A stretch of DNA of 59,749 nt, counting the filler. It is 9 parts of 9 records of this genome, joined end to end, with 100 filler letters (N's around TTAATTAATTAA, not from the genome) between each part and the next. Parts side by side here need not be neighbours in the genome. Positions count along the whole stretch, not along the records: positions 23,640 to 30,081 come from SRR31147125_268130; 8 more parts are not named here. The stretch is one strand, 5' to 3'. How positions within the stretch are numbered: the first letter of the stretch is position 1; every line of letters starts with the position of its first letter. The notes below the pieces were generated by a model. That model was given only the letters and a program-made list of their open reading frames with translations. It did no database searches and was not told the DNA's origin. The position numbers and the translations under genes were made by a program. Below are positions 1 through 59,749 of this stretch, one piece after another.

Positions 1-138
1 GTTTTTTCGGGGAAATCCCGACTGTCCGATTACCTGACTTTCTCCGATCCGGGCAGGCAGATGATGGCCTATTACAGCACCTTCGGTGCGGGATTCCCGG
101 ATAGCCTGCTGCGGCGAAACGGGCTGGGAACCTTCTGA
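1..138 (+). CDS. 3' end of a hypothetical protein (partial)
   Basis: Open frame from the contig edge (VFSGKSRLSDY...NGLGTF) to TGA at 136-138; no recognisable motif. Confidence 0.3.
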   Translation, partial: VFSGKSRLSDYLTFSDPGRQMMAYYSTFGAGFPDSLLRRNGLGTF

Positions 139-201
139 AGACTGGCGGGAAGATGTCAGGGCTGCGGCAACCGCCCTGGTAGAGACCGGGAGCAGCGGGG
201 T

Positions 202-1893
202 CTAGCCGGACATCTCGGTGACGTCGGGCAGCGGGGCGTCCCTGACCAGAAGTTTCTCGAACTGATCGGCAGGTATGGGCCGAGAGAAATAGAAGCCCTG
301 CAGGGCATCCACATCCATTCCCGACAATATCGCCGCCTGGGCCGCATTCTCCACGCCTTCAATCACCGAATAGCGATGGCGGTCGCGAATGAGCTCGATG
401 ATGTGCCCCAGGAACTGGCGGTTTTCCATTTCCACTTCGATGTCGTCCACGAATGCCTTGTCGATCTTCAATACGGTGGCCGGCAGATCCTTCAGGTACT
501 GCAGCGACGACCGGCCGGTTCCGAAGTCGTCGATATAGACGCCGAAACCCTTGTCCCTGAGCTGCTTCATCCGATCCATGGCCTTGGCGGTGTTGCTCAG
601 CCCCTCCGACTCGGTGATCTCTATCTTCAGGCGCGAAGGATCGACGCCTCCGGCCTGGGACGCGGCGGTCAGCAGGAGTGGAATCAGGGAGTCGTCTTCG
701 AAGAAGCGGGCGGAGATATTGATGGACAGGTAGATATCGTAGTCTTTCCAGCGGGCCAGATGCCGGGCCGCCGAGAAGATCACCTGCTTCTCCATTTCCA
801 TATTCAGCCCGGTTTCTTCAGCCAGGTGGATGAACTTCCCCGGCAGAAGGAGGCCCTGCTCCGGGTGACGCCACCGGAGGAGTGATTCGGCTCCGGTGAT
901 TTTCCCCACTGCATCGACGATGGGCTGAAAATGCAGTTCGAACCGGTCTTCGAACAGGGATTTGCGCATCTGGGCGATGAGCCTGAGCTTGTTGACCGAT
1001 CTTGCGTGAAGTTCGCTGTCATAGAACTGATAGGTGACGTTGATGTCCCGGGCGGAGGACAGGGCCGCTTCGGCGCGGTGGAGCAGTTTCTCTCCCCCTT
1101 CCGAGTCCTTGGGATGGACGGCGATTCCCAGCCGGCAGTCGGGGCGTATCTCGTAGACCCCCTTTGGATACGGCGTGGCAGCCGATGCCAACACCGCGTC
1201 TGCGAGAGGAGCGATGTCCTCCGGATCGTCCAGATGGGTGATGATGGCGGCGATTTCATCGGATTCGCTGCGGAACACCGAGTCGCTGTCGTCCAGAAGG
1301 CTTTTCACCCGCAGACCGGTGTTCTCGATGATGTGGGTGGCCACCTCGGATCCATGCTGCCGCCGTATCTCCGACAGATTCTCTATGGAGAGAATAAACA
1401 GGCCGATGGGTTTCTTCTCATCCAGCAGATCGTTTTTCTGTATTTCGCGATCCAGGATGATGTCCAGGGAGCGGCGGTTGAACAGCCCGGTGGCCGGATC
1501 GCGGAACTCATAGGTCATGAGCCTGGTTTCGAGTTCACCGAGACGGCTGATGTCATGGGAGATCACCAGAGCATGGGAGACAGGTCCGTCCTTCTCTTCC
1601 CTGAAGGGAAAGAACCTCACTTCCATGTACTTCATCGTCTCCCCGAAGGGGAACTGATCGATGAAATGGACCTCTTCGCCTTCCAGGCAGCGTTTCAGCG
1701 GTATCTCAATGGCCGCTTCGTATCGGGCCTGACCCCAGATTTCGGCAACATTTCTTCCTTCGATCTCTCCGGCGGGTTTTCCCAGCGCCCTGGAATAGGC
1801 CTTGTTCGCGAACACATACCTCGACTCTGTGTCGATGAGGGTAATGAAATCACGGGAAACCTGGACAATCGAGCGATAGGGATCGTTCATCAA
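202..1893 (-). CDS. PAS + degenerate GGDEF + EAL protein (probable c-di-GMP phosphodiesterase)
   Basis: N-terminal PAS, 'DPATGLFNRR', degenerate GGDEF motif (ESDEI), EAL domain with 'AESLLRW', 'DDFGTG' and 'LKIDKAF'. Confidence 0.9.
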   Translation of the reverse strand: MMNDPYRSIVQVSRDFITLIDTESRYVFANKAYSRALGKPAGEIEGRNVAEIWGQARYEAAIEIPLKRCLEGEEVHFIDQFPFGETMKYMEVRFFPFREEKDGPVSHALVISHDISRLGELETRLMTYEFRDPATGLFNRRSLDIILDREIQKNDLLDEKKPIGLFILSIENLSEIRRQHGSEVATHIIENTGLRVKSLLDDSDSVFRSESDEIAAIITHLDDPEDIAPLADAVLASAATPYPKGVYEIRPDCRLGIAVHPKDSEGGEKLLHRAEAALSSARDINVTYQFYDSELHARSVNKLRLIAQMRKSLFEDRFELHFQPIVDAVGKITGAESLLRWRHPEQGLLLPGKFIHLAEETGLNMEMEKQVIFSAARHLARWKDYDIYLSINISARFFEDDSLIPLLLTAASQAGGVDPSRLKIEITESEGLSNTAKAMDRMKQLRDKGFGVYIDDFGTGRSSLQYLKDLPATVLKIDKAFVDDIEVEMENRQFLGHIIELIRDRHRYSVIEGVENAAQAAILSGMDVDALQGFYFSRPIPADQFEKLLVRDAPLPDVTEMSG

Positions 1894-1958
1894 TAGACAT
1901 TATAACGCCATCCGACCCACATGCTTGCGCTTTTTTGCGATTTAGCGGAAGGCGTCTC

Positions 1959-2083
1959 CAGTGCTTCGCAGATTGGGGAAGGCCACAATTCCGTTGGAAA
2001 TCACTATTCTCGCGGCCGTAAACAGCGGTTTGGAGCTGCGGGCTCCATGGGTTTTCCGATTTTCCCCAATCTGCGAAGCACTG
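1959..2083. mobile_element. 125-bp MITE-like element with 22-bp perfect terminal inverted repeats and an imperfect 13-bp target-site duplication
   Basis: CAGTGCTTCGCAGATTGGGGAA (1959-1980) and its exact reverse complement (2062-2083); flanks CGGAAGGCGTCTC (1946-1958) and CGGAAGGCTTCCC (2084-2096) match at 11/13. Confidence 0.75.
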
Positions 2084-2126
2084 CGGAAGGCTTCCCGGGA
2101 ACCGCCTGTATCGATATCCTCCTAAT

Positions 2127-2936
2127 ATGGATTCCAAACCGTTCATTCTCATCAGCAACGACGACGGCATCGACTCTCCAGGCCTCCACGCCGCAGTTGA
2201 AGCGCTCCTTCCTATCGCGGAACTGATCATCGCGGCGCCGGCCGGGCAGCAGACCGCCATGGGCCGGGCGCTACAGCACAATCCTGAAGCAGTATTCAAG
2301 AGCCGGATACTGGATATCGACGGAGAAAACGTACAGGCCTGGTACCTGGACTCCTCTCCGGCGGTGGCGGTACGCCATGCCCTGCAGTGTCTGTGCGGGA
2401 AACGGCGTCCGGACATGGTGATATCCGGAATCAACTTCGGCGAGAATGTCGGAACCAATGTGACGGCCTCAGGTACCGTGGGCGCGGCCATCCAGGCGGC
2501 AGTATGGGACTACAAGTCTCTGGCCGTTTCACTGGAGGTTCCCCAGAAATTCCACTACGAACATGGTGAGGTGGACTGGAAGGGTGCGATTGAGGTGTTG
2601 AGAAAGGCGGTTGAGAGCTTCCTTGCTGCTGACTGGCCGAAAGACGTCCACGTACTGAAGGTGGATATTCCCGATGACGCCGATGGCTCGACACCCTGGA
2701 AAGCCGCGCGGCAGTCCCGGGAACCCGGCTGGTGGGGACTGGTGCCTGAAGCGTCACCGGAGTCTACCACCGGCAGCACCGTCGGTGAAAGAGGTCCGCG
2801 GCCGGGGTACGCCCTGCATCCTGAAGATGATATGCACTCCCTGCTGGTGGACAGAAAAGTGGTGGTAACGGCGCTGAGCATCGATATGAGCTCACGGATC
2901 GCACTGGATGATCTGGAAGACATGTTCGGCAACTGA
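2127..2936 (+). CDS. surE: 5'/3'-nucleotidase SurE
   Basis: 'ILISNDDGIDSPGL', 'SGINFGENVG' and 'SGTVGAA' motifs. Confidence 0.92.
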   Translation: MDSKPFILISNDDGIDSPGLHAAVEALLPIAELIIAAPAGQQTAMGRALQHNPEAVFKSRILDIDGENVQAWYLDSSPAVAVRHALQCLCGKRRPDMVISGINFGENVGTNVTASGTVGAAIQAAVWDYKSLAVSLEVPQKFHYEHGEVDWKGAIEVLRKAVESFLAADWPKDVHVLKVDIPDDADGSTPWKAARQSREPGWWGLVPEASPESTTGSTVGERGPRPGYALHPEDDMHSLLVDRKVVVTALSIDMSSRIALDDLEDMFGN

Positions 2937-3170
2937 CATTCCGCCCTATGCGCGATGCATTAGGGCTGCAAACCACATATGCAATTATTTCCTTACTATA
3001 CAATCATATATCTTGACTGAGCCAGTCCAGTTATGACAAAAGCAATATCCGACCCGATAAAGTGCAGCCATTCACTTATGAAAAATTATCTTTATACCAG
3101 ATAAGCATTTAACATCACATTAGTCGGCTTGGCACAGTAAATGCTTCTATATGGGCATATGGAGGCTGTT

Positions 3171-3983
3171 ATGAACGCCGTAAAAATCAAAAGTATCATT
3201 CTTGCTTCTGCCGCTCTGGTGGTCGTGGCGCTGGCATCTTGCAGCAATCCGACTGGCGGCCGATTGACTACCGAGCCCGATACTGGAATCGATACCGATG
3301 CCGGAACCGGCCTTGTCGCCGGCCTGGACCTGGAAGGCGCCAGTATCTTGGACAACGCCGATGTTGTGGTTTCCGGCACGGTCTCCTGGGAAGAGGGTCT
3401 GTCCGGTAACGCCATGCGCGGTGATGAAGACGGTGACTACCTCCGGATCCTGGACGGCACTCTCCCCGAAACACCCTATACCGGCAGTGTTGAAGTCTGG
3501 GTCTACCCCGAGCACACTGACAAGAACAACTACTTCGCCGGCATCCTTCACAAGGGTGACGAGATCGATTTCTCCGATGAAGCCTGGAGCCTGCAGAATT
3601 GGCAGTCTGAACGAATGGCCTTCATCTACAGCCCCGCTTCGGCGCCCGACACCTACGAGAAAGTTCTAGCCGATACCTACCTGACAGTTGACGCCTGGAA
3701 TCATGTGGCGGCCACCTGGGAATGCGACGAGGCCAGCGGCGATGTCACCCTGAAGCTCTACATCAACGGCGAACTGGACAAGACAGCCACCTTCTCCGCG
3801 CTGGGCCCCATGTATGACTCCGACGGTGACCTCCTGGTCGGATCCCAGCTTCCCGAGCAGTACAACACTAACTACGGGCATCTGAGCTTCCGTGGCCTGA
3901 TCGATGAGATCTCCATCTACGACGTCGTCCGGACAGCCGAGGAAATCCAGGCCGAATACGAGGTCTATGTCCCCACCGAATAA
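3171..3983 (+). CDS. LamG/concanavalin A-like domain lipoprotein
   Basis: GGAGG RBS before ATG 3171; lipobox 'LASC'; 'WNHVAATW', 'LYINGEL' and 'FRGLIDEISIYDVVRTAEEI' LamG signature. Confidence 0.8.
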   Translation: MNAVKIKSIILASAALVVVALASCSNPTGGRLTTEPDTGIDTDAGTGLVAGLDLEGASILDNADVVVSGTVSWEEGLSGNAMRGDEDGDYLRILDGTLPETPYTGSVEVWVYPEHTDKNNYFAGILHKGDEIDFSDEAWSLQNWQSERMAFIYSPASAPDTYEKVLADTYLTVDAWNHVAATWECDEASGDVTLKLYINGELDKTATFSALGPMYDSDGDLLVGSQLPEQYNTNYGHLSFRGLIDEISIYDVVRTAEEIQAEYEVYVPTE

Positions 3984-4005
3984 CGCACTCTCTCTCCTGT
4001 ACGAT

Positions 4006-4041
4006 AAAAAACCCCGGCGGCCGCGAGGCACCGGGGTTTTT
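4006..4041. terminator. Bidirectional intrinsic terminator
   Basis: AAAAACCCCGG...CCGGGGTTTTT between the convergent LamG and eda genes. Confidence 0.75.
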
Positions 4042-4072
4042 CTGTGTATGCCTGTGTAATGCAGGAGGGATG

Positions 4073-4702
4073 TCAGGCGCCTGCAATGGCCACAGCTTCA
4101 GCTGTGAGCTTCTTCACCTCATCCCAGTTGCCGTCGTTCAGGAGATTCTTCGCCACCAGCCAGCTGCCGCCGCAGGCGATGATGGAGGGCACGGCCAGCC
4201 ATTCGGCCAGGTTGGCGGCACTGATGCCTCCAGTGGGCACAAATTTGACATCCGCATAGGGACCGGCGAGGGCTTTGATCTTCGCCAGCCCGCCGGAAGC
4301 TCCCGCAGGGAAGAATTTCACTGTATTCAATCCGAGAGCGAGGGCCATTTCGATGCCCAGAGTGGAGTCCACTCCAGCCAGGATGGGTATCTCTCTGACG
4401 ACCGCCCATTTGGTGACTTCGCTGTTGAAACCGGGGCTCACCAGATAGGTGGCGCCGGCGTCCATGGCGGCTTTGGCCTGATCCAGGGTTCGGACGGTGC
4501 CGGCACCGACCTCCATATCCCCCCTTTTAGCCATGGCGCTGATGGTATCGGCGGCGCTGGCGGTGCGGAAGGTGACTTCCGCGACAGGCGATCCCCCTTC
4601 CACCAGGGCGGCGGCCAGATCATCGGCCTTTCCGGCGTCTTCCAGAGCGATAACGGGCACTACTTTCAGTTCGGCCACACGGGCCAGGAATTTTTCGTAC
4701 AT
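4073..4702 (-). CDS. eda: KDPG/KHG aldolase
   Basis: 'EVTFRT', 'VGAGTV', 'VSPG', 'KFFPA' and 'PTGGI' motifs. Confidence 0.93.
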   Translation of the reverse strand: MYEKFLARVAELKVVPVIALEDAGKADDLAAALVEGGSPVAEVTFRTASAADTISAMAKRGDMEVGAGTVRTLDQAKAAMDAGATYLVSPGFNSEVTKWAVVREIPILAGVDSTLGIEMALALGLNTVKFFPAGASGGLAKIKALAGPYADVKFVPTGGISAANLAEWLAVPSIIACGGSWLVAKNLLNDGNWDEVKKLTAEAVAIAGA

Positions 4703-4711
4703 CAGCTTCTC

Positions 4712-5165
4712 CTACCGATCAACTCTCGCCGATCCGCCGCCGACGAGTTTCTCCACTTCGTCCAGTGACGCCATGGTGGTGTCTCCGGGTGTGGTCATGG
4801 CCAGGGCGCCGTGGGCGGCACCGTATTCGACAGCCTGTGCCGCACCCTTGTGGGCCAGGAAACCGTAAATCAGACCCGAGGCGAAGCTGTCGCCGCCGCC
4901 GACTCTATCGAAAATCTCGCAGTTGTCCCGTTGGGCGGCCTTGTGGAACTCACCTTCATGCCAGAGAACGGCGCTCCAGTGATTCACGGTGGCAGTCACA
5001 ACGTCCCGAAGAGTGGTGGCGACAGCCTGGAAGTTCGGATAGGCGGCCACGACTTTCTCGATCATCGCCTTGAAGCTGTCGAGTTTGATGCCGGTGATGG
5101 TGTCATCCATGCCTTCGACGTCAAAGCCGAGGCAGGCGGTGAAGTCTTCCTCGTTGCCGATCATC
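4712..5165 (-). CDS. kdgK: 2-dehydro-3-deoxygluconokinase, PfkB family (C-terminal part)
   Basis: 'GNEEDF' and 'DRVGGGDSFASGLIYG'; lies upstream of eda; cut by the contig end. Confidence 0.85.
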
Positions 5166-5265
5166 NNNNNNNNNNNNNNNNNNNNNNNNNNNNNNNNNNN
5201 NNNNNNNNNTTAATTAATTAANNNNNNNNNNNNNNNNNNNNNNNNNNNNNNNNNNNNNNNNNNNN
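5166..5265. other. Artificial contig spacer (also at 10667-10766, 16999-17098, 23540-23639, 30082-30181, 35795-35894, 42662-42761, 48069-48168)
   Basis: N-runs around TTAATTAATTAA, which has stops in all six frames; gene content changes abruptly across each. Confidence 0.98.
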
Positions 5266-6134
5266 TGGACTCTGGCTATGATTTCATCGATATCCACCGC
5301 AGCAAGAAGACACCTTCAGATCTTCAAACTGGAAACACTCTTGGCTTGGCAACGGAGGTTTTTATCCAAACGATGGACCTACCCGAAAAGTAATTCCGGT
5401 CGAAAACCAGTGAAACCCAAGATCAAGAATTTGATTCTGAGGATGAACAACGATAACAACTTGTCGGGATGCCGTAGAACTACCGATGGGCTTGGGAAGC
5501 CTGGAATTGAGATCCATCACTCGACGGCCAATCGGATTATCCAAGATTTTCGGGAGAAAGGATGTATCGCAGCATCTGGCTCGTAGTCCCGATTTCTTAA
5601 AGCTCATTGGGATTCGATGTATGCCATGGATTTTATGACGATCGATACACTCCTTGGCAAACGATTCTTCCTGCTGATCGTATTGAAACTCGGCACCAGA
5701 GAAATCAAATACTGGAACATGACTGAGAATCCAACGAAGGATTTTGTTCGTCAGCGAATAATCGAGATTCAGGCTCAGAATCCTGAGAGGAATTACCTGT
5801 TCCATGATAACGCCCTTCACTTTACTTCAATCAGTTATCCGGCTTATGGAATTGAAGGAGTTCATACCTCGGTAGCCACTCCGAATATGAATGCCTGCGT
5901 CGAAAGAGTCATCGGAACGATTCGAAGGGAGGGTCGCTGGATCACTTCCTGTTGTTTTCCGAGAAACAGATCCAGAATGTGGTATCGGAGTATATCGAAT
6001 ACTACAACAGATATCGGTCCCACCAAGGAATTGATTGCATACCAGCCGGACGAGTATCGAAAGGTGATGGTAGAATCGTCAAACTCCCGATTCTATCAGG
6101 ATTACATCACAACTATTACCGGAGCAGTGCTTGA
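5266..6134 (+). pseudogene. Decayed IS transposase (rve integrase-core type)
   Basis: 'ETLLAWQRR...WTYP..GR', then an in-frame TAG at 5584-5586 where W is expected ('S*SRFLKAHW..AMDF'), 'PNMNACVERVIGTIRRE', a frameshift near 5930, and 'EYYNRYRSHQGI'. Confidence 0.85.
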
Positions 6135-6188
6135 TCTCGATTTGGATGAAATAAACTACGACATGCAAACTATGACGAATACACCCGG

Positions 6189-7028
6189 TCAATATTGATT
6201 CGTCTTCAACCAGACGGATGGAGCCAGTCCTTCGTGCTTTCTGAAGGTTTTGCTGAAATTCTGAAGACTCCGGAATCCGCAAGCCGATGCGACTTCGGTG
6301 ATATTGGTTTGATGGTTGTATAGCAGGGTTTTCGCCCGCTCCAGCCTTACACGCGTTATGAAGGTCAAGGGATTCTCATTTGTATACTTCTTGAAAAGAG
6401 CGGAGAAATAGTTATACGAAAGCTGAACATGCCGACTCACCTGATCCACGCTGAGATCGGGGTCGGCATAGCTGTTCTGAATGTACTGAACGGCCATTTT
6501 TACCGATTCCCAGTTCCGGAACTGGTACCGCGGACGGGGAGGATGGACATTCCGGCTGTTGTCCAGATAGAGGCCCAGGATAGCCTGGGTCAATCCGTCG
6601 CAGAAAACCTGCCGGTCTTGAGTATTTCCACTCCAGCTCCCTCTCAGGAGCCTGGTTAGTCCTTGCACGTTCTTGAAATCTTCTTCAGTCAGCGTAATGG
6701 TCGGCGGGACATCCATTCCCTCCAGTCTGTGGCTGTGATCGAGGAAATGTATAACCGTCATTACGGCCAGATCATCTTCAAGTATCGCATGAAGAGTATT
6801 GGGGCTGATGTAAATCATGTCCCCGGCGGACACTTTGAATCGATCCTCCTCGTTCTGGTAGAGAATCGAACCGGATTCAACAATGTGAATGACGTACTCC
6901 AGATCGATGAACGAGCCCTTGGATAGGGAATACCGGTCCTCCCGGACCCATCTGGTTTCCAGTTCCATATCTGATGGTATCACGAAACCAAAGGGGTAAT
7001 AGTTAAAAAAAGGGCGATATAGCATCAT
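6189..7028 (-). CDS. AraC family transcriptional regulator (cupin + HTH)
   Basis: 'RLERAKTLL...ITEVASACGF.SLQNFSKTFRKHEGLAPS'; divergent from the sugar operon; start codon uncertain (7028 or 7025). Confidence 0.88.
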   Translation of the reverse strand: MMLYRPFFNYYPFGFVIPSDMELETRWVREDRYSLSKGSFIDLEYVIHIVESGSILYQNEEDRFKVSAGDMIYISPNTLHAILEDDLAVMTVIHFLDHSHRLEGMDVPPTITLTEEDFKNVQGLTRLLRGSWSGNTQDRQVFCDGLTQAILGLYLDNSRNVHPPRPRYQFRNWESVKMAVQYIQNSYADPDLSVDQVSRHVQLSYNYFSALFKKYTNENPLTFITRVRLERAKTLLYNHQTNITEVASACGFRSLQNFSKTFRKHEGLAPSVWLKTNQY

Positions 7029-7152
7029 TTTATCCCGTGAAATAATAATTTTGGACAAAAATGCATAAAAACTCGTAGATTGACCGAGGAGAAAGCGGGT
7101 CAGATAATGATGCTCGGATCGTGGACTTTCTGCACTACTCAAGGAGAACGCA

Positions 7153-8130
7153 TTGCATAAAATTCAGTTTACTTCCCCCGGGAAAGTCGAATTGCTGGAG
7201 GACCGGAAACACATGCCGTCCGACAGTCTGTTGATAAAAAACCAATACAGCTTAATCAGTCCGGGAACCGAGCTCGCCATTCTGTCAGGAGGTGAGTCCT
7301 GGGCTCCCCTGCCTTATGTTCCAGGCTACGGTTCGGTGGGTCTCGTCGAGCAATCCGGCAGTTCCGGCCTTGAAAAAGACTCGACGGTGTTCACTTACGG
7401 TAATCATGCCTCGTTGATAGAAGATGACACTATCTGCCTGCCGGTTCCCGAGGGACTGGATCCGGTGCATGCCGTATTTGCCCGGATTGGCGCCGTATCC
7501 ATGACGGCCATAAGGGTTTCGGAAATCGAACTGGGAGACAGAGTATGCGTTGTCGGAGCCGGCTTGGTAGGCAATCTCGCAGCCCAGATGGCTGCGCTAT
7601 CGGGAGCTCATGTCTGCATCGTCGATACATCGGCCCAGCGTCTGAAAATCGCTGAGGAATGCGGTATTCGGGAAACCGCTCTGTCAATCGGCGATCTGCC
7701 GGGGAACAAAGAAGTGTCCGCCAGATTCTCAACTGTCATTGATGCAACGGGCATCCCTTTTCTGCCGGCCAAGGAAATCGACCTTGTCGCTCCCCACGGA
7801 GAGCTGATTCTCCTGGGCAGTCCCCGGGGCGATTATCAGGGGAATCTCACAAATCTGTTTAACAAAATCCATCTCTGTCCCGACGTGGTCACGCTCAAAG
7901 GCGCTCATGAATGGCGCTACCCCGTTTTCGGGAGTGAAGCGAATCACTACAAGCACTCGATAGAACGGAATCTTCAAATCATTTTCCGTCTGATTGGGAG
8001 TGGGGAGCTGAATATCGCACCGCTTCTGACGCAAAAAGTGGGTCCCGAGGCCTGCCAGGCCGTCTATGACGGTTTGAAGGAACGTAAGGACGAATACATG
8101 GGCGTGGTATTCGACTGGAGGGCGCTCTGA
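7153..8130 (+). CDS. MDR-family (zinc-binding-type) alcohol/sugar dehydrogenase
   Basis: AAGGAG RBS with TTG start; 'SLISPGTE', 'PGYGSVG', Rossmann 'GAGLVG' and 'IDATG'. Confidence 0.85.
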   Translation: MHKIQFTSPGKVELLEDRKHMPSDSLLIKNQYSLISPGTELAILSGGESWAPLPYVPGYGSVGLVEQSGSSGLEKDSTVFTYGNHASLIEDDTICLPVPEGLDPVHAVFARIGAVSMTAIRVSEIELGDRVCVVGAGLVGNLAAQMAALSGAHVCIVDTSAQRLKIAEECGIRETALSIGDLPGNKEVSARFSTVIDATGIPFLPAKEIDLVAPHGELILLGSPRGDYQGNLTNLFNKIHLCPDVVTLKGAHEWRYPVFGSEANHYKHSIERNLQIIFRLIGSGELNIAPLLTQKVGPEACQAVYDGLKERKDEYMGVVFDWRAL

Positions 8131-9119
8131 TGGTCAAACTTGGATTCGCCATAGCCGGTGCCGGCTGGATTGCCGATTTCTACCATGGAGCGTATCAGGA
8201 GCTTACGGATAGATACGAATTGCTGGGTTGTTCTGGCAATCCTTCGGAATCGGGACAGAAACGTCTCGGAGACAAATGCCGCCGATGGAATACAAAGGCC
8301 TATTCGTCATACGGCGAATTGCTCGATGATCCCGATGTCGCCTGCGTGGGAATAATGTCTCCCACCAGTCTCCATTTCGACCAGGCCAGAGAGGCTCTTA
8401 ACGCCGGGAAGCACATCCTCGTGGAGAAGCCCGTCACCCTCGATACGGGAGAACTGGAGAAACTGGAAGCCCTTTCCCACCAAAAGGGCCTGATAGTCTT
8501 TCCCGGCCACAATTTCGTTTACCGGCCGGTGATTGCTGAAGCGAAGAAAATCGTCGACTCGGGTGCACTCGGGACAATATCCTACGCCAGTCTCCGGGCT
8601 GTGCATTTCATTCCCGATGATCATGCCTCAGGTTGGAGAAAGAATATGTCACTTTCCGGCGGAGGGGCTATGATGGACAGCGGCACGCACCTCGTCTATC
8701 AGCTTCTCCATCTCCTCGGACACCCCCAATGGCTGTCCTGCTTCATGGGAGCCTTTCACTACACTTCGATGGACGCCGAAGACACTTGTCAGATTTCTCT
8801 GCAATACGCCGACGGCACCATCGCTCAGGTTTTCCAGTCCTGGAGTGCGGCCGACGACAGCGCAGGAGAAATCCGAATCGAGGGAGACAAAGGGATTCTG
8901 CTGATCAACGGAGATGGATTGCATATGAACGGCAATCTTGTTGAGACGGACGGGGCTTACGATCGGTCGTTTTGCCATACTCTGGCCGCATTTCATGAAT
9001 CGGTTGTTACGGGAAAACCTCCTGTATCGGACATCCGGAACGCGTGGGAAACACTGAACATCATTCAATCAGCATACAAAGGGGCGGAATCCAGGAAGAT
9101 TCTGGAATTGACCCTTTAA
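8130..9119 (+). CDS. Gfo/Idh/MocA family oxidoreductase
   Basis: 'IAGAGWIA', 'GKHILVEKP' and 'GGGAMMDSGTH'. Confidence 0.9.
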   Translation: MVKLGFAIAGAGWIADFYHGAYQELTDRYELLGCSGNPSESGQKRLGDKCRRWNTKAYSSYGELLDDPDVACVGIMSPTSLHFDQAREALNAGKHILVEKPVTLDTGELEKLEALSHQKGLIVFPGHNFVYRPVIAEAKKIVDSGALGTISYASLRAVHFIPDDHASGWRKNMSLSGGGAMMDSGTHLVYQLLHLLGHPQWLSCFMGAFHYTSMDAEDTCQISLQYADGTIAQVFQSWSAADDSAGEIRIEGDKGILLINGDGLHMNGNLVETDGAYDRSFCHTLAAFHESVVTGKPPVSDIRNAWETLNIIQSAYKGAESRKILELTL

Positions 9120-9142
9120 TTAAGAAGTGAAGGAGGTGTCTC

Positions 9143-10441
9143 ATGACACAAAGAACGATAAAGAAAGGCCTTTTGATAGCCATCCTGGTGATTTTCACCG
9201 TATCGGCAACCTGGGCGAACGGTTCTTCGGACGGACAGGATACCGGAGAAAAAGAGATTACGATGATTCATTTCATGTCACCGGCACAGGACGACGCCAA
9301 CGGTAAGGCGTTCGCTGCCACTATGAGTGCGTATCGGGAGAATCATCCGGAAATCACGATTTCCGATGAATTCATTCAGCATGACAACTATGAAATGAAG
9401 CTGAAAACCATGGCTGCAACCCAGAGCCTTCCGGATCTGTACTATTCCAAACCCGATTTGTTTCCCCTTCTGAGGGAGAACAATCTGCTTGCGCCGGTTG
9501 ACGGTATACTGGACTCCGATTCCGCTTTCGCGTCAGCCTATAAATCCGGCGCTTTCAACGACTTCATCCAGAACGGTGAAACCTGGGCGTTCCCATTCCA
9601 GCTCCAGTCCAACCATGTGGTTTACTACAACAAGGACCTTCTGGCCCAGGCGGGATACGACGAGTTCCCCAAAACAATGGACGAATTCGTTCAAGCCTGC
9701 GGCGATCTTGACTCAATGGGCGTTGTCCCCTTCGTGATCGGTAATAAAGGGAAATGGCTGGTCCCGTCCTGTATATTCAACACCATGGTTTACCGTTATA
9801 CCGATGCAGAATGGTTCGACAGCATCTACAACTCCACAGGAGCGAAATTCACGGATGAACCTTTTGTCGACGCGGCTCGGAAACTTGTGGAACTGCGCAA
9901 TGCCGGTGCGTTCAACGATGATATGAACAGCATCGACAATAATCAACAGAGAACCGTATTCTACTCCGGCGAAGCCGCGATGTTCGTCGAGGGGTCCTGG
10001 GCCTTGGGACCCGTGATCGACAATGCCGCCGGCGATTTCAAATCCAAAGTCGGCCTGGCTGTCCTGCCGCCGGTGGAAGGGAACGAGGAGTTCGCCAACA
10101 CAGTCGCCGGCGGAGCCGGGTGGGGAATCTGCATCAACGCCGGAATAGACGCTGACAAGGAAGCCCTGGTCACTGAATACATCAAGGAAGTCTACGGCCA
10201 GGAATACGCCGATGTCTCCGCCCGAAACGGCGGTTTCCCGGCAATGGTGCCCCAGATCGATGAATCCGATCTGGATGAACTTCAGGCAGCCTATAATCAG
10301 CTGCCCCTCGAGTTCTCACCCATATTCGATGTGCAGCTTCCTTCCACGATCGTGGATGTTTTCTATAATGACCTCCAGAAACTGCTCATGGGCAGCCTGA
10401 CTCCGGAAGAATACGCTTCCAACGTCGAAGCCGCCCGATAG
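9143..10441 (+). CDS. Carbohydrate ABC transporter substrate-binding protein
   Basis: AGGAGG RBS; signal peptide ending 'WANG'; 'VYYNKDLLAQAG' and 'GEAAMFVEGSW'. Confidence 0.9.
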   Translation: MTQRTIKKGLLIAILVIFTVSATWANGSSDGQDTGEKEITMIHFMSPAQDDANGKAFAATMSAYRENHPEITISDEFIQHDNYEMKLKTMAATQSLPDLYYSKPDLFPLLRENNLLAPVDGILDSDSAFASAYKSGAFNDFIQNGETWAFPFQLQSNHVVYYNKDLLAQAGYDEFPKTMDEFVQACGDLDSMGVVPFVIGNKGKWLVPSCIFNTMVYRYTDAEWFDSIYNSTGAKFTDEPFVDAARKLVELRNAGAFNDDMNSIDNNQQRTVFYSGEAAMFVEGSWALGPVIDNAAGDFKSKVGLAVLPPVEGNEEFANTVAGGAGWGICINAGIDADKEALVTEYIKEVYGQEYADVSARNGGFPAMVPQIDESDLDELQAAYNQLPLEFSPIFDVQLPSTIVDVFYNDLQKLLMGSLTPEEYASNVEAAR

Positions 10442-10457
10442 TTAGTATTTCCTTTAG

Positions 10458-10490
10458 AGGGGCATGCCGGCGATTCCGGTATGCCCCTTT
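10458..10490 (+). terminator. Stem-loop after the SBP gene (partial terminator or mRNA stabiliser)
   Basis: AGGGGCATGCCGG-cgatt-CCGGTATGCCCCT followed by TTT. Confidence 0.55.
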
Positions 10491-10522
10491 CAACTTTAGA
10501 ATCCGGAAAACAGGTTGCGAGA

Positions 10523-10666
10523 ATGTCTCAACTTAAAACACCGAAATGGCCTCATCTTCTGCTTGGCGTGATGCCGACCGTCGTCCTTTTTGCTTTCATT
10601 TTCGTATTTCCATTGGTTTTCTGCGTCCGTTACAGTCTGCATGACTGGACTGGTGGTAGAACTCTG
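10523..10666 (+). CDS. Sugar ABC permease (N-terminal fragment)
   Basis: 'PTVVLFAFIFVFPL..YSLHDWTG' resembles a MalF-type N-terminus; cut by the contig end. Confidence 0.75.
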
Positions 10667-10766
10667 NNNNNNNNNNNNNNNNNNNNNNNNNNNNNNNNNN
10701 NNNNNNNNNNTTAATTAATTAANNNNNNNNNNNNNNNNNNNNNNNNNNNNNNNNNNNNNNNNNNNN

Positions 10767-11078
10767 CAGATTCTTCCGTAGGAATTTAACCCTGGTGACT
10801 CTGTGTTTCAGAAGGAAAGCATCCGGGGCGCTGCCCAGGATCTCGTACATGGCATAGAGGAGGGAAGCGGAACCGGAATCGTCATGAAAAAAACCGGATG
10901 GAACCAGATAGCCTTTCGGATCAATGTGGCATCCATGGAAGAATTCATCACAGAGATATTCGAAGTTACCTTTCTCCTTCAGCCCGGCGACCAGAACGTC
11001 TATTTCAGCGTAGTCGGCGGTGATGAATGTATAGCGAAGCCGGTCGACAAGGTCGCGACGGCTGGTTCCGCTGGTCAT
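10767..11078 (-). CDS. Hypothetical protein (N-terminal part)
   Basis: GAGGG upstream of ATG; open to the contig edge. Confidence 0.55.
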
Positions 11079-11122
11079 GCGTACCCCTCACCCCATTTTA
11101 ACCGGAGTGCGGCACCGGGGTG

Positions 11123-11341
11123 TCACCCCAGTTCCCAGGGATCTACTTCCACCTCTTCGTCGTCCTGCCGGTACTGCCGCTCCCAGGCTTCGCTGTCCAG
11201 GTCGTCGAAAGAGTCACCCCAGTCATCCTGGTCTGAAGGAGGATAGCTCTCCCGCTCCTTGCCGTTTTCCATGTCTTCAAGATCGTCGAGAGATATGGTC
11301 TTGTCTTCGCCCTCGTCATCGAGGTCGTCCCAGTTGGACAT
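11123..11341 (-). CDS. Small, highly acidic protein (72 aa)
   Basis: AGGAGGT RBS before ATG 11341; MSNWDDLDDEGEDKTISLDDLED...EVDPWELG. Confidence 0.7.
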   Translation of the reverse strand: MSNWDDLDDEGEDKTISLDDLEDMENGKERESYPPSDQDDWGDSFDDLDSEAWERQYRQDDEEVEVDPWELG

Positions 11342-11493
11342 GGCAACCTCCTGATTCATCCTAAATAATAGTTCCCGAGTTGCCGGTCTTCCAGAATTTC
11401 CGGCAAATTGATCGGACCGACGGCCAATGACTGCCCAACATCTGTAAACCTGGATCGCAAATCATCCGATTATGAAAGAAACGGGAGGGCAAT

Positions 11494-11667
11494 ATGACCC
11501 GATACGAACGAATCAGGCAGGAAATCATCGCTGTCGAACGGGAAATAGCCATGCTGCGTCATGCTGTCAAAGACGACCAGGAGCGGGAAACATTCCGCCG
11601 GATCTGTGTCAGGAATGAGCAGATTCGCGACAGTTTCACGGGAGTGACCGCCAGACAGGCGATGTAG
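11494..11667 (+). CDS. Small helical hypothetical protein (57 aa), absent from the ORF track
   Basis: GGGAGGG RBS; MTRYERIRQEIIAVEREIAMLRHAVKDDQERETFRRICVRNEQIRDSFTGVTARQAM*. Confidence 0.6.
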   Translation: MTRYERIRQEIIAVEREIAMLRHAVKDDQERETFRRICVRNEQIRDSFTGVTARQAM

Positions 11668-11681
11668 CGGCGAAAGCCGGG

Positions 11682-12248
11682 TTATCCGAGATTCACAGCT
11701 CCGTCTCCGCCGAGGGTGGCGACGGCATGGCCAAGGTCGGCAAGAAGCGGCCCCAGCCTGTCGGCCGGCGGAGCGGTATACAAGAGAGCTTCTGCCAGTC
11801 CTTTCTCATGAGCTCGAAGATCCCATCGACGGGCGATTTCCGCAATATGGTTCTCATCGTTTCCAGCTGAAGCGAAGAGATCCTTCCGTGCCAGATCCAT
11901 CCATTCCCTCAAGTTCGCAGGTTCCGGCCAGGCCCCCAGCAAAATCTGCCTCGGCCAGCTCAGGTTCAGCGTCACATTGTAGTAGAAATGGGATTCACCC
12001 ATTTCCCTGAGTGCCCGTCTATAATCCATTTCCAATCCCAGAGAGCCCGCCATGAGGCGGTCGGCCTCTTCCAGGGATCGAAGGAATAGGTCGATGGAAG
12101 GGAGCATCTCCTCCCGTTCCTCCTCGCCTTCGGGGAATGTGAACCTGATTCTGTAAGATATTTCCTGAGTCATAGCGCAGGGTCTATTCTGCATCCCCGG
12201 CGACCATCTGGACAAGAGCGGTAGCCGGATTTCCCGAACCTGTGACAA
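11682..12248 (-). CDS. Hypothetical protein
   Basis: 188-aa ORF; the real start is probably downstream (MTQEISY). Confidence 0.55.
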   Translation of the reverse strand: MSQVREIRLPLLSRWSPGMQNRPCAMTQEISYRIRFTFPEGEEEREEMLPSIDLFLRSLEEADRLMAGSLGLEMDYRRALREMGESHFYYNVTLNLSWPRQILLGAWPEPANLREWMDLARKDLFASAGNDENHIAEIARRWDLRAHEKGLAEALLYTAPPADRLGPLLADLGHAVATLGGDGAVNLG

Positions 12249-12263
12249 TCGGCGGGAAAACTG

Positions 12264-13430
12264 ATGATAACACTCAGCATAGGAGATGACGTTTGTTCCC
12301 TGTCGGCGGCATTGGAGGGACCCTATGCTTCAGGCATGGAGTCCCGGACCGCGGCCAGGATTATCCGCGACAGAATCATCGTCATCATCTTCTCGCTGAC
12401 CCTGCTTGCCGTCTTCGCCGTCATGGCCGGTCGCCGCAGGACGCAGCGGATGGAAATTGCTCCGCCGCGGCCGATATACGTCTCCGCCGTTCTTCCGGAG
12501 CGAAAAGATATCGCCCGCACCCTGCGATTCTCATCTACCCTCGATGCCGAGAGCAGCGTATCGGTACTGCCCCGAATTTCTGGAACCATAACGGCGTTGT
12601 ATGTCGAGGAGGCTTCCACGGTGGCTCCGGGGGACCTTCTGGCCCGGATTGACCCGGAACCCTACCGCTTGGAAATGAAAGCCGCTGAATCAGCCTGGCT
12701 GCTCGCGGAGAGCAGCTATGCCCGTATCGAACGGCTGCACTCGGGCTCCGGTACCAGCCGGCAGCAGCTGGAAGAGGCGGCGGCGAACCGGGATGCCGCG
12801 AAATCGTCTTTTGAGCTGGCCCGTATGCAGTTTGAGTACTCGGAAGTGAGGGCTCCGGTCGGCGGTATCGTGCTTTCGCGATTCACCGAGGAAGGTAGTC
12901 TCGCAATGCCCGGACAGCCGCTGTTCCTTATCGGGAACGACGGGAGCTACCGGGTGGAGATCCGGATTCCGGAGAAGCACTGGCGGGATTTCGACAATAC
13001 CGAAAACCTGAGGGTGGCCGTCGGGCTGCCGGGAATGCAGGACAGCGAGTTCGTACCGGCGGATATCCTGAGGTTGAGTCCTTCCATCTCTCCGACGGAC
13101 CGGACATTCCGGGTGACCTGCTCGGTGAAACGTTCGGATGTCAACTGGCCGCTGGGTTCGCGGCTGTCCGCTGCGTTTATCCTGGAGGAACGGGAGAACA
13201 CCTGGACCCTGCCAAAGACGGCCGTCGGCGGGGATTCCAGCCTCTGGTGGGTGGAAAACGGCAGCTCCACGGCCCATCGGCTCCTCCTGCCGGCCGGTAT
13301 CAGTAACAGCCGGCTGGTGGAAGTACCCGAAACATGGTCCGACAGATTGTTCGTCGTTGAAGGACAACACCGGCTCAGAGAGGACATGATCGTCTCGGCT
13401 GTAACCGGGGAACAAGGATACCAATGGTAA
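12264..13430 (+). CDS. RND efflux periplasmic adaptor (membrane fusion protein)
   Basis: TM anchor, 'VLPRISGTITALYV...GDLLARID', coiled coil and 'VRAPVGG'; the real start may be downstream. Confidence 0.88.
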   Translation: MITLSIGDDVCSLSAALEGPYASGMESRTAARIIRDRIIVIIFSLTLLAVFAVMAGRRRTQRMEIAPPRPIYVSAVLPERKDIARTLRFSSTLDAESSVSVLPRISGTITALYVEEASTVAPGDLLARIDPEPYRLEMKAAESAWLLAESSYARIERLHSGSGTSRQQLEEAAANRDAAKSSFELARMQFEYSEVRAPVGGIVLSRFTEEGSLAMPGQPLFLIGNDGSYRVEIRIPEKHWRDFDNTENLRVAVGLPGMQDSEFVPADILRLSPSISPTDRTFRVTCSVKRSDVNWPLGSRLSAAFILEERENTWTLPKTAVGGDSSLWWVENGSSTAHRLLLPAGISNSRLVEVPETWSDRLFVVEGQHRLREDMIVSAVTGEQGYQW

Positions 13431-16400
13431 AACCCGGGGCATGGGCCCTCCGCCATCCAGTACCTCTGGGAGTCATCACTTTCGGTGCCGTCCTGTTCGG
13501 CATTCTGGCGTTATTTTCCATGAATGTGGAATTTGTTCCCTCAATGGTGCTTCCTTCGGTTTCCGTCGTGAGCCTGTGGCCAGGAGTGGGCGCCGAAGAC
13601 GTGGAAAGAGAGGTCACTACGATTCTGGAAGACCGTTTCACCACCCTTCCCGGCCTGACGGATATGCAATCCGAAAGCCGGGAAAGCATCAGCATGGTGA
13701 ACCTGGAATTCTCTGAAGATGTCAGCATCGACGCCGCGCTCCAGGATGTCCGGAACCGTGTCGACCTCGCCTCCGCCGATCTGCCGGAGGATCTCCTGGG
13801 ACGGCCGGCGGTGAATACCTGGGGCGCCGCCGATCTACCGGTATTGAGTTTCACCGTGTCGGGAAGCTGGAATCCAGAAGGACTTGCCGACTACATCGAA
13901 GATGTTCTGGTTCCGAACCTCTACAGGGTGGACGGGATCGCCCGGATGGAAACCCTGGGCATGAGAAAAGAGAACTGGCGGTGAGCCTCGATTCCGAAGC
14001 CATGATGGCCGTCAATGTCGCCCCTCTGGAAGTCGCGGCGGCCATCGCCGGCCGCAACACCTCCCTGCCGGCGGGAATTGTGGACTGGAGCGGCGGATCC
14101 TGGGCTTTTCGGGTTTCAGGGCAGTTCTCGGATGTTGCGGATTTGGAGAACCTGATAGTCGGAGGAGGATTCGGACGGCCGGTCCGGCTGGGAGATATCG
14201 CGGACACGGACTTCGGTTTCGAACCGGAAAGAGAACGGATCCGATCCTCGGGGAGCAGCATCGCGGTCATTCAGGTGGGGAAACGGGAAAACGGCAACGC
14301 CATGAGCATCAGCAGGGACATCAGGAAGATCCTGGCTGACCTGGAAGAAGAAAACGTCGCTGTCGATTTCGAAGTGATCCACGACGATAGGAGAACCGTC
14401 GCCCTGGCGCTTCGAACGGTCCTCGGATCGGCCCTGACCGGTATGGTGATGGCAGTGGCCGTTATCTGGCTTTTCCTCAGAAGCTGGCGATGGACCCTCG
14501 TTATCGCCACATCCCTGCCCACCAGCCTGGTTATTGCGTTCGCCGGCATGAAACTGGCCGGCCTCACAATCAACGTACTGACCATGGCGGGAATCACCGT
14601 GTCCTTGGGAATGATTGTGGATGCGTCCATCGTCGTCCTGGAAAACATCCACCGTACCTTTGAAGAGCACCGGGATCCGGCGGCCGCCGCTGTTGAAGGG
14701 TCCTCCCAGGTGTCCGGTGCGGTTGTGGCTTCGATTTCCACATCGGTAAGCGTGTTCGCGCCTATGCTGTTCCTGACGGGAGTCATCGGCATCATCATGA
14801 AAGACCTGGCTCTGACGATGCTGTTCTGCCTGGCTTCCTCACTTTTCGCCGCATTGTTCCTGGTTCCGCCAATGGCCGGAAAGGGAATGGCGATGGCGGT
14901 TAAATACGGCCAGAAGCTCAGCCGACCCAGGAAATCCGGACGACCAGGTTTCGTCAGTCGCCTGGAATCGGCCTATCGTCGGGGGCTGGAACGGGCCCTG
15001 GACATCCGGGGTGCTGTTGTGTTCGCCGCCCTGTGCATACTCTCTTCCAGTATCCTGGCAGCCTCTCTGATGGGCATCTCCTTCATACCCACAGCCGACT
15101 ACGGGGAGGTGTTCATCTCCATGCAGCTGCCGCCGGGATCCACCCTTGATGACGGGCAGGCTGTCTCGGACCGCACCGAACAGATAATACGCGAACTGGT
15201 TCCGGAGATGTCGGAAATGGTTTTTTTCATCGGTATGGACGACGATCTGTCCGGAGAGGCCCGGCGGAGGGAAGCCGTCTGGTGTCAGCTGCTTCTGAAA
15301 GACGACCGATCCGCCGGGGAGAATTTCCTGTCGGTGATCGATCGGCTGAACGAAGCACTGCCTCCGGCCCTCCCGGGAGTCTCTGTTTCGGTGATCAACG
15401 GCGGCTTCGACCGCATGGTGTCCCTGGCTGTCGACGGATCAGGATTCAGGGTGGAACTGTCAGCGGAATCCCGGGAACAGCTCCATACGGCAGCGGACCG
15501 GGTGGAGAACATTCTGTCTGTGGACCCGGAGATCCTCAGTGTTCGCAGGGATATCGCCAGCGACCGACGAACGGTGACAGCGACCCTGAATGGAGAGGAG
15601 CTGGGACGCCTCGGAATCGCTGCAGAACAGGCCGCGCTGACGGCCCGTATCACCTTCGACGGCATAGAGGCCGGCGACTTCCGGCCTGTAGACGGAACGG
15701 ATATGCCCATCAGGGTCTTCAGTTCCAAAGAAGGCAGCCGGCCGGACTCCAGCGCGTTGGGAGGAATCCCTATCCGCAGTTCAGCAGGAATCCTGGTGCC
15801 CCTGGATTCCGTCGCCGACGCCGAAGAGAACCTGGGAATCTCGGGAATACGTCGTCACAACCGGGCAAGAACCCTGACACTGATCGCCCAGACCAGGAGT
15901 GAGAACGTCAGAGACATCACCAGCCGCCTCAGAAACGCACTGAAGACGGAATCCCTCGACGGGGTGGACTGGAAGGTGAAAGGAGTGTCGGGGTTGATCG
16001 GCAATTCGGTGGGAACACTACTTGTCGTCCTGATGGTATCCCTGTTTCTGGTCTACGCGGTGATGGCCATCCAGTTCGAGAAGGTAATCCAGCCGCTGAT
16101 TATCATGGCCTCGGTGCCGTTCTGCTTCATCGGCGTGGTGGGCGGACTGGTGGTGTTCGGTTCGAACGTTTCCCTGGTCTCCTTCGTGGGCATCGTTGCC
16201 CTGGCCGGGGTCGTGGTGAACAACGCTATCGTCCAGGTGGACAGAATCAACTACCTGAGGAGAAACGGCTCCGACCTCCGAACCGCCGTGGTGTCGGGAT
16301 CCGTGGCTCGGCTGAGGCCTATTCTGATGACCACCCTGACGACCCTCCTGGGAATTATGCCGTTGGCAATGGCTCGGGGAGGAGGTGCCAGGGTTTACGC

Positions 16401-16620
16401 TCCGCTCGGTCAGGCCATCGCCGGCGGACTGCTGAGTTCCACTCTGGTGACGCTGTTCCTTATTCCGGTACTCTACATGATTACAAGATTCAGGCCCGGA
16501 AAAGAGAACCATGGCCCTCCTGAGGAATCAGCTCCAGAGTTCCGTTCAGGCGGTCTTCGGCCAGGGAGCGGGACACGGCCAGCCAAAGGCCGGTTCCTCC
16601 GTCATTGTCCGCCGTGGTAA
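13424..16620 (+). CDS. RND (AcrB/SwrC-like) permease; frameshift at the A-run near 13966-13969
   Basis: ORFs 13424-13984 and 13981-16620 are consecutive parts ('GMIVDASIVVLENI', 'GVVVNNAI', 'RLRPILMTTLTT'); one extra A restores 'MRKRELAVSLD'. Confidence 0.88.
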
Positions 16621-16816
16621 AACACATTTCGAACACCTTGTCCCGGAGTTCCTCCGGAATCCCACGGCCATCGTCGTCATGCACGTCGATTGTGAAAGCT
16701 TCGTCCTCCCCGTCGTACACCCGAAGGCGAATCGTTCCCTCGCTGCCATCCGGAAAAGCATGCGTCAGGGCGTTGTTGATCAGATTGGAAAGAATCTGGG
16801 ACAGATAGCCGGGTTA
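16490..16816 (-). pseudogene. Histidine kinase HATPase_c remnant
   Basis: '*PGYLSQILSNLINNALTHAF...VHDDDGRGIP...VFEMCFTT...GGTGLWLAVS'; upstream stop, altered G2 box, no HisKA part. Confidence 0.7.
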
Positions 16817-16974
16817 GGGAGGACGTGGATGTCAGCCGAAAAAGATAGATTCTCTCCAGACTGAAAGGCAAGGTGACGGTACTGACGGCTCTGGCCATGG
16901 AGGTACCGGCGGAGGACTCCGGATTCATCCGGCAGGATGAAGGACAGATGAATCGGAAAACCGGCAGGCAAAGA

Positions 16975-16998
16975 AAAACCGGCCTTTCGGCCGGTTTT
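16975..16998. terminator. Intrinsic terminator
   Basis: AAAACCGGCC-TTTC-GGCCGGTTTT. Confidence 0.75.
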
Positions 16999-17098
16999 NN
17001 NNNNNNNNNNNNNNNNNNNNNNNNNNNNNNNNNNNNNNNNNNTTAATTAATTAANNNNNNNNNNNNNNNNNNNNNNNNNNNNNNNNNNNNNNNNNNNN

Positions 17099-17122
17099 AC
17101 ACACACACACACACACACACAC
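17099..17122. repeat. (CA)n microsatellite, intronic; another lies at about 23515-23539
   Basis: AC repeats at both ends of this contig piece. Confidence 0.9.
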
Positions 17123-20100
17123 AACACGACACACGCAACACACCGGGTCGAATGTCGGAAAGGGAGATAGCCTTTTCAATCATCACCATCGATTGATTGA
17201 GTCGTCCCATAAAACAGTCGCCTGTCGCATAACTCCACAGAATAGTCTTCAGTGAGGGAGAGGAGTACACAGAGGCCCCCTCGCTGCCCCCACAGCCCTC
17301 GGGGACCTGGACAATGGCTGTCAGAGGGATTGAACCACCTTCACCATCAACATCACAGAGTTCCTGGGCGTACAACTACAGCAAGAATCCCCACGATAAG
17401 CAACTCGATCGGACGTCCTACAACCACGAAACGCACCGTCCCATCCATACACATGGCTATCATCCACGTCATACCGTCGTCATTGACCAAAAAACATGCC
17501 TCACGAATGACCGTATCAATGGTAACAAAGTAGTGAATGGGGCACATGTTGTCCTTGGAAAGATCGAAGATCTGTTGAAGGAATGAGAGGCAGCAGCAAC
17601 AACAACAACAACAGTGATAGACAGACCTTGACGAAACAATTCGCTACAATAGCAAGTTTGACTTGTGAACCCGGAAGCCATGTTGTCTGTACGAGAAACA
17701 CATCGTTCGTGCATACAGTGTTCAAGGACAAATCTACGGCCAACTGGCTTGTGACGACTCCCTGACAAGACGTGTGTCGTGAAAAGGGAGTCAGAACACG
17801 CACTTGTGTACACGTACTTTGGAGGACACAGTCAAGATGTGGCACTCATTCACACCCATTGCAGCGACGTAGCCTTCGTTGGCCGGATTGGCGGTTAATC
17901 GTACGACATCAAAGGGAAGTGCATTCCGGGAAAGGACGCGTTGTGCATTCTTCTCCAATACGGCTCCTCCGGATGTCCGCATCATTACGCTTGGGTCAAT
18001 GATCGTGACTTGATCCCTAGGGGAGAGAGGAGGGGCGGGTATGATACGGCACACAAGAAGCACAGCCCGCCCATAACGGTAGGTACCCTTCGCCAATCAG
18101 GAGAAGCCCGCCCCGTGTACGACAAAGGAGGGACTTCGTAATCATCCCGTTGGAGAACAGGGCCCTCACATCGCGCTGCTTCAGCATGTCCGACTGACCA
18201 GATGGCGTACGAGTCAGAGGCCTCACCACGACACAAACAAACGCACCTTGGGTTTCACATCAAAGGACCCCGATTTGGATGATTTCCGGAGGTGAAAGAG
18301 GTTACTGCGTGACACAACATCCCGGGCCCGTTCAAAGAAATCAATGGTTCGACCCAGACACGGCTCCTCTTTCTTAGTCGCTGGTATGAGTGCAATCAAC
18401 TTCTCATAGACCGTGAAGATCTGTTTGAAGGGGTTGGGAATGCAGAACCAAAAAGAAAAAAAAGACCACACACCGTTTTGACAATAGGTTCTGCTCCAAA
18501 GAAATTCAGCACATTCAGACGAGAAGTCTCGTCGAGGGTTTCCAAAGATTTCCTTGCACCGGGATGCGTCTCCAAAAGGGTTTCATCGATTTCTTGTTCG
18601 ACGGCTGCCGCTGCTTTGTCTACACTGTGACGTCTGGTTTGTGTGGTTCCAGGTTTGCGCAATCCTGTGCGCTTACGGGGCTTGAGAGCCTGGAGGGAGT
18701 TTAGAGCGATCCACTTGATACCAATAAAACACGCACCTGACACTTACAGCCATGGGCTCCCGCTCCACAATCACAGAAGAATCGGGAATGTCGTGCATAG
18801 GACACCTCGTGACCCTTATGGCACACCTGTACGCACGGGAGAAGGAAGGGTCACGAGGATTCGATGCCAGATTCACAGCCAGACACCAGCCAGACCTTTG
18901 CACACAACGAACAACACCCCTCGGAGTTCGTGAGTCCACATGTGTAGCAATAATACCAGTGTTGCTCCACAAAGTTCTTGCCGGTACTTGTGTAGGTGCA
19001 TAACTCATTGGAGAGAGCGTCCTCTTCTTCCTCTGGATCCGTACGAGGATCCTTGTCGGACTCATTTCCACTGACGGCTTCCTCGTCGCTGAGTGATCGA
19101 TCTCGTGCTGAAGCTGCTTGGCCACCTTTTGTTGAACGATGGGGACCACTCTCACGAGAAGCTGGCAGACGTCGCACATCCCCCACACAGCTGCCGTTAT
19201 TCCAATCCATTATCATACCACCCCGAGGCAAACCAACACACACGCACACACCTTGTGGAAAAGATGTTGTAGTAGAATCCCATAATCGTAACGACGGCTT
19301 CGGTATTGCACGGCTCCAAGTGTACCAATACGTCATGGGTTGTGCTCAATACCTCGTGCAGGGCATTCGCCTTAGTAGCCGTGAAAATCAACAAATCCCA
19401 GTAGACCTGAGTTGGGGAAGGATTACGGATACGCGTGGAGGAAGAACACCGAACCTCCATGCTGTCGAATCGATCCACAAAGGCAGTCCGAGCCAGGCTC
19501 AGAAGGCTGGAATACAAAATCCGGGAAGGTTCGTCCCACTCTCCATCCTTGAGTACATCCGCGAGCAGCGTCCGCACAAGAGCTGCTGTACCTTCCCGAA
19601 CAGCTATCGGTGCAGGAGTTCCTTGGGTTCCCAATAACCTTTCACAGAGCCACGATCCTGCCACACCCATGTGAGATCCCTCACCTCTCAGAACTGGGGG
19701 CCGACGTACGAAGGAACTCTGAGCCCAAGGAAGGCACGTGTGTCCGAATATGAGACACCAGAGAAGGCGCCATAAATAGCCCCATTACGGCCTTGTTGAG
19801 CGCTTCATGGGGTGAGCCGTGTACAAGGGAGAAGAGCACCGTAACATCACCGCGTGGAAGCGAAGCGAAGGGAAGGGTGCTATCCCCTCCTGTCTTACCG
19901 CGATAAGACACAACGAACGTTTTGTGCCGTGCACTCCCACAGACCTTGAAGACCTGCGTAGAATGCTATGATACTGTTGACCCGATTCGAGTGTTTGGTG
20001 AGCTTCTCCATGTAGGCGAGACATTCAATGACGAGTATCTCTTCTGCAGGTGTGAGAGGTTTGCATGCTGGACGTTCACGAATGAGTGTTGAGTAGACAT

Positions 20101-23100
20101 CCTCAATACTCTTGAGCTTGTAGAGATCCTGTTCAACCAGAATGAGTTCATGAACCCCAAAGGAAGAAGTGCATGTGCCCCACCGATAGCAGCGTTAGGT
20201 CCTCCTTGCATGAAACAACGTCCTTCATGATGGTACGGCTCACATTTCGCACGAAACTGAAGCTTTCGTCATAACAGATGTTCAAAACGGGAACAGTCTG
20301 CACAGGGGACAAGGGTGATTTGACCAACAGCGCCGCCTCCTGTAGAGCAGCCAGAACAGAGGTCAATGCCATTTGAAGTATTGCTATTCTGTTGCCCAAT
20401 GATTCTGTGAAGGAATGTCCCCATGTTTCTGTTACATTAGAGGGAGAGGATACGATCGTGATAACTGAAGCCCCGAATTCACAAGAAGGGAGTGTCCGTG
20501 TACACTCTTCGACAACTACCCTCCGTAAGACGTGTCCCCCCTCCCTCCCTCATCCAAAGGCCGGCTCACCTGGAGGCTGTTACCCTTCTGTTCCTTCTCA
20601 TCGTCATTCAATAAGACCGAGCGATAGGAGTCCAGGTGGGCATCGTTCTCTCCCGTCCATAGAAGCAACAGAAAGAATTCTGTGGGAGGAACTCCACAGC
20701 GCTAGGGACGGGACGTGAGCTTCCCAGCACATCCACACCCGTACACACCCGCACACAACGCACGGCCATCTCTGCACAAATTCTGTTTCTCCCTATCCCA
20801 GAAGCGAGATAGAGCATAAGTGTCATGGCCGCTTCCTCATTTCCAGACAACACAAACTGTTCACGAATCTGTACACCCGTTAACACATCATGCTGTGAGG
20901 GAATAGGGGTGTCGCACTGTTTGCTTGAGTTTGTGTGAGATGTCGGTGCACATTGAAAGCAAGAGGGCGACCACAGCGGCCGCCGCATCTCCCTCCGTGT
21001 CGACCAAGGTGGAACAAATCCTCATGAGAAGCACATCCAAGATTGCACCATGACGAATCGCGGTGACAGAATGGATGTCAGAGTCGAGAAAGTTACGAAA
21101 CACGGTAGGAAGCAGGCCGATGAAGGTGTTAGAAAGAGTTGTGGAGGCAGCTGCAAGAAGCAGGGAAGGCAGGGAAGGCAGGGAAGGCAGGGAAGAACAA
21201 ACAGATCCGTACGTACAAGGGCTGACTCCTTGAGTCAAGAGCCTCATTCGATGAAGAAATACGTTTGATGAGGCCAACGAGATCCATGAATCCGCTAACA
21301 AGAGGGAATCAGACAGTCCGATCGGGATGGGAAGCCGTTCCAGTAGTCTCCAACACACACGGAAGAGTTGCTCACACAGTGCTAGGGCTGAATGCACAAA
21401 ATGAGTTGGTTCGGGTGGATCAATCGTGATGCGTACCGTGAGGGGACTCATCCTCATTTCCAATATCGAGACACTTGCACAGGGCTTCATAGAACTCGGT
21501 ATACCGAGAAAACAGAGACAGCGCCTGAAGGGCATCCTCTGAAACACTCCTTGGAGAGCCAGGCACATTAAAAAGCTCGTAGATGCATGGAATGCTGGAG
21601 AATGCTTCTAAGGACGGGGAAGAAAGACGACAGAGACGCACCACGGATGTGCCTCATAGGTGCTGTAAATCTTGTCCACAACCGATGGATAGTACTTCAT
21701 CGGTTTGGCTCCCTGAAAGGTACACACAGGTGAGGGCCAAGGCAAACCTTCGGGACCCTCACGTACCAGCATCAATTGTGAAACAGCAACAGGCCGAAAG
21801 ATGAGGTTGGTTCGAAAGGAACCCAGAAACGTGACAGGAGGAGCCTCAAAGAAGAGGAGCAGAGTTTCCACCAATTGGACCAAGGCCAATTGAAGGGGCA
21901 CACACTTGACACGTAGATTGGCACGTTCGACAACAGTCTGGGTTGTCAATCCCAGAATGTGGGCTCGTGTTCCCTTCGAACTGTGGACGAACACGAAGAG
22001 CAGCAGCTGGAGAATGTGCAAAGAGAATGGACTGGTTTCTTCCTCGTGCAGTCGGTTGAAGTTGTGAAGAAATGCCGTCCATATCCGTTTTGCAAGGTTA
22101 TTGGTATCGGGATCGCCTTCGGCATTTTCTACACTCCATCGCTTGATGCAGATCCTACCACATTGCAGTGAACCAACCGGGCTGGCAATGCAAAACGTGG
22201 GCACAAACTTTGCAGCAATCATCATTTCGTCGTGGGTCGCACTAGGTGCCAGGACCCCCGTAGAAGAGAAGGGAATCAAAGTAGGCGCCCTACAATGCTC
22301 ATCCCTGTCAGATCCAGATCACAAGCCGTCCTATTTCACGAAACGTGCCTGCAAGTCTTCCCGCCAATATTCACGCACGATAAGAGTGTGCACAAGTCGA
22401 TGGAAGGCATTGTAGATGTGTCCATCACGAACCCATGCCCCAAACCTTTTTTCTGGGGTAGAAAACGTTAGCAGAAGGATCTACACCACGCGTGCAGGCG
22501 TGTCGGCGCACTCATGCCCATGGAAGCAACAGGTGAATGACCTGAAGCAATAGAATGCAGTACCCTAATGTGCTGGGTGGATAGAAGGCGTCTGGATTGT
22601 GGATGTGTTGAGTTTCTCTGTAGTTCCCCAGCAACGCAACCACTCACCGCCAGGTTTCGGGCATCTTGGAATTCCCCTCTTCCACAAGGAATATGTGAAG
22701 GCGCATGTGTTCCAGAAGTGTATGAAGGAGCGTAGGGAATTCCGAAGGAATCTGCATTCGAGTTGGGTGTCCATCTCACATGCGACAAGGGACTGACTGA
22801 CTACGTACGGCATCCTCGGACGGCTTAACGAGTTGTGATGTGGAGGGAAGGGGCGGAGGTGGGGGCGGGGGCGGGGGCGGGGGTGTCACCGTTGCCGCTG
22901 CGACCGCGAGTTGTTCTGTAAATAAGTTGCCCAGAAAGGAATCCTCCACCAAAGAGCTCGATGACTCTCCCGTGTCAATAGGAGTGACGGGAACTGAACT
23001 CGAAGGAGAAGATTCCCCCTTCTTGGGCTTGCACTGCCGAAACAACCTCGGAGGGTTAGTCCTTTTGTTTCTTCGCGAGATAGAGCGATCGCACCTCAGC

Positions 23101-23539
23101 ATAGGACAAAAGCAAAAGGGCAAAGAGGGGATCCAAGAGTTGGTTCGTTTCTTTCAATACAAATCCGAGGCGACTCTCGTCCTAGTGGATGGGTTGGTTG
23201 ATTGATGAATGAATAGATTCACACAAACCGTCAGCGGAATGTGCAGGTTGAAGCATGCATCATCACGATACTGAAACTGTGAACCAGAGGGCGGGTGAAG
23301 CCTGTGCAGCAGAGCCGGAACCTACTCTGTCGTGAGGACACCCTCAAGGATAACAGACAATGTGACGTGTACCTCGGATGTAGGACCCTCCTCATATACT
23401 GCGTCGGGTGGCGGGGCACCTGCTGACCGAACTGCCAGAAGCTGTGTTAGAAGCTGTAATACCAAGTTCAGCAAGGATGGGCAAAGACTTGATGTTCTGT
23501 GAGACGGGACGTCAGCACACACACACACACACACACACA
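17099..23539 (-). CDS. UBR4: Eukaryotic multi-exon gene fragment: BIG/UBR4 (calossin-like) giant UBR-box protein
   Basis: Removing GT-AG introns 18827-18895 and 18690-18736 gives the UBR box [71 protein letters not shown]. Downstream exons ('[10 protein letters not shown]', 'NGMITKSLL', '[27 protein letters not shown]') follow the plant BIG sequence as I recall it. Full exon structure not resolved; upstream exons are assumed to be the same gene. Confidence 0.85.
21160..21195. repeat. 4 x 9-bp tandem repeat (GCAGGGAAG)
   Basis: Read directly; lies inside a probable 66-nt intron (21151-21216). Confidence 0.85.
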
Positions 23540-23639
23540 NNNNNNNNNNNNNNNNNNNNNNNNNNNNNNNNNNNNNNNNNNNNTTAATTAATTAANNNNN
23601 NNNNNNNNNNNNNNNNNNNNNNNNNNNNNNNNNNNNNNN

Positions 23640-24302
23640 AAAAAAACACCTGCCACTCAAAAACCTTACCGGGTCAATGGAAAGTACTATCGCCCTCTGA
23701 AAAGCGCGAAAGGCTTTACCCAAACCGGTATTGCCTCCTGGTACGGCAAGAAATTTCACGGCCGAAAAACCTCCAATGGAGAAACCTACAATATGTATAA
23801 GGTCTCGGCTGCCCATAAAACCCTGCCCATGGACACCTGGGTACGGGTACATAATCTGGAAAACGGAAAAAAGCTGGATGTTCGAATCAACGATAGAGGC
23901 CCGTTTGTCCGGGGGCGCATTATCGATCTTTCCTACAAAGCCGCCCGGATCCTTGGCGTGGCAAAAAAGGGGACGGCAAAAGTTCGCATCCAGGCATTGG
24001 GAAAATCCTCCGGAACAACAGGTGCCGGATCTTCAAAAAAGGTGATCTATACCCCTGTCGATTATTATAAAGGGAACTTCACCGTACAGGTTGGCGCCTT
24101 TACCGTACGGGCCAATGCGGAAAAATTACAAGCGCACTTGAGACGAAAGTACGGGCATGCACACATTACCCGGTATTGGAGTGGAAGCGCTCTGTTTTAT
24201 CGGGTAAGAGTCGGGAAATTCACCGATTTAAACAATGCCGAACGCTTTAGAAATAAAATGATGAACAGCGGAACCCAAACGGCATTTATCGTGGCGGAAT
24301 AA
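23640..24302 (+). CDS. rlpA: Septal lytic transglycosylase RlpA with SPOR domain (5' partial)
   Basis: 'GIASWYGKKFHGRKTSNGETYNM..SAAHKTLP', 'VRINDRGPF..GRIIDLS' and SPOR 'VQVGAF'. Confidence 0.92.
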   Translation, partial: KKTPATQKPYRVNGKYYRPLKSAKGFTQTGIASWYGKKFHGRKTSNGETYNMYKVSAAHKTLPMDTWVRVHNLENGKKLDVRINDRGPFVRGRIIDLSYKAARILGVAKKGTAKVRIQALGKSSGTTGAGSSKKVIYTPVDYYKGNFTVQVGAFTVRANAEKLQAHLRRKYGHAHITRYWSGSALFYRVRVGKFTDLNNAERFRNKMMNSGTQTAFIVAE

Positions 24303-24309
24303 GAAGCAC

Positions 24310-24905
24310 ATGAGGGGTTCAAAAAAGAGAGGATCTTCACCATCTTTACCGTTTTTTTAGACCGGGACGGCGTGGTTAACGTCGACTCTCCGGATTACAT
24401 CAAAAGCCCGGATGAATTTCATTTCATCCCCGAGAGCGCCGAGGCCATTGCCATGCTGACCCGTGCCGAATGCGATGTGATTGTCATCACCAATCAATCC
24501 GCCATCGGTCGCGGTATGATCAACCATGAAACGCTGCAGGCCATCTTCACAAAAATGAAAGACCACGTGGCCCGAGCCGGAGGAAAAATCAAGGATATCT
24601 TCTTTTGTCCCCATACTCCGGATGACGGGTGCCAATGTCGAAAACCATTACCGGGCTTGATAGAGCAGGCTGTGGATCGATACAAAATCGATTTGACCCG
24701 CGCCGCCATGGTGGGAGACAGCGCCAAAGATATCGCCTGTGCCCGTGCCGCCGGATGCGCCCAGGCACTATTTGTCCTGAGTGGAAAGTCCCCCGAAGCT
24801 CAGTTGGAAAAAGCCAAAAGAGCGTGTCCCCCGGATGGAATCTACACCGATCTGATGGCGGCGGCAAAGTGGATTATCCAATATAACGATCTTAAAATTC
24901 AATGA
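24310..24905 (+). CDS. gmhB: D,D-heptose 1,7-bisphosphate phosphatase; frameshift at the A-run 24321-24326
   Basis: The HAD motif 'VFLDRDGV' lies upstream of the track start; 'ITNQS', 'CPHTPDDGCQCRKP' and 'MVGD'. ATG 24310 joins the frame with one extra A. Confidence 0.88.
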
Positions 24906-27037
24906 TCACCGTCAACGGCACCCTCAAAAAAATCACCTTCAAAAACGAAGACAATCACTACACCATTGCCAGGCTGAAAGTCCCTGAAAGCCGGGAGACC
25001 GTCACCATTGTGGGCCATCTGGCCGGTGTGGCCGAGGGAGAAAGCCTCAAACTCATCGGCAAATGGGTAACCCACGCCAAATACGGGGATCAATTCAAGG
25101 TGGAGAGCTTTGATGTGACCCTTCCGGCAACGGTATCGGGGATTCGGGATTATCTTGGGTCGGGGATCATTCCGGGCATCGGAAAATCCATGGCCCGTCG
25201 GATTGTCAAGCATTTCAAAGAGCAGTCCCTTGAGATCGTCGAAAACGAACCGGAACGGCTCATGGAGATTGACGGCATCGGAAAATCAAAACTGGCTGCC
25301 ATCTCCAACGCATGGGACAAACATCATGCCGTCCGGAAGGTGATGCAATTTCTCCAGGACAAAGGGATCGGCATCACCCATGCCTCCGCCATCCTCAACT
25401 ATTACGGAAAAAACGCCCTGAAAGTGCTCAAGGCCAATCCCTACCGTCTCTCCAAAGATGTGCCTGACGCCGGATTTACCGTTGCCGACACCATCGCTCT
25501 CCAGAGCGGTATTGAGCGTGACGATCCGGAACGCATCAAAGCATCCCTTCTCTATCTACTGTTCAAAAATGAGGATGACGGACACGCCTATGCTCTGAAA
25601 AATGATTTGTTGATGCGCTGCATCCGATTGACCGCCGCAGAACGCACGCTGGTGGAGAAGGCACTGGATCATCTTGAAGAAGATAAGGAAATTATTGTTG
25701 AAGAAGAGAGGATCTACACCCGACAAATGCACCGGGCCGAAACCACCATTGCCATGAAAATCAAAGCCATGCGAACCATTCCCATACCGGACTACGGCCT
25801 GGATGAAGAGAATATCACCCATGAAGTGCTGTCACGGTTGGCCCTGAAACTCTCCGAAGAGCAGGTGGAGATCATCCGAGGCGTCCTCTCCCACCGGGTG
25901 GTGGTGATCACCGGAGGACCGGGAACCGGAAAAACGACCCTGGTCCGGGCAGTCTGTGCGGTCTTTCGAAAGCTTGGAAAAAAAATCAACCTCTCCGCCC
26001 CCACAGGACGGGCCGCCCGTCGTCTGGCCGAAGTCACCGATCGAAAAGCCCTTACCCTGCACCGGATGCTGCTTTATGATCCCGATGCGGAAGTGTTCAA
26101 TCGCAATCAGGACCATCCCCTGGACGCCGATGTGGTGGTGGTGGATGAAGCCTCCATGGTGGACGCCTATCTCATGTATCATCTCATCTGTGCCGTGCCG
26201 GTGAATGCCGTACTGATCTTGGTGGGAGACATTTTCCAACTCCCTTCCGTAGGGCCGGGAAACGTCCTGTCGGATATGATCCACAGTGAGACCGTCACCA
26301 CATTCTCCCTGACCCGAATTTTTCGCCAGGCAGAGCAAAGTCCCATTGTGATGAGTGCCCATGCCATTCGAAACGGCGAAATGCCCCTGCTGGAAAAGAA
26401 AAATAAAAGTGACGGACTGTCTGAGTTTTACTTCATCGAAACCCATGATCCGGAACGGGTGGTGGCCATCATCTCCGAACTTTGCAGTTGCCGTATCAAA
26501 AACGCCTTTCCCCATGTGGACGAAATCCAGGTGCTGACACCGATGCATAAAGGGGAAGCCGGGACCATCAACCTCAACCAGCGACTCCAGACCGTGTTGA
26601 ACGATCATCCCGGCGGATTGGAGAGCAGAGGCATCCTGTTCAAGACCGGCGATAAGGTGATGCATCTCAAAAACAACTACCAAAAGGAAGTGTTCAATGG
26701 AGATATCGGTATGGTGAATGAGGTGATTCCGTCTGAAAATCGATTGGTGGTGAACTACGAGGGGCGGTTGGTGGATTATGACATCTTGGAGTTGGATGAG
26801 TTGACCTTGGCGTATGCCGTGTCGGTCCATAAATCCCAAGGATCGGAATATTCGGCGGTGGTCATTGCCATGACCACCATGCACTACCCGCTGCTGCAAC
26901 GCAATCTTCTCTACACGGCCATGACACGGGGAAAAGAGCTGGTGATCATTGTCGGGGCAAGACGGGCAGTGGAGATCGCACTACATAACAATAAAACCCG
27001 GCTGCGCTTCTCCGGGTTAAAGGATCGAATCGGCTGA
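24902..27037 (+). CDS. recD2: ATP-dependent RecD2-like DNA helicase
   Basis: N-terminal OB/HhH region, 'ITGGPGTGKTT', 'DEASMVD', 'GDIFQLPSVGPG' and 'YAVSVHKSQGSEY'. Confidence 0.93.
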   Translation: MITVNGTLKKITFKNEDNHYTIARLKVPESRETVTIVGHLAGVAEGESLKLIGKWVTHAKYGDQFKVESFDVTLPATVSGIRDYLGSGIIPGIGKSMARRIVKHFKEQSLEIVENEPERLMEIDGIGKSKLAAISNAWDKHHAVRKVMQFLQDKGIGITHASAILNYYGKNALKVLKANPYRLSKDVPDAGFTVADTIALQSGIERDDPERIKASLLYLLFKNEDDGHAYALKNDLLMRCIRLTAAERTLVEKALDHLEEDKEIIVEEERIYTRQMHRAETTIAMKIKAMRTIPIPDYGLDEENITHEVLSRLALKLSEEQVEIIRGVLSHRVVVITGGPGTGKTTLVRAVCAVFRKLGKKINLSAPTGRAARRLAEVTDRKALTLHRMLLYDPDAEVFNRNQDHPLDADVVVVDEASMVDAYLMYHLICAVPVNAVLILVGDIFQLPSVGPGNVLSDMIHSETVTTFSLTRIFRQAEQSPIVMSAHAIRNGEMPLLEKKNKSDGLSEFYFIETHDPERVVAIISELCSCRIKNAFPHVDEIQVLTPMHKGEAGTINLNQRLQTVLNDHPGGLESRGILFKTGDKVMHLKNNYQKEVFNGDIGMVNEVIPSENRLVVNYEGRLVDYDILELDELTLAYAVSVHKSQGSEYSAVVIAMTTMHYPLLQRNLLYTAMTRGKELVIIVGARRAVEIALHNNKTRLRFSGLKDRIG

Positions 27038-27103
27038 CCCCACAGGTTGAGTACGAATGTCAATTTTTAAATTGAACCGTTGTTTCAGAATCAAATTCCA
27101 ACG

Positions 27104-29816
27104 TCAATATGCATCAATATCGGAGCTGTTGATCAGCACTTGCCGTGGTTTGATCCCATCGGACGGTCCGACAATTCCTTTTTTCTCCATGATATCGATG
27201 ATTCTTGCAGCTCGATTGTATCCCACCCGCAGTGCCCGCTGAATACCGGATATGGATGCCTGACGAGTGGAGACAACGAACTCCAGCGCTTCGTTGTATT
27301 TCTCATCATACTCATCATCCATGGTCTCGGTTGATACCTCTTCGGGTTCCTGCTCCGTAATTACATCAAAAATATAATTGGGTTTTCGCTGGGCTTTGAT
27401 AAATGCCGTGATCCGGCTCAGCTCTTCCTCTGATAAATAGGTACCGTGAACGCGGGTCAAGCGAGCGGTCCCCGGCGGCACAAACAGCATATCCCCATTT
27501 CCGAGAAGGGTTTCCGCCCCATTGGAATCGATGATGGTTCGAGAGTCGGTTTTTGAAGAGACCTGAAAAGAGATCCGGGTGGGGAAGTTGGCTTTGATAA
27601 TACCGGTCAACACATCCACCGAGGGGCGCTGGGTGGCCAAAATGAGATGAATCCCGGCGGCTCTTGCCATCTGAGCCAATCGCGTCAATGAGAGCTCGAT
27701 GTCCCTGGATGCGGTCATCATGAGGTCGGCCAGCTCATCGATGATCACCACAATGAAAGGCAGCGGGGTCAGCACCTCACCCTCTTCATCATATTGCGGC
27801 TCGTCGGCACGCTCAATTTTGCGATTGTATTGATCGATATTCCTCACTTGGAACTGGGCCAAGAGATTATACCGTCGATCCATCTCCCGGACCATCCACT
27901 GAAGTGCAATATTGGCCTTTTTCATATCCGTGATCACCGGCGTCAGCAGATGGGGGATATCATTGTAAAATGAGAGCTCGATTCGTTTGGGATCGATCAT
28001 CAGAAACTTCACTTCATCGGGTGAGGCTTTGTAAAGAATGCTGGTGATCATGGCATTGAGCCCCACGCTTTTTCCCGTACCCGTTGCACCGGCGATGAGC
28101 AGATGGGGCATTTTCTCCAACTGAACCACAACGGGGTTTCCGATGATGTCCTTACCAAGACAGATGGGGACCTTGGAGGGGCTGGTCACAAAGTCGTCCG
28201 AGGTAACGATATCGAGAAAGGGGACCAGGCTCTTTTTCAGATTGGGAATCTCTATCCCCATGACATCCTTGCCGGGAATGGGTGCCACGATCCGGATACT
28301 GAACGCACTCAGCGCCAAAGCCAGATCATCTGCCAGGTTCACTATTTTGCTGATCTTGGTTCCCGGATCGGGCTTATATTCAAATGTGGTGATGACCGGT
28401 CCCGGGGAGACCCCCATGACCTCGCCCTTGATACCGAAATACCCCAATTTTTTCTCCAGTTTTTCGGCATCTTGCCGAATTCGATTCTGGTCCACCTCAG
28501 TCTCTTTACTCTGATTCTGTAGAAATGAAAGTAGGGGAAGCCGGTATGATCCCGAGTTCTGATCCGCCGGCACCACCGGAACACTGTGACGTTTCATGGG
28601 AGTGTTGATAATGAAAGAGGGGGCATCGATTATGTCGCAATCAGACGATTCAGAAGATGTTGACGAAGGGGAGAGTGAAGGTAACGGTGGCGAGGACTCT
28701 GCATCCGGCCCTGATATTGCCGTTGCCGCTTCATTTGAGGGTCGTTGTTCCGCCGATTGAGACTCGGGCAAAGAGGAAGACGCAGATGACGCCGGTATTG
28801 ATGAGACGCTCCCCAACGCCTCGTTTTTTTTTCTTTTCATCCTGCTCACCCGATACATTGTAAGCCGGGGAGAAGGTGGTATCGAATGAAGATGACGCAT
28901 TAGATCCCGATAAAACCCGAGTTGACTCTGAAGAGGGAGACGGTGACTGAGATGAAGAAGGAATGGTCGTTGACTCGACCTGCTCATCAGATGTTGGAAC
29001 GTTTTTTTCAGCAGAAGAATTCGGGGATGGCGTCGACCTTTTTGAAACGGATGCTTTTTCATTCGGACTTTCATCGCTCAATGTCGACGAAGTCGATTCT
29101 GCGTTTGGTGCGACCGTCTCTGTAGAATACGAAATCGGCCTATCCACACGTTGCTCTTCCGAGCTGTCAGGTCCATGATCACCTTGTCTATCTTTTACAT
29201 CTGTTGTTTCCGAAGCAGTGCTCTGAGTTTGCCTGTTCTCTTCTTTCCGGGTTTCTTTGGGATGATCGTCAAACTCGGCGTCATCGTTTTTGTGACCGTT
29301 ATGAACCGTCTCCGGATCAACATTGTTTGAGTCATCGCTCATATCCGACATGATCATTTCATCGGCATTGACAATCTCTGTCAGAAGAATAGGCTCTTCT
29401 TCGATCGAAGCTGAGACAGGGGTAGATACATCGGACGGCCCCACCAAAGGTTGAGATGTGGATGGGCCGGCAGCAGCTCCTGGATTCAGCGTTTCACTTG
29501 CCTCTCGAAATGCCTGAACCTCATCGGTCAACAAGGCAAAGCGCTCTTCCAGCAAGACATGCTTTTCAGCGATATTCAACGCCGATAAAAGCAACATGGC
29601 ATATGGTTTCGAATTGCCGACGTCCCCTTCCATTCGACTCCCCACCGATTGCATCTCTTCGGTAACCATTTGGGCAATGGAATCCACCCGCTTCAGCAGA
29701 TCTTCGTTTTCAATTTTAAAACTAAACGGACCACAAGGGGTTTGTATAGTCAACACATCATCATCTAGGGCGTAATTTTTCTTTTCCACGACATCATCTA
29801 TTTTTTTTTGGTTCAT
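27104..29816 (-). CDS. ftsK: DNA translocase FtsK with an N-terminal ZapA-like domain and long S/P/E-rich linker, no TM domain; frameshift at the A9 run 28824-28832
   Basis: Motor motifs 'PHLLIAGATGTGKS', 'IDELADLMM', 'LATQRPSVDV' and gamma domain 'LRVGYNRAARII'. The N-terminal ORF has 'LLLSALNIAEK'. Both frames read as the same low-complexity linker on either side of the A9 run. Confidence 0.8.
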
Positions 29817-30181
29817 TGATCGTGATGGATCTACATCACATCATTGGTCTTCATCGATCCGATTGCCCATTTGCTCCCACTGAACGCATGAACACGCTTT
29901 ATTGAAAGAACGAGTTGATAATTAACACAATTGCCAGGGTTTATCTATTCAAAAAGTGGAACGGCATGGGGGATGAAAAAGGGGGCAACCTTGTGGAGAA
30001 AAAGAAAGAGGGAGAAAATAATAAAAATGGTTCGATGGGTAAACCGGTTTGGGTAAGGAATGAGTCCGAAATAACTTATCCNNNNNNNNNNNNNNNNNNN
30101 NNNNNNNNNNNNNNNNNNNNNNNNNTTAATTAATTAANNNNNNNNNNNNNNNNNNNNNNNNNNNNNNNNNNNNNNNNNNNN

Positions 30182-31462
30182 CCCTCCCCGCTCTACACCG
30201 GTGCGTCATCGGTCGGCCTCGTCCTTTTTCTGCTGTCCACCCTGTGGATCAACCGCGGCTTCATGCAGGTCGCATCCATCATCGCTCTGATGGCCGGTCA
30301 CGCACTGATCTTCCGGTACGGACTCGGTTTTGACCAGTGGCACGAAGCGCTGACGAAGGGCATTGTGATGCCGCTGCTGTTCGTCGTCATTCCGTTGATC
30401 GCGGTTCCGATCAACAACGGCGGTTACCTGGAATCGCTGACCGGATTCGTCGCCCGGCACCGCACCCGGATCGGTCTGGTCTTCGTGGCGCTGACCCTGA
30501 TAAACCTGGCCCTGGCCGTAGCACTCAACATCGCGTCGATTATCATCTACCAGCGCCTGCTGAACCCCCTCGACCTCCCCAAACGCTATCTTGCCAGGCT
30601 GCACATGACCGTATACGGATCGTATATGATGTTTTCCCCGTACGACCCGGCAATCAACATGATCCTGCTCTACCAGCATGTCCCGTACGCCCACTATTTC
30701 CTGCCGGCGGTAACGCTGGTTTCCACACTCATCGGCGTGAACCTCCTGCTCGTCCTGGCTGACAGAAAGCTCGTCGCGGACATGATGGATCGTCTGGGAC
30801 AAGTCTCCGGAGATCATTCAGCGAACAGGCTGTGGGGACTGATGGGACATGTGGGGGCGCTCATCCTGCTGGCCTTTGGCGGCTCGCTGCTGCTCCCGAA
30901 GACACCGACGATCTTCATCGTGGCGGGGATTATCGTGGTCTACTCTCTTTTCTGGACCGCCCGGATTGGTGCGTTTTCCCAATTGAAAACGGAGCTGGGA
31001 CGCTACAGCAGGAACTTCGACGACTATATCGAGTTTCTGCCGTTTCTGATCTCGCTGTCGTTCTTCGGCGCGGTGGTGTCACTGACGCCCCTGCGCGAAG
31101 GGATAGGCTCCGGCTTCGTCTATCTGAGCGAGTTATCGCCCTATTTCGTCGCACTGGGCTGCATGCTCCTCGTGACCGTGCTGAGCCTCTGTGGAATCCA
31201 CATGATCATCCCCGTCACCACGCTCGCCCTCACCGCGTCCCCGGCCAGCCTCGGCCTCTCTGCCGAGGCCTTTGTCGGGCTGCTGCTCGCCTCCTGGGTG
31301 TCCGGCATGGTGGTTTCTCCGTTTATCCCGTTTACGGTAATCGCCAGCTCGGCCGCGCAGACGAAGGTGACGACCTTTGCCTACCGGTGGGGAATGACCA
31401 TGCTCATACCGTGGCTCGCGATCGCTCCCGCCGTCATCAGTGCTATCAACCGACTGACCTAG
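30182..31462 (+). CDS. Multi-pass membrane protein, possible transporter (5' partial)
   Basis: About 10 or more hydrophobic segments; frame open from the contig edge. Confidence 0.7.
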   Translation, partial: PSPLYTGASSVGLVLFLLSTLWINRGFMQVASIIALMAGHALIFRYGLGFDQWHEALTKGIVMPLLFVVIPLIAVPINNGGYLESLTGFVARHRTRIGLVFVALTLINLALAVALNIASIIIYQRLLNPLDLPKRYLARLHMTVYGSYMMFSPYDPAINMILLYQHVPYAHYFLPAVTLVSTLIGVNLLLVLADRKLVADMMDRLGQVSGDHSANRLWGLMGHVGALILLAFGGSLLLPKTPTIFIVAGIIVVYSLFWTARIGAFSQLKTELGRYSRNFDDYIEFLPFLISLSFFGAVVSLTPLREGIGSGFVYLSELSPYFVALGCMLLVTVLSLCGIHMIIPVTTLALTASPASLGLSAEAFVGLLLASWVSGMVVSPFIPFTVIASSAAQTKVTTFAYRWGMTMLIPWLAIAPAVISAINRLT

Positions 31463-31613
31463 CCCGAGGGTTGCGTCAGTATCGATTCAACATTCCTGAG
31501 AGGCAAAACTTTTGTCGCGTTCGGTCAAGCTGACCGGTGCAGCACGGGCTATGATAGCCAAAGTTGATATGGCAACTACCGGAGACGGAACGGAAGAGAA
31601 TCCGCTCCGGGGC

Positions 31614-31648
31614 AAAGGGCGGTCGGTTTAATGCCGACTGCCCTTTTT
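31614..31648. terminator. Bidirectional intrinsic terminator
   Basis: AAAGGGCGGTCGG-tttaatg-CCGACTGCCCTTTTT between convergent genes. Confidence 0.7.
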
Positions 31649-31695
31649 CTGTTTCTGGTCAGGTCGATAAGGCTTAAGGGTTCCTTAAGGTTCCC

Positions 31696-32741
31696 TTAAA
31701 TAATCCAGCCCTTGAAAAGCTTATCGTCAAGCGGCTCCCGGTATGTTTCTCTGCGGCGTTCCCCGTCGACAGTTACGATCCTGCCGCCGACCGGCTTTCC
31801 ATCCGTTTTCTTCGCATACCGGGCAACGAGGCCCATCGCATAGTCAAGATCCGCCCCGCGCGACGCTTCGTCGTCGTAAAGCTCGGTAGCCCTGCGCAGC
31901 AGCGAAACCGGGCCCGGACGCTCCTCGATGCACACCGTGATATCGCCCGGTTCGCGCAGCTCCTCGATCCGGTCGTTCTCTTTCTCGTCCCGGCCGAGAA
32001 TCAGCCAGCCGCCCCCGGGCAGCAAAAACTGGCGGCCGATCAGCATCAGCAGGATGTCGACGACATCCATCGTCTCCTGGGTCACCACGAACGAACCGTC
32101 GTAGACCATCAAGATGCGCCTGCTCAGGATCGGGTCGGCGAGGATGCATCCCCGGCCGGAGCCGGAAAGTCGGAAATACTGAACTCTTTCGCGAGCGCGA
32201 TCTGTCGCGACCGTCCGCGGCCGCTGAAATCGAGCAGCCGCTCCCGATCCACCAGGCCTTCCCGCTCGGCCTCGGTTTCATTCATCAGGCGAGCGCTGAG
32301 GGGTCTGAGCAGACGGCTGCGCGTGCCGGAATCCCGTTCGATCACGTTCAAGGTATCGCGGCGCTGCGACATCGGCCGCTGGCCGAGTACTTCCCCGGTG
32401 ATCAAAAACGACGCGCCATATTCCTCGAGCAGTGCGTCGGCGCGTTCGAGCATGAAGATCTTGCAGTCGATGCACGGGTTGAAGTATTTGCCGAACCCGT
32501 GCGACGGGCTCCGCAGCATCTGCAGGTAATCGTCGCTGATGTCGATAACCGTTGCGTCGATGCCGAATTTTCGCTTCGTCTCCTCCCGGTATGCGGGAAT
32601 GTCCTTGAGGATATCGTAGCCGAAGAATGGACTCACGAATTTCACCGCAATGACCTCGATCCCCTGCTCCATGATCACCCTGGTCGCAAGGATCGAATCC
32701 AGTCCGCCGGAAAAGAGGCTGATCGCCTTTACCCGGCTCAT
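31696..32741 (-). CDS. PP-loop ThiI/MnmA-like tRNA thiolation protein; frameshift at the G-run near 32150
   Basis: 'SGGLDS', 'NPCIDCK' and 'TGEVLGQRPMSQ'; one extra G restores 'PAGGCILADP' and joins ORF 31696-32112. Confidence 0.8.
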
Positions 32742-34422
32742 GCGGCGATCCTCCCTTTGGCGAGCAGCTCACGGGCCCAGGCCTCGGTCTGAGCGCTCGC
32801 CGACTCACCAGCCAGCATGCGGGCCAGTTCCTCGACCCGTTCCTGTTCGGAAAGGGCGCTGACCGTCGTCACCGTCCGTCCGTCGTTGGCCGCCTTCTCC
32901 ACCAGGAAATGGCGGGTACCGCGGGCGGCTATCTGGGGTAGGTGGGTGATGCAGATGACCTGGTGGTGCTCGGCCAGCTCCTTGATCTTGCGGGCCACCG
33001 ACTCGGCCGCTTCGCCGCCGATACCGGAATCCACCTCGTCGAAGATGACGGTCTCCACCATGTCCTTGCGGGCGAGCAGACATTTGAACGCGAGCATCAG
33101 GCGCGAGAGCTCGCCCCCCGACGCGACCTTGGCGAGCGGGCGCGGCGGCTCGCCGGGATTCGGGGCAAAGAACTCGACCCGGTCGAAGCCGACTGGCCGA
33201 AGCAGCGCAATCTTGTCATCTACAGGCTGGAAGCGGACCTCGACCCCGGACTGCTCAAACGACAGAGACCGCAGCTCGCCGGCCATCGACTTCTCCATGT
33301 TACGCGCCGTCCGTTTTCTTGCTGAAGAGAGTTCCTCTGCGATGTCCAACACCTCTTTTTCGAGCCTCTGTCCCAGCTGCCGCTGCTCTTCTATCTGCTG
33401 GTCGAGATTATCGAGGTCTTCGAGTTCGAGCTGCGCACCGGCCAGGTAATTGAGCACATCGGTAAGCGTCTCGCCGTATTTGCGCTTCAGCCCCTGGAGT
33501 TGGTCCAGCCGCGCATTGATCGTATCGAGCCGGGCCGGGTTGTTGTCGAGATTATCGAAGTATGACCGGAGGCGCCCGCTGAAGTCCTCCGCCAGAAACG
33601 AATACGAGCTCAGTTCGTCGGCCAGCTGCTCGATTGCCGGGTCGAGCTGGCGAAGCTGCTCCATATTCTTGCGGACAACGGCCAGGTTCTCGGATATGGA
33701 GCGATTGAGGAGGTCGTGGCTCTCGCGGCTCAACCGGATGAGGGCCTCCCCGTTTTTCAGGCGCTGCCGTTCCACCCCGAGCTGTTCGTCCTCGTCCGGC
33801 TCCGGTGCGATTTCGGTTATTTCACCGATCTGAAAGGTAAGGAAGTCACGCCGCTGTTCACGCTCGCGGTTCTGGTCGAGCAGCCGGGTCAGCCCCTGCT
33901 GAGCATCACGCCACAACTCGTAGCCGCGACGGAGTTCTTCACGCCGTCCCTGGTGATCACCGAGAATATCGAGAAAATCGAGATGCAGCGCAGGCTGCAG
34001 CAGCTGCTGGTGATCATGCTGGCCGGCGATGGAGAGCAGGTGAACGCTGATCTCTGCGACGATCCGGGCGGTGGCCAGTGACCCGTTCACATAAAACCTG
34101 CTGCGTCCGGCAGAATTGATTACCCGTTTACACAGTACCTGATCTGAATCATCGAATCCGCCGTTTCTGAGCAGCTCGTGCAGGACCGTGAACTGTTTAC
34201 CGACCTCGAAGAGGGCTTCGACGGTGCATGTATCGGCACCGCTCCTTATCCAGTCCGCAGCCCCCGTCCCCCGCTGAGCAGACCGATGGCCCGCATCATG
34301 ATCGATTTGCCCGCACCGGTCTCTCCGGTCAGCACGACCAGAGACGCATCGTCGGATCGCTCGAAGCGCAGGTGGAGGGTCTCGATCAGCGCAAGATTCT
34401 CAACTTTTAATTCACGCAGCAT
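32738..34422 (-). CDS. recN: DNA repair protein RecN; frameshift at the G-run near 34261
   Basis: ATG 34422 begins 'MLRELKVENLALIE...LTGETGAGKS'; C-terminal 'ASGGELSRLML', 'FDEVDSGIGG' and 'ITHLPQIAA'. Confidence 0.92.
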
Positions 34423-34536
34423 CGAATCAGCCTGTTCCCTTGAGTATGTTCCCTACTTGTCATAATCCACGGGTATTCACCGTTTCACTCCCCAGAATAA
34501 CCGGCCCGGTATACAAATAACCCATATCGCTGTGAT

Positions 34537-34752
34537 TCAGCCGATCAGGCGCCGGATCTCCCCGTCCTCCGGGAAACGGCCAAGCTTCTTTTTGGAGAAG
34601 ATCAGGCTGCCGTCCACGGTTATTTCATACACTCCGCCAGACGACCCGATCAGCTCCACATCGGCATCGTAGCTTTTCTTCAATTCTGCTTCCAGTCCGG
34701 AAGCGCGTGGTTTATAGTTTCAAGCAGTGCAATATTCGATCGAAATTTTCAT
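34537..34752 (-). CDS. SelT/SelW/SelH (Rdx family) selenoprotein, CxxU, 71 aa
   Basis: MKISIEYCTA-U(TGA 34720-34722)-NYKPRASGLEAELKKSYDADVELIGSSGGVYEITVDGSLIFSKKKLGRFPEDGEIRRLIG; the family pattern continues on both sides of the TGA. Confidence 0.9.
34688..34704 (-). promoter_or_regulatory. Candidate bacterial SECIS hairpin
   Basis: GCUUCC-GGACU-GGAAGC starts 15 nt after the UGA and has G at the start of the loop. Confidence 0.7.
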
Positions 34753-34862
34753 CACGGTTTTCTCGTCTCTGTTGCAATTATCGGTGCCGGTTGCTTTCGA
34801 CAACCTCCATTATTATAAAAACCTTAATGAGAATAGCCAGGAGAAACGGACCGTTTATCGAT

Positions 34863-35794
34863 ATGCATGATTCAATTGAGCAGAGCCCGGAATTTGTCGT
34901 ATCCGGCGAACTGAACCGACTGGAGGACCTGCGGCTTTCGCCAGCCGCCGTGCGCAGCGGCCAGGCGACCCGGCGCATGGAGGAGACACGAACCGGCTAC
35001 CGTCAGGGCTTCGCCCACGATGCAGACCGCATTCTCCACTCGCGTGCGTACGCACGCTACATCGACAAGACCCAGGTATTCTGTCTGGTCAGAAACGATC
35101 ATATCACCCACCGGGTGCTGCACGTGCAGCTGGTTGCCCGAATCGCCCGGACAATCGGGCGTTTTCTCTTCCTCAACGAAGACCTGATCGAGGCCATCAG
35201 TCTCGGCCACGATATCGGCCATGCACCGTTCGGCCACGGCGGCGAGGCCTTTTTATCTCAGCTCTGCAGGGAGCACGGGCTGCCCGGGTTCCAGCACAAC
35301 ATCCAGTCGCTGCGGGCTCTGGAAAAACTCGAACGCAAAGGGAGGGGCTGGAATCTCACCCTGCAGACCCTGGACGGCATCCTCTGTCATGACGGAGAAA
35401 CCCATGCGACAACGATCAGCCCGGCACCCCTGAACGGATTCAACGAGCTCGATCTCAAGGTCGAGCTCAAGTCGGCGAACCCCGGTCTGGATCTCCAACC
35501 GATGACACTGGAGGGATGCGTCGTGCGTATGGCTGACACCATCGCTTACATCGGACGGGACATCGAGGATGCGATCATTCTCGGGCTGATCAGGCGCGAA
35601 GACATTCCACCCCGCTGCGTGTCCCTGCTCGGCAAAACCAACGGATCGATCGTGTACTCACTCGTTACCGACCTGATCAGGAACAGCCGCGTGGCAGCAC
35701 CCGGGTCCGGCCCGCCTGACCCGCCTGACATCGCCGGCTCAATCGGATTCAGCTCCGAGATTTCCTCGGCCCTGCGGGAGCTGAAGAATTCAAC
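34863..35794 (+). CDS. HD-domain dGTP triphosphohydrolase-like protein (3' partial)
   Basis: 'DADRILHS..Y..DKTQVF', 'HRVLHVQLV', 'LGHDIGHAPFGHGGE' and 'ADTIAY..RDIEDA'; start uncertain. Confidence 0.85.
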
Positions 35795-35894
35795 NNNNNN
35801 NNNNNNNNNNNNNNNNNNNNNNNNNNNNNNNNNNNNNNTTAATTAATTAANNNNNNNNNNNNNNNNNNNNNNNNNNNNNNNNNNNNNNNNNNNN

Positions 35895-36731
35895 CCTCCC
35901 CCGTCGGTCACGGGCACCGGGATCGGCGCCCCTCTGGAGGAACAGGGAAACCATGGACGCGTGGCCATGCCAGGCCGCCGCCATCAGGGGGGTGACGCCT
36001 CGCTCGTCGGCCATATTCACATCCACCTGCTTGTCCAGAGCGTCCCGGGCGGTGCGCCAGTCATTGTTCCTGGCAGAACGATGGAGAACCATGGCACCGC
36101 CGCCGGCGACGGCATCCCAATCCGGCGAATCGGCCGAGTCCCGCATGTCGCCCATCGCTTGCCAGATGCCGGCGTCCAGAGGAACCCGAACCACCGGCAG
36201 ATTCAGGGGATCATAGGAACCGCTGCCGGCGGATATCATCCTTCCGGGATCGGCACCGGCGCTGAACAGCCGGCGGGCCATGGCGAAGTCGCCGCGATTG
36301 ACCGCAATCGACAGAGCTGATACCGGCATCGCCGGATCGGCGGATTCCGAGAGGCGGTAATCGCTGACCACATTCGGATCCGCTCCGGAAGCCAGGAGCT
36401 TCAGGACCATATCTTCCCGGGCTGCGGCGACGGCGATCATCAGCGGGGTACGGCCGTTCATGCCCGGAAGGTTCGGATCAACAGTGGTGTCAAGCATCCG
36501 GGCCAGGAGGTCGGTCCTGCCGGATTCCACGGCGTAGCAGAGGGGTGTCTGTCCACTGGCGTCCGGCTGATCGGGGTCCGCTCCGCGGTTGATCAGGCTG
36601 TCCATCTCACGCAGGTCGCCGATGGCGGCGGCATCAGCGAGGGCCCCGGGAGCCGGGAGCCTCTGGGCCTGGAGTAATGCCGGAACGACGGCGAGGAGGA
36701 GCAGCACGAAAGCAGCGGACGTGGATTTCAT
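35895..36731 (-). CDS. Secreted ankyrin-repeat protein (3' partial)
   Basis: Signal peptide; repeats 'GQTPLCYA', 'GRTPLMIA' and 'GVTPLMAAA..GH'. Confidence 0.85.
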
Positions 36732-36778
36732 CTCATTGATTATCGGCATCCGACGCCATAAACGCTATACTGTTTCCT

Positions 36779-37797
36779 ATGACTATCAGCAGCCGACCTT
36801 TCGGCACCGCCCCGGACGGGAGTGCCGCCACGCTATGGACAATAGAGAACGAAAAGGGCCTGAGCCTGTCGCTTACCGACTGGGGGGCCGCCATTGTTTC
36901 GGTGATGCAGCCGGACCGGAACGGCGAGAGAGCGAATGTCGTTCTCGGTTTCGATGATGCCTCCGGCTACATCAGTGAAGCAGGTTATCTGGGAGCCACC
37001 TGCGGCCGCTTCGCCAACAGGATCGCCCTGGGCCGGTTCAGCCTGGAAGGAACAGACTACGAGCTTGGCTGCAACGACGGCGAGAACCATCTCCACGGCG
37101 GGATGACCGGCTACGATTCCCGGATCTGGAACGCCGCTCCCTATTCCGAAGGCGACCGGACCGGGGTGGTGTTCACCCTCGAAAGCCCGGATGGAGAGGA
37201 AGGTTACCCCGGGAATCTGAATCTCCGTGCCGACTACGCCCTGGATGAGGAAAACCGGCTCACCATGGGTTTCATGGCCGATACCGATGCTCCGACGGTG
37301 GTGAATATCACCAACCATGCCTACTGGAATCTGGCCGGCGCGGGATCCGGCGACATACTGAAGCAGAATCTGGAACTCTTCTGCTCGTCTTACCTCCCGG
37401 TTGACGACGGCACCATACCCACCGGCGAGATGAAAGATGTGGCCGGCGGTCCCTTCGATTTCAGGAAGATGAAAAGCATCGGCCGGGACATCGGTGATAC
37501 GGGCGCCGGTTACGACCACTGCCTGCTTGTGGATGGAGAACCCGGAACACTGAGGCCGGCGGCCAGGGCCGAGGACCCAGTCAGCGGCCGGAGCATTGAG
37601 CTGCATACCGACAGGCCGGGGTTCAATTCTATTCGGGAAATTCCCTTGCCGGAAATCCCTTCCCGGCGAGAACGGGTTTCTGTCTGGAGCCCCAGGACCT
37701 TCCGGACGCGCCGAACAGGCCGTCGTTCCCGTCAACGGTTCTGAAACCCGGTGACACCTATCATCACCGTTCGCTGGTGGTATTCTCCGCGGACTGA
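36779..37797 (+). CDS. galM: Aldose 1-epimerase; frameshift at the G-run near 37618-37621
   Basis: 'GRFANRI', 'HLHGG', 'TNHAYWNL' and 'GYDH'; one extra G restores 'PGVQFYSGN...GFCLEPQ..PDAPN'. Confidence 0.9.
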
Positions 37798-39593
37798 ATG
37801 TCGCAGTCACCGTAGGGAAAGGCGATTTTAAAGGAGCATCCCTCACCGGGCCGGCTTTCCAGCCAGGCCCGGCCGCCGTGTTTGAGGGCGATGTGCTTCA
37901 CGATGGCCAGGCCCAGTCCGGTTCCGCCCATCTCCCGGCTCCTCGCCTTGTCCACCCTGTGGAAACGTTCGAAGACCCGGGAGTGTTCGCTTTCCGGCAG
38001 TCCGGGGCCCTCGTCCTTCACTTCCAATACCACTTCATCCTCACCGGCCGCCGCCCGAAGCTGAACACGGGTGCCTTCAGGACTGTATTTGATAGCGTTG
38101 TCCAGGAGGTTCACCATGGCCTGTTCGGCGAGAATGGGATAGACACAGCAGCGAAGGTCGGTCGGAACGTCCACCTCTACGGAAATCCGACGGGATTCGG
38201 CTTTGAAGGCCAGGGTTTCCACGGCACCTTCGAAGAGTGTGGCGACATCCATGGATTCCCTGGGAAGAACGTTGTCTCCTTCTTCAAGACGGGAAAGGGC
38301 CATCAGGTCGCCGATGATGTGCTCAAGCCTGACTGTCTGCTTGTGGACGATGTCCAGGAAACTGTTCTGCCTGTCCCGGTCCAGGTCCGGCGCCTGCATG
38401 AGGGTTTCCACGAATCCGAGAATTGAGGTGATAGGGGTGCGCAGCTCGTGGGAGACATTGGCGACGAAATCCTTGCGCATCATCTCCAGCCGGGTGATCC
38501 GCGAAACGTCATTCATCACCAGCAGGCATCCGGCCCGCTCCTCGCCTTCCCTGCGGATGACTGTGGCGTTCACCTGCAGATACACAGGTTCTCCGGGTCG
38601 CTCGAGACGCACCAGCACCTGGTTTCCTGGGTCATTATCTGCGGTATGGTGGTCGACACTACCGGATTCGATAAGATTCCGGGCCAGGTCGTAGAGCTCC
38701 GGGCTCCGGAACACCTGGAGAAGGCCACGGCCGAAACAATCGTCGGGATCCTCCACGAGTTCCAGAGCGGCGGGGTTGATTTCCCGGATATCCAGGGCTG
38801 CGTCGGTCAGCACCACCGGCGCCGTCATGCCTTCCAGCATGGACTGCAGTTCTTTCTGCCTCAGCTCCAGCGCCAGGATCGTGTCCTGCAGCTGCCGGCC
38901 CATGCGATTCATGGTACGGGACAGGTCTTCGGCCTCCTGGAAGCCCGTGATAGCCAGCGCCCGGGAAAAATCGCCGGTGGCGTACTGATCGGCCACCTCC
39001 CGGACACTGTTGACCAGACGGCTCACCCGCCGGGCAGCCATGATGCTCACGGCGACGGAAAGAGCGATCAGCATGATGGCGAAGAAGATCAGTGCTCGAA
39101 TCGATCGGTCCAGCCCTTCCTGCAGGCCTTCCACGGTCCGGGCGACCCGGAACACGAGATTGAGGGATTCGTCGTACCAGGCGGCATAGATGAGCGGTAC
39201 GCCGCCCAGTGTATCGCTCTGCCGGGTGGAATATCCCTGGCCTTCGGACAGTGCCTGCCGGATTTCAGGACGAGAGATATGGTTGTCCATCACCGACGGA
39301 GATTCGTGGGTATCGCCGAGGACGGCACCGTCGGGATTGATGATGGTGGTCCGGAAACCGAGGGTTTCCGGAATGATGTCAAGGAACTCCTCTATATCGT
39401 CCAGATTGTCCGGATCGGCGGAACTGAAGAACGCGGCCAGGGTGCGGGCGAGCTCCATCTGCCGTTGCACCGCATCAGCCTGGGCATAGGAACGGAGGGA
39501 CTGGACGCCGAAATACCCGATGGAGAGAATGGTGACACCGAGAAGGAACATCAGCGTCGATAGGAGCTGAACGAATACGGACTGGCGTCTCAC
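37764..39593 (-). CDS. phoR: PhoR-like sensor histidine kinase (Cache-HAMP-PAS-HisKA-HATPase)
   Basis: 'MDNHISRPEI', 'DFVANVSHELRTP' and 'FERFHRVDKARSREMGGTGLGLAIVKH'. Confidence 0.85.
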   Translation of the reverse strand: MRRQSVFVQLLSTLMFLLGVTILSIGYFGVQSLRSYAQADAVQRQMELARTLAAFFSSADPDNLDDIEEFLDIIPETLGFRTTIINPDGAVLGDTHESPSVMDNHISRPEIRQALSEGQGYSTRQSDTLGGVPLIYAAWYDESLNLVFRVARTVEGLQEGLDRSIRALIFFAIMLIALSVAVSIMAARRVSRLVNSVREVADQYATGDFSRALAITGFQEAEDLSRTMNRMGRQLQDTILALELRQKELQSMLEGMTAPVVLTDAALDIREINPAALELVEDPDDCFGRGLLQVFRSPELYDLARNLIESGSVDHHTADNDPGNQVLVRLERPGEPVYLQVNATVIRREGEERAGCLLVMNDVSRITRLEMMRKDFVANVSHELRTPITSILGFVETLMQAPDLDRDRQNSFLDIVHKQTVRLEHIIGDLMALSRLEEGDNVLPRESMDVATLFEGAVETLAFKAESRRISVEVDVPTDLRCCVYPILAEQAMVNLLDNAIKYSPEGTRVQLRAAAGEDEVVLEVKDEGPGLPESEHSRVFERFHRVDKARSREMGGTGLGLAIVKHIALKHGGRAWLESRPGEGCSFKIAFPYGDCDIQSAENTTSER

Positions 39594-39603
39594 CTGCCTG
39601 AAT

Positions 39604-40299
39604 CTACTCCCCTCTCATGCGGTAGCCGACACCGCGGACCGTTTCCACCTGGTCTCCCCTGGCACCGAGTTTCTTCCGGATGCCCAGAATCTGCACGTCC
39701 ACAGACCGGGCGGTAACCGGATAGTCCTCGCCTTTGACGGCATCGATGATCTGATGGCGGGAGAATACCCAGCCGGGATTTTCAGCCAGGAAGCGGAGTA
39801 TGGCGAACTCGGTGGCCGAGAAGCCAACCGATTCGCCTTCCACCAGTACCTCATGCCGGGCGGAATCAATGGTGATGCCGTGGATTTCCACCAGTCGGTT
39901 GCTGGTGGTTTCCCGGGCCAGTCCGTTGCGCCGGAGCAGGGCCTTCACCCTGGCCACCAGGACCCGCGGACTGAAGGGTTTGGTGATGTAGTCGTCGGCC
40001 CCGGCTTCGAATCCGGTCACCTGGTCATCTTCCTCCGTCCGGGCGGTCAGCATCATTATCGGGGTCTTTCTTGTGGCCGTTTCGGTCCGCAACTGACGGC
40101 ATACTTTCAGACCGTCGGTTCCGGGCAGCATGATGTCCAGTAGTATCAGGTCCGGCTGATGACGGCGTGCCAGGGTCATCCCCTCTTCGCCGTCCGCTGC
40201 CTTGATAATCTCATAACCGCTCATTTCCAGGTTGAAGGAAATGAGTTCTCTGATATCCGCTTCATCCTCGACGATGAGGAGGGTTTCTTTCTTCACCAT
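39604..40299 (-). CDS. phoB: PhoB/OmpR-family response regulator
   Basis: Receiver 'LLDIMLPG..G' and 'ADDYITKPFS', winged HTH 'TVRGVGY'; adjacent to the PhoR-like kinase. Confidence 0.82.
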   Translation of the reverse strand: MVKKETLLIVEDEADIRELISFNLEMSGYEIIKAADGEEGMTLARRHQPDLILLDIMLPGTDGLKVCRQLRTETATRKTPIMMLTARTEEDDQVTGFEAGADDYITKPFSPRVLVARVKALLRRNGLARETTSNRLVEIHGITIDSARHEVLVEGESVGFSATEFAILRFLAENPGWVFSRHQIIDAVKGEDYPVTARSVDVQILGIRKKLGARGDQVETVRGVGYRMRGE

Positions 40300-40322
40300 G
40301 GAGAGGCCCCCTGTTCACCGCC

Positions 40323-40377
40323 AGAGTGTGAGGTTTCGGTCATGTTTATATTAGCTGTTTGTTAATTTATGATGAAG
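40323..40377 (-). promoter_or_regulatory. Candidate Pho-box array (five degenerate 11-bp units)
   Basis: Minus strand CTTCATCATAA / ATTAACAAACA / GCTAATATAAA / CATGACCGAAA / CCTCACACTCT, directly upstream of phoB. Confidence 0.4.
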
Positions 40378-40393
40378 ACTCCATCCTCCAACC

Positions 40394-42624
40394 CTACACA
40401 GTGAAGCGCCGCACCTCTCCGTCCAGGGCATCCATGGCTTCCGAGTTCCGGGAACCGAGACCGATAATCGCGTGGATCGATGTGCTGATCTCTTCCATCG
40501 CTCCCCGGATTTCTTCGATGCCCTCATGGGTCTGCCTGGAAAGATCGGATACCTGATTCAGGGCTCCCCGGCTGTCGGCCGACTGGGACTCGATCTTCAC
40601 TGCCGAGTCACGGACCTCATGGCTGGCGGTGCTCAAGTGATCGAGAGCTTCGGTAATCTGTTCGGTTCCACGGCCCAGCTCTTCAAGGGCGTTGAGGATT
40701 TCCTTCAGAGTGGCCGCGACATCGGAACTGCCGCTGACGATTTCCTTGATGGATTCACCGGTTTGCCTCGACCGTTCCGACGTCGTCCGGATCTTGCCGA
40801 TGATGTTGGACACGGATTCGGATATCCGTTTCGCGTTCGAACCGGTGGATTCGGCCAGCTTGCGGATCTCGTCTGCCACGACCGCGAAGCCTCGGCCGGC
40901 GTCACCGGCGTGGGCGGCCTCGATGGCGGCATTCATCGCCAGCAGGTTGATGCGCGACGAGATGCCGTCGATGACGGTCACCACATCATAGATGGAGTCC
41001 GCAGATGCGGAGATCTCGTCGATATCCGTCAGGGTGGTGCCCATCTGTTCTTCGCCCTTGCCGGCCATCTCGGCCAGAAGCTCGGCCATGCTGGACCGTT
41101 CAGACGCCAGGCGCGAGATACTCCGGATGGAGGCCACCATCTCTTCCACTGCCGCGGAGGATTCTTCCACGGCGGAGGTTTCTTCTTCAGTCTGGCGATT
41201 TACGCTTTCCAGGTTCCGACCGATCTCCTGCAGAGATTCATCAGTATTGCCGGCCAAGTCGGAAAGCGTGGCCGACTGCTGGTCGATGGAAAGCACCGTC
41301 GCCTGTATCTGCTCCAGCGACGCGGAAATCTCCTCCACATTGGCCGCCAGGGTTTCGGCCACTTCCCGGCCCTGGCCGGTGGATTCCTGAACGTGCTGCA
41401 CAATCTCACGGAGGGAACCGGTAAAAGCATTGAAGCTGTCGGCCAGCTGCCCCACTTCGTCCTGTGTCTTAATGGTGATTTTCTGGGTCAGGTCTGCATC
41501 CCCTTCGGCGATGTCCTTGAGGCGATTGTTGGTCACCTTCAGATTCTTCATGAGCATGTTCATGGTCAGCAGAGTGACTCCCGCCACTATAATGGCAGAG
41601 ATGAAGCCGATGAGCAGGTTGGTATTGCGCGATTTGATGACAGATGCCTGAAGTTCCACGTCGTACGTGGAAAAGGCGATCAGCCAATCGAGGTCCTCGT
41701 AGAGACGTACGTACCCTCGTTTGAGGAACGGTTTCTCCGGATCTTCACCGGGTTTGGAAAACCAGTAATCGGTCACTCCGTTGCCGACGGCGAAGAGCTT
41801 CGCCGTCAGATCCTCGCCCGTCTTCAGGTCCTGGAGGGAAGCGATCTGTCCGACAAGATCAGGATTGATATGGGCTATCAGCATACTGTCCCGGGTGAGG
41901 ATGAAGGGATAGGAGTTGAGGAAGGAATCCCGGTACAGTATTTCATTCAGATTTCGTATCTGTTCGATTTCCCATTCGGCCACCAATTCGTCGATATCGT
42001 GGATGTAGGTGCCGGTACCGGCTATCCATCCCCAGGGTGCGAAACGGCGGGAAGTGCCCATCTTTGGCATGGGCTCGGTGCCACCGGGCAGCGGATACCA
42101 GTAGGTAAGTTCAAAATCCTCTCCCCTTGGGCACCATTCACGAACTCCTGGATGATGAGCTGCCCCTGGCGATCCTCCAGGTCTCCCCTGTAGTTGCCTT
42201 CTGTTGCGGTATTCGGAGGATTGAGCACATTGATGATATCATCGTTATCAATCCAGAAGTAGTTGCCGTCGTCGTAACGCAGCAGGCGGATCGCCTCCCT
42301 GGCCTGGGCCTGGGCCGCGGCGCGGCTCAGCTCTCCACTGACCTCCCGGGAGTAATATTCCTCGAATATCTCGGTAGTCATATCCAGCAGGCTCGCCTGG
42401 GAATCCCTGGTGCGTTCCAGCATCTGCTCCCGCAGTCGATGGGAGGCTTCAGCGAATTCCTCCACCTGGTTATAGATCTGGTTCACATACAGGGTGGAGA
42501 AGCTGGAGAAATCACTCTCAATTTTGTCTCTGGTATTCACATTCATCCGCCAGGTTATGAATGCTATCGTGAGCAGGAACACGATCATTACGGGAAAGAA
42601 CAGTTTCCACTGTATGGATTTCAT
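40394..42624 (-). CDS. Methyl-accepting chemotaxis protein with Cache sensor domains; frameshift near 42120-42130
   Basis: '[11 protein letters not shown]', '[10 protein letters not shown]', HAMP and '[34 protein letters not shown]'; AGGAGG RBS. Confidence 0.9.
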
Positions 42625-42761
42625 GCCATACCTCCTGGAGTGTACGTATTATAAATATTAGNNNNNNNNNNNNNNNNNNNNNNNNNNNNNNNNNNNNNNN
42701 NNNNNTTAATTAATTAANNNNNNNNNNNNNNNNNNNNNNNNNNNNNNNNNNNNNNNNNNNN

Positions 42762-45700
42762 AATGCGTTACGTTGGTTCCTTACCTGTCCATCGTTGATG
42801 AATGCTTGTGCAACGCGGGCGTCTGCATGGACCTCTTTATACTCAGAGTTGGTTTGGATGGCATCCAATTGTGCTTTGAGTCGAATCGCCTGCTCGCGAT
42901 GTGTGTGCAAAGAGTGCAAAGAGTGCAAAGATCGTAGGATCTCATCATGACACGAACCTGGCGGGTGGGTGGAGAAAGCACTGCCGTAGGAGTCAGAATA
43001 GCACCTCCCGGTCCCATGCGTGACACCAGAAAAACAGCCAGTACGAGAGCCATCAGACGAAAGCGTACAGAAAACGGAGACTGAAGGGCCCATGGGGTAA
43101 GGAAGCAAGTGGATCGAATCCCATCGTATCAAACCTTCTCTCCGAGTCCCAGAACCCCAAGGATCCCTTCATTGGAGCGTGACGCTGAAGCTTTGGCCAT
43201 ACATTCAATCAGCTGCGTGAGCCGCTTCAACAGGGCCTGTGCCTCTCGTTTGTCACCACACACAAGAAAAGGGGGAGGGGGACACGGTCGCACCGCATCA
43301 GATGCGAGACGGGACAATGTCGTATGTGCGATTTGCACTTCGAGTGCCTTGGACCACAACAACAGTGCCTTGTGCTCCTGTCTTGGTCTAAGTTGGACGT
43401 CTGCGATCCAAGTCCACATCCTCTCCAACAATTCTCCTTCCTCCTGAGCACTCCGACATCGATCCACCAGTTGCAGACTGATAGAAGAACCTTCAGTGTG
43501 CGCATTGTACGTGGAATGATGTGTCATCCCCACCTCACTGCATGCAATGTGAGAAGATTGCATGACTTCAAACATCCCCGGATGAACTCTTCTTCATCAA
43601 GCTGGTATAGGCCCATTAGCAAGGCAACTCGCATCCTCCCTTTCCAATACCTCGGGAACCTCGAGACGCTCCACCACAGAACCCCACTCCGAGGTGAGAG
43701 AAGTGAAGTGACTCATGATACAACCTTCGATCAGATCGGACATACGTCCTACATGCAACACCCTGCCACGTATGTGCAGAAGGTTAGTTCTCTGTTTGTC
43801 TCGTGGGCCACCCATCCACAGACGTGCGACACGCAGATTGAATTGTCAAAAGCCTGAGACTGGGACACTCGACCAGCGATTCCACCAGTGCTTGACGCAC
43901 AACCTCCTCTTTCTCGCCGCACACATTCAATATGAGAAGAATGTCCTATGGTACACAATGTGTTGTTGGTTATGTGGGTTGGATGGGGGTTAGGAGACAA
44001 TACATACGTTCAGGATTGTGAGAATACAATTCTCGTCGTCCGTGATTCCTGCGGCTCTCTGAAGGCATCGCATTGTATCTCCCAAAACAGCCTTGTTCGC
44101 TCGACCCACTACAGGTGTGGGAATCTCCCCAGCACCTGGTGGGGGTGGGAACAGAAGCGCAACTGTACACCGAACAAGGGCCTGAAGCTTGGAGAATGTT
44201 GCCTCCACGCCGCCATGCTCCTAGTACACAGATAAGCCTGGCACGCGTGAGCAGTGGACAAGGACGCACATTCGGGGTGCCGTCCAGACTGCACGCTGCC
44301 GCTAGTAAACGAAACATCATCACACGTCTCCCCTCTTCAGATTCAATATGAGTGGACTCGGACGATTTGTTGAAGGTTGTAGTGTGCTCCTCCTTCAGCA
44401 TGTCTGGATTGGCCAGGACAGTGCCGGCCACATCAGAAAGAACCGATTCAAAGGTAGTGAGCGCCACAGCAGTCCTGACGATTCGTCATTCAATGAATGA
44501 ATCAGGGCCTTCGATCTCTCGCCGCACCAGTTTTGCTTGGTTGCCTGGTGAAGATAGGACATAACATTTTCCGGAATGGGCAGGGGCAGTGAACGACACA
44601 GGAGAATGGACAAAGAAAACAGCGTCTCAACATAAGATTGAGTGATCGTCACCTGCGGGAGGTTCATGCGCGAAAGAAGTAAACCGATAAAGGAGAACAC
44701 AGTGGAATAGCTCTTCGACGGTACAGCAGACGCCAGATCAATCATCTGAGTCCAGCACTGGGTTCAACACACCATACACACACAGACACACACTGATAGG
44801 TGGCACCTGCACGGCTTCGTCTTCGGACAAGATATGTTGACTCCACGGCAGGTCGGACAGATACGTATGAATGTCCTGATACAAACGAGGGGACCAGGTG
44901 AGGACATCAAACAAACAACGGCTCGAGTACGTCGCACCGCCAGTGTTTCTGGTGCCACATAGGGTGCTATTTCATTATTGTACGCAAGGAACAAGCGCGA
45001 CAGAACCTTGAAAACATCCCTTAGATATCGTCTTCCCATGCGAATTCTCACGCACTCACGCACTCACGCACTCACGCACCATGGGATCAAAGGAGAAAAC
45101 AGTGGCAAGGGTGTACCGCAGAGATTCCATTGCAGATTTGAGCCCCTCTGTCATATTGGGGAGATGGCCCGCCGCCACCCAGGGACGATACACGATCCAA
45201 AGAGAGTCCCAAATGCGTTGACAAACATTCTCATCAAGCGATTGGCTGGCTGTTTCTGCTAAGCTGGTTGCACTGTACACACTTGAGAAGAAGGAGAAAA
45301 ACGAGGCACAATACGGTTCCCACAAAACAACCAGATCCTGTTTGTGGAATGGAGTAAAGGAAAGGCCACTGAAACAACGAGACCCAGAATACGTACATTC
45401 GCTGAGTTCTGAATTCCTTGAAAGAACTTGCCTACCAACTCTCCCGTGCGGCACACATGGTCAAAAGGTAGTTGGTGCCGAAGAGGTAGCTCCTCCATTA
45501 CTGTCCACAGTTTGGGTGGGGCATCGCGCACTGTATACCAGAGCCAGGTAAGGAGGGACACTCAAGGACAGTGGTACCATTGCAACGTTCAAGCAGCATA
45601 TGAAGTGCGTCGTCGTAGAGCTGAGGAAAGGACGAGACAACCACACTTCGAAACGTCTGACGATGCCGTGAGGGACACACCTACGACAGACGGCTCACAA

Positions 45701-48068
45701 TGCATACGGTGCAATAGAATTGAAAGATCTCCGAATCTGCCTCGATCAAGGAGGAGGAGCCACAAGGAAATCGAGTGAGCTCGATCATACACACATTCAG
45801 GATGTGGAGACGATCCGAAACGGATGGACGCGTGCAAAGCCACTGAATTGCTTTGCGTTATTCCACGTACGCCACAACAGACGAACCATTCCAATATCGA
45901 AGCGGCGAAGTATTGGTAGATTTCGTGACTGGATCATATCGTAGGAACGGGCAACCGTCTATACAAGAACACCGTACGTTCTTTGTGCGCAGGTGAGACA
46001 TGTGAGAAACCCACCTCAAAGAGCATTGAAACGTGGCTGGGTTCGTTTGGATGAAAGAACTCTACGAGACGAGAGATACGCGAAGCATCTTCCAACATCA
46101 ATCCCAGAAGATGATTCACTTGCTGTTTGTTGATCGAGTGAATATCGCTTTTTCTTACCCCTGGGATGTAGCACATCTCACCTGTGGATCGTCAAGACCT
46201 GCGACATGGGATCCCGCCATACGAATGCTGCAGTCGTGTCCGTGTGTCAGGAGCACTCCCCCCAACGAGATATGATTACTACCAATCAGGAATCATCGAT
46301 GCAGTCGGGGGAAACTTCGTGTGGCCTCGGAGTCGAGTTCCACCAAACGCCAGAAGATCCCAAGATCAGCCTCACGACGGCGTCCCGTCGATGTGACACT
46401 CCCAAATTGTTGAACCAAACGGAGGACGCGCATGCATGCCACCGAGAGGTCATCCCTGGTCAAAGAATCAACGTTCTGTGCTGTGAAATAGGTTCCCAAC
46501 TCACCACACAGGTCGGGTTTCCACGAGTTCCTTGTATTGACGTCGTGTATTCTGCATTGACTGCTCTACGATAACGTCGAAACGGTGCTCAGACATGTGA
46601 AACGTAAACACAGCAGACCCATGGCACGAGGGGCCACATGCCTTGTCTTGAGTGTGGACGAACGGGTGTGAGGACTCCAGCAACAAATCGTCTAGGCATA
46701 CTACGTCTACGTACGCTTGATTGCATCCATTGGATCGTTGCGATGCAGTGTGGGCAACAACTTCATATACGTAGCATCGAGCTCTTGCAGGCGTCGCACG
46801 ATGGTTGAGTGGCGAAGGGCCGCATTGGTGATCAAGGAAACATCCTCATTGAACCGAACTCGTGGATCCTCTTCGAACGAGAGGGCAGGTGGTTTGGTAG
46901 CGAATGGTGGTACCACAACAGCGACATCATCTCCAATGATCCCACTAAAACGGTCTTCGCCACGTTTGCGACAGGATTCTAAGGGAGGTGAGAAGGGAGA
47001 AAGAGAGACAGAGATGGACCAACCAGCTGATGGGCCGCCTTGGGTCTCACGAACAGATCGTGGCGACAGGGGGGAGTCTACTATCCAGCGTCGACACAGT
47101 GCTTCATCCAGCACTCGTAGTTTTGATTCCGAGACCGTATCAAACCACAACAATGCACGTCCACCGTCTGCATGAATTTAGCACACCATTCAGAGGAAGG
47201 AGACCACCAGTCGTACCTCTTGCGAATAGATCATCGTGCAAGATACGAGAGAGCCGGTTCACCCCATCAGCGTCGTTCCGTTGAGAGAGTTCCTCCGGGG
47301 ATGCAGTGATCCAGCGTGCTATGGCTTGATAAGAAAGGGATACCCCGAGGCTAGGTGCATTACGCGCAGCGGCGGCCGCGGCAGCAGCAGTTTTTCCAAG
47401 CAAATCAAGGCGACGCAACACAGATTGCTGAACCTTGCCCCTGTCATCGAGCATTGTGAGAGGGACTTCACACACCACACACTACACACTGATGAGTAAG
47501 AATACGTCGGCCGTAGAAGCACTCCGTTCCGTCTCGTCGATCTGAATCCATCTCGTTATGTTTCTGTTTCTCTCTCCCACACGGTTCACACAACATACGG
47601 ATTCGAGAGAGAGCAAGTGACAAAAAGCACTGCCAAAAAAGCGGAAGTGCTGGCTCATCCACGTCCAAGCTCGCAGCAAGTCTTCCCCACTGAAAAATGG
47701 GGAGCTCTTTGACTTTGACTGGTACCAAGAGGTTAACCCCGAGGGTTGCTACCGAAGCCACGTACATCCTTTCTCTTCGAACGATTCACGACCATTCGCA
47801 ATATTCTCTCCCATCTTCTGCCATTCATTATTGCGTGCGCATGTCTCCGCATCTATTCCCGTGAGTGTGAGTGGGTGAAAACGAATCAAACCAGAGAAGA
47901 GAACACACAGAGAGCCTCAAACGCCAACCACGGAAAACGTTCATCCAACAAACATGACGACGACGACGATGATGGCAACAATTTCTGCGAGTATCATGAT
48001 GCAAAACGAGTGTGTGCCCTAGGATCTACGTACCAGAGAGGCCAGAGAGGCCAACAAGGCAGAACCCC
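42762..48068 (-). CDS. EPG5: Eukaryotic multi-exon gene fragment: EPG5-like autophagy tether (C-terminal part)
   Basis: Exon peptides 'LPIFQWGRLAASLDVDEPALPLFWQCFLSLAL...CFYGRR', 'EGILGVLGLGEK' and 'LDAIQTNSEYKEVHADARVAQAFI' parallel, in order, segments of animal EPG5 as I recall them; short GT-AG introns such as 47168-47216. Confidence 0.7.
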
Positions 48069-48362
48069 NNNNNNNNNNNNNNNNNNNNNNNNNNNNNNNN
48101 NNNNNNNNNNNNTTAATTAATTAANNNNNNNNNNNNNNNNNNNNNNNNNNNNNNNNNNNNNNNNNNNNCCCTCTGGTTACCCTCTTGCCTTTACCACACT
48201 GATAATTTTGTGCAAGAGCCCAATACGTTTTCTGCATTTTCCGGCGATTCGATACAACTCGTTGAAACATGGGTGTAAAACTGATATTACTCAGAGGAGA
48301 TTTCCGTCCGGGACGGAAAACCGACGCATCTCCATCGCAGCTCAACACGGACTTCGCTACCG

Positions 48363-48581
48363 ATGTCACTCCTGAGAAAGATCATCAAAGCCCCGTTCAT
48401 AGCCGGATTCATCCTGCTCATCTACCTGCTCGGAGCGAGCTGTCTGGAACGGGTCAACGGGTTTGCCCCCGCGTTCGGCTGGTCGGACACGACGGTGCGT
48501 ATCATCGAGATCGTTCTGATCGCCTTCTTCGCCTGGATCTCCATCCTCATAGCCCTGAAGATCTTCACCAGCGATGATTAA
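48363..48581 (+). CDS. Small two-TM membrane protein
   Basis: Two hydrophobic stretches; overlaps the MFS start. Confidence 0.6.
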   Translation: MSLLRKIIKAPFIAGFILLIYLLGASCLERVNGFAPAFGWSDTTVRIIEIVLIAFFAWISILIALKIFTSDD

Positions 48582-49833
48582 GCGCCTGAAGCCGACGCGG
48601 GAGGAGAAGAGCTGGATCCTCTACGACGCGGCCAACTCCGTGTTCGTACTGGTCATGGTGACGGCCATTCTGCCGATCTATTTCAAGGAAGTCATCTCCG
48701 CCGGCGTGCCCGCAGCGGTGTCGACATCGAACTGGGCGTTCGGCAACTCCCTCGCGTCACTGCTGCTCGCGATTCTCGCCCCGCTGCTCGGGACCATGGC
48801 CGACTACCGGGGCTACAAGAAGCCGTTCTTCCTCGTTTTCCTCGGCATCGGACTGCTGTTCACGATGGCGCTGATCATCCCCACCGCCGGCCAGTGGCAG
48901 CTCTGCCTGGCACTCTACATCCTGGCCCGCATCGGCTGGTCCGGAGCCAACCTGTTCTATGACGCATTCCTCGTCGATGTGACCAGCATCGAACGGATGG
49001 ACCGCATCTCCGCACGCGGCTTCGGGTTCGGCTACATCGGCAGCGTGATCCCGTTCTCGATCATCATCGCGCTGATCCTCGGCGCGGGGATCGGCGACGG
49101 CCTGCCGCCGCTCGTGACCAGGGCCGGATTCATTATTGTCGTGCTCTGGTGGCTCGTGCTCTCCGTCCCCGCCGCCCGGGACCTCCGGCAGAACTACTCC
49201 ATCGAACCAGTCTCCCGGCCCCTCATCGAAGGCTTCAAGCGGCTGGCAACTACCTTTGCAAATATCCGCGAACACCGGCAGGTGTTTCTCTTCCTCGCCG
49301 CCTACTTCTTCTATATCGACGGGGTCGGCACCATCATCTCCATGGCCACGGCCTACGGCCACGACCTCGGGTTCGGCGCAGGGCTGCTGATAACCGTGAT
49401 CCTCTTCATCCAGATCGTCGCATTCCCGTTCACCCTGCTCTACGGAAGGATGGCGGCGCGTTTCGGTGCGAGGTCGATGATCATGGGGGGAATCGGGGTG
49501 TACGTGGTGGTCACGCTGATGTCGTTTGCGCTGCCGTTCATCGCCAGCCACTCTATCCGGCACGCACTGTTCTGGGTCGTCGCGCTGCTGGTCGCATCGT
49601 CGATGGGGGGAATCCAGGCGTTGAGCAGGAGCTATTTCGGCAAACTGATACCGCCGGAGAAGAGCGCCGAGTTTTTCGGGTTTTACAACGTGTGCGGCCG
49701 CTTCGCGGCCATCGCGGGACCGCTGCTGCTCGGCGTCGTCGGAAGGCTGACCGGAGACACCCGCTGGGGCGTTCTCGCACTCGTGTTCCTCTTTATCATC
49801 GGGGCCTGGCTGCTGAGCCGGGTAAAATCCTGA
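48574..49833 (+). CDS. MFS transporter (UMF1/Atg22-like)
   Basis: 'SWILYDAANS', 'GTMADYRG', 'ANLFYDAFL' and 'GGIQALSRSYF..LIP..KSAEFFGFY'. Confidence 0.88.
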   Translation: MIKRLKPTREEKSWILYDAANSVFVLVMVTAILPIYFKEVISAGVPAAVSTSNWAFGNSLASLLLAILAPLLGTMADYRGYKKPFFLVFLGIGLLFTMALIIPTAGQWQLCLALYILARIGWSGANLFYDAFLVDVTSIERMDRISARGFGFGYIGSVIPFSIIIALILGAGIGDGLPPLVTRAGFIIVVLWWLVLSVPAARDLRQNYSIEPVSRPLIEGFKRLATTFANIREHRQVFLFLAAYFFYIDGVGTIISMATAYGHDLGFGAGLLITVILFIQIVAFPFTLLYGRMAARFGARSMIMGGIGVYVVVTLMSFALPFIASHSIRHALFWVVALLVASSMGGIQALSRSYFGKLIPPEKSAEFFGFYNVCGRFAAIAGPLLLGVVGRLTGDTRWGVLALVFLFIIGAWLLSRVKS

Positions 49834-49846
49834 TCTCCCCTGCCCG

Positions 49847-51649
49847 TCACGAGCCCGAAGATTCAAGACGACCCGTGCCCGCCCGGTACCAGTGGCGGAC
49901 AAATCCTCCCAGCGACATCGGTTCGAAGCCGCGCACCTGGTTCTGCGCGGCTATCCTGAACGCCAGCGACCACTGCTCGATCAGCACCCGCCACGCGTAC
50001 AGAATCGAGTTCTTCGGATCGTAGATGTGTGCGGCCTCCGAGGTCAGTCCGTTCAACTCGATGATTTTCAGGTTGCGCCCGCGCGAGAAATCGTGCTCGT
50101 CCGGCGCCTTGATGTCGAAACGGCCGAAATAAAACCCGTCGTAGGACTCGACAACACGCTCAACGGCCTCGAGCAGCTCCGGGGTGATCAGGTCGGACCC
50201 ATCCAGAAACACCGCACCGCGACAGTGGGTTCCGACGGTACCCAGCTGTTTGGCGTGTCCGACCGGAACGATGTCCAACAGTTCAGCACTGAGTGTTTTG
50301 AAGAAAACCGGCGCCATGCAGACGGCCCGCTCATCCGCGAGGATCAGTTCCTCAAGCGTGCGGCTGCCGTCGCCCATCACGGACAGGAGCTTCTTGCGGT
50401 TCACCGAGAAGATCTTGCCGCGCTCATCGCCGGGCATCCGGTAGTAGAACAGCCCGAACTCCATCCCCGGCAGGTACTCCATCATCAGATAGTCACCGGT
50501 GACCGTTTCGAGCCATGCGGCTGCCTGCACACCCGTTGAACAGATCTCCACTCCCTGTCCGCGTTGTCCTCGGTCGGGTTTGAGTACCACCGGATAGCTG
50601 AGCCCGTGATCTGCCATGAAACCTTCCAGCAGATCCATGCGCGCCCCGGGATCCCCCGGTTTATGGACCGCGTCGCACTGCGCGTTACTCCCGCACGTTT
50701 CCCCGGAATCGCACGCCTCGGCGCTCACCTGGCGCCAGCGGCCCACCAGTTCCGGGTTGAGTCCCCGCAGGATGTCCGCCTTACTCTCCCCGAGGAAGCC
50801 GCTGTCGGGCCTGATCGCGGGGTTTGTCACGGTGAACAGGGTCGGCCTGCGATATTTGATCACGCCGGTGCAGAGGACATAGACGAAGGTGACCACGTTG
50901 ACCACGTAGTACGGCCAGAATTCCCAGTGCACCAGGCGTCGCCACCAGCCCACCAGCAGCCTGCGCCCGCGCCAGGTGAACAGGCGGGGCAGAACCCGGG
51001 TGACGAACAACAGCAACCCGAGCAGGACGAGGAATATCCACAACCCCCAAGCCGTGTAGAGCTCGGCAAAATGGACCACCTGGTTGCCGACGACCATCGC
51101 GCCCAGCACCAGCAGCGGTGTCCAGAGCATGACCGCGCAGGCGAAGACCACGAGCAGTCTGGCCATGTCGACCCGCACGAGCCCGGCACCGAGAAAGGTC
51201 GCTGTCCGGGTGCCGGGGACAAAGCGGCTCACGAAGATAATCGGGATCCCGCGCCGCTCGAACAGGTCTCTACACTGGTGCACCGTCTGCTCCGATACAA
51301 GCCATTTCAACGGCGCACGGTGCAGCGCCGTAACGCCGATCAGGTAGCCGGTCAGGTAGAGCAGGATATCGCCGACGTAGATGCCCAGGCCGGCCGCGAC
51401 GACTGCCTCCGGCGGTGAGATGATTCCCCCGGCTGCAAACAGCCCGGCCGCGATGCAGGCGAGGTCCTCGCTGATCAGCGTGGCCGCAGCGATGCAGAAG
51501 AGCAGCATGAAGCGGTTCAACGAGTGGGCGGCGAACTGCTCGAAACTGCTCAGCAGCGACTGGACCACCTGCTCGCCTCCGCCCCATCCGGCATGCGGAA
51601 GCAGCACCGCACCCAGGACCGTTATCGTGACAATCGATTTAGCTCTCAC
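49847..51649 (-). CDS. DedA/VTT domain fused to an ATP-grasp ligase-like domain
   Basis: DedA: 'SEDLACIAAG', 'GDILLY..G' and 'SRFVPGTR'. ATP-grasp: 'YPVVLKPDRGQRGQGV', 'MEYLPGMEFG' and 'YFGRFDI...IIELNG'. Confidence 0.85.
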   Translation of the reverse strand: MRAKSIVTITVLGAVLLPHAGWGGGEQVVQSLLSSFEQFAAHSLNRFMLLFCIAAATLISEDLACIAAGLFAAGGIISPPEAVVAAGLGIYVGDILLYLTGYLIGVTALHRAPLKWLVSEQTVHQCRDLFERRGIPIIFVSRFVPGTRTATFLGAGLVRVDMARLLVVFACAVMLWTPLLVLGAMVVGNQVVHFAELYTAWGLWIFLVLLGLLLFVTRVLPRLFTWRGRRLLVGWWRRLVHWEFWPYYVVNVVTFVYVLCTGVIKYRRPTLFTVTNPAIRPDSGFLGESKADILRGLNPELVGRWRQVSAEACDSGETCGSNAQCDAVHKPGDPGARMDLLEGFMADHGLSYPVVLKPDRGQRGQGVEICSTGVQAAAWLETVTGDYLMMEYLPGMEFGLFYYRMPGDERGKIFSVNRKKLLSVMGDGSRTLEELILADERAVCMAPVFFKTLSAELLDIVPVGHAKQLGTVGTHCRGAVFLDGSDLITPELLEAVERVVESYDGFYFGRFDIKAPDEHDFSRGRNLKIIELNGLTSEAAHIYDPKNSILYAWRVLIEQWSLAFRIAAQNQVRGFEPMSLGGFVRHWYRAGTGRLESSGS

Positions 51650-52364
51650 GATCCAGGGTCATCACAATAGCAGGTTGCAGCCGCGTCCCGACAGCGACGG
51701 GCCTGTATGAAAAGCTGACCTGGTGCTCATCCACGACGACCCGGCTGTGGCTCACCGTCCGTGCATCGGAGCGCACCATCAGGACCGAGTGGGCAGGTAA
51801 ACCTGGGTCGTGACGGAGGTGATAGGTCTGCAGGTTCTCGAAACGGGAGCCCGGCCGCGCCACCACCTCGGCCCGGTATTGCTCCCTGCGATGGGCGGGG
51901 ACCTCGTCCGGCAGGAACCCGGAGGTGGTAAGCGGACAGGTGATATCCGACTGGGAGCACTGCGTCTGAGCCGAGCCGTCCCAGCTGAACAGAACGGTCG
52001 CCGACCCGTCGTAGCCGAACAGGTAGAAGCCGCGGTAGCGGTCGCAGTCGATCGCACTCATCCGCTCCCGGAGCTGCGTCAGCGACCGCGCCTGAGCACA
52101 AGACACCAGGAGCAACCCGCGGCTGACCGGCTCCTCCGGCACGCGTCCGGTAGCCGTGTAGTTGTTGAGCAGGCAGGCGATCACCCCAGCCTCGTTCACC
52201 CAGATCCACGTGCCGCCGCCGTCCGGGTCGGTCGGCCTGAGCGAGCGCAACCCGTCTTCGTTGAAAACCGCCGGCGGTTGCGCCCTGCTCCGCAGGACCG
52301 ACTCATCACGGTTGAACAGGACCCCGTAGCGGCCCCCCTCCTCCCACCAGGTCAGCGTGCACAT
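51639..52364 (-). CDS. NRDE/TANGO2 family protein (Ntn-hydrolase fold)
   Basis: 'MCTLTW', 'FNRDE' and 'D..GGGTW...LLN'; GGGAGG RBS. Confidence 0.9.
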   Translation of the reverse strand: MCTLTWWEEGGRYGVLFNRDESVLRSRAQPPAVFNEDGLRSLRPTDPDGGGTWIWVNEAGVIACLLNNYTATGRVPEEPVSRGLLLVSCAQARSLTQLRERMSAIDCDRYRGFYLFGYDGSATVLFSWDGSAQTQCSQSDITCPLTTSGFLPDEVPAHRREQYRAEVVARPGSRFENLQTYHLRHDPGLPAHSVLMVRSDARTVSHSRVVVDEHQVSFSYRPVAVGTRLQPAIVMTLDRES

Positions 52365-52383
52365 GATCAGCCTCCCGCCTCCG

Positions 52384-53145
52384 TCACTGTTGCGGCCGGA
52401 CCGGGGACACGGTTTTTATCAGGAACCAGGAGACCGGGATGTAGCCGGCCAGGGCAAGTGCGGCGATCTTCGGGAACACCAGTTCCGGGTTCGTCGAATA
52501 GATCAGCAGGTACGCAGCCAGTGCCGGGATCTTGTCGAGGTGGAAGACGGTGAACAGTGCTGGGACCACACTCCTCATCAGATACGGGTTTTCGGGGGTC
52601 CCTCCTCTCGCGGCGCGGAAGAGCGCGTACAGCGCGAGCGAAATGCCGCAGATAAAGATAACAACCCCGATCAGCACCGTCAGCTCGGGATGCCTGCCGA
52701 CGCTTGAACGGGCGGCCTCATCCGACGGAAACCAGAGAAAGACCGGGAAAAACAGGCTGAACAGGTAGAACAGGACACCGCCGCCGAACAGCTGCAGGTG
52801 GCCTCTGGTAAACGGCTCCCAGTCCTGCTCGCTCCCACCTTCGCCGCCCCCCAGACCTCCGTCCCCACCGAGGACCTCCGCGTCCGGACGCAGCTTGAAG
52901 AGCAGGCCGATCAGCAACACCAGGACCAGGGCGAGCAGCAGAAACGGCCAGGACTCTCCCGGGGCGCTCACCGCGAAGCTCGCCCGGGCGGAACCGGGCG
53001 GCAGCAGGAAGAGAAGTGCGAAAAACAGCGATGTCAGGACCCCGAAGCCGATCAGCAGTGCGCTGATCAAACGCGACAAACCGGCCATGTAGCAGACTCC
53101 GGTGACGACTGAAACAAACACGGCGATGACGATTCTGACGATCAT
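52384..53145 (-). CDS. Hypothetical multi-pass membrane protein
   Basis: About 6-7 hydrophobic segments with a Gly-rich loop. Confidence 0.7.
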   Translation of the reverse strand: MIVRIVIAVFVSVVTGVCYMAGLSRLISALLIGFGVLTSLFFALLFLLPPGSARASFAVSAPGESWPFLLLALVLVLLIGLLFKLRPDAEVLGGDGGLGGGEGGSEQDWEPFTRGHLQLFGGGVLFYLFSLFFPVFLWFPSDEAARSSVGRHPELTVLIGVVIFICGISLALYALFRAARGGTPENPYLMRSVVPALFTVFHLDKIPALAAYLLIYSTNPELVFPKIAALALAGYIPVSWFLIKTVSPVRPQQ

Positions 53146-53275
53146 ATTTTCTGTCCACCTATTCTGGTTTCACATTCCGAAGCAGTATGGTATCCGGGGC
53201 AGCTCAGCCCCCCCGTTCCCCCGTTGTGCAGACTGGTGTCACCATAATCATTGTGGTGCGGCCGGCGCAACGGGA

Positions 53276-54487
53276 TCACCGGCTTTGTTCAACGATATCC
53301 CACAGAAACCGCGCGGCGTTTTCGGCGCCGTCGATATTCACGTCAGCCGGTCCGACCGAAGGTGCGTCGATAACCGCCTGCAGCCCGTCCCGCAACCGGT
53401 CGCCGCCCAGTTCCGCCGAATCGATCACCTGCCACCTGCCGCCCACCGCCTGTTGCAGGTTTTTCAGGTGTTCTGGCTGCTCGCCGTCCCGGGTTGACCG
53501 CAGGACAACCACTGCTGGGATGCCTGCCGCCGTGACATCGAGCAGGCTGTTGTAGCCGCCGAAGATAACGGCGCTGTCCGAGTGCAGCAGCGAGCCTATA
53601 TAGCGGTCGCTGATCCGGCTTACCCTGCAGTCCGGGATCTGTGCAAAGCGCGCTTTTACCTGCTCCTCGTCCGCCGCCGACACGAATATCTGGCAGACGC
53701 GGCCGCCGCGCTCGATCGATAGCAGCGTGCGCTCGAGATCCACCAGCAGCTGGTCTCCAGACTCCCCGAGCCACGGCAGTGATACGGTGCAGCCGATTCT
53801 CTCCGTGGCCGCGTCGCTGCCGCCGGTGACCAGCGGTGCCAGCTCGCGCAGCCGTGACACGTACCCCATTTCGTTAATGTCCCGCCCGAAGTGAGCGGCC
53901 AGCCGGTCGAGCGGGTGCGTTCCGAGCACGCGGCTGTCGCCGTACCAGAACACCGAGTGGTAGTCGCCAACGACTTCCGCGGTCTGCGGGGACCAGAGTC
54001 CGGGATCTTCGCCGACCACACCCCTGATACCCAGGACCCAGTGCGTGCCGAGTTCTGCGCGCCGATCGAGGGCTCTCAGCAACTCCTTCCGCTTGCCCGC
54101 CGGATTGTGATCGACCAGCACACAGGCTGGCCGCAGCGTGGACACCATCGACTCGAGCATATGGGAGCGCAGTTTGCCCAAAACCGATTTATAAAAGCCC
54201 GCGTCACCAGTCTCTCCGGTCGGAACCCCGCCCTTGAGCACGGTCTGATAGGACGGGAGCTTGATCCAGTCGAGCCGGCCCGGCCCGATCAGCATCCCCG
54301 TCTGGGCACTCCCTGAAATAACGAGAACCCGGGCGTCAGGGGCAATTCCCTTGAGCGCGAGACCGATAGCGACGGCCCGGCTGACATGCCCCAGCCCCCT
54401 GCCGTCATGCGCGTACAACAGGCAATCGAGCCTGGTCGGAAAATACTCGTTGAGCTGTTCCGAATAGTAAAGATCTTCCATCACCAT
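53276..54487 (-). CDS. GT-B glycosyltransferase (GT28 C-terminal-like)
   Basis: 'YAHDGRGLGHVSR', 'LVDHNPAG..KEL' and 'FGGYNS...EQ'. Confidence 0.8.
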   Translation of the reverse strand: MVMEDLYYSEQLNEYFPTRLDCLLYAHDGRGLGHVSRAVAIGLALKGIAPDARVLVISGSAQTGMLIGPGRLDWIKLPSYQTVLKGGVPTGETGDAGFYKSVLGKLRSHMLESMVSTLRPACVLVDHNPAGKRKELLRALDRRAELGTHWVLGIRGVVGEDPGLWSPQTAEVVGDYHSVFWYGDSRVLGTHPLDRLAAHFGRDINEMGYVSRLRELAPLVTGGSDAATERIGCTVSLPWLGESGDQLLVDLERTLLSIERGGRVCQIFVSAADEEQVKARFAQIPDCRVSRISDRYIGSLLHSDSAVIFGGYNSLLDVTAAGIPAVVVLRSTRDGEQPEHLKNLQQAVGGRWQVIDSAELGGDRLRDGLQAVIDAPSVGPADVNIDGAENAARFLWDIVEQSR

Positions 54488-54626
54488 ACGCGTATCCCTG
54501 TCTCCTGATTATTCAATGGCGGCCTGGAAATCCCGAAATCGGGAACAAATAACCATTTGACTGGTACCGCCTTGTAACCCTTGCTGAATAGTTGTAAATT
54601 CCTTTGACTCAAAAAGCGACATCGTT

Positions 54627-54875
54627 ATGAGAAAATTTCTGGATACTTTCGGGCTGGTCGTATCATCTTTTGCCGGCGTACTGCTCTTCGTCAAGGGCTA
54701 TTATGTGCTGTTCGCCGCGGTACTGGCATGCCAGTATATCGCCTTTTTATCCTATTCGACCCGGATACGGAACCTCCCCCTCTATCCGCCCCCGCCGATT
54801 TTTCTTGTCGGTTCGCTGCTCGCGCTGGTCGTCTACCTGCTCAGCTGTGCGGTTTTCAAATCCCTGATCATGTAG
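54627..54875 (+). CDS. Small membrane protein
   Basis: 82 aa, mostly hydrophobic. Confidence 0.5.
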   Translation: MRKFLDTFGLVVSSFAGVLLFVKGYYVLFAAVLACQYIAFLSYSTRIRNLPLYPPPPIFLVGSLLALVVYLLSCAVFKSLIM

Positions 54876-55036
54876 GCTACCATACCGGTCACCCAGCCGG
54901 GCAGGGCACAATCATTTTGTGCAAAACTATGTACAAAATATTTCTTGCGAGGTAGAATTGTAAGGTTTATTACGATACCTGATAGCGCTGGCATTCCAGC
55001 TCAACCCGATTATCCACTGAACATCGTATTGACGTT

Positions 55037-56027
55037 TATGTTTATCAGTTTTTTCATCGCCCTGATCGGCTGCCTGGTAACCGGAACCCAGTCGGTCCTC
55101 ATTTACCTCCAGGGGGAAGGTGTCTGTTTTAACGAAGGCTGTAAAATCGTCGACTCGCTGACCCGGGTCGATCCGCTCTACTTCAACCTGGCCGGCTTCA
55201 TCTTTTTCCTGGTGGCGGCGATCGGCCTCAGCAACGCCCGGAAAGGTTCCGACCTGTCGAAACGCTTCATCAGCCTGATTCTGCTTGCGGCCCTGGCCGT
55301 AGAGGGTGTGCTTTTTGCCTTTCAGGTCATCATCAGCGAAGCGTTCTGCTCTTACTGCCTGATCATCCTGTCGCTGATCGCGCTGATGAACCTGTTCATG
55401 GGGCTCAAACAGTTGTTCAAAGCAGTGGTCATCTTCAGCGCGGTCCTGCTTGCCTCGTTCGTGCTCGACTATCACGGGGGCAGGATCAAGCCGCAGCCAC
55501 TGGAAAATGGAACGATGGCACTGGTGGCCGACGCAGAAAGCGAGACGGAACTGTTTTTATTTATTTCCTCTACCTGTGAACACTGCAAGAAGGTGATCGA
55601 GTCCCTGGACAACGGCCAGACCTGTACGATCAAGTTCAACCCGATTGATCGCCTCGACACGCTTCCGCTGGACGGTCTCGAAAAAACCGCCTCCTACGAT
55701 CCCGATATCAACCTCGCCTTTTTGAAGAGGCTGGAGATTCGGGAAATCCCGGTACTGCTCAGCAGGTCGGAATCGTCCATGACACTGATCAGGGGCGAGC
55801 GTGCGATCCAGGCCTATATCGACGAACAGTGCCGACCGCAGCTCGGGGGTAATCGGGACGTCCTCGCTGGAGATGACATCGAGCTACCAGCCTCCGCTTC
55901 CCGTCGCAGACGACGGGTGCACGATAGACGAAGCCTGCGAAGACCCCCAGGGCGCGACCTCGGAGCAGTCTCCGATATCGATTCAATAAAAAACCGCGGA
56001 CCGGTGCAGACGGGTTCGCGGTTTTGA
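55037..56027 (+). CDS. VKOR-like membrane disulfide oxidoreductase fused to a thioredoxin-like domain
   Basis: Loop 'CFNEGC', TM 'CSYC' and soluble 'CEHC'. Start uncertain; the true C-terminus may lie in the frame ending at 55989. Confidence 0.75.
55990..56025. terminator. Bidirectional terminator
   Basis: AAAACCGCG...CGCGGTTTT between the convergent VKOR-like gene and selD. Confidence 0.65.
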
Positions 56028-56054
56028 GTATCTCTTATCGTCCCAGCCGGCGTA

Positions 56055-57116
56055 TCAGCAGATAATCAACCCCGGCTCCGTATTGTCTTCGACCACCTCG
56101 CCGACCACACACGCAACCGGCGTGTTCGCCGCCTCAAGGGCCGCGACGACTTCATCCACGATCCCGGCGGGAACAGCCGCCAACAGGCCACCGCTCGTCT
56201 GCGGGTCGAGAATCATCTGCTTCTGGTGCACGGTGAACTCTTTCTCGTAGCGCACATAAGCGGAGATCAGTTTATCGTTGTATTTGTTGACGCCGGTATT
56301 CATGCCCTTCTCGTACATGGCCAGCGCTTCGTCGAAGAAGGGGAGTTTGTCCATCTCGAAGCGGATGAGTGCATCGGAGGATTTGGCCATCTCCAGTGCG
56401 TGTCCTCCCAGGCCGAATCCGGTCACATCGGTTACGGCATGGACCTCGAAGTTCTTCAGGGCATCGGCTGCGCCCCGATTGAGGCAGGTCAGCGCGTCGA
56501 TGCAGGAGCGCATCGCCGCATCGGAAACCCACTTCTTCAGGTTGGCGTTGAACAGCACGCCGCTTCCCAGCGGCTTGGTAAGAATCAGCACGTCGCCTTT
56601 TTTCGCCCCGCCGTTCGCCCAGTACCTGTCCGGGTGTACCATGCCGATCACGGAGAGCCCGAACTTGGGTTCCTCGTCTTCCACCGAGTGCCCGCCGGCA
56701 AGAACCGCACCGGCCTCGGTTATCTTGCTCAACGCACCAGCCACGATCTGTTCAAGATCCTTCGGGGGAAGGATCGTCGACGGGAAGCAAAGCAGGTTGA
56801 GGCAGACCCTCGGTTCTCCCCCCATCGCGTAGACATCGCTGATCGCGTTCGCCGCTGCGATCTGCCCGTACACGTAGGGATCGTTGACCGGAGGTGTAAT
56901 GAAGTCGGCGGTCGTCACCAGCGCCAGTTCGTCGCTGATTTTATAGATACCGGCATCATCGCTTGTGTCGTATCCAACCAGCAGATTCTCATCCACCGAC
57001 TGCGGTAGACTGTTCAGCAGTGTTCCGAGCCCGACCGGGTCGACTTTCGCCGCTCAGCCGCAGGTCTTCGAAAGATTCTGCAGGGTAGGTTTTCGGAAGT
57101 ATCGCAACAGGGACAT
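56055..57116 (-). CDS. selD: Selenide, water dikinase (selenophosphate synthetase), Sec-containing, 353 aa
   Basis: MSLLRYFRKPTLQNLSKTCG-U(TGA 57054-57056)-AAKVDP..., in frame with 'SDDAGIY', 'DFITP', 'AANAISDVYAMGG', 'TDVTGFGL' and 'DPQTSGGLL'. Confidence 0.93.
57027..57041 (-). promoter_or_regulatory. Candidate SECIS upper stem in selD
   Basis: GACCC-GGUC-GGGCUC, loop about 17 nt after the UGA; the stem is weak. Confidence 0.45.
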
Positions 57117-57335
57117 GGAATGGTGCAACCTCAGTAAATTTGTATCTGGAGCCTTTGCCTAAGCTACAACTATTACACACGCACACGACCGTCACAAATA
57201 CGGGTTTCCGATCAATCGAGGCGCACCGATAGCGCGAACCGATACAGCGGCAACCCGCTGATCGATCGGCAGGCAGGCGAGGGAACGAGAACTCTGGTGT
57301 CGGGGCGGGCTCTGCCGCCCCGAACGCGATTCAGA

Positions 57336-57776
57336 TCAGGAACCGGTGACGTACTTCAGGATCTCGACAACCTGGGCAGGGGTCTGCGCCCAGGCCATGG
57401 CAGACCCGTCGACTTCCTTGAGCGGGTGAATGATATCCGGCTCGTGCAGCGTAATGTACGGAATATTCAGTGCGGCGCAGTAACCGGCGTCGAATGCGGC
57501 ATTCCACTGCTTGTATTTATCGCCGAAACGGACGACCACCAGGTCGGCTGCTTCGATCAGGGTCTTCGTGCGGATCTGGTTGACCCGAGCCGATTTTGAA
57601 TCGCGCCAGTAGTTCTCGCTTTCGGCCCCGAGCACATCGCCGGCTGCGTCACTGGCGTCATGATCGGTTACAGCCGACGTAAACTCCACCGACAGGTTCT
57701 CTTTTTTTGCGCCTTCAATGATCTGTTCACGCCAATCGGTATGAATTTCTCCGGATAAGTAAACGCTCCACTGCAT
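57336..57776 (-). CDS. ytoQ: YtoQ family protein
   Basis: 'VYLSGEIHTDWRE', 'FGDKYKQWNAAFDAGY' and 'HPLKEVD'; GAGG RBS. Confidence 0.88.
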   Translation of the reverse strand: MQWSVYLSGEIHTDWREQIIEGAKKENLSVEFTSAVTDHDASDAAGDVLGAESENYWRDSKSARVNQIRTKTLIEAADLVVVRFGDKYKQWNAAFDAGYCAALNIPYITLHEPDIIHPLKEVDGSAMAWAQTPAQVVEILKYVTGS

Positions 57777-57926
57777 CGTATTTTCCTCGCTTGGATTAAT
57801 GTATAGTTCAACCTGCTTCGCCACCACCGACACGGTACTCTGCACAATTGCGGCTCAGAGGTCTTACCATATGCAGCGCGTGCGTAAAACCCCAAATATG
57901 CGATACAGCCAGGATCTGGTGTCGGC

Positions 57927-59038
57927 TCAGTTTAGCAGGGACCGGAGGTACTGCCTGAGAACAAGTTCCCTGCCCGTCAATAGCGGCGACTTTTTCCGTT
58001 TGTTGAGCTGGTAATCGTACATCGGGTCGTAATAGTGGCTCAGCAGCAACCGTATCCAGTGCTTGTGCGCGTCCAGGTCCCCATTTTCTTCCTGGTGGTA
58101 GCAGCCGGCCTCGAGGAGCGCTTTGGCCTGTTCGAGCAGGCTGGAACCGAGGCGCTTGGCGATCCGCTCAATACTCCGGTTCATCTCCTCGAACCAGCGC
58201 CACATCGCATCAATCGGTTCACCCCACCCCCCGAACTGCTCCTGGGAGTCGACCACATATTCCTGGAAAATATTCTCCACCCGCTCCTCGAACGGGGCTT
58301 CGAGCACGATCAGGTCGCCGCCGCTGAAAAACCCGGATAGCTCCTTCGGGAGGAACCGCTTGCCCACATGCCTGCCCTCGTCTTCCAGAACGAGGTGGGT
58401 GAACCCGGCCTTGTTGTGCTTGATGAGGGCAACGGCGAGCCGGTTTTCGAAATCCGCCTGCCCGGGCTGCGGAGTCGTGAAACGCCCGAAGGTCGACCCA
58501 CGGTGATTAGCGATCGCTTCCAGATCTATCGAGTTGGCAAACGAGTTTATCAGGTGGGTTTTTCCCGATCCGGTCCTGCCGCCCACCAGGACGGGCCGGG
58601 CTTCGATCATCTCAGGATCGAGACGTTCGAGCAGATAGTTTCGAAACCCCTTATAGCCCTCCTGACCCGGAGAACCGGAAAACCGGTCTTCTCCTCTGCC
58701 CACCGGGCCGCTGTGGCGGACCGCATGCCACCCCGGGCGCAATACATCACTGCGTCCGGATAGAGATCAAGGTACGCAGCCCACATGTGGCTGAGCATCT
58801 CCTTCTTCTCGCCGCTGACAAGATTCCCGGCCAGCTCAATGGCCGTCGCCGAGCCTTCTTTCCGGTATGTCAGGCCGACCCGGTGACGTTCCTCGTCGGT
58901 GAGCAGCGGGATATTGACTGCGCCGGGTATCGAACTGGTCTTGAACTCGCCGGACGCCCGGACATCTATCAGGCAGGTATCGTTTACCACCAATGCTTCG
59001 TAGTCGTTGGTGAATTCCGTATTTTTCGGTTGAGCCAT
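57927..59038 (-). CDS. selU: tRNA 2-selenouridine synthase; 1-nt frameshift near 58660
   Basis: Rhodanese 'IDVRASGEF..SIPGAVNIP' and 'YCARGGMRS'; second frame 'GYKGFRNYL', 'GRTGSGKT', 'DLEAIANHRGSTFG' and 'YYDPMYDY'. Confidence 0.9.
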
Positions 59039-59381
59039 TTCTTTGTCCCTGGATTCTTCAGTTATCTGGTTCCCGGCTGCAACAGGTAGCCCCCCGAGAA
59101 TTATCGGGAATTGGAATTTACGAGGAATACGCCTGTCGGGTATCACCGGTTACGTTACCATTGAAATTTCATCACAACTGGTCACCACAAAACCCGTTAC
59201 TAACGTTCACTACCTTTCTGAAGATATCACGACAACGTGGGCCCGGTCAAATAAACCTTGTCAGGTATACCCTTTTACAAGGAAAATTTCCCCATCGAAG
59301 AGGTCCTTAACACAACAATAGGGAGACGAAACTGCCCTGCCAATGGTACCACATCATATCCAACAAGGAGGAGTTATTACC

Positions 59382-59612
59382 ATGGCAAGCACGACCGACA
59401 ACCTGAACGAAGCATTTGCAGGCGAGAGCCAGGCATTTCAGAAATACAGCGTTTTTGCAAAGAAAGCCGAGCGTGATGGCTTCGTGAATATCGCAAAGCT
59501 CTTCAAGACCACTGCCCAGGCTGAGCAGATCCATGCCGAGGGACACCTCAAAGCCCTCGATAAATGCCCGGTATGCGGTGCTCTTGCGAAGGTTTTCACG
59601 ATTATTGCCTGA
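59382..59612 (+). CDS. Internally truncated rubrerythrin (first helix pair plus one CxxC), 76 aa; possibly a pseudogene
   Basis: AAGGAGGAG RBS; 'NLNEAFAGESQA..KY..FA..AE.DG...AQAEQIHAEGHL' runs directly into 'DKCPVCGA..F'. Confidence 0.75.
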   Translation: MASTTDNLNEAFAGESQAFQKYSVFAKKAERDGFVNIAKLFKTTAQAEQIHAEGHLKALDKCPVCGALAKVFTIIA

Positions 59613-59666
59613 TCGGGACGACTCCCTGAGCGGTCAGGAAATTGATTTCCCCCTAAGTTCAACTCG

Positions 59667-59711
59667 GGGTCAGAATGATTTTCGCATAAAAAGCGAAAAT
59701 CATTCTGACCC
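59667..59711. repeat. Perfect 19-bp inverted repeat (hairpin)
   Basis: GGGTCAGAATGATTTTCGC-ataaaaa-GCGAAAATCATTCTGACCC. Confidence 0.9.
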
Positions 59712-59749
59712 TCCAGGGAAATCTGAAGTCCCCCTTCTGGGCAGGAAAA

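Follow-up and report, generated by a model that had tools for sequence, protein, structure and literature searches.

Organization of the locus

The window is the whole 59.7-kb stretch of DNA analysed. On its minus strand it carries a gene, from a member of the Desulfobacteraceae that resembles Desulfamplus, whose product combines a ZapA-like N-terminal domain, a long disordered linker and an FtsK-type motor. The features of the locus are as follows.

27104..29816, minus strand: whole gene, encoding a ZapA-like N-domain, a disordered linker and an FtsK motor with alpha, beta and gamma domains; length about 903 aa with A8 in place of the A9 run
29487..29783, minus strand: ZapA-like N-domain, aa ~12-110 (Pfam match below cut-off, hhalign, AF2 model)
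29574..29579, minus strand: Leu80-Asn81 of the LNI motif, aligning with Leu59-Asn60 of E. coli ZapA
28541..29486, minus strand: linker, low-complexity, S/E/T/P/D-rich, without a Pfam family; contains the frame change
28824..28832, minus strand: A9 homopolymer (T9 on the plus strand) at which the gene is split in the assembly; A8 restores one frame
28731..28823, minus strand: out-of-frame tail of the upstream ORF (ORF1) 3' of the A run, artefactual; contains the sole hydrophobic stretch of ORF1
28241..28540, minus strand: FtsK alpha domain (PF17854, 112.7 bits)
27617..28213, minus strand: FtsK beta (RecA-like ATPase) domain (PF01580, FtsK_SpoIIIE, 246.7 bits)
28067-28090, minus strand: Walker A motif (GATGTGKS)
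27722-27745, minus strand: Walker B motif (IIDELADL)
27620-27637, minus strand: ATQRPS motif
27131..27313, minus strand: FtsK gamma (winged-helix, DNA-motif-reading) domain (PF09397, 97.8 bits)
27104-27106, minus strand: stop codon of the FtsK frame

A single gene split at a homopolymer in the assembly

As assembled, the region is read in two frames. The ORF listing of the window gives ORF1 from 29816 to 28731 (361 aa, minus strand), and the FtsK-carrying frame is open from 29074 to 27104 on the same strand; the two differ by +1, and dropping one A of the A9 run joins both into a gene of 904 codons including the stop, or 903 aa. This continuation of ORF1 into the FtsK frame had been proposed in the first-pass annotation, and it is borne out both by an independent contig and by relatives. 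This contig, from run X1 (depth 99), which is the probable source run of the window and possibly the window's own source, has one letter fewer at 28824 and is otherwise identical to the window over 28400-29400. Run X2, at a depth of about 2, covers only 28898-29159 and so stops short of the A run, and run X3 gives no coverage of the region.

Among 27 related loci having the N-domain, 26 carry it in one frame with the motor (797-1217 aa stop-to-stop), and the exception, L014, is interrupted by 100 N alone. Single ORFs with both domains, which the earlier annotation had suggested seeking, are thus the rule, and the fusion survives the check for relatives that keep the two parts as separate genes. 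The single ORF of L001 is colinear in alignment with aa 1-332 of ORF1 and, once past the start of the A run, with the FtsK frame. Of 28 database proteins longer than 235 aa retrieved by the N-domain profile, 27 have FtsK Pfam domains. Because the X1 contig lacks the extra letter and all but one of the related loci are single-frame, we conclude with high confidence that a single gene of about 903 aa spans 29816-27104, and the A9 frameshift is very probably an assembly error. The earlier concern about a misassembly in the linker very probably applies to the extra A at 28824, and not to the fusion itself. In practical terms, the present assembly needs correcting at the frameshift, the gene itself being intact.

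A soluble FtsK-type motor

A Pfam scan of 27104-28840 (minus strand) identifies the alpha, beta and gamma domains listed above, and with these three domains and both Walker motifs the protein is, by sequence, a member of the FtsK/SpoIIIE DNA translocases. The linker stretch from the N-domain to the A run (220 aa) consists of 20% S, 10% E, 9% T, 9% P and 9% D, in agreement with its initial description as S/P/E/D-rich, and the linkers of relatives, at 187-596 aa, are similar in composition.

No membrane segment precedes the motor in the window gene, as judged by 19-residue Kyte-Doolittle means (KD19). The best such mean 5' of the A run (aa 1-330) is 1.11, and the hydrophobic maximum of ORF1 (1.73, at aa 338) falls in the out-of-frame tail past the run. 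TM-type paralogues, in contrast, have three to five hydrophobic segments, with KD19 values of 2.5-2.9 in four or five of them, and the motor indeed lacks the upstream four-TM domain, as first noted. The protein is probably a soluble FtsK paralogue in which the four-helix membrane anchor has been replaced by a diverged ZapA domain.

The N-terminal domain resembles ZapA

The N-domain is a distant match to Pfam ZapA (PF05164), scoring 14.9 bits (E 0.034) over residues 42-110 against a gathering cut-off of 23.8. Weak matches of this kind are present in seven of ten family members scanned (E 1.8e-4 to 0.034, at most 22.2 bits), and the other three have none at E <= 0.1. L100 and L097 score 20.6 and 22.3 bits, both under the cut-off, and L108, which has the same FtsK architecture, is at 35.0 bits the sole fusion above it.

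Profile-profile comparison is clearer. An hhalign comparison of 28 N-domains with 34 stand-alone ZapA sequences gives a probability of 95.9% and a score of 53.3, whereas reversed controls score 15.8 and 16.9 and the best of 40 column shuffles 19.5, with probabilities of at most 4.8%. A second hhalign comparison, of N-domain alignment A1 with alignment A2 of stand-alone ZapA, gives a probability of 97.1% (E 5.6e-11) over 89 columns that include the beta-hairpin. The relationship is also found in both directions: scans with the ZapA model list the FtsK N-terminus at E <= 0.1 in three of five genomes, as the top match in G003, and the N-domain profile retrieves ORFs of 94-130 aa from other genomes, all eight of those checked being Pfam ZapA (34-77 bits).

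Modelled with AF2, aa 1-125 (pLDDT 76.2) form strands at 15-18, 21-26 and 29-34, two helices at 38-41 and 44-59, and then a long one at 69-110 within which the sequence LLLSALNIAEK is located. The order of elements is the same as in a control ZapA model, from which the N-domain differs by one more strand at its N-terminus and by a head loop of greater length. Foldseek with the N-domain model has no ZapA among the matches listed and nothing at E <= 0.001; a genuine ZapA from the same lineage, modelled as a control, recovers ZapA chains at ranks 1-10, and does so weakly (E 0.005-0.3). The N-domain profile finds no solved ZapA chain in the PDB at E <= 10.

Taken on sequence and profile similarity, the first ~110 aa are very likely homologous to ZapA, although diverged. 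The ZapA-like N-terminus proposed at the outset is thus upheld by profile-profile probabilities of 96-97%, by the reciprocal searches and by a relative, L108, with a Pfam-grade ZapA domain; its Pfam score lies under the threshold, and as to the ZapA fold, the order of elements matches the control model and Foldseek lists no ZapA chain.

The LNI motif bears on a possible contact with FtsZ. Leu80-Asn81 is invariant in all 16 aligned N-domains, which also retain the LNI motif together with the head elements, and conservation across the family is strongest in the head; in the divergent fusion L097, Ser replaces the conserved Asn. In the account given in PMC12754632, N60 of E. coli ZapA touches F2 of FtsZ, mutation of either strongly reduces or eliminates binding, and ZapA functions in tetrameric form, with two dimer heads. 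We infer from the sequence that the ZapA-like N-domain may likewise bind FtsZ.

Relatives and paralogues

The family was recovered by an exhaustive phmmer search, and the motor also served as query. A word-based search for longer relatives, starting from the single N-domain, and a single-protein scan of genome contigs returned nothing, a near-length search with N-domain alignment A1 returned one 93-aa fragment only, and A1 is too variable for a pattern scan. The window motor shares only 55-61% identity with TM-type paralogues from related genomes and lies in a separate group of 30 rows in a quick tree (SH-aLRT 100).

The first-pass annotation had raised whether a TM-FtsK and a stand-alone zapA accompany the fusion. 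The 59.7-kb window contains neither. In relatives' genomes, a stand-alone zapA is present in all five tested (four of them above the Pfam cut-off) and a 4-TM FtsK is encoded in addition to the fusion in eight of nine, none having been found in the draft genome G003. A soluble FtsK paralogue therefore co-exists with a membrane-anchored one in these eight, as is the case for SftA-like translocases. That the fusion is a second paralogue had not been foreseen in the earlier annotation. Separately, we considered the neighbouring RecD2 gene as a functional partner and rejected it, since among the loci compared it is shared by no others than L001 and L031, both from Desulfamplus.

Comparison with known systems

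Canonical FtsK of the E. coli type consists of a four-TM N-domain, a Pro/Gln-rich linker and an alpha/beta/gamma motor. The motor domains and a long low-complexity linker between the targeting domain and the motor are common to both proteins. However, NCBIfam PRK10263 aligns to the window protein at model positions 865-1348 only and scores 514.6 bits where the cut-off is 1566, and with no membrane domain the protein falls outside this equivalog.

Stand-alone ZapA is a cross-linker of FtsZ filaments of about 100 aa. The beta-hairpin, helix, loop and long coiled-coil helix of PF05164 occur in the same order in the N-domain, which has an LNI Asn equivalent to E. coli N60. ZapA stands alone, whereas the domain in the window is fused to 790 aa of linker and motor.

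The closest analogy is with SftA (YtpS/YtpT), which works beside the membrane-bound SpoIIIE in Bacillus subtilis. SftA is likewise a gamma-bearing FtsK-family motor without a membrane domain, found beside a membrane-anchored paralogue, and is described in PMC5357621 as a soluble FtsK paralogue that is recruited by the FtsZ ring and acts at the septum. The two differ in that SftA belongs to the Firmicutes and the fusion to the Desulfobacterota, and in that the putative targeting domain of the fusion is a recognisable ZapA homologue followed by 187-596 aa of disordered linker, whereas SftA, going by its description in PMC5357621, is not presented as ZapA-like.

A further comparison is with two fusions from other Desulfobacterota, L108 (genome G389, 754-aa frame) and L097 (G236, 660-aa frame). 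Both have the same domain order without a TM segment, and both genomes also encode a 4-TM paralogue. Their motors are 66% and 63% identical to that of the window, respectively, and their N-domains are nearer to canonical ZapA than the window's. A full-text literature search found no description of a ZapA-FtsK architecture, in keeping with the initial remark that it was not known from the literature.

A possible role at the division site

Taken as a whole, the observations are probably best explained by a soluble FtsK paralogue with a ZapA-type head that is tethered to the Z ring. For the more specific proposal that Z-ring targeting proceeds through the ZapA-like domain, judged from sequence, we put the chances at about even. 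The ZapA-like heads would pair via the coiled coil and bind FtsZ filaments, or alternatively would co-assemble with the cell's own ZapA. Either arrangement would anchor the hexameric pump to the cytoplasmic face of the Z ring, where the gamma domain would orient translocation such that DNA is cleared from the closing septum. By analogy with SftA beside SpoIIIE, the fusion would work alongside the canonical membrane-anchored FtsK that relatives encode.

A fuller scenario, which we put forward tentatively, is that a ZapA domain was recruited as the targeting head of the pump, such that as many as three ZapA-like dimer heads, borne on long and flexible tethers, could clamp an FtsK hexamer directly to FtsZ filaments or incorporate it into tetramers of ZapA. 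The result would be a membrane-independent, Z-ring-coupled clearance machine in the Desulfobacterales and Desulfobulbales, of an origin independent of Bacillus SftA, and it may have spread between both orders by gene transfer.

Two alternatives concern what the N-domain binds. It may be that it does not bind FtsZ and instead co-assembles through its coiled coil with stand-alone ZapA, as mixed dimers or tetramers, so that the pump reaches the Z ring indirectly. The presence of a stand-alone zapA beside the fusion in every relative's genome tested, the fact that, within the domain, the coiled-coil helix aligns best and is modelled with the greatest confidence, and the tetramer, with its two dimer heads, that ZapA itself forms (PMC12754632) are all consistent with this. 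We nevertheless regard it as unlikely, as the most conserved part of the family is the head, with the Leu-Asn pair that matches E. coli N60, and this would be needless for coiled-coil pairing alone.

Somewhat less likely again is that the domain derives from ZapA and has been repurposed, either as a self-assembly or regulatory module of the hexameric motor or as a tether to a partner outside the divisome. Its divergence (the score under the Pfam cut-off, the extra strand and the failure of Foldseek to retrieve ZapA) and the Ser in place of the conserved Asn in L097 would fit such a change of function. Conservation of the LNI motif and head elements across the aligned members argues for a retained role, however, and the gamma domain and intact motor suit a chromosomal FtsK, with a precedent for soluble FtsK paralogues at the septum in SftA (PMC5357621).

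A genuine split of the gene is very improbable, whether into two genes (one for a long-tailed ZapA-like protein, the other for a soluble FtsK that has a separate start), as a pseudogene, or with a phase switch or +1 frameshift at a slippery A9 run. The window as assembled does carry A9, an ATG in the FtsK frame is located just 5' of the run, and homopolymers may vary within populations; a mixed A8/A9 population is conceivable since minority variants do not show in contigs and the window may itself come from X1. Against this, the X1 contig is one letter shorter at considerable depth, the linkers of the single-frame relatives are not built around such a run, and the region is no richer than shuffles in sites resembling promoters or terminators (6 against 3.7 expected and 5 against 3.3 expected, respectively). 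Chance similarity between small coiled-coil-rich domains, to which the lack of a significant match to a solved ZapA by sequence profile or Foldseek might point, is scarcely credible given the gap between the real hhalign score and its reversed and shuffled controls, the inclusion of the beta-hairpin and not the helix alone in the aligned region, the reciprocal matches and the intermediate L108 above the Pfam cut-off.

How soluble FtsK-type pumps locate the division site is, to our knowledge, poorly understood, even for SftA. A second, membrane-free FtsK with a ZapA-type head suggests an undescribed way of coupling DNA clearance to the division ring. Its putative targeting domain is homologous to a protein whose FtsZ contacts are mapped, and the hypothesis is therefore directly testable. 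The family would also show that a cytoskeleton-binding module can take the place of the FtsK membrane anchor. This architecture has escaped public annotation: none of the 28 database proteins matched by the N-domain profile has a precomputed ZapA annotation, and the public names are 'DNA translocase FtsK' or 'Ftsk gamma domain-containing protein' only.

A soluble FtsK motor with a ZapA-like N-terminus

The gene at 29816-27104 (minus strand) encodes a soluble and intact FtsK motor with its gamma domain, joined through a long disordered tether to an N-terminal ZapA homologue. Its components are as follows.

29816-28731, minus strand, ORF1, 361 aa
29074-27104, minus strand, open frame encoding the motor (FtsK frame), overlapping ORF1 from 28731 to 29074
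28824-28832, minus strand, run of nine A inside this overlap
downstream of the A run, minus strand, FtsK_alpha (Pfam, 112.7 bits)
downstream of the A run, minus strand, FtsK_SpoIIIE (Pfam, 246.7 bits)
downstream of the A run, minus strand, FtsK_gamma (Pfam, 97.8 bits)

The motor keeps an intact Walker A, Walker B and ATQRPS stretch, and the E. coli FtsK model (NCBIfam) aligns at model positions 865-1348 only. Upstream of the A run the sole family signal is a Pfam ZapA match at residues 42-110 (14.9 bits, E 0.034), which falls short of the 23.8-bit cut-off, and the S/E/T/P/D-rich linker between this domain and the motor matches no Pfam family. The first-pass annotation described a motor lacking a membrane domain and this is borne out, as no membrane-type segment precedes the A run (top 19-residue hydropathy mean 1.11); the sole hydrophobic stretch of ORF1 lies in its out-of-frame tail past the run.

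N-domain and motor are a single gene

ORF1 and the FtsK frame are offset by +1, such that one A fewer yields a single frame of 904 codons including the stop. Three concordant lines of sequence evidence indicate that the N-domain and motor are one gene, as had been proposed on removal of one A. A Logan contig from sequencing run X1, which contains 97% of sampled words at a depth of ~99 and is flagged as a possible source of the window DNA, differs from the window over 28400-29400 only by one letter missing at 28824, within the A run; an independent assembly of the same reads thus has A8 and leaves the frame open. When one genome per species is searched with the motor, 44 loci emerge, 27 of which match the N-domain HMM. 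The single-frame ORFs for which a search in relatives had been suggested are found in 26 of these 27 (797-1217 aa, N-domain and motor in the same stop-to-stop frame), and in the other, L014, the only interruption is 100 N. Lastly, Desulfamplus magnetovallimortis (L001) has one ORF that is colinear first with ORF1 (aa 1-332) and, beginning at the A run, with the FtsK frame. The 17 loci without an N-domain match are three close relatives whose upstream part is lost at a contig end (L002, L024 and L028), one FtsK with an N-terminal membrane domain (TM-type; L029, 58% identical), and 13 loci of Helicobacter or Lentisphaerota, whose FtsK is also TM-type. A mixed A8/A9 population is conceivable, since X1 may come from the same sample as the window and minority variants do not show up in contigs. 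The fusion is conserved as one protein.

Relationship of the N-domain to ZapA

Sequence profiles argue firmly that the N-domain is a diverged ZapA homologue. Weak Pfam ZapA matches (E 1.8e-4 to 0.034), all on the same part of the model, are present in seven of ten members scanned (the window and six of nine others), and the remaining three have no match at E <= 0.1. An hhalign comparison of 28 N-domains against 34 stand-alone ZapA sequences, drawn from genomes within the same class, gives 95.9% probability (score 53.3, 70 columns), against scores of 15.8 and 16.9 when either alignment is reversed, and at most 19.5 (probability <= 4.8%) in 40 column shuffles. The N-domain alignment A1 matches an 11-sequence ZapA alignment at 97.1% (E 5.6e-11) over 89 columns that span the beta-hairpin into the coiled coil. 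A search of solved structures with the N-domain profile returns no ZapA chain at E <= 10.

The relationship is reciprocal, since the ZapA model finds FtsK N-termini and the N-domain profile finds ZapA genes. In whole genomes of five relatives the Pfam ZapA model lists a stand-alone zapA in each and also the FtsK N-terminus in three (E <= 0.1); in the draft genome of Desulfocicer vacuolatum DSM 3385 the FtsK N-terminus is the top match. In other Desulfobacterota the N-domain profile selects ORFs 94-130 aa long, with genome-wide E down to 6e-13, and all eight of those checked are Pfam ZapA (34-77 bits). Two loci are, on their sequences, intermediates between ZapA and the N-domain of fusions like the window's (window-type). 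In a frame of 754 aa, L108 (genome G389) has ZapA ahead of the three FtsK domains, at 35.0 bits, which passes the cut-off, and over model positions 1-84 of 88; L097 (G236) has the same layout and ZapA at 22.3 bits. The ZapA-like N-terminus of the first-pass annotation is thus upheld by profile-profile homology with its controls, reciprocal retrieval and L108, although the window's own Pfam score remains below the cut-off.

Leu80-Asn81 is invariant in all 16 of 16 N-domains, and its aligned counterpart in E. coli ZapA (sequence from NC_000913.3) is Leu59-Asn60. One study (PMC12754632) reports that N60 of E. coli ZapA contacts F2 of FtsZ, and that mutating either of the two abolishes binding or weakens it strongly.

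The predicted fold is compatible with ZapA but not confirmed as such. In an AF2 model of the N-domain (pLDDT 76.2), three strands (15-18, 21-26, 29-34) precede a helix (44-59), which a loop separates from a long helix (69-110). The control, a model of Desulfosediminicola's stand-alone ZapA (pLDDT 77.4), shows two strands (9-15, 18-24), then a helix (28-43), a loop and a long helix (55-101). The order of elements is equal, with one additional N-terminal strand in the fusion. Foldseek with the N-domain model gives nothing at E <= 0.001 and no ZapA among the matches listed. With the control model, ZapA chains 2mmv, 9isk, 4p1m, 9isj, 1t3u and 1w2e occupy ranks 1-10 at E 0.005-0.3; as a genuine ZapA retrieves its kin only at these values, the test is weak but not blind.

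Distribution and relationships of the fusion

Only a minority of genomes carry the fusion. Of 251 genomes sampled evenly across the phylum, two have a strong fused match and another has a weaker one; of 121 genomes from the order that includes Desulfamplus, three have a strong fused match and one has a more ZapA-like fusion. An exhaustive phmmer search with aa 1-125 against 1.84 billion representatives gives 16 matches (E <= 0.001), five of them full-length (798-1042 aa, with N-domain, long linker and FtsK domains) and ten shorter pieces; P0016 was dropped as an unrelated repeat protein. A profile search of longer proteins gives 28, with FtsK Pfam domains in 27 and a precomputed ZapA annotation in none, and the source names, where given, are 'DNA translocase FtsK' or similar. 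Named genomes with the fusion belong to Desulfobacterales (Desulfamplus, Desulfocicer and 'Desulfobacterium') and Desulfobulbales (Desulfogranum, Desulfobulbus, Desulfopila, Desulfosediminicola and Desulforhopalus). The L108 protein (L108:324-2585) has a linker made up mostly of EDIKI/EDIKT pentapeptides in tandem, in contrast to window-type linkers, which are rich in S, P and E.

The first-pass annotation knew of no such architecture in the literature, and a full-text search, with subscription journals largely outside it, likewise found no description of a ZapA-FtsK fusion. Anyone searching domain databases would see the architecture in L108-like proteins; the window-type family, which is larger, carries only FtsK annotation. 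A soluble FtsK paralogue as such is known, and what appears new is an identifiable head that may serve in targeting.

The window motor is 89-90% identical to Desulfamplus motors, with which it clusters in a quick tree, and identities to it are 78-90% for window-type fusions, 66% for L108, 63% for L097 and 55-61% for TM paralogues. In this tree, which has a midpoint root only, the 30 window-type motors group together (SH-aLRT 100; two of these rows have lost their N-termini at contig ends), and L108, L097 and one TM-type row lie unresolved beside it. We note that the Desulfobulbales motors of L003-L007, L009, L018 and L020 nest within Desulfobacteraceae (Desulfamplus) rows of the same tree, a hint that the fusion gene was transferred between Desulfobacterales and Desulfobulbales.

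Paralogues and a possible role

The window contains no second FtsK and no stand-alone zapA. The first-pass annotation asked about both in the window's own genome. Among relatives, a further FtsK, with three to five N-terminal segments of strong hydrophobicity, is present in eight of nine genomes carrying the fusion (in G002 this gene is broken by a masked stretch), and a stand-alone zapA in all five tested, four above the Pfam cut-off. In D. vacuolatum only the ZapA-like FtsK was found, with no TM-type FtsK at E <= 0.001 in its draft assembly; either the TM-type gene lies in an assembly gap or the species depends on the soluble form alone.

We envisage that the ZapA-like heads would dimerise via the coiled coil and would bind FtsZ filaments via a pocket including the conserved Asn, or co-assemble with ZapA, and that this contact would put the pump at the Z ring ahead of septum closure, with the linker of 187-596 aa allowing the hexamer to reach DNA. 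Judged from homology, Z-ring binding through these heads is about an even prospect. The soluble fusion encoded beside canonical FtsK in relatives resembles the SftA/SpoIIIE pair of Bacillus and might divide labour in the same manner; SftA is described in PMC5357621 as lacking a membrane domain and recruited by the FtsZ ring.

Genomic context

The gene is flanked by a membrane-protein gene that diverges from it and a RecD2 helicase gene that converges on it.

30263-31462, plus strand, divergent hydrophobic ORF, 399 aa
24902-27037, plus strand, convergent RecD2-type helicase gene
23793-24302, plus strand, RlpA-like gene with DPBB and SPOR domains, ~3 kb beyond the end of the gene

The 399-aa ORF matches no Pfam family at E <= 0.001, and promoter-like and terminator-like sites around the gene are at chance level. 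SPOR is a septal-peptidoglycan-binding domain; the RlpA-like gene is not syntenic in relatives, and RecD2 alone is, in two Desulfamplus loci only.

Among other observations, Desulfamplus magnetovallimortis has two partial FtsZ-model matches beyond ftsZ (L104, G002:C28:5244-5600, 34.4 bits; L105, G002:C26:43435-43788, 20.7 bits), both at model positions 198-320 only and possibly truncated FtsZ-like genes. Paired 44-base N runs, 12 bases apart, recur every ~5.3-6.9 kb over 5166-48168 of the window (16 runs, 704 N) and seem to be sequence that was masked or withheld and not scaffold gaps; one such pair, at 30082-30125 and 30138-30181, is intergenic and just upstream of the gene.
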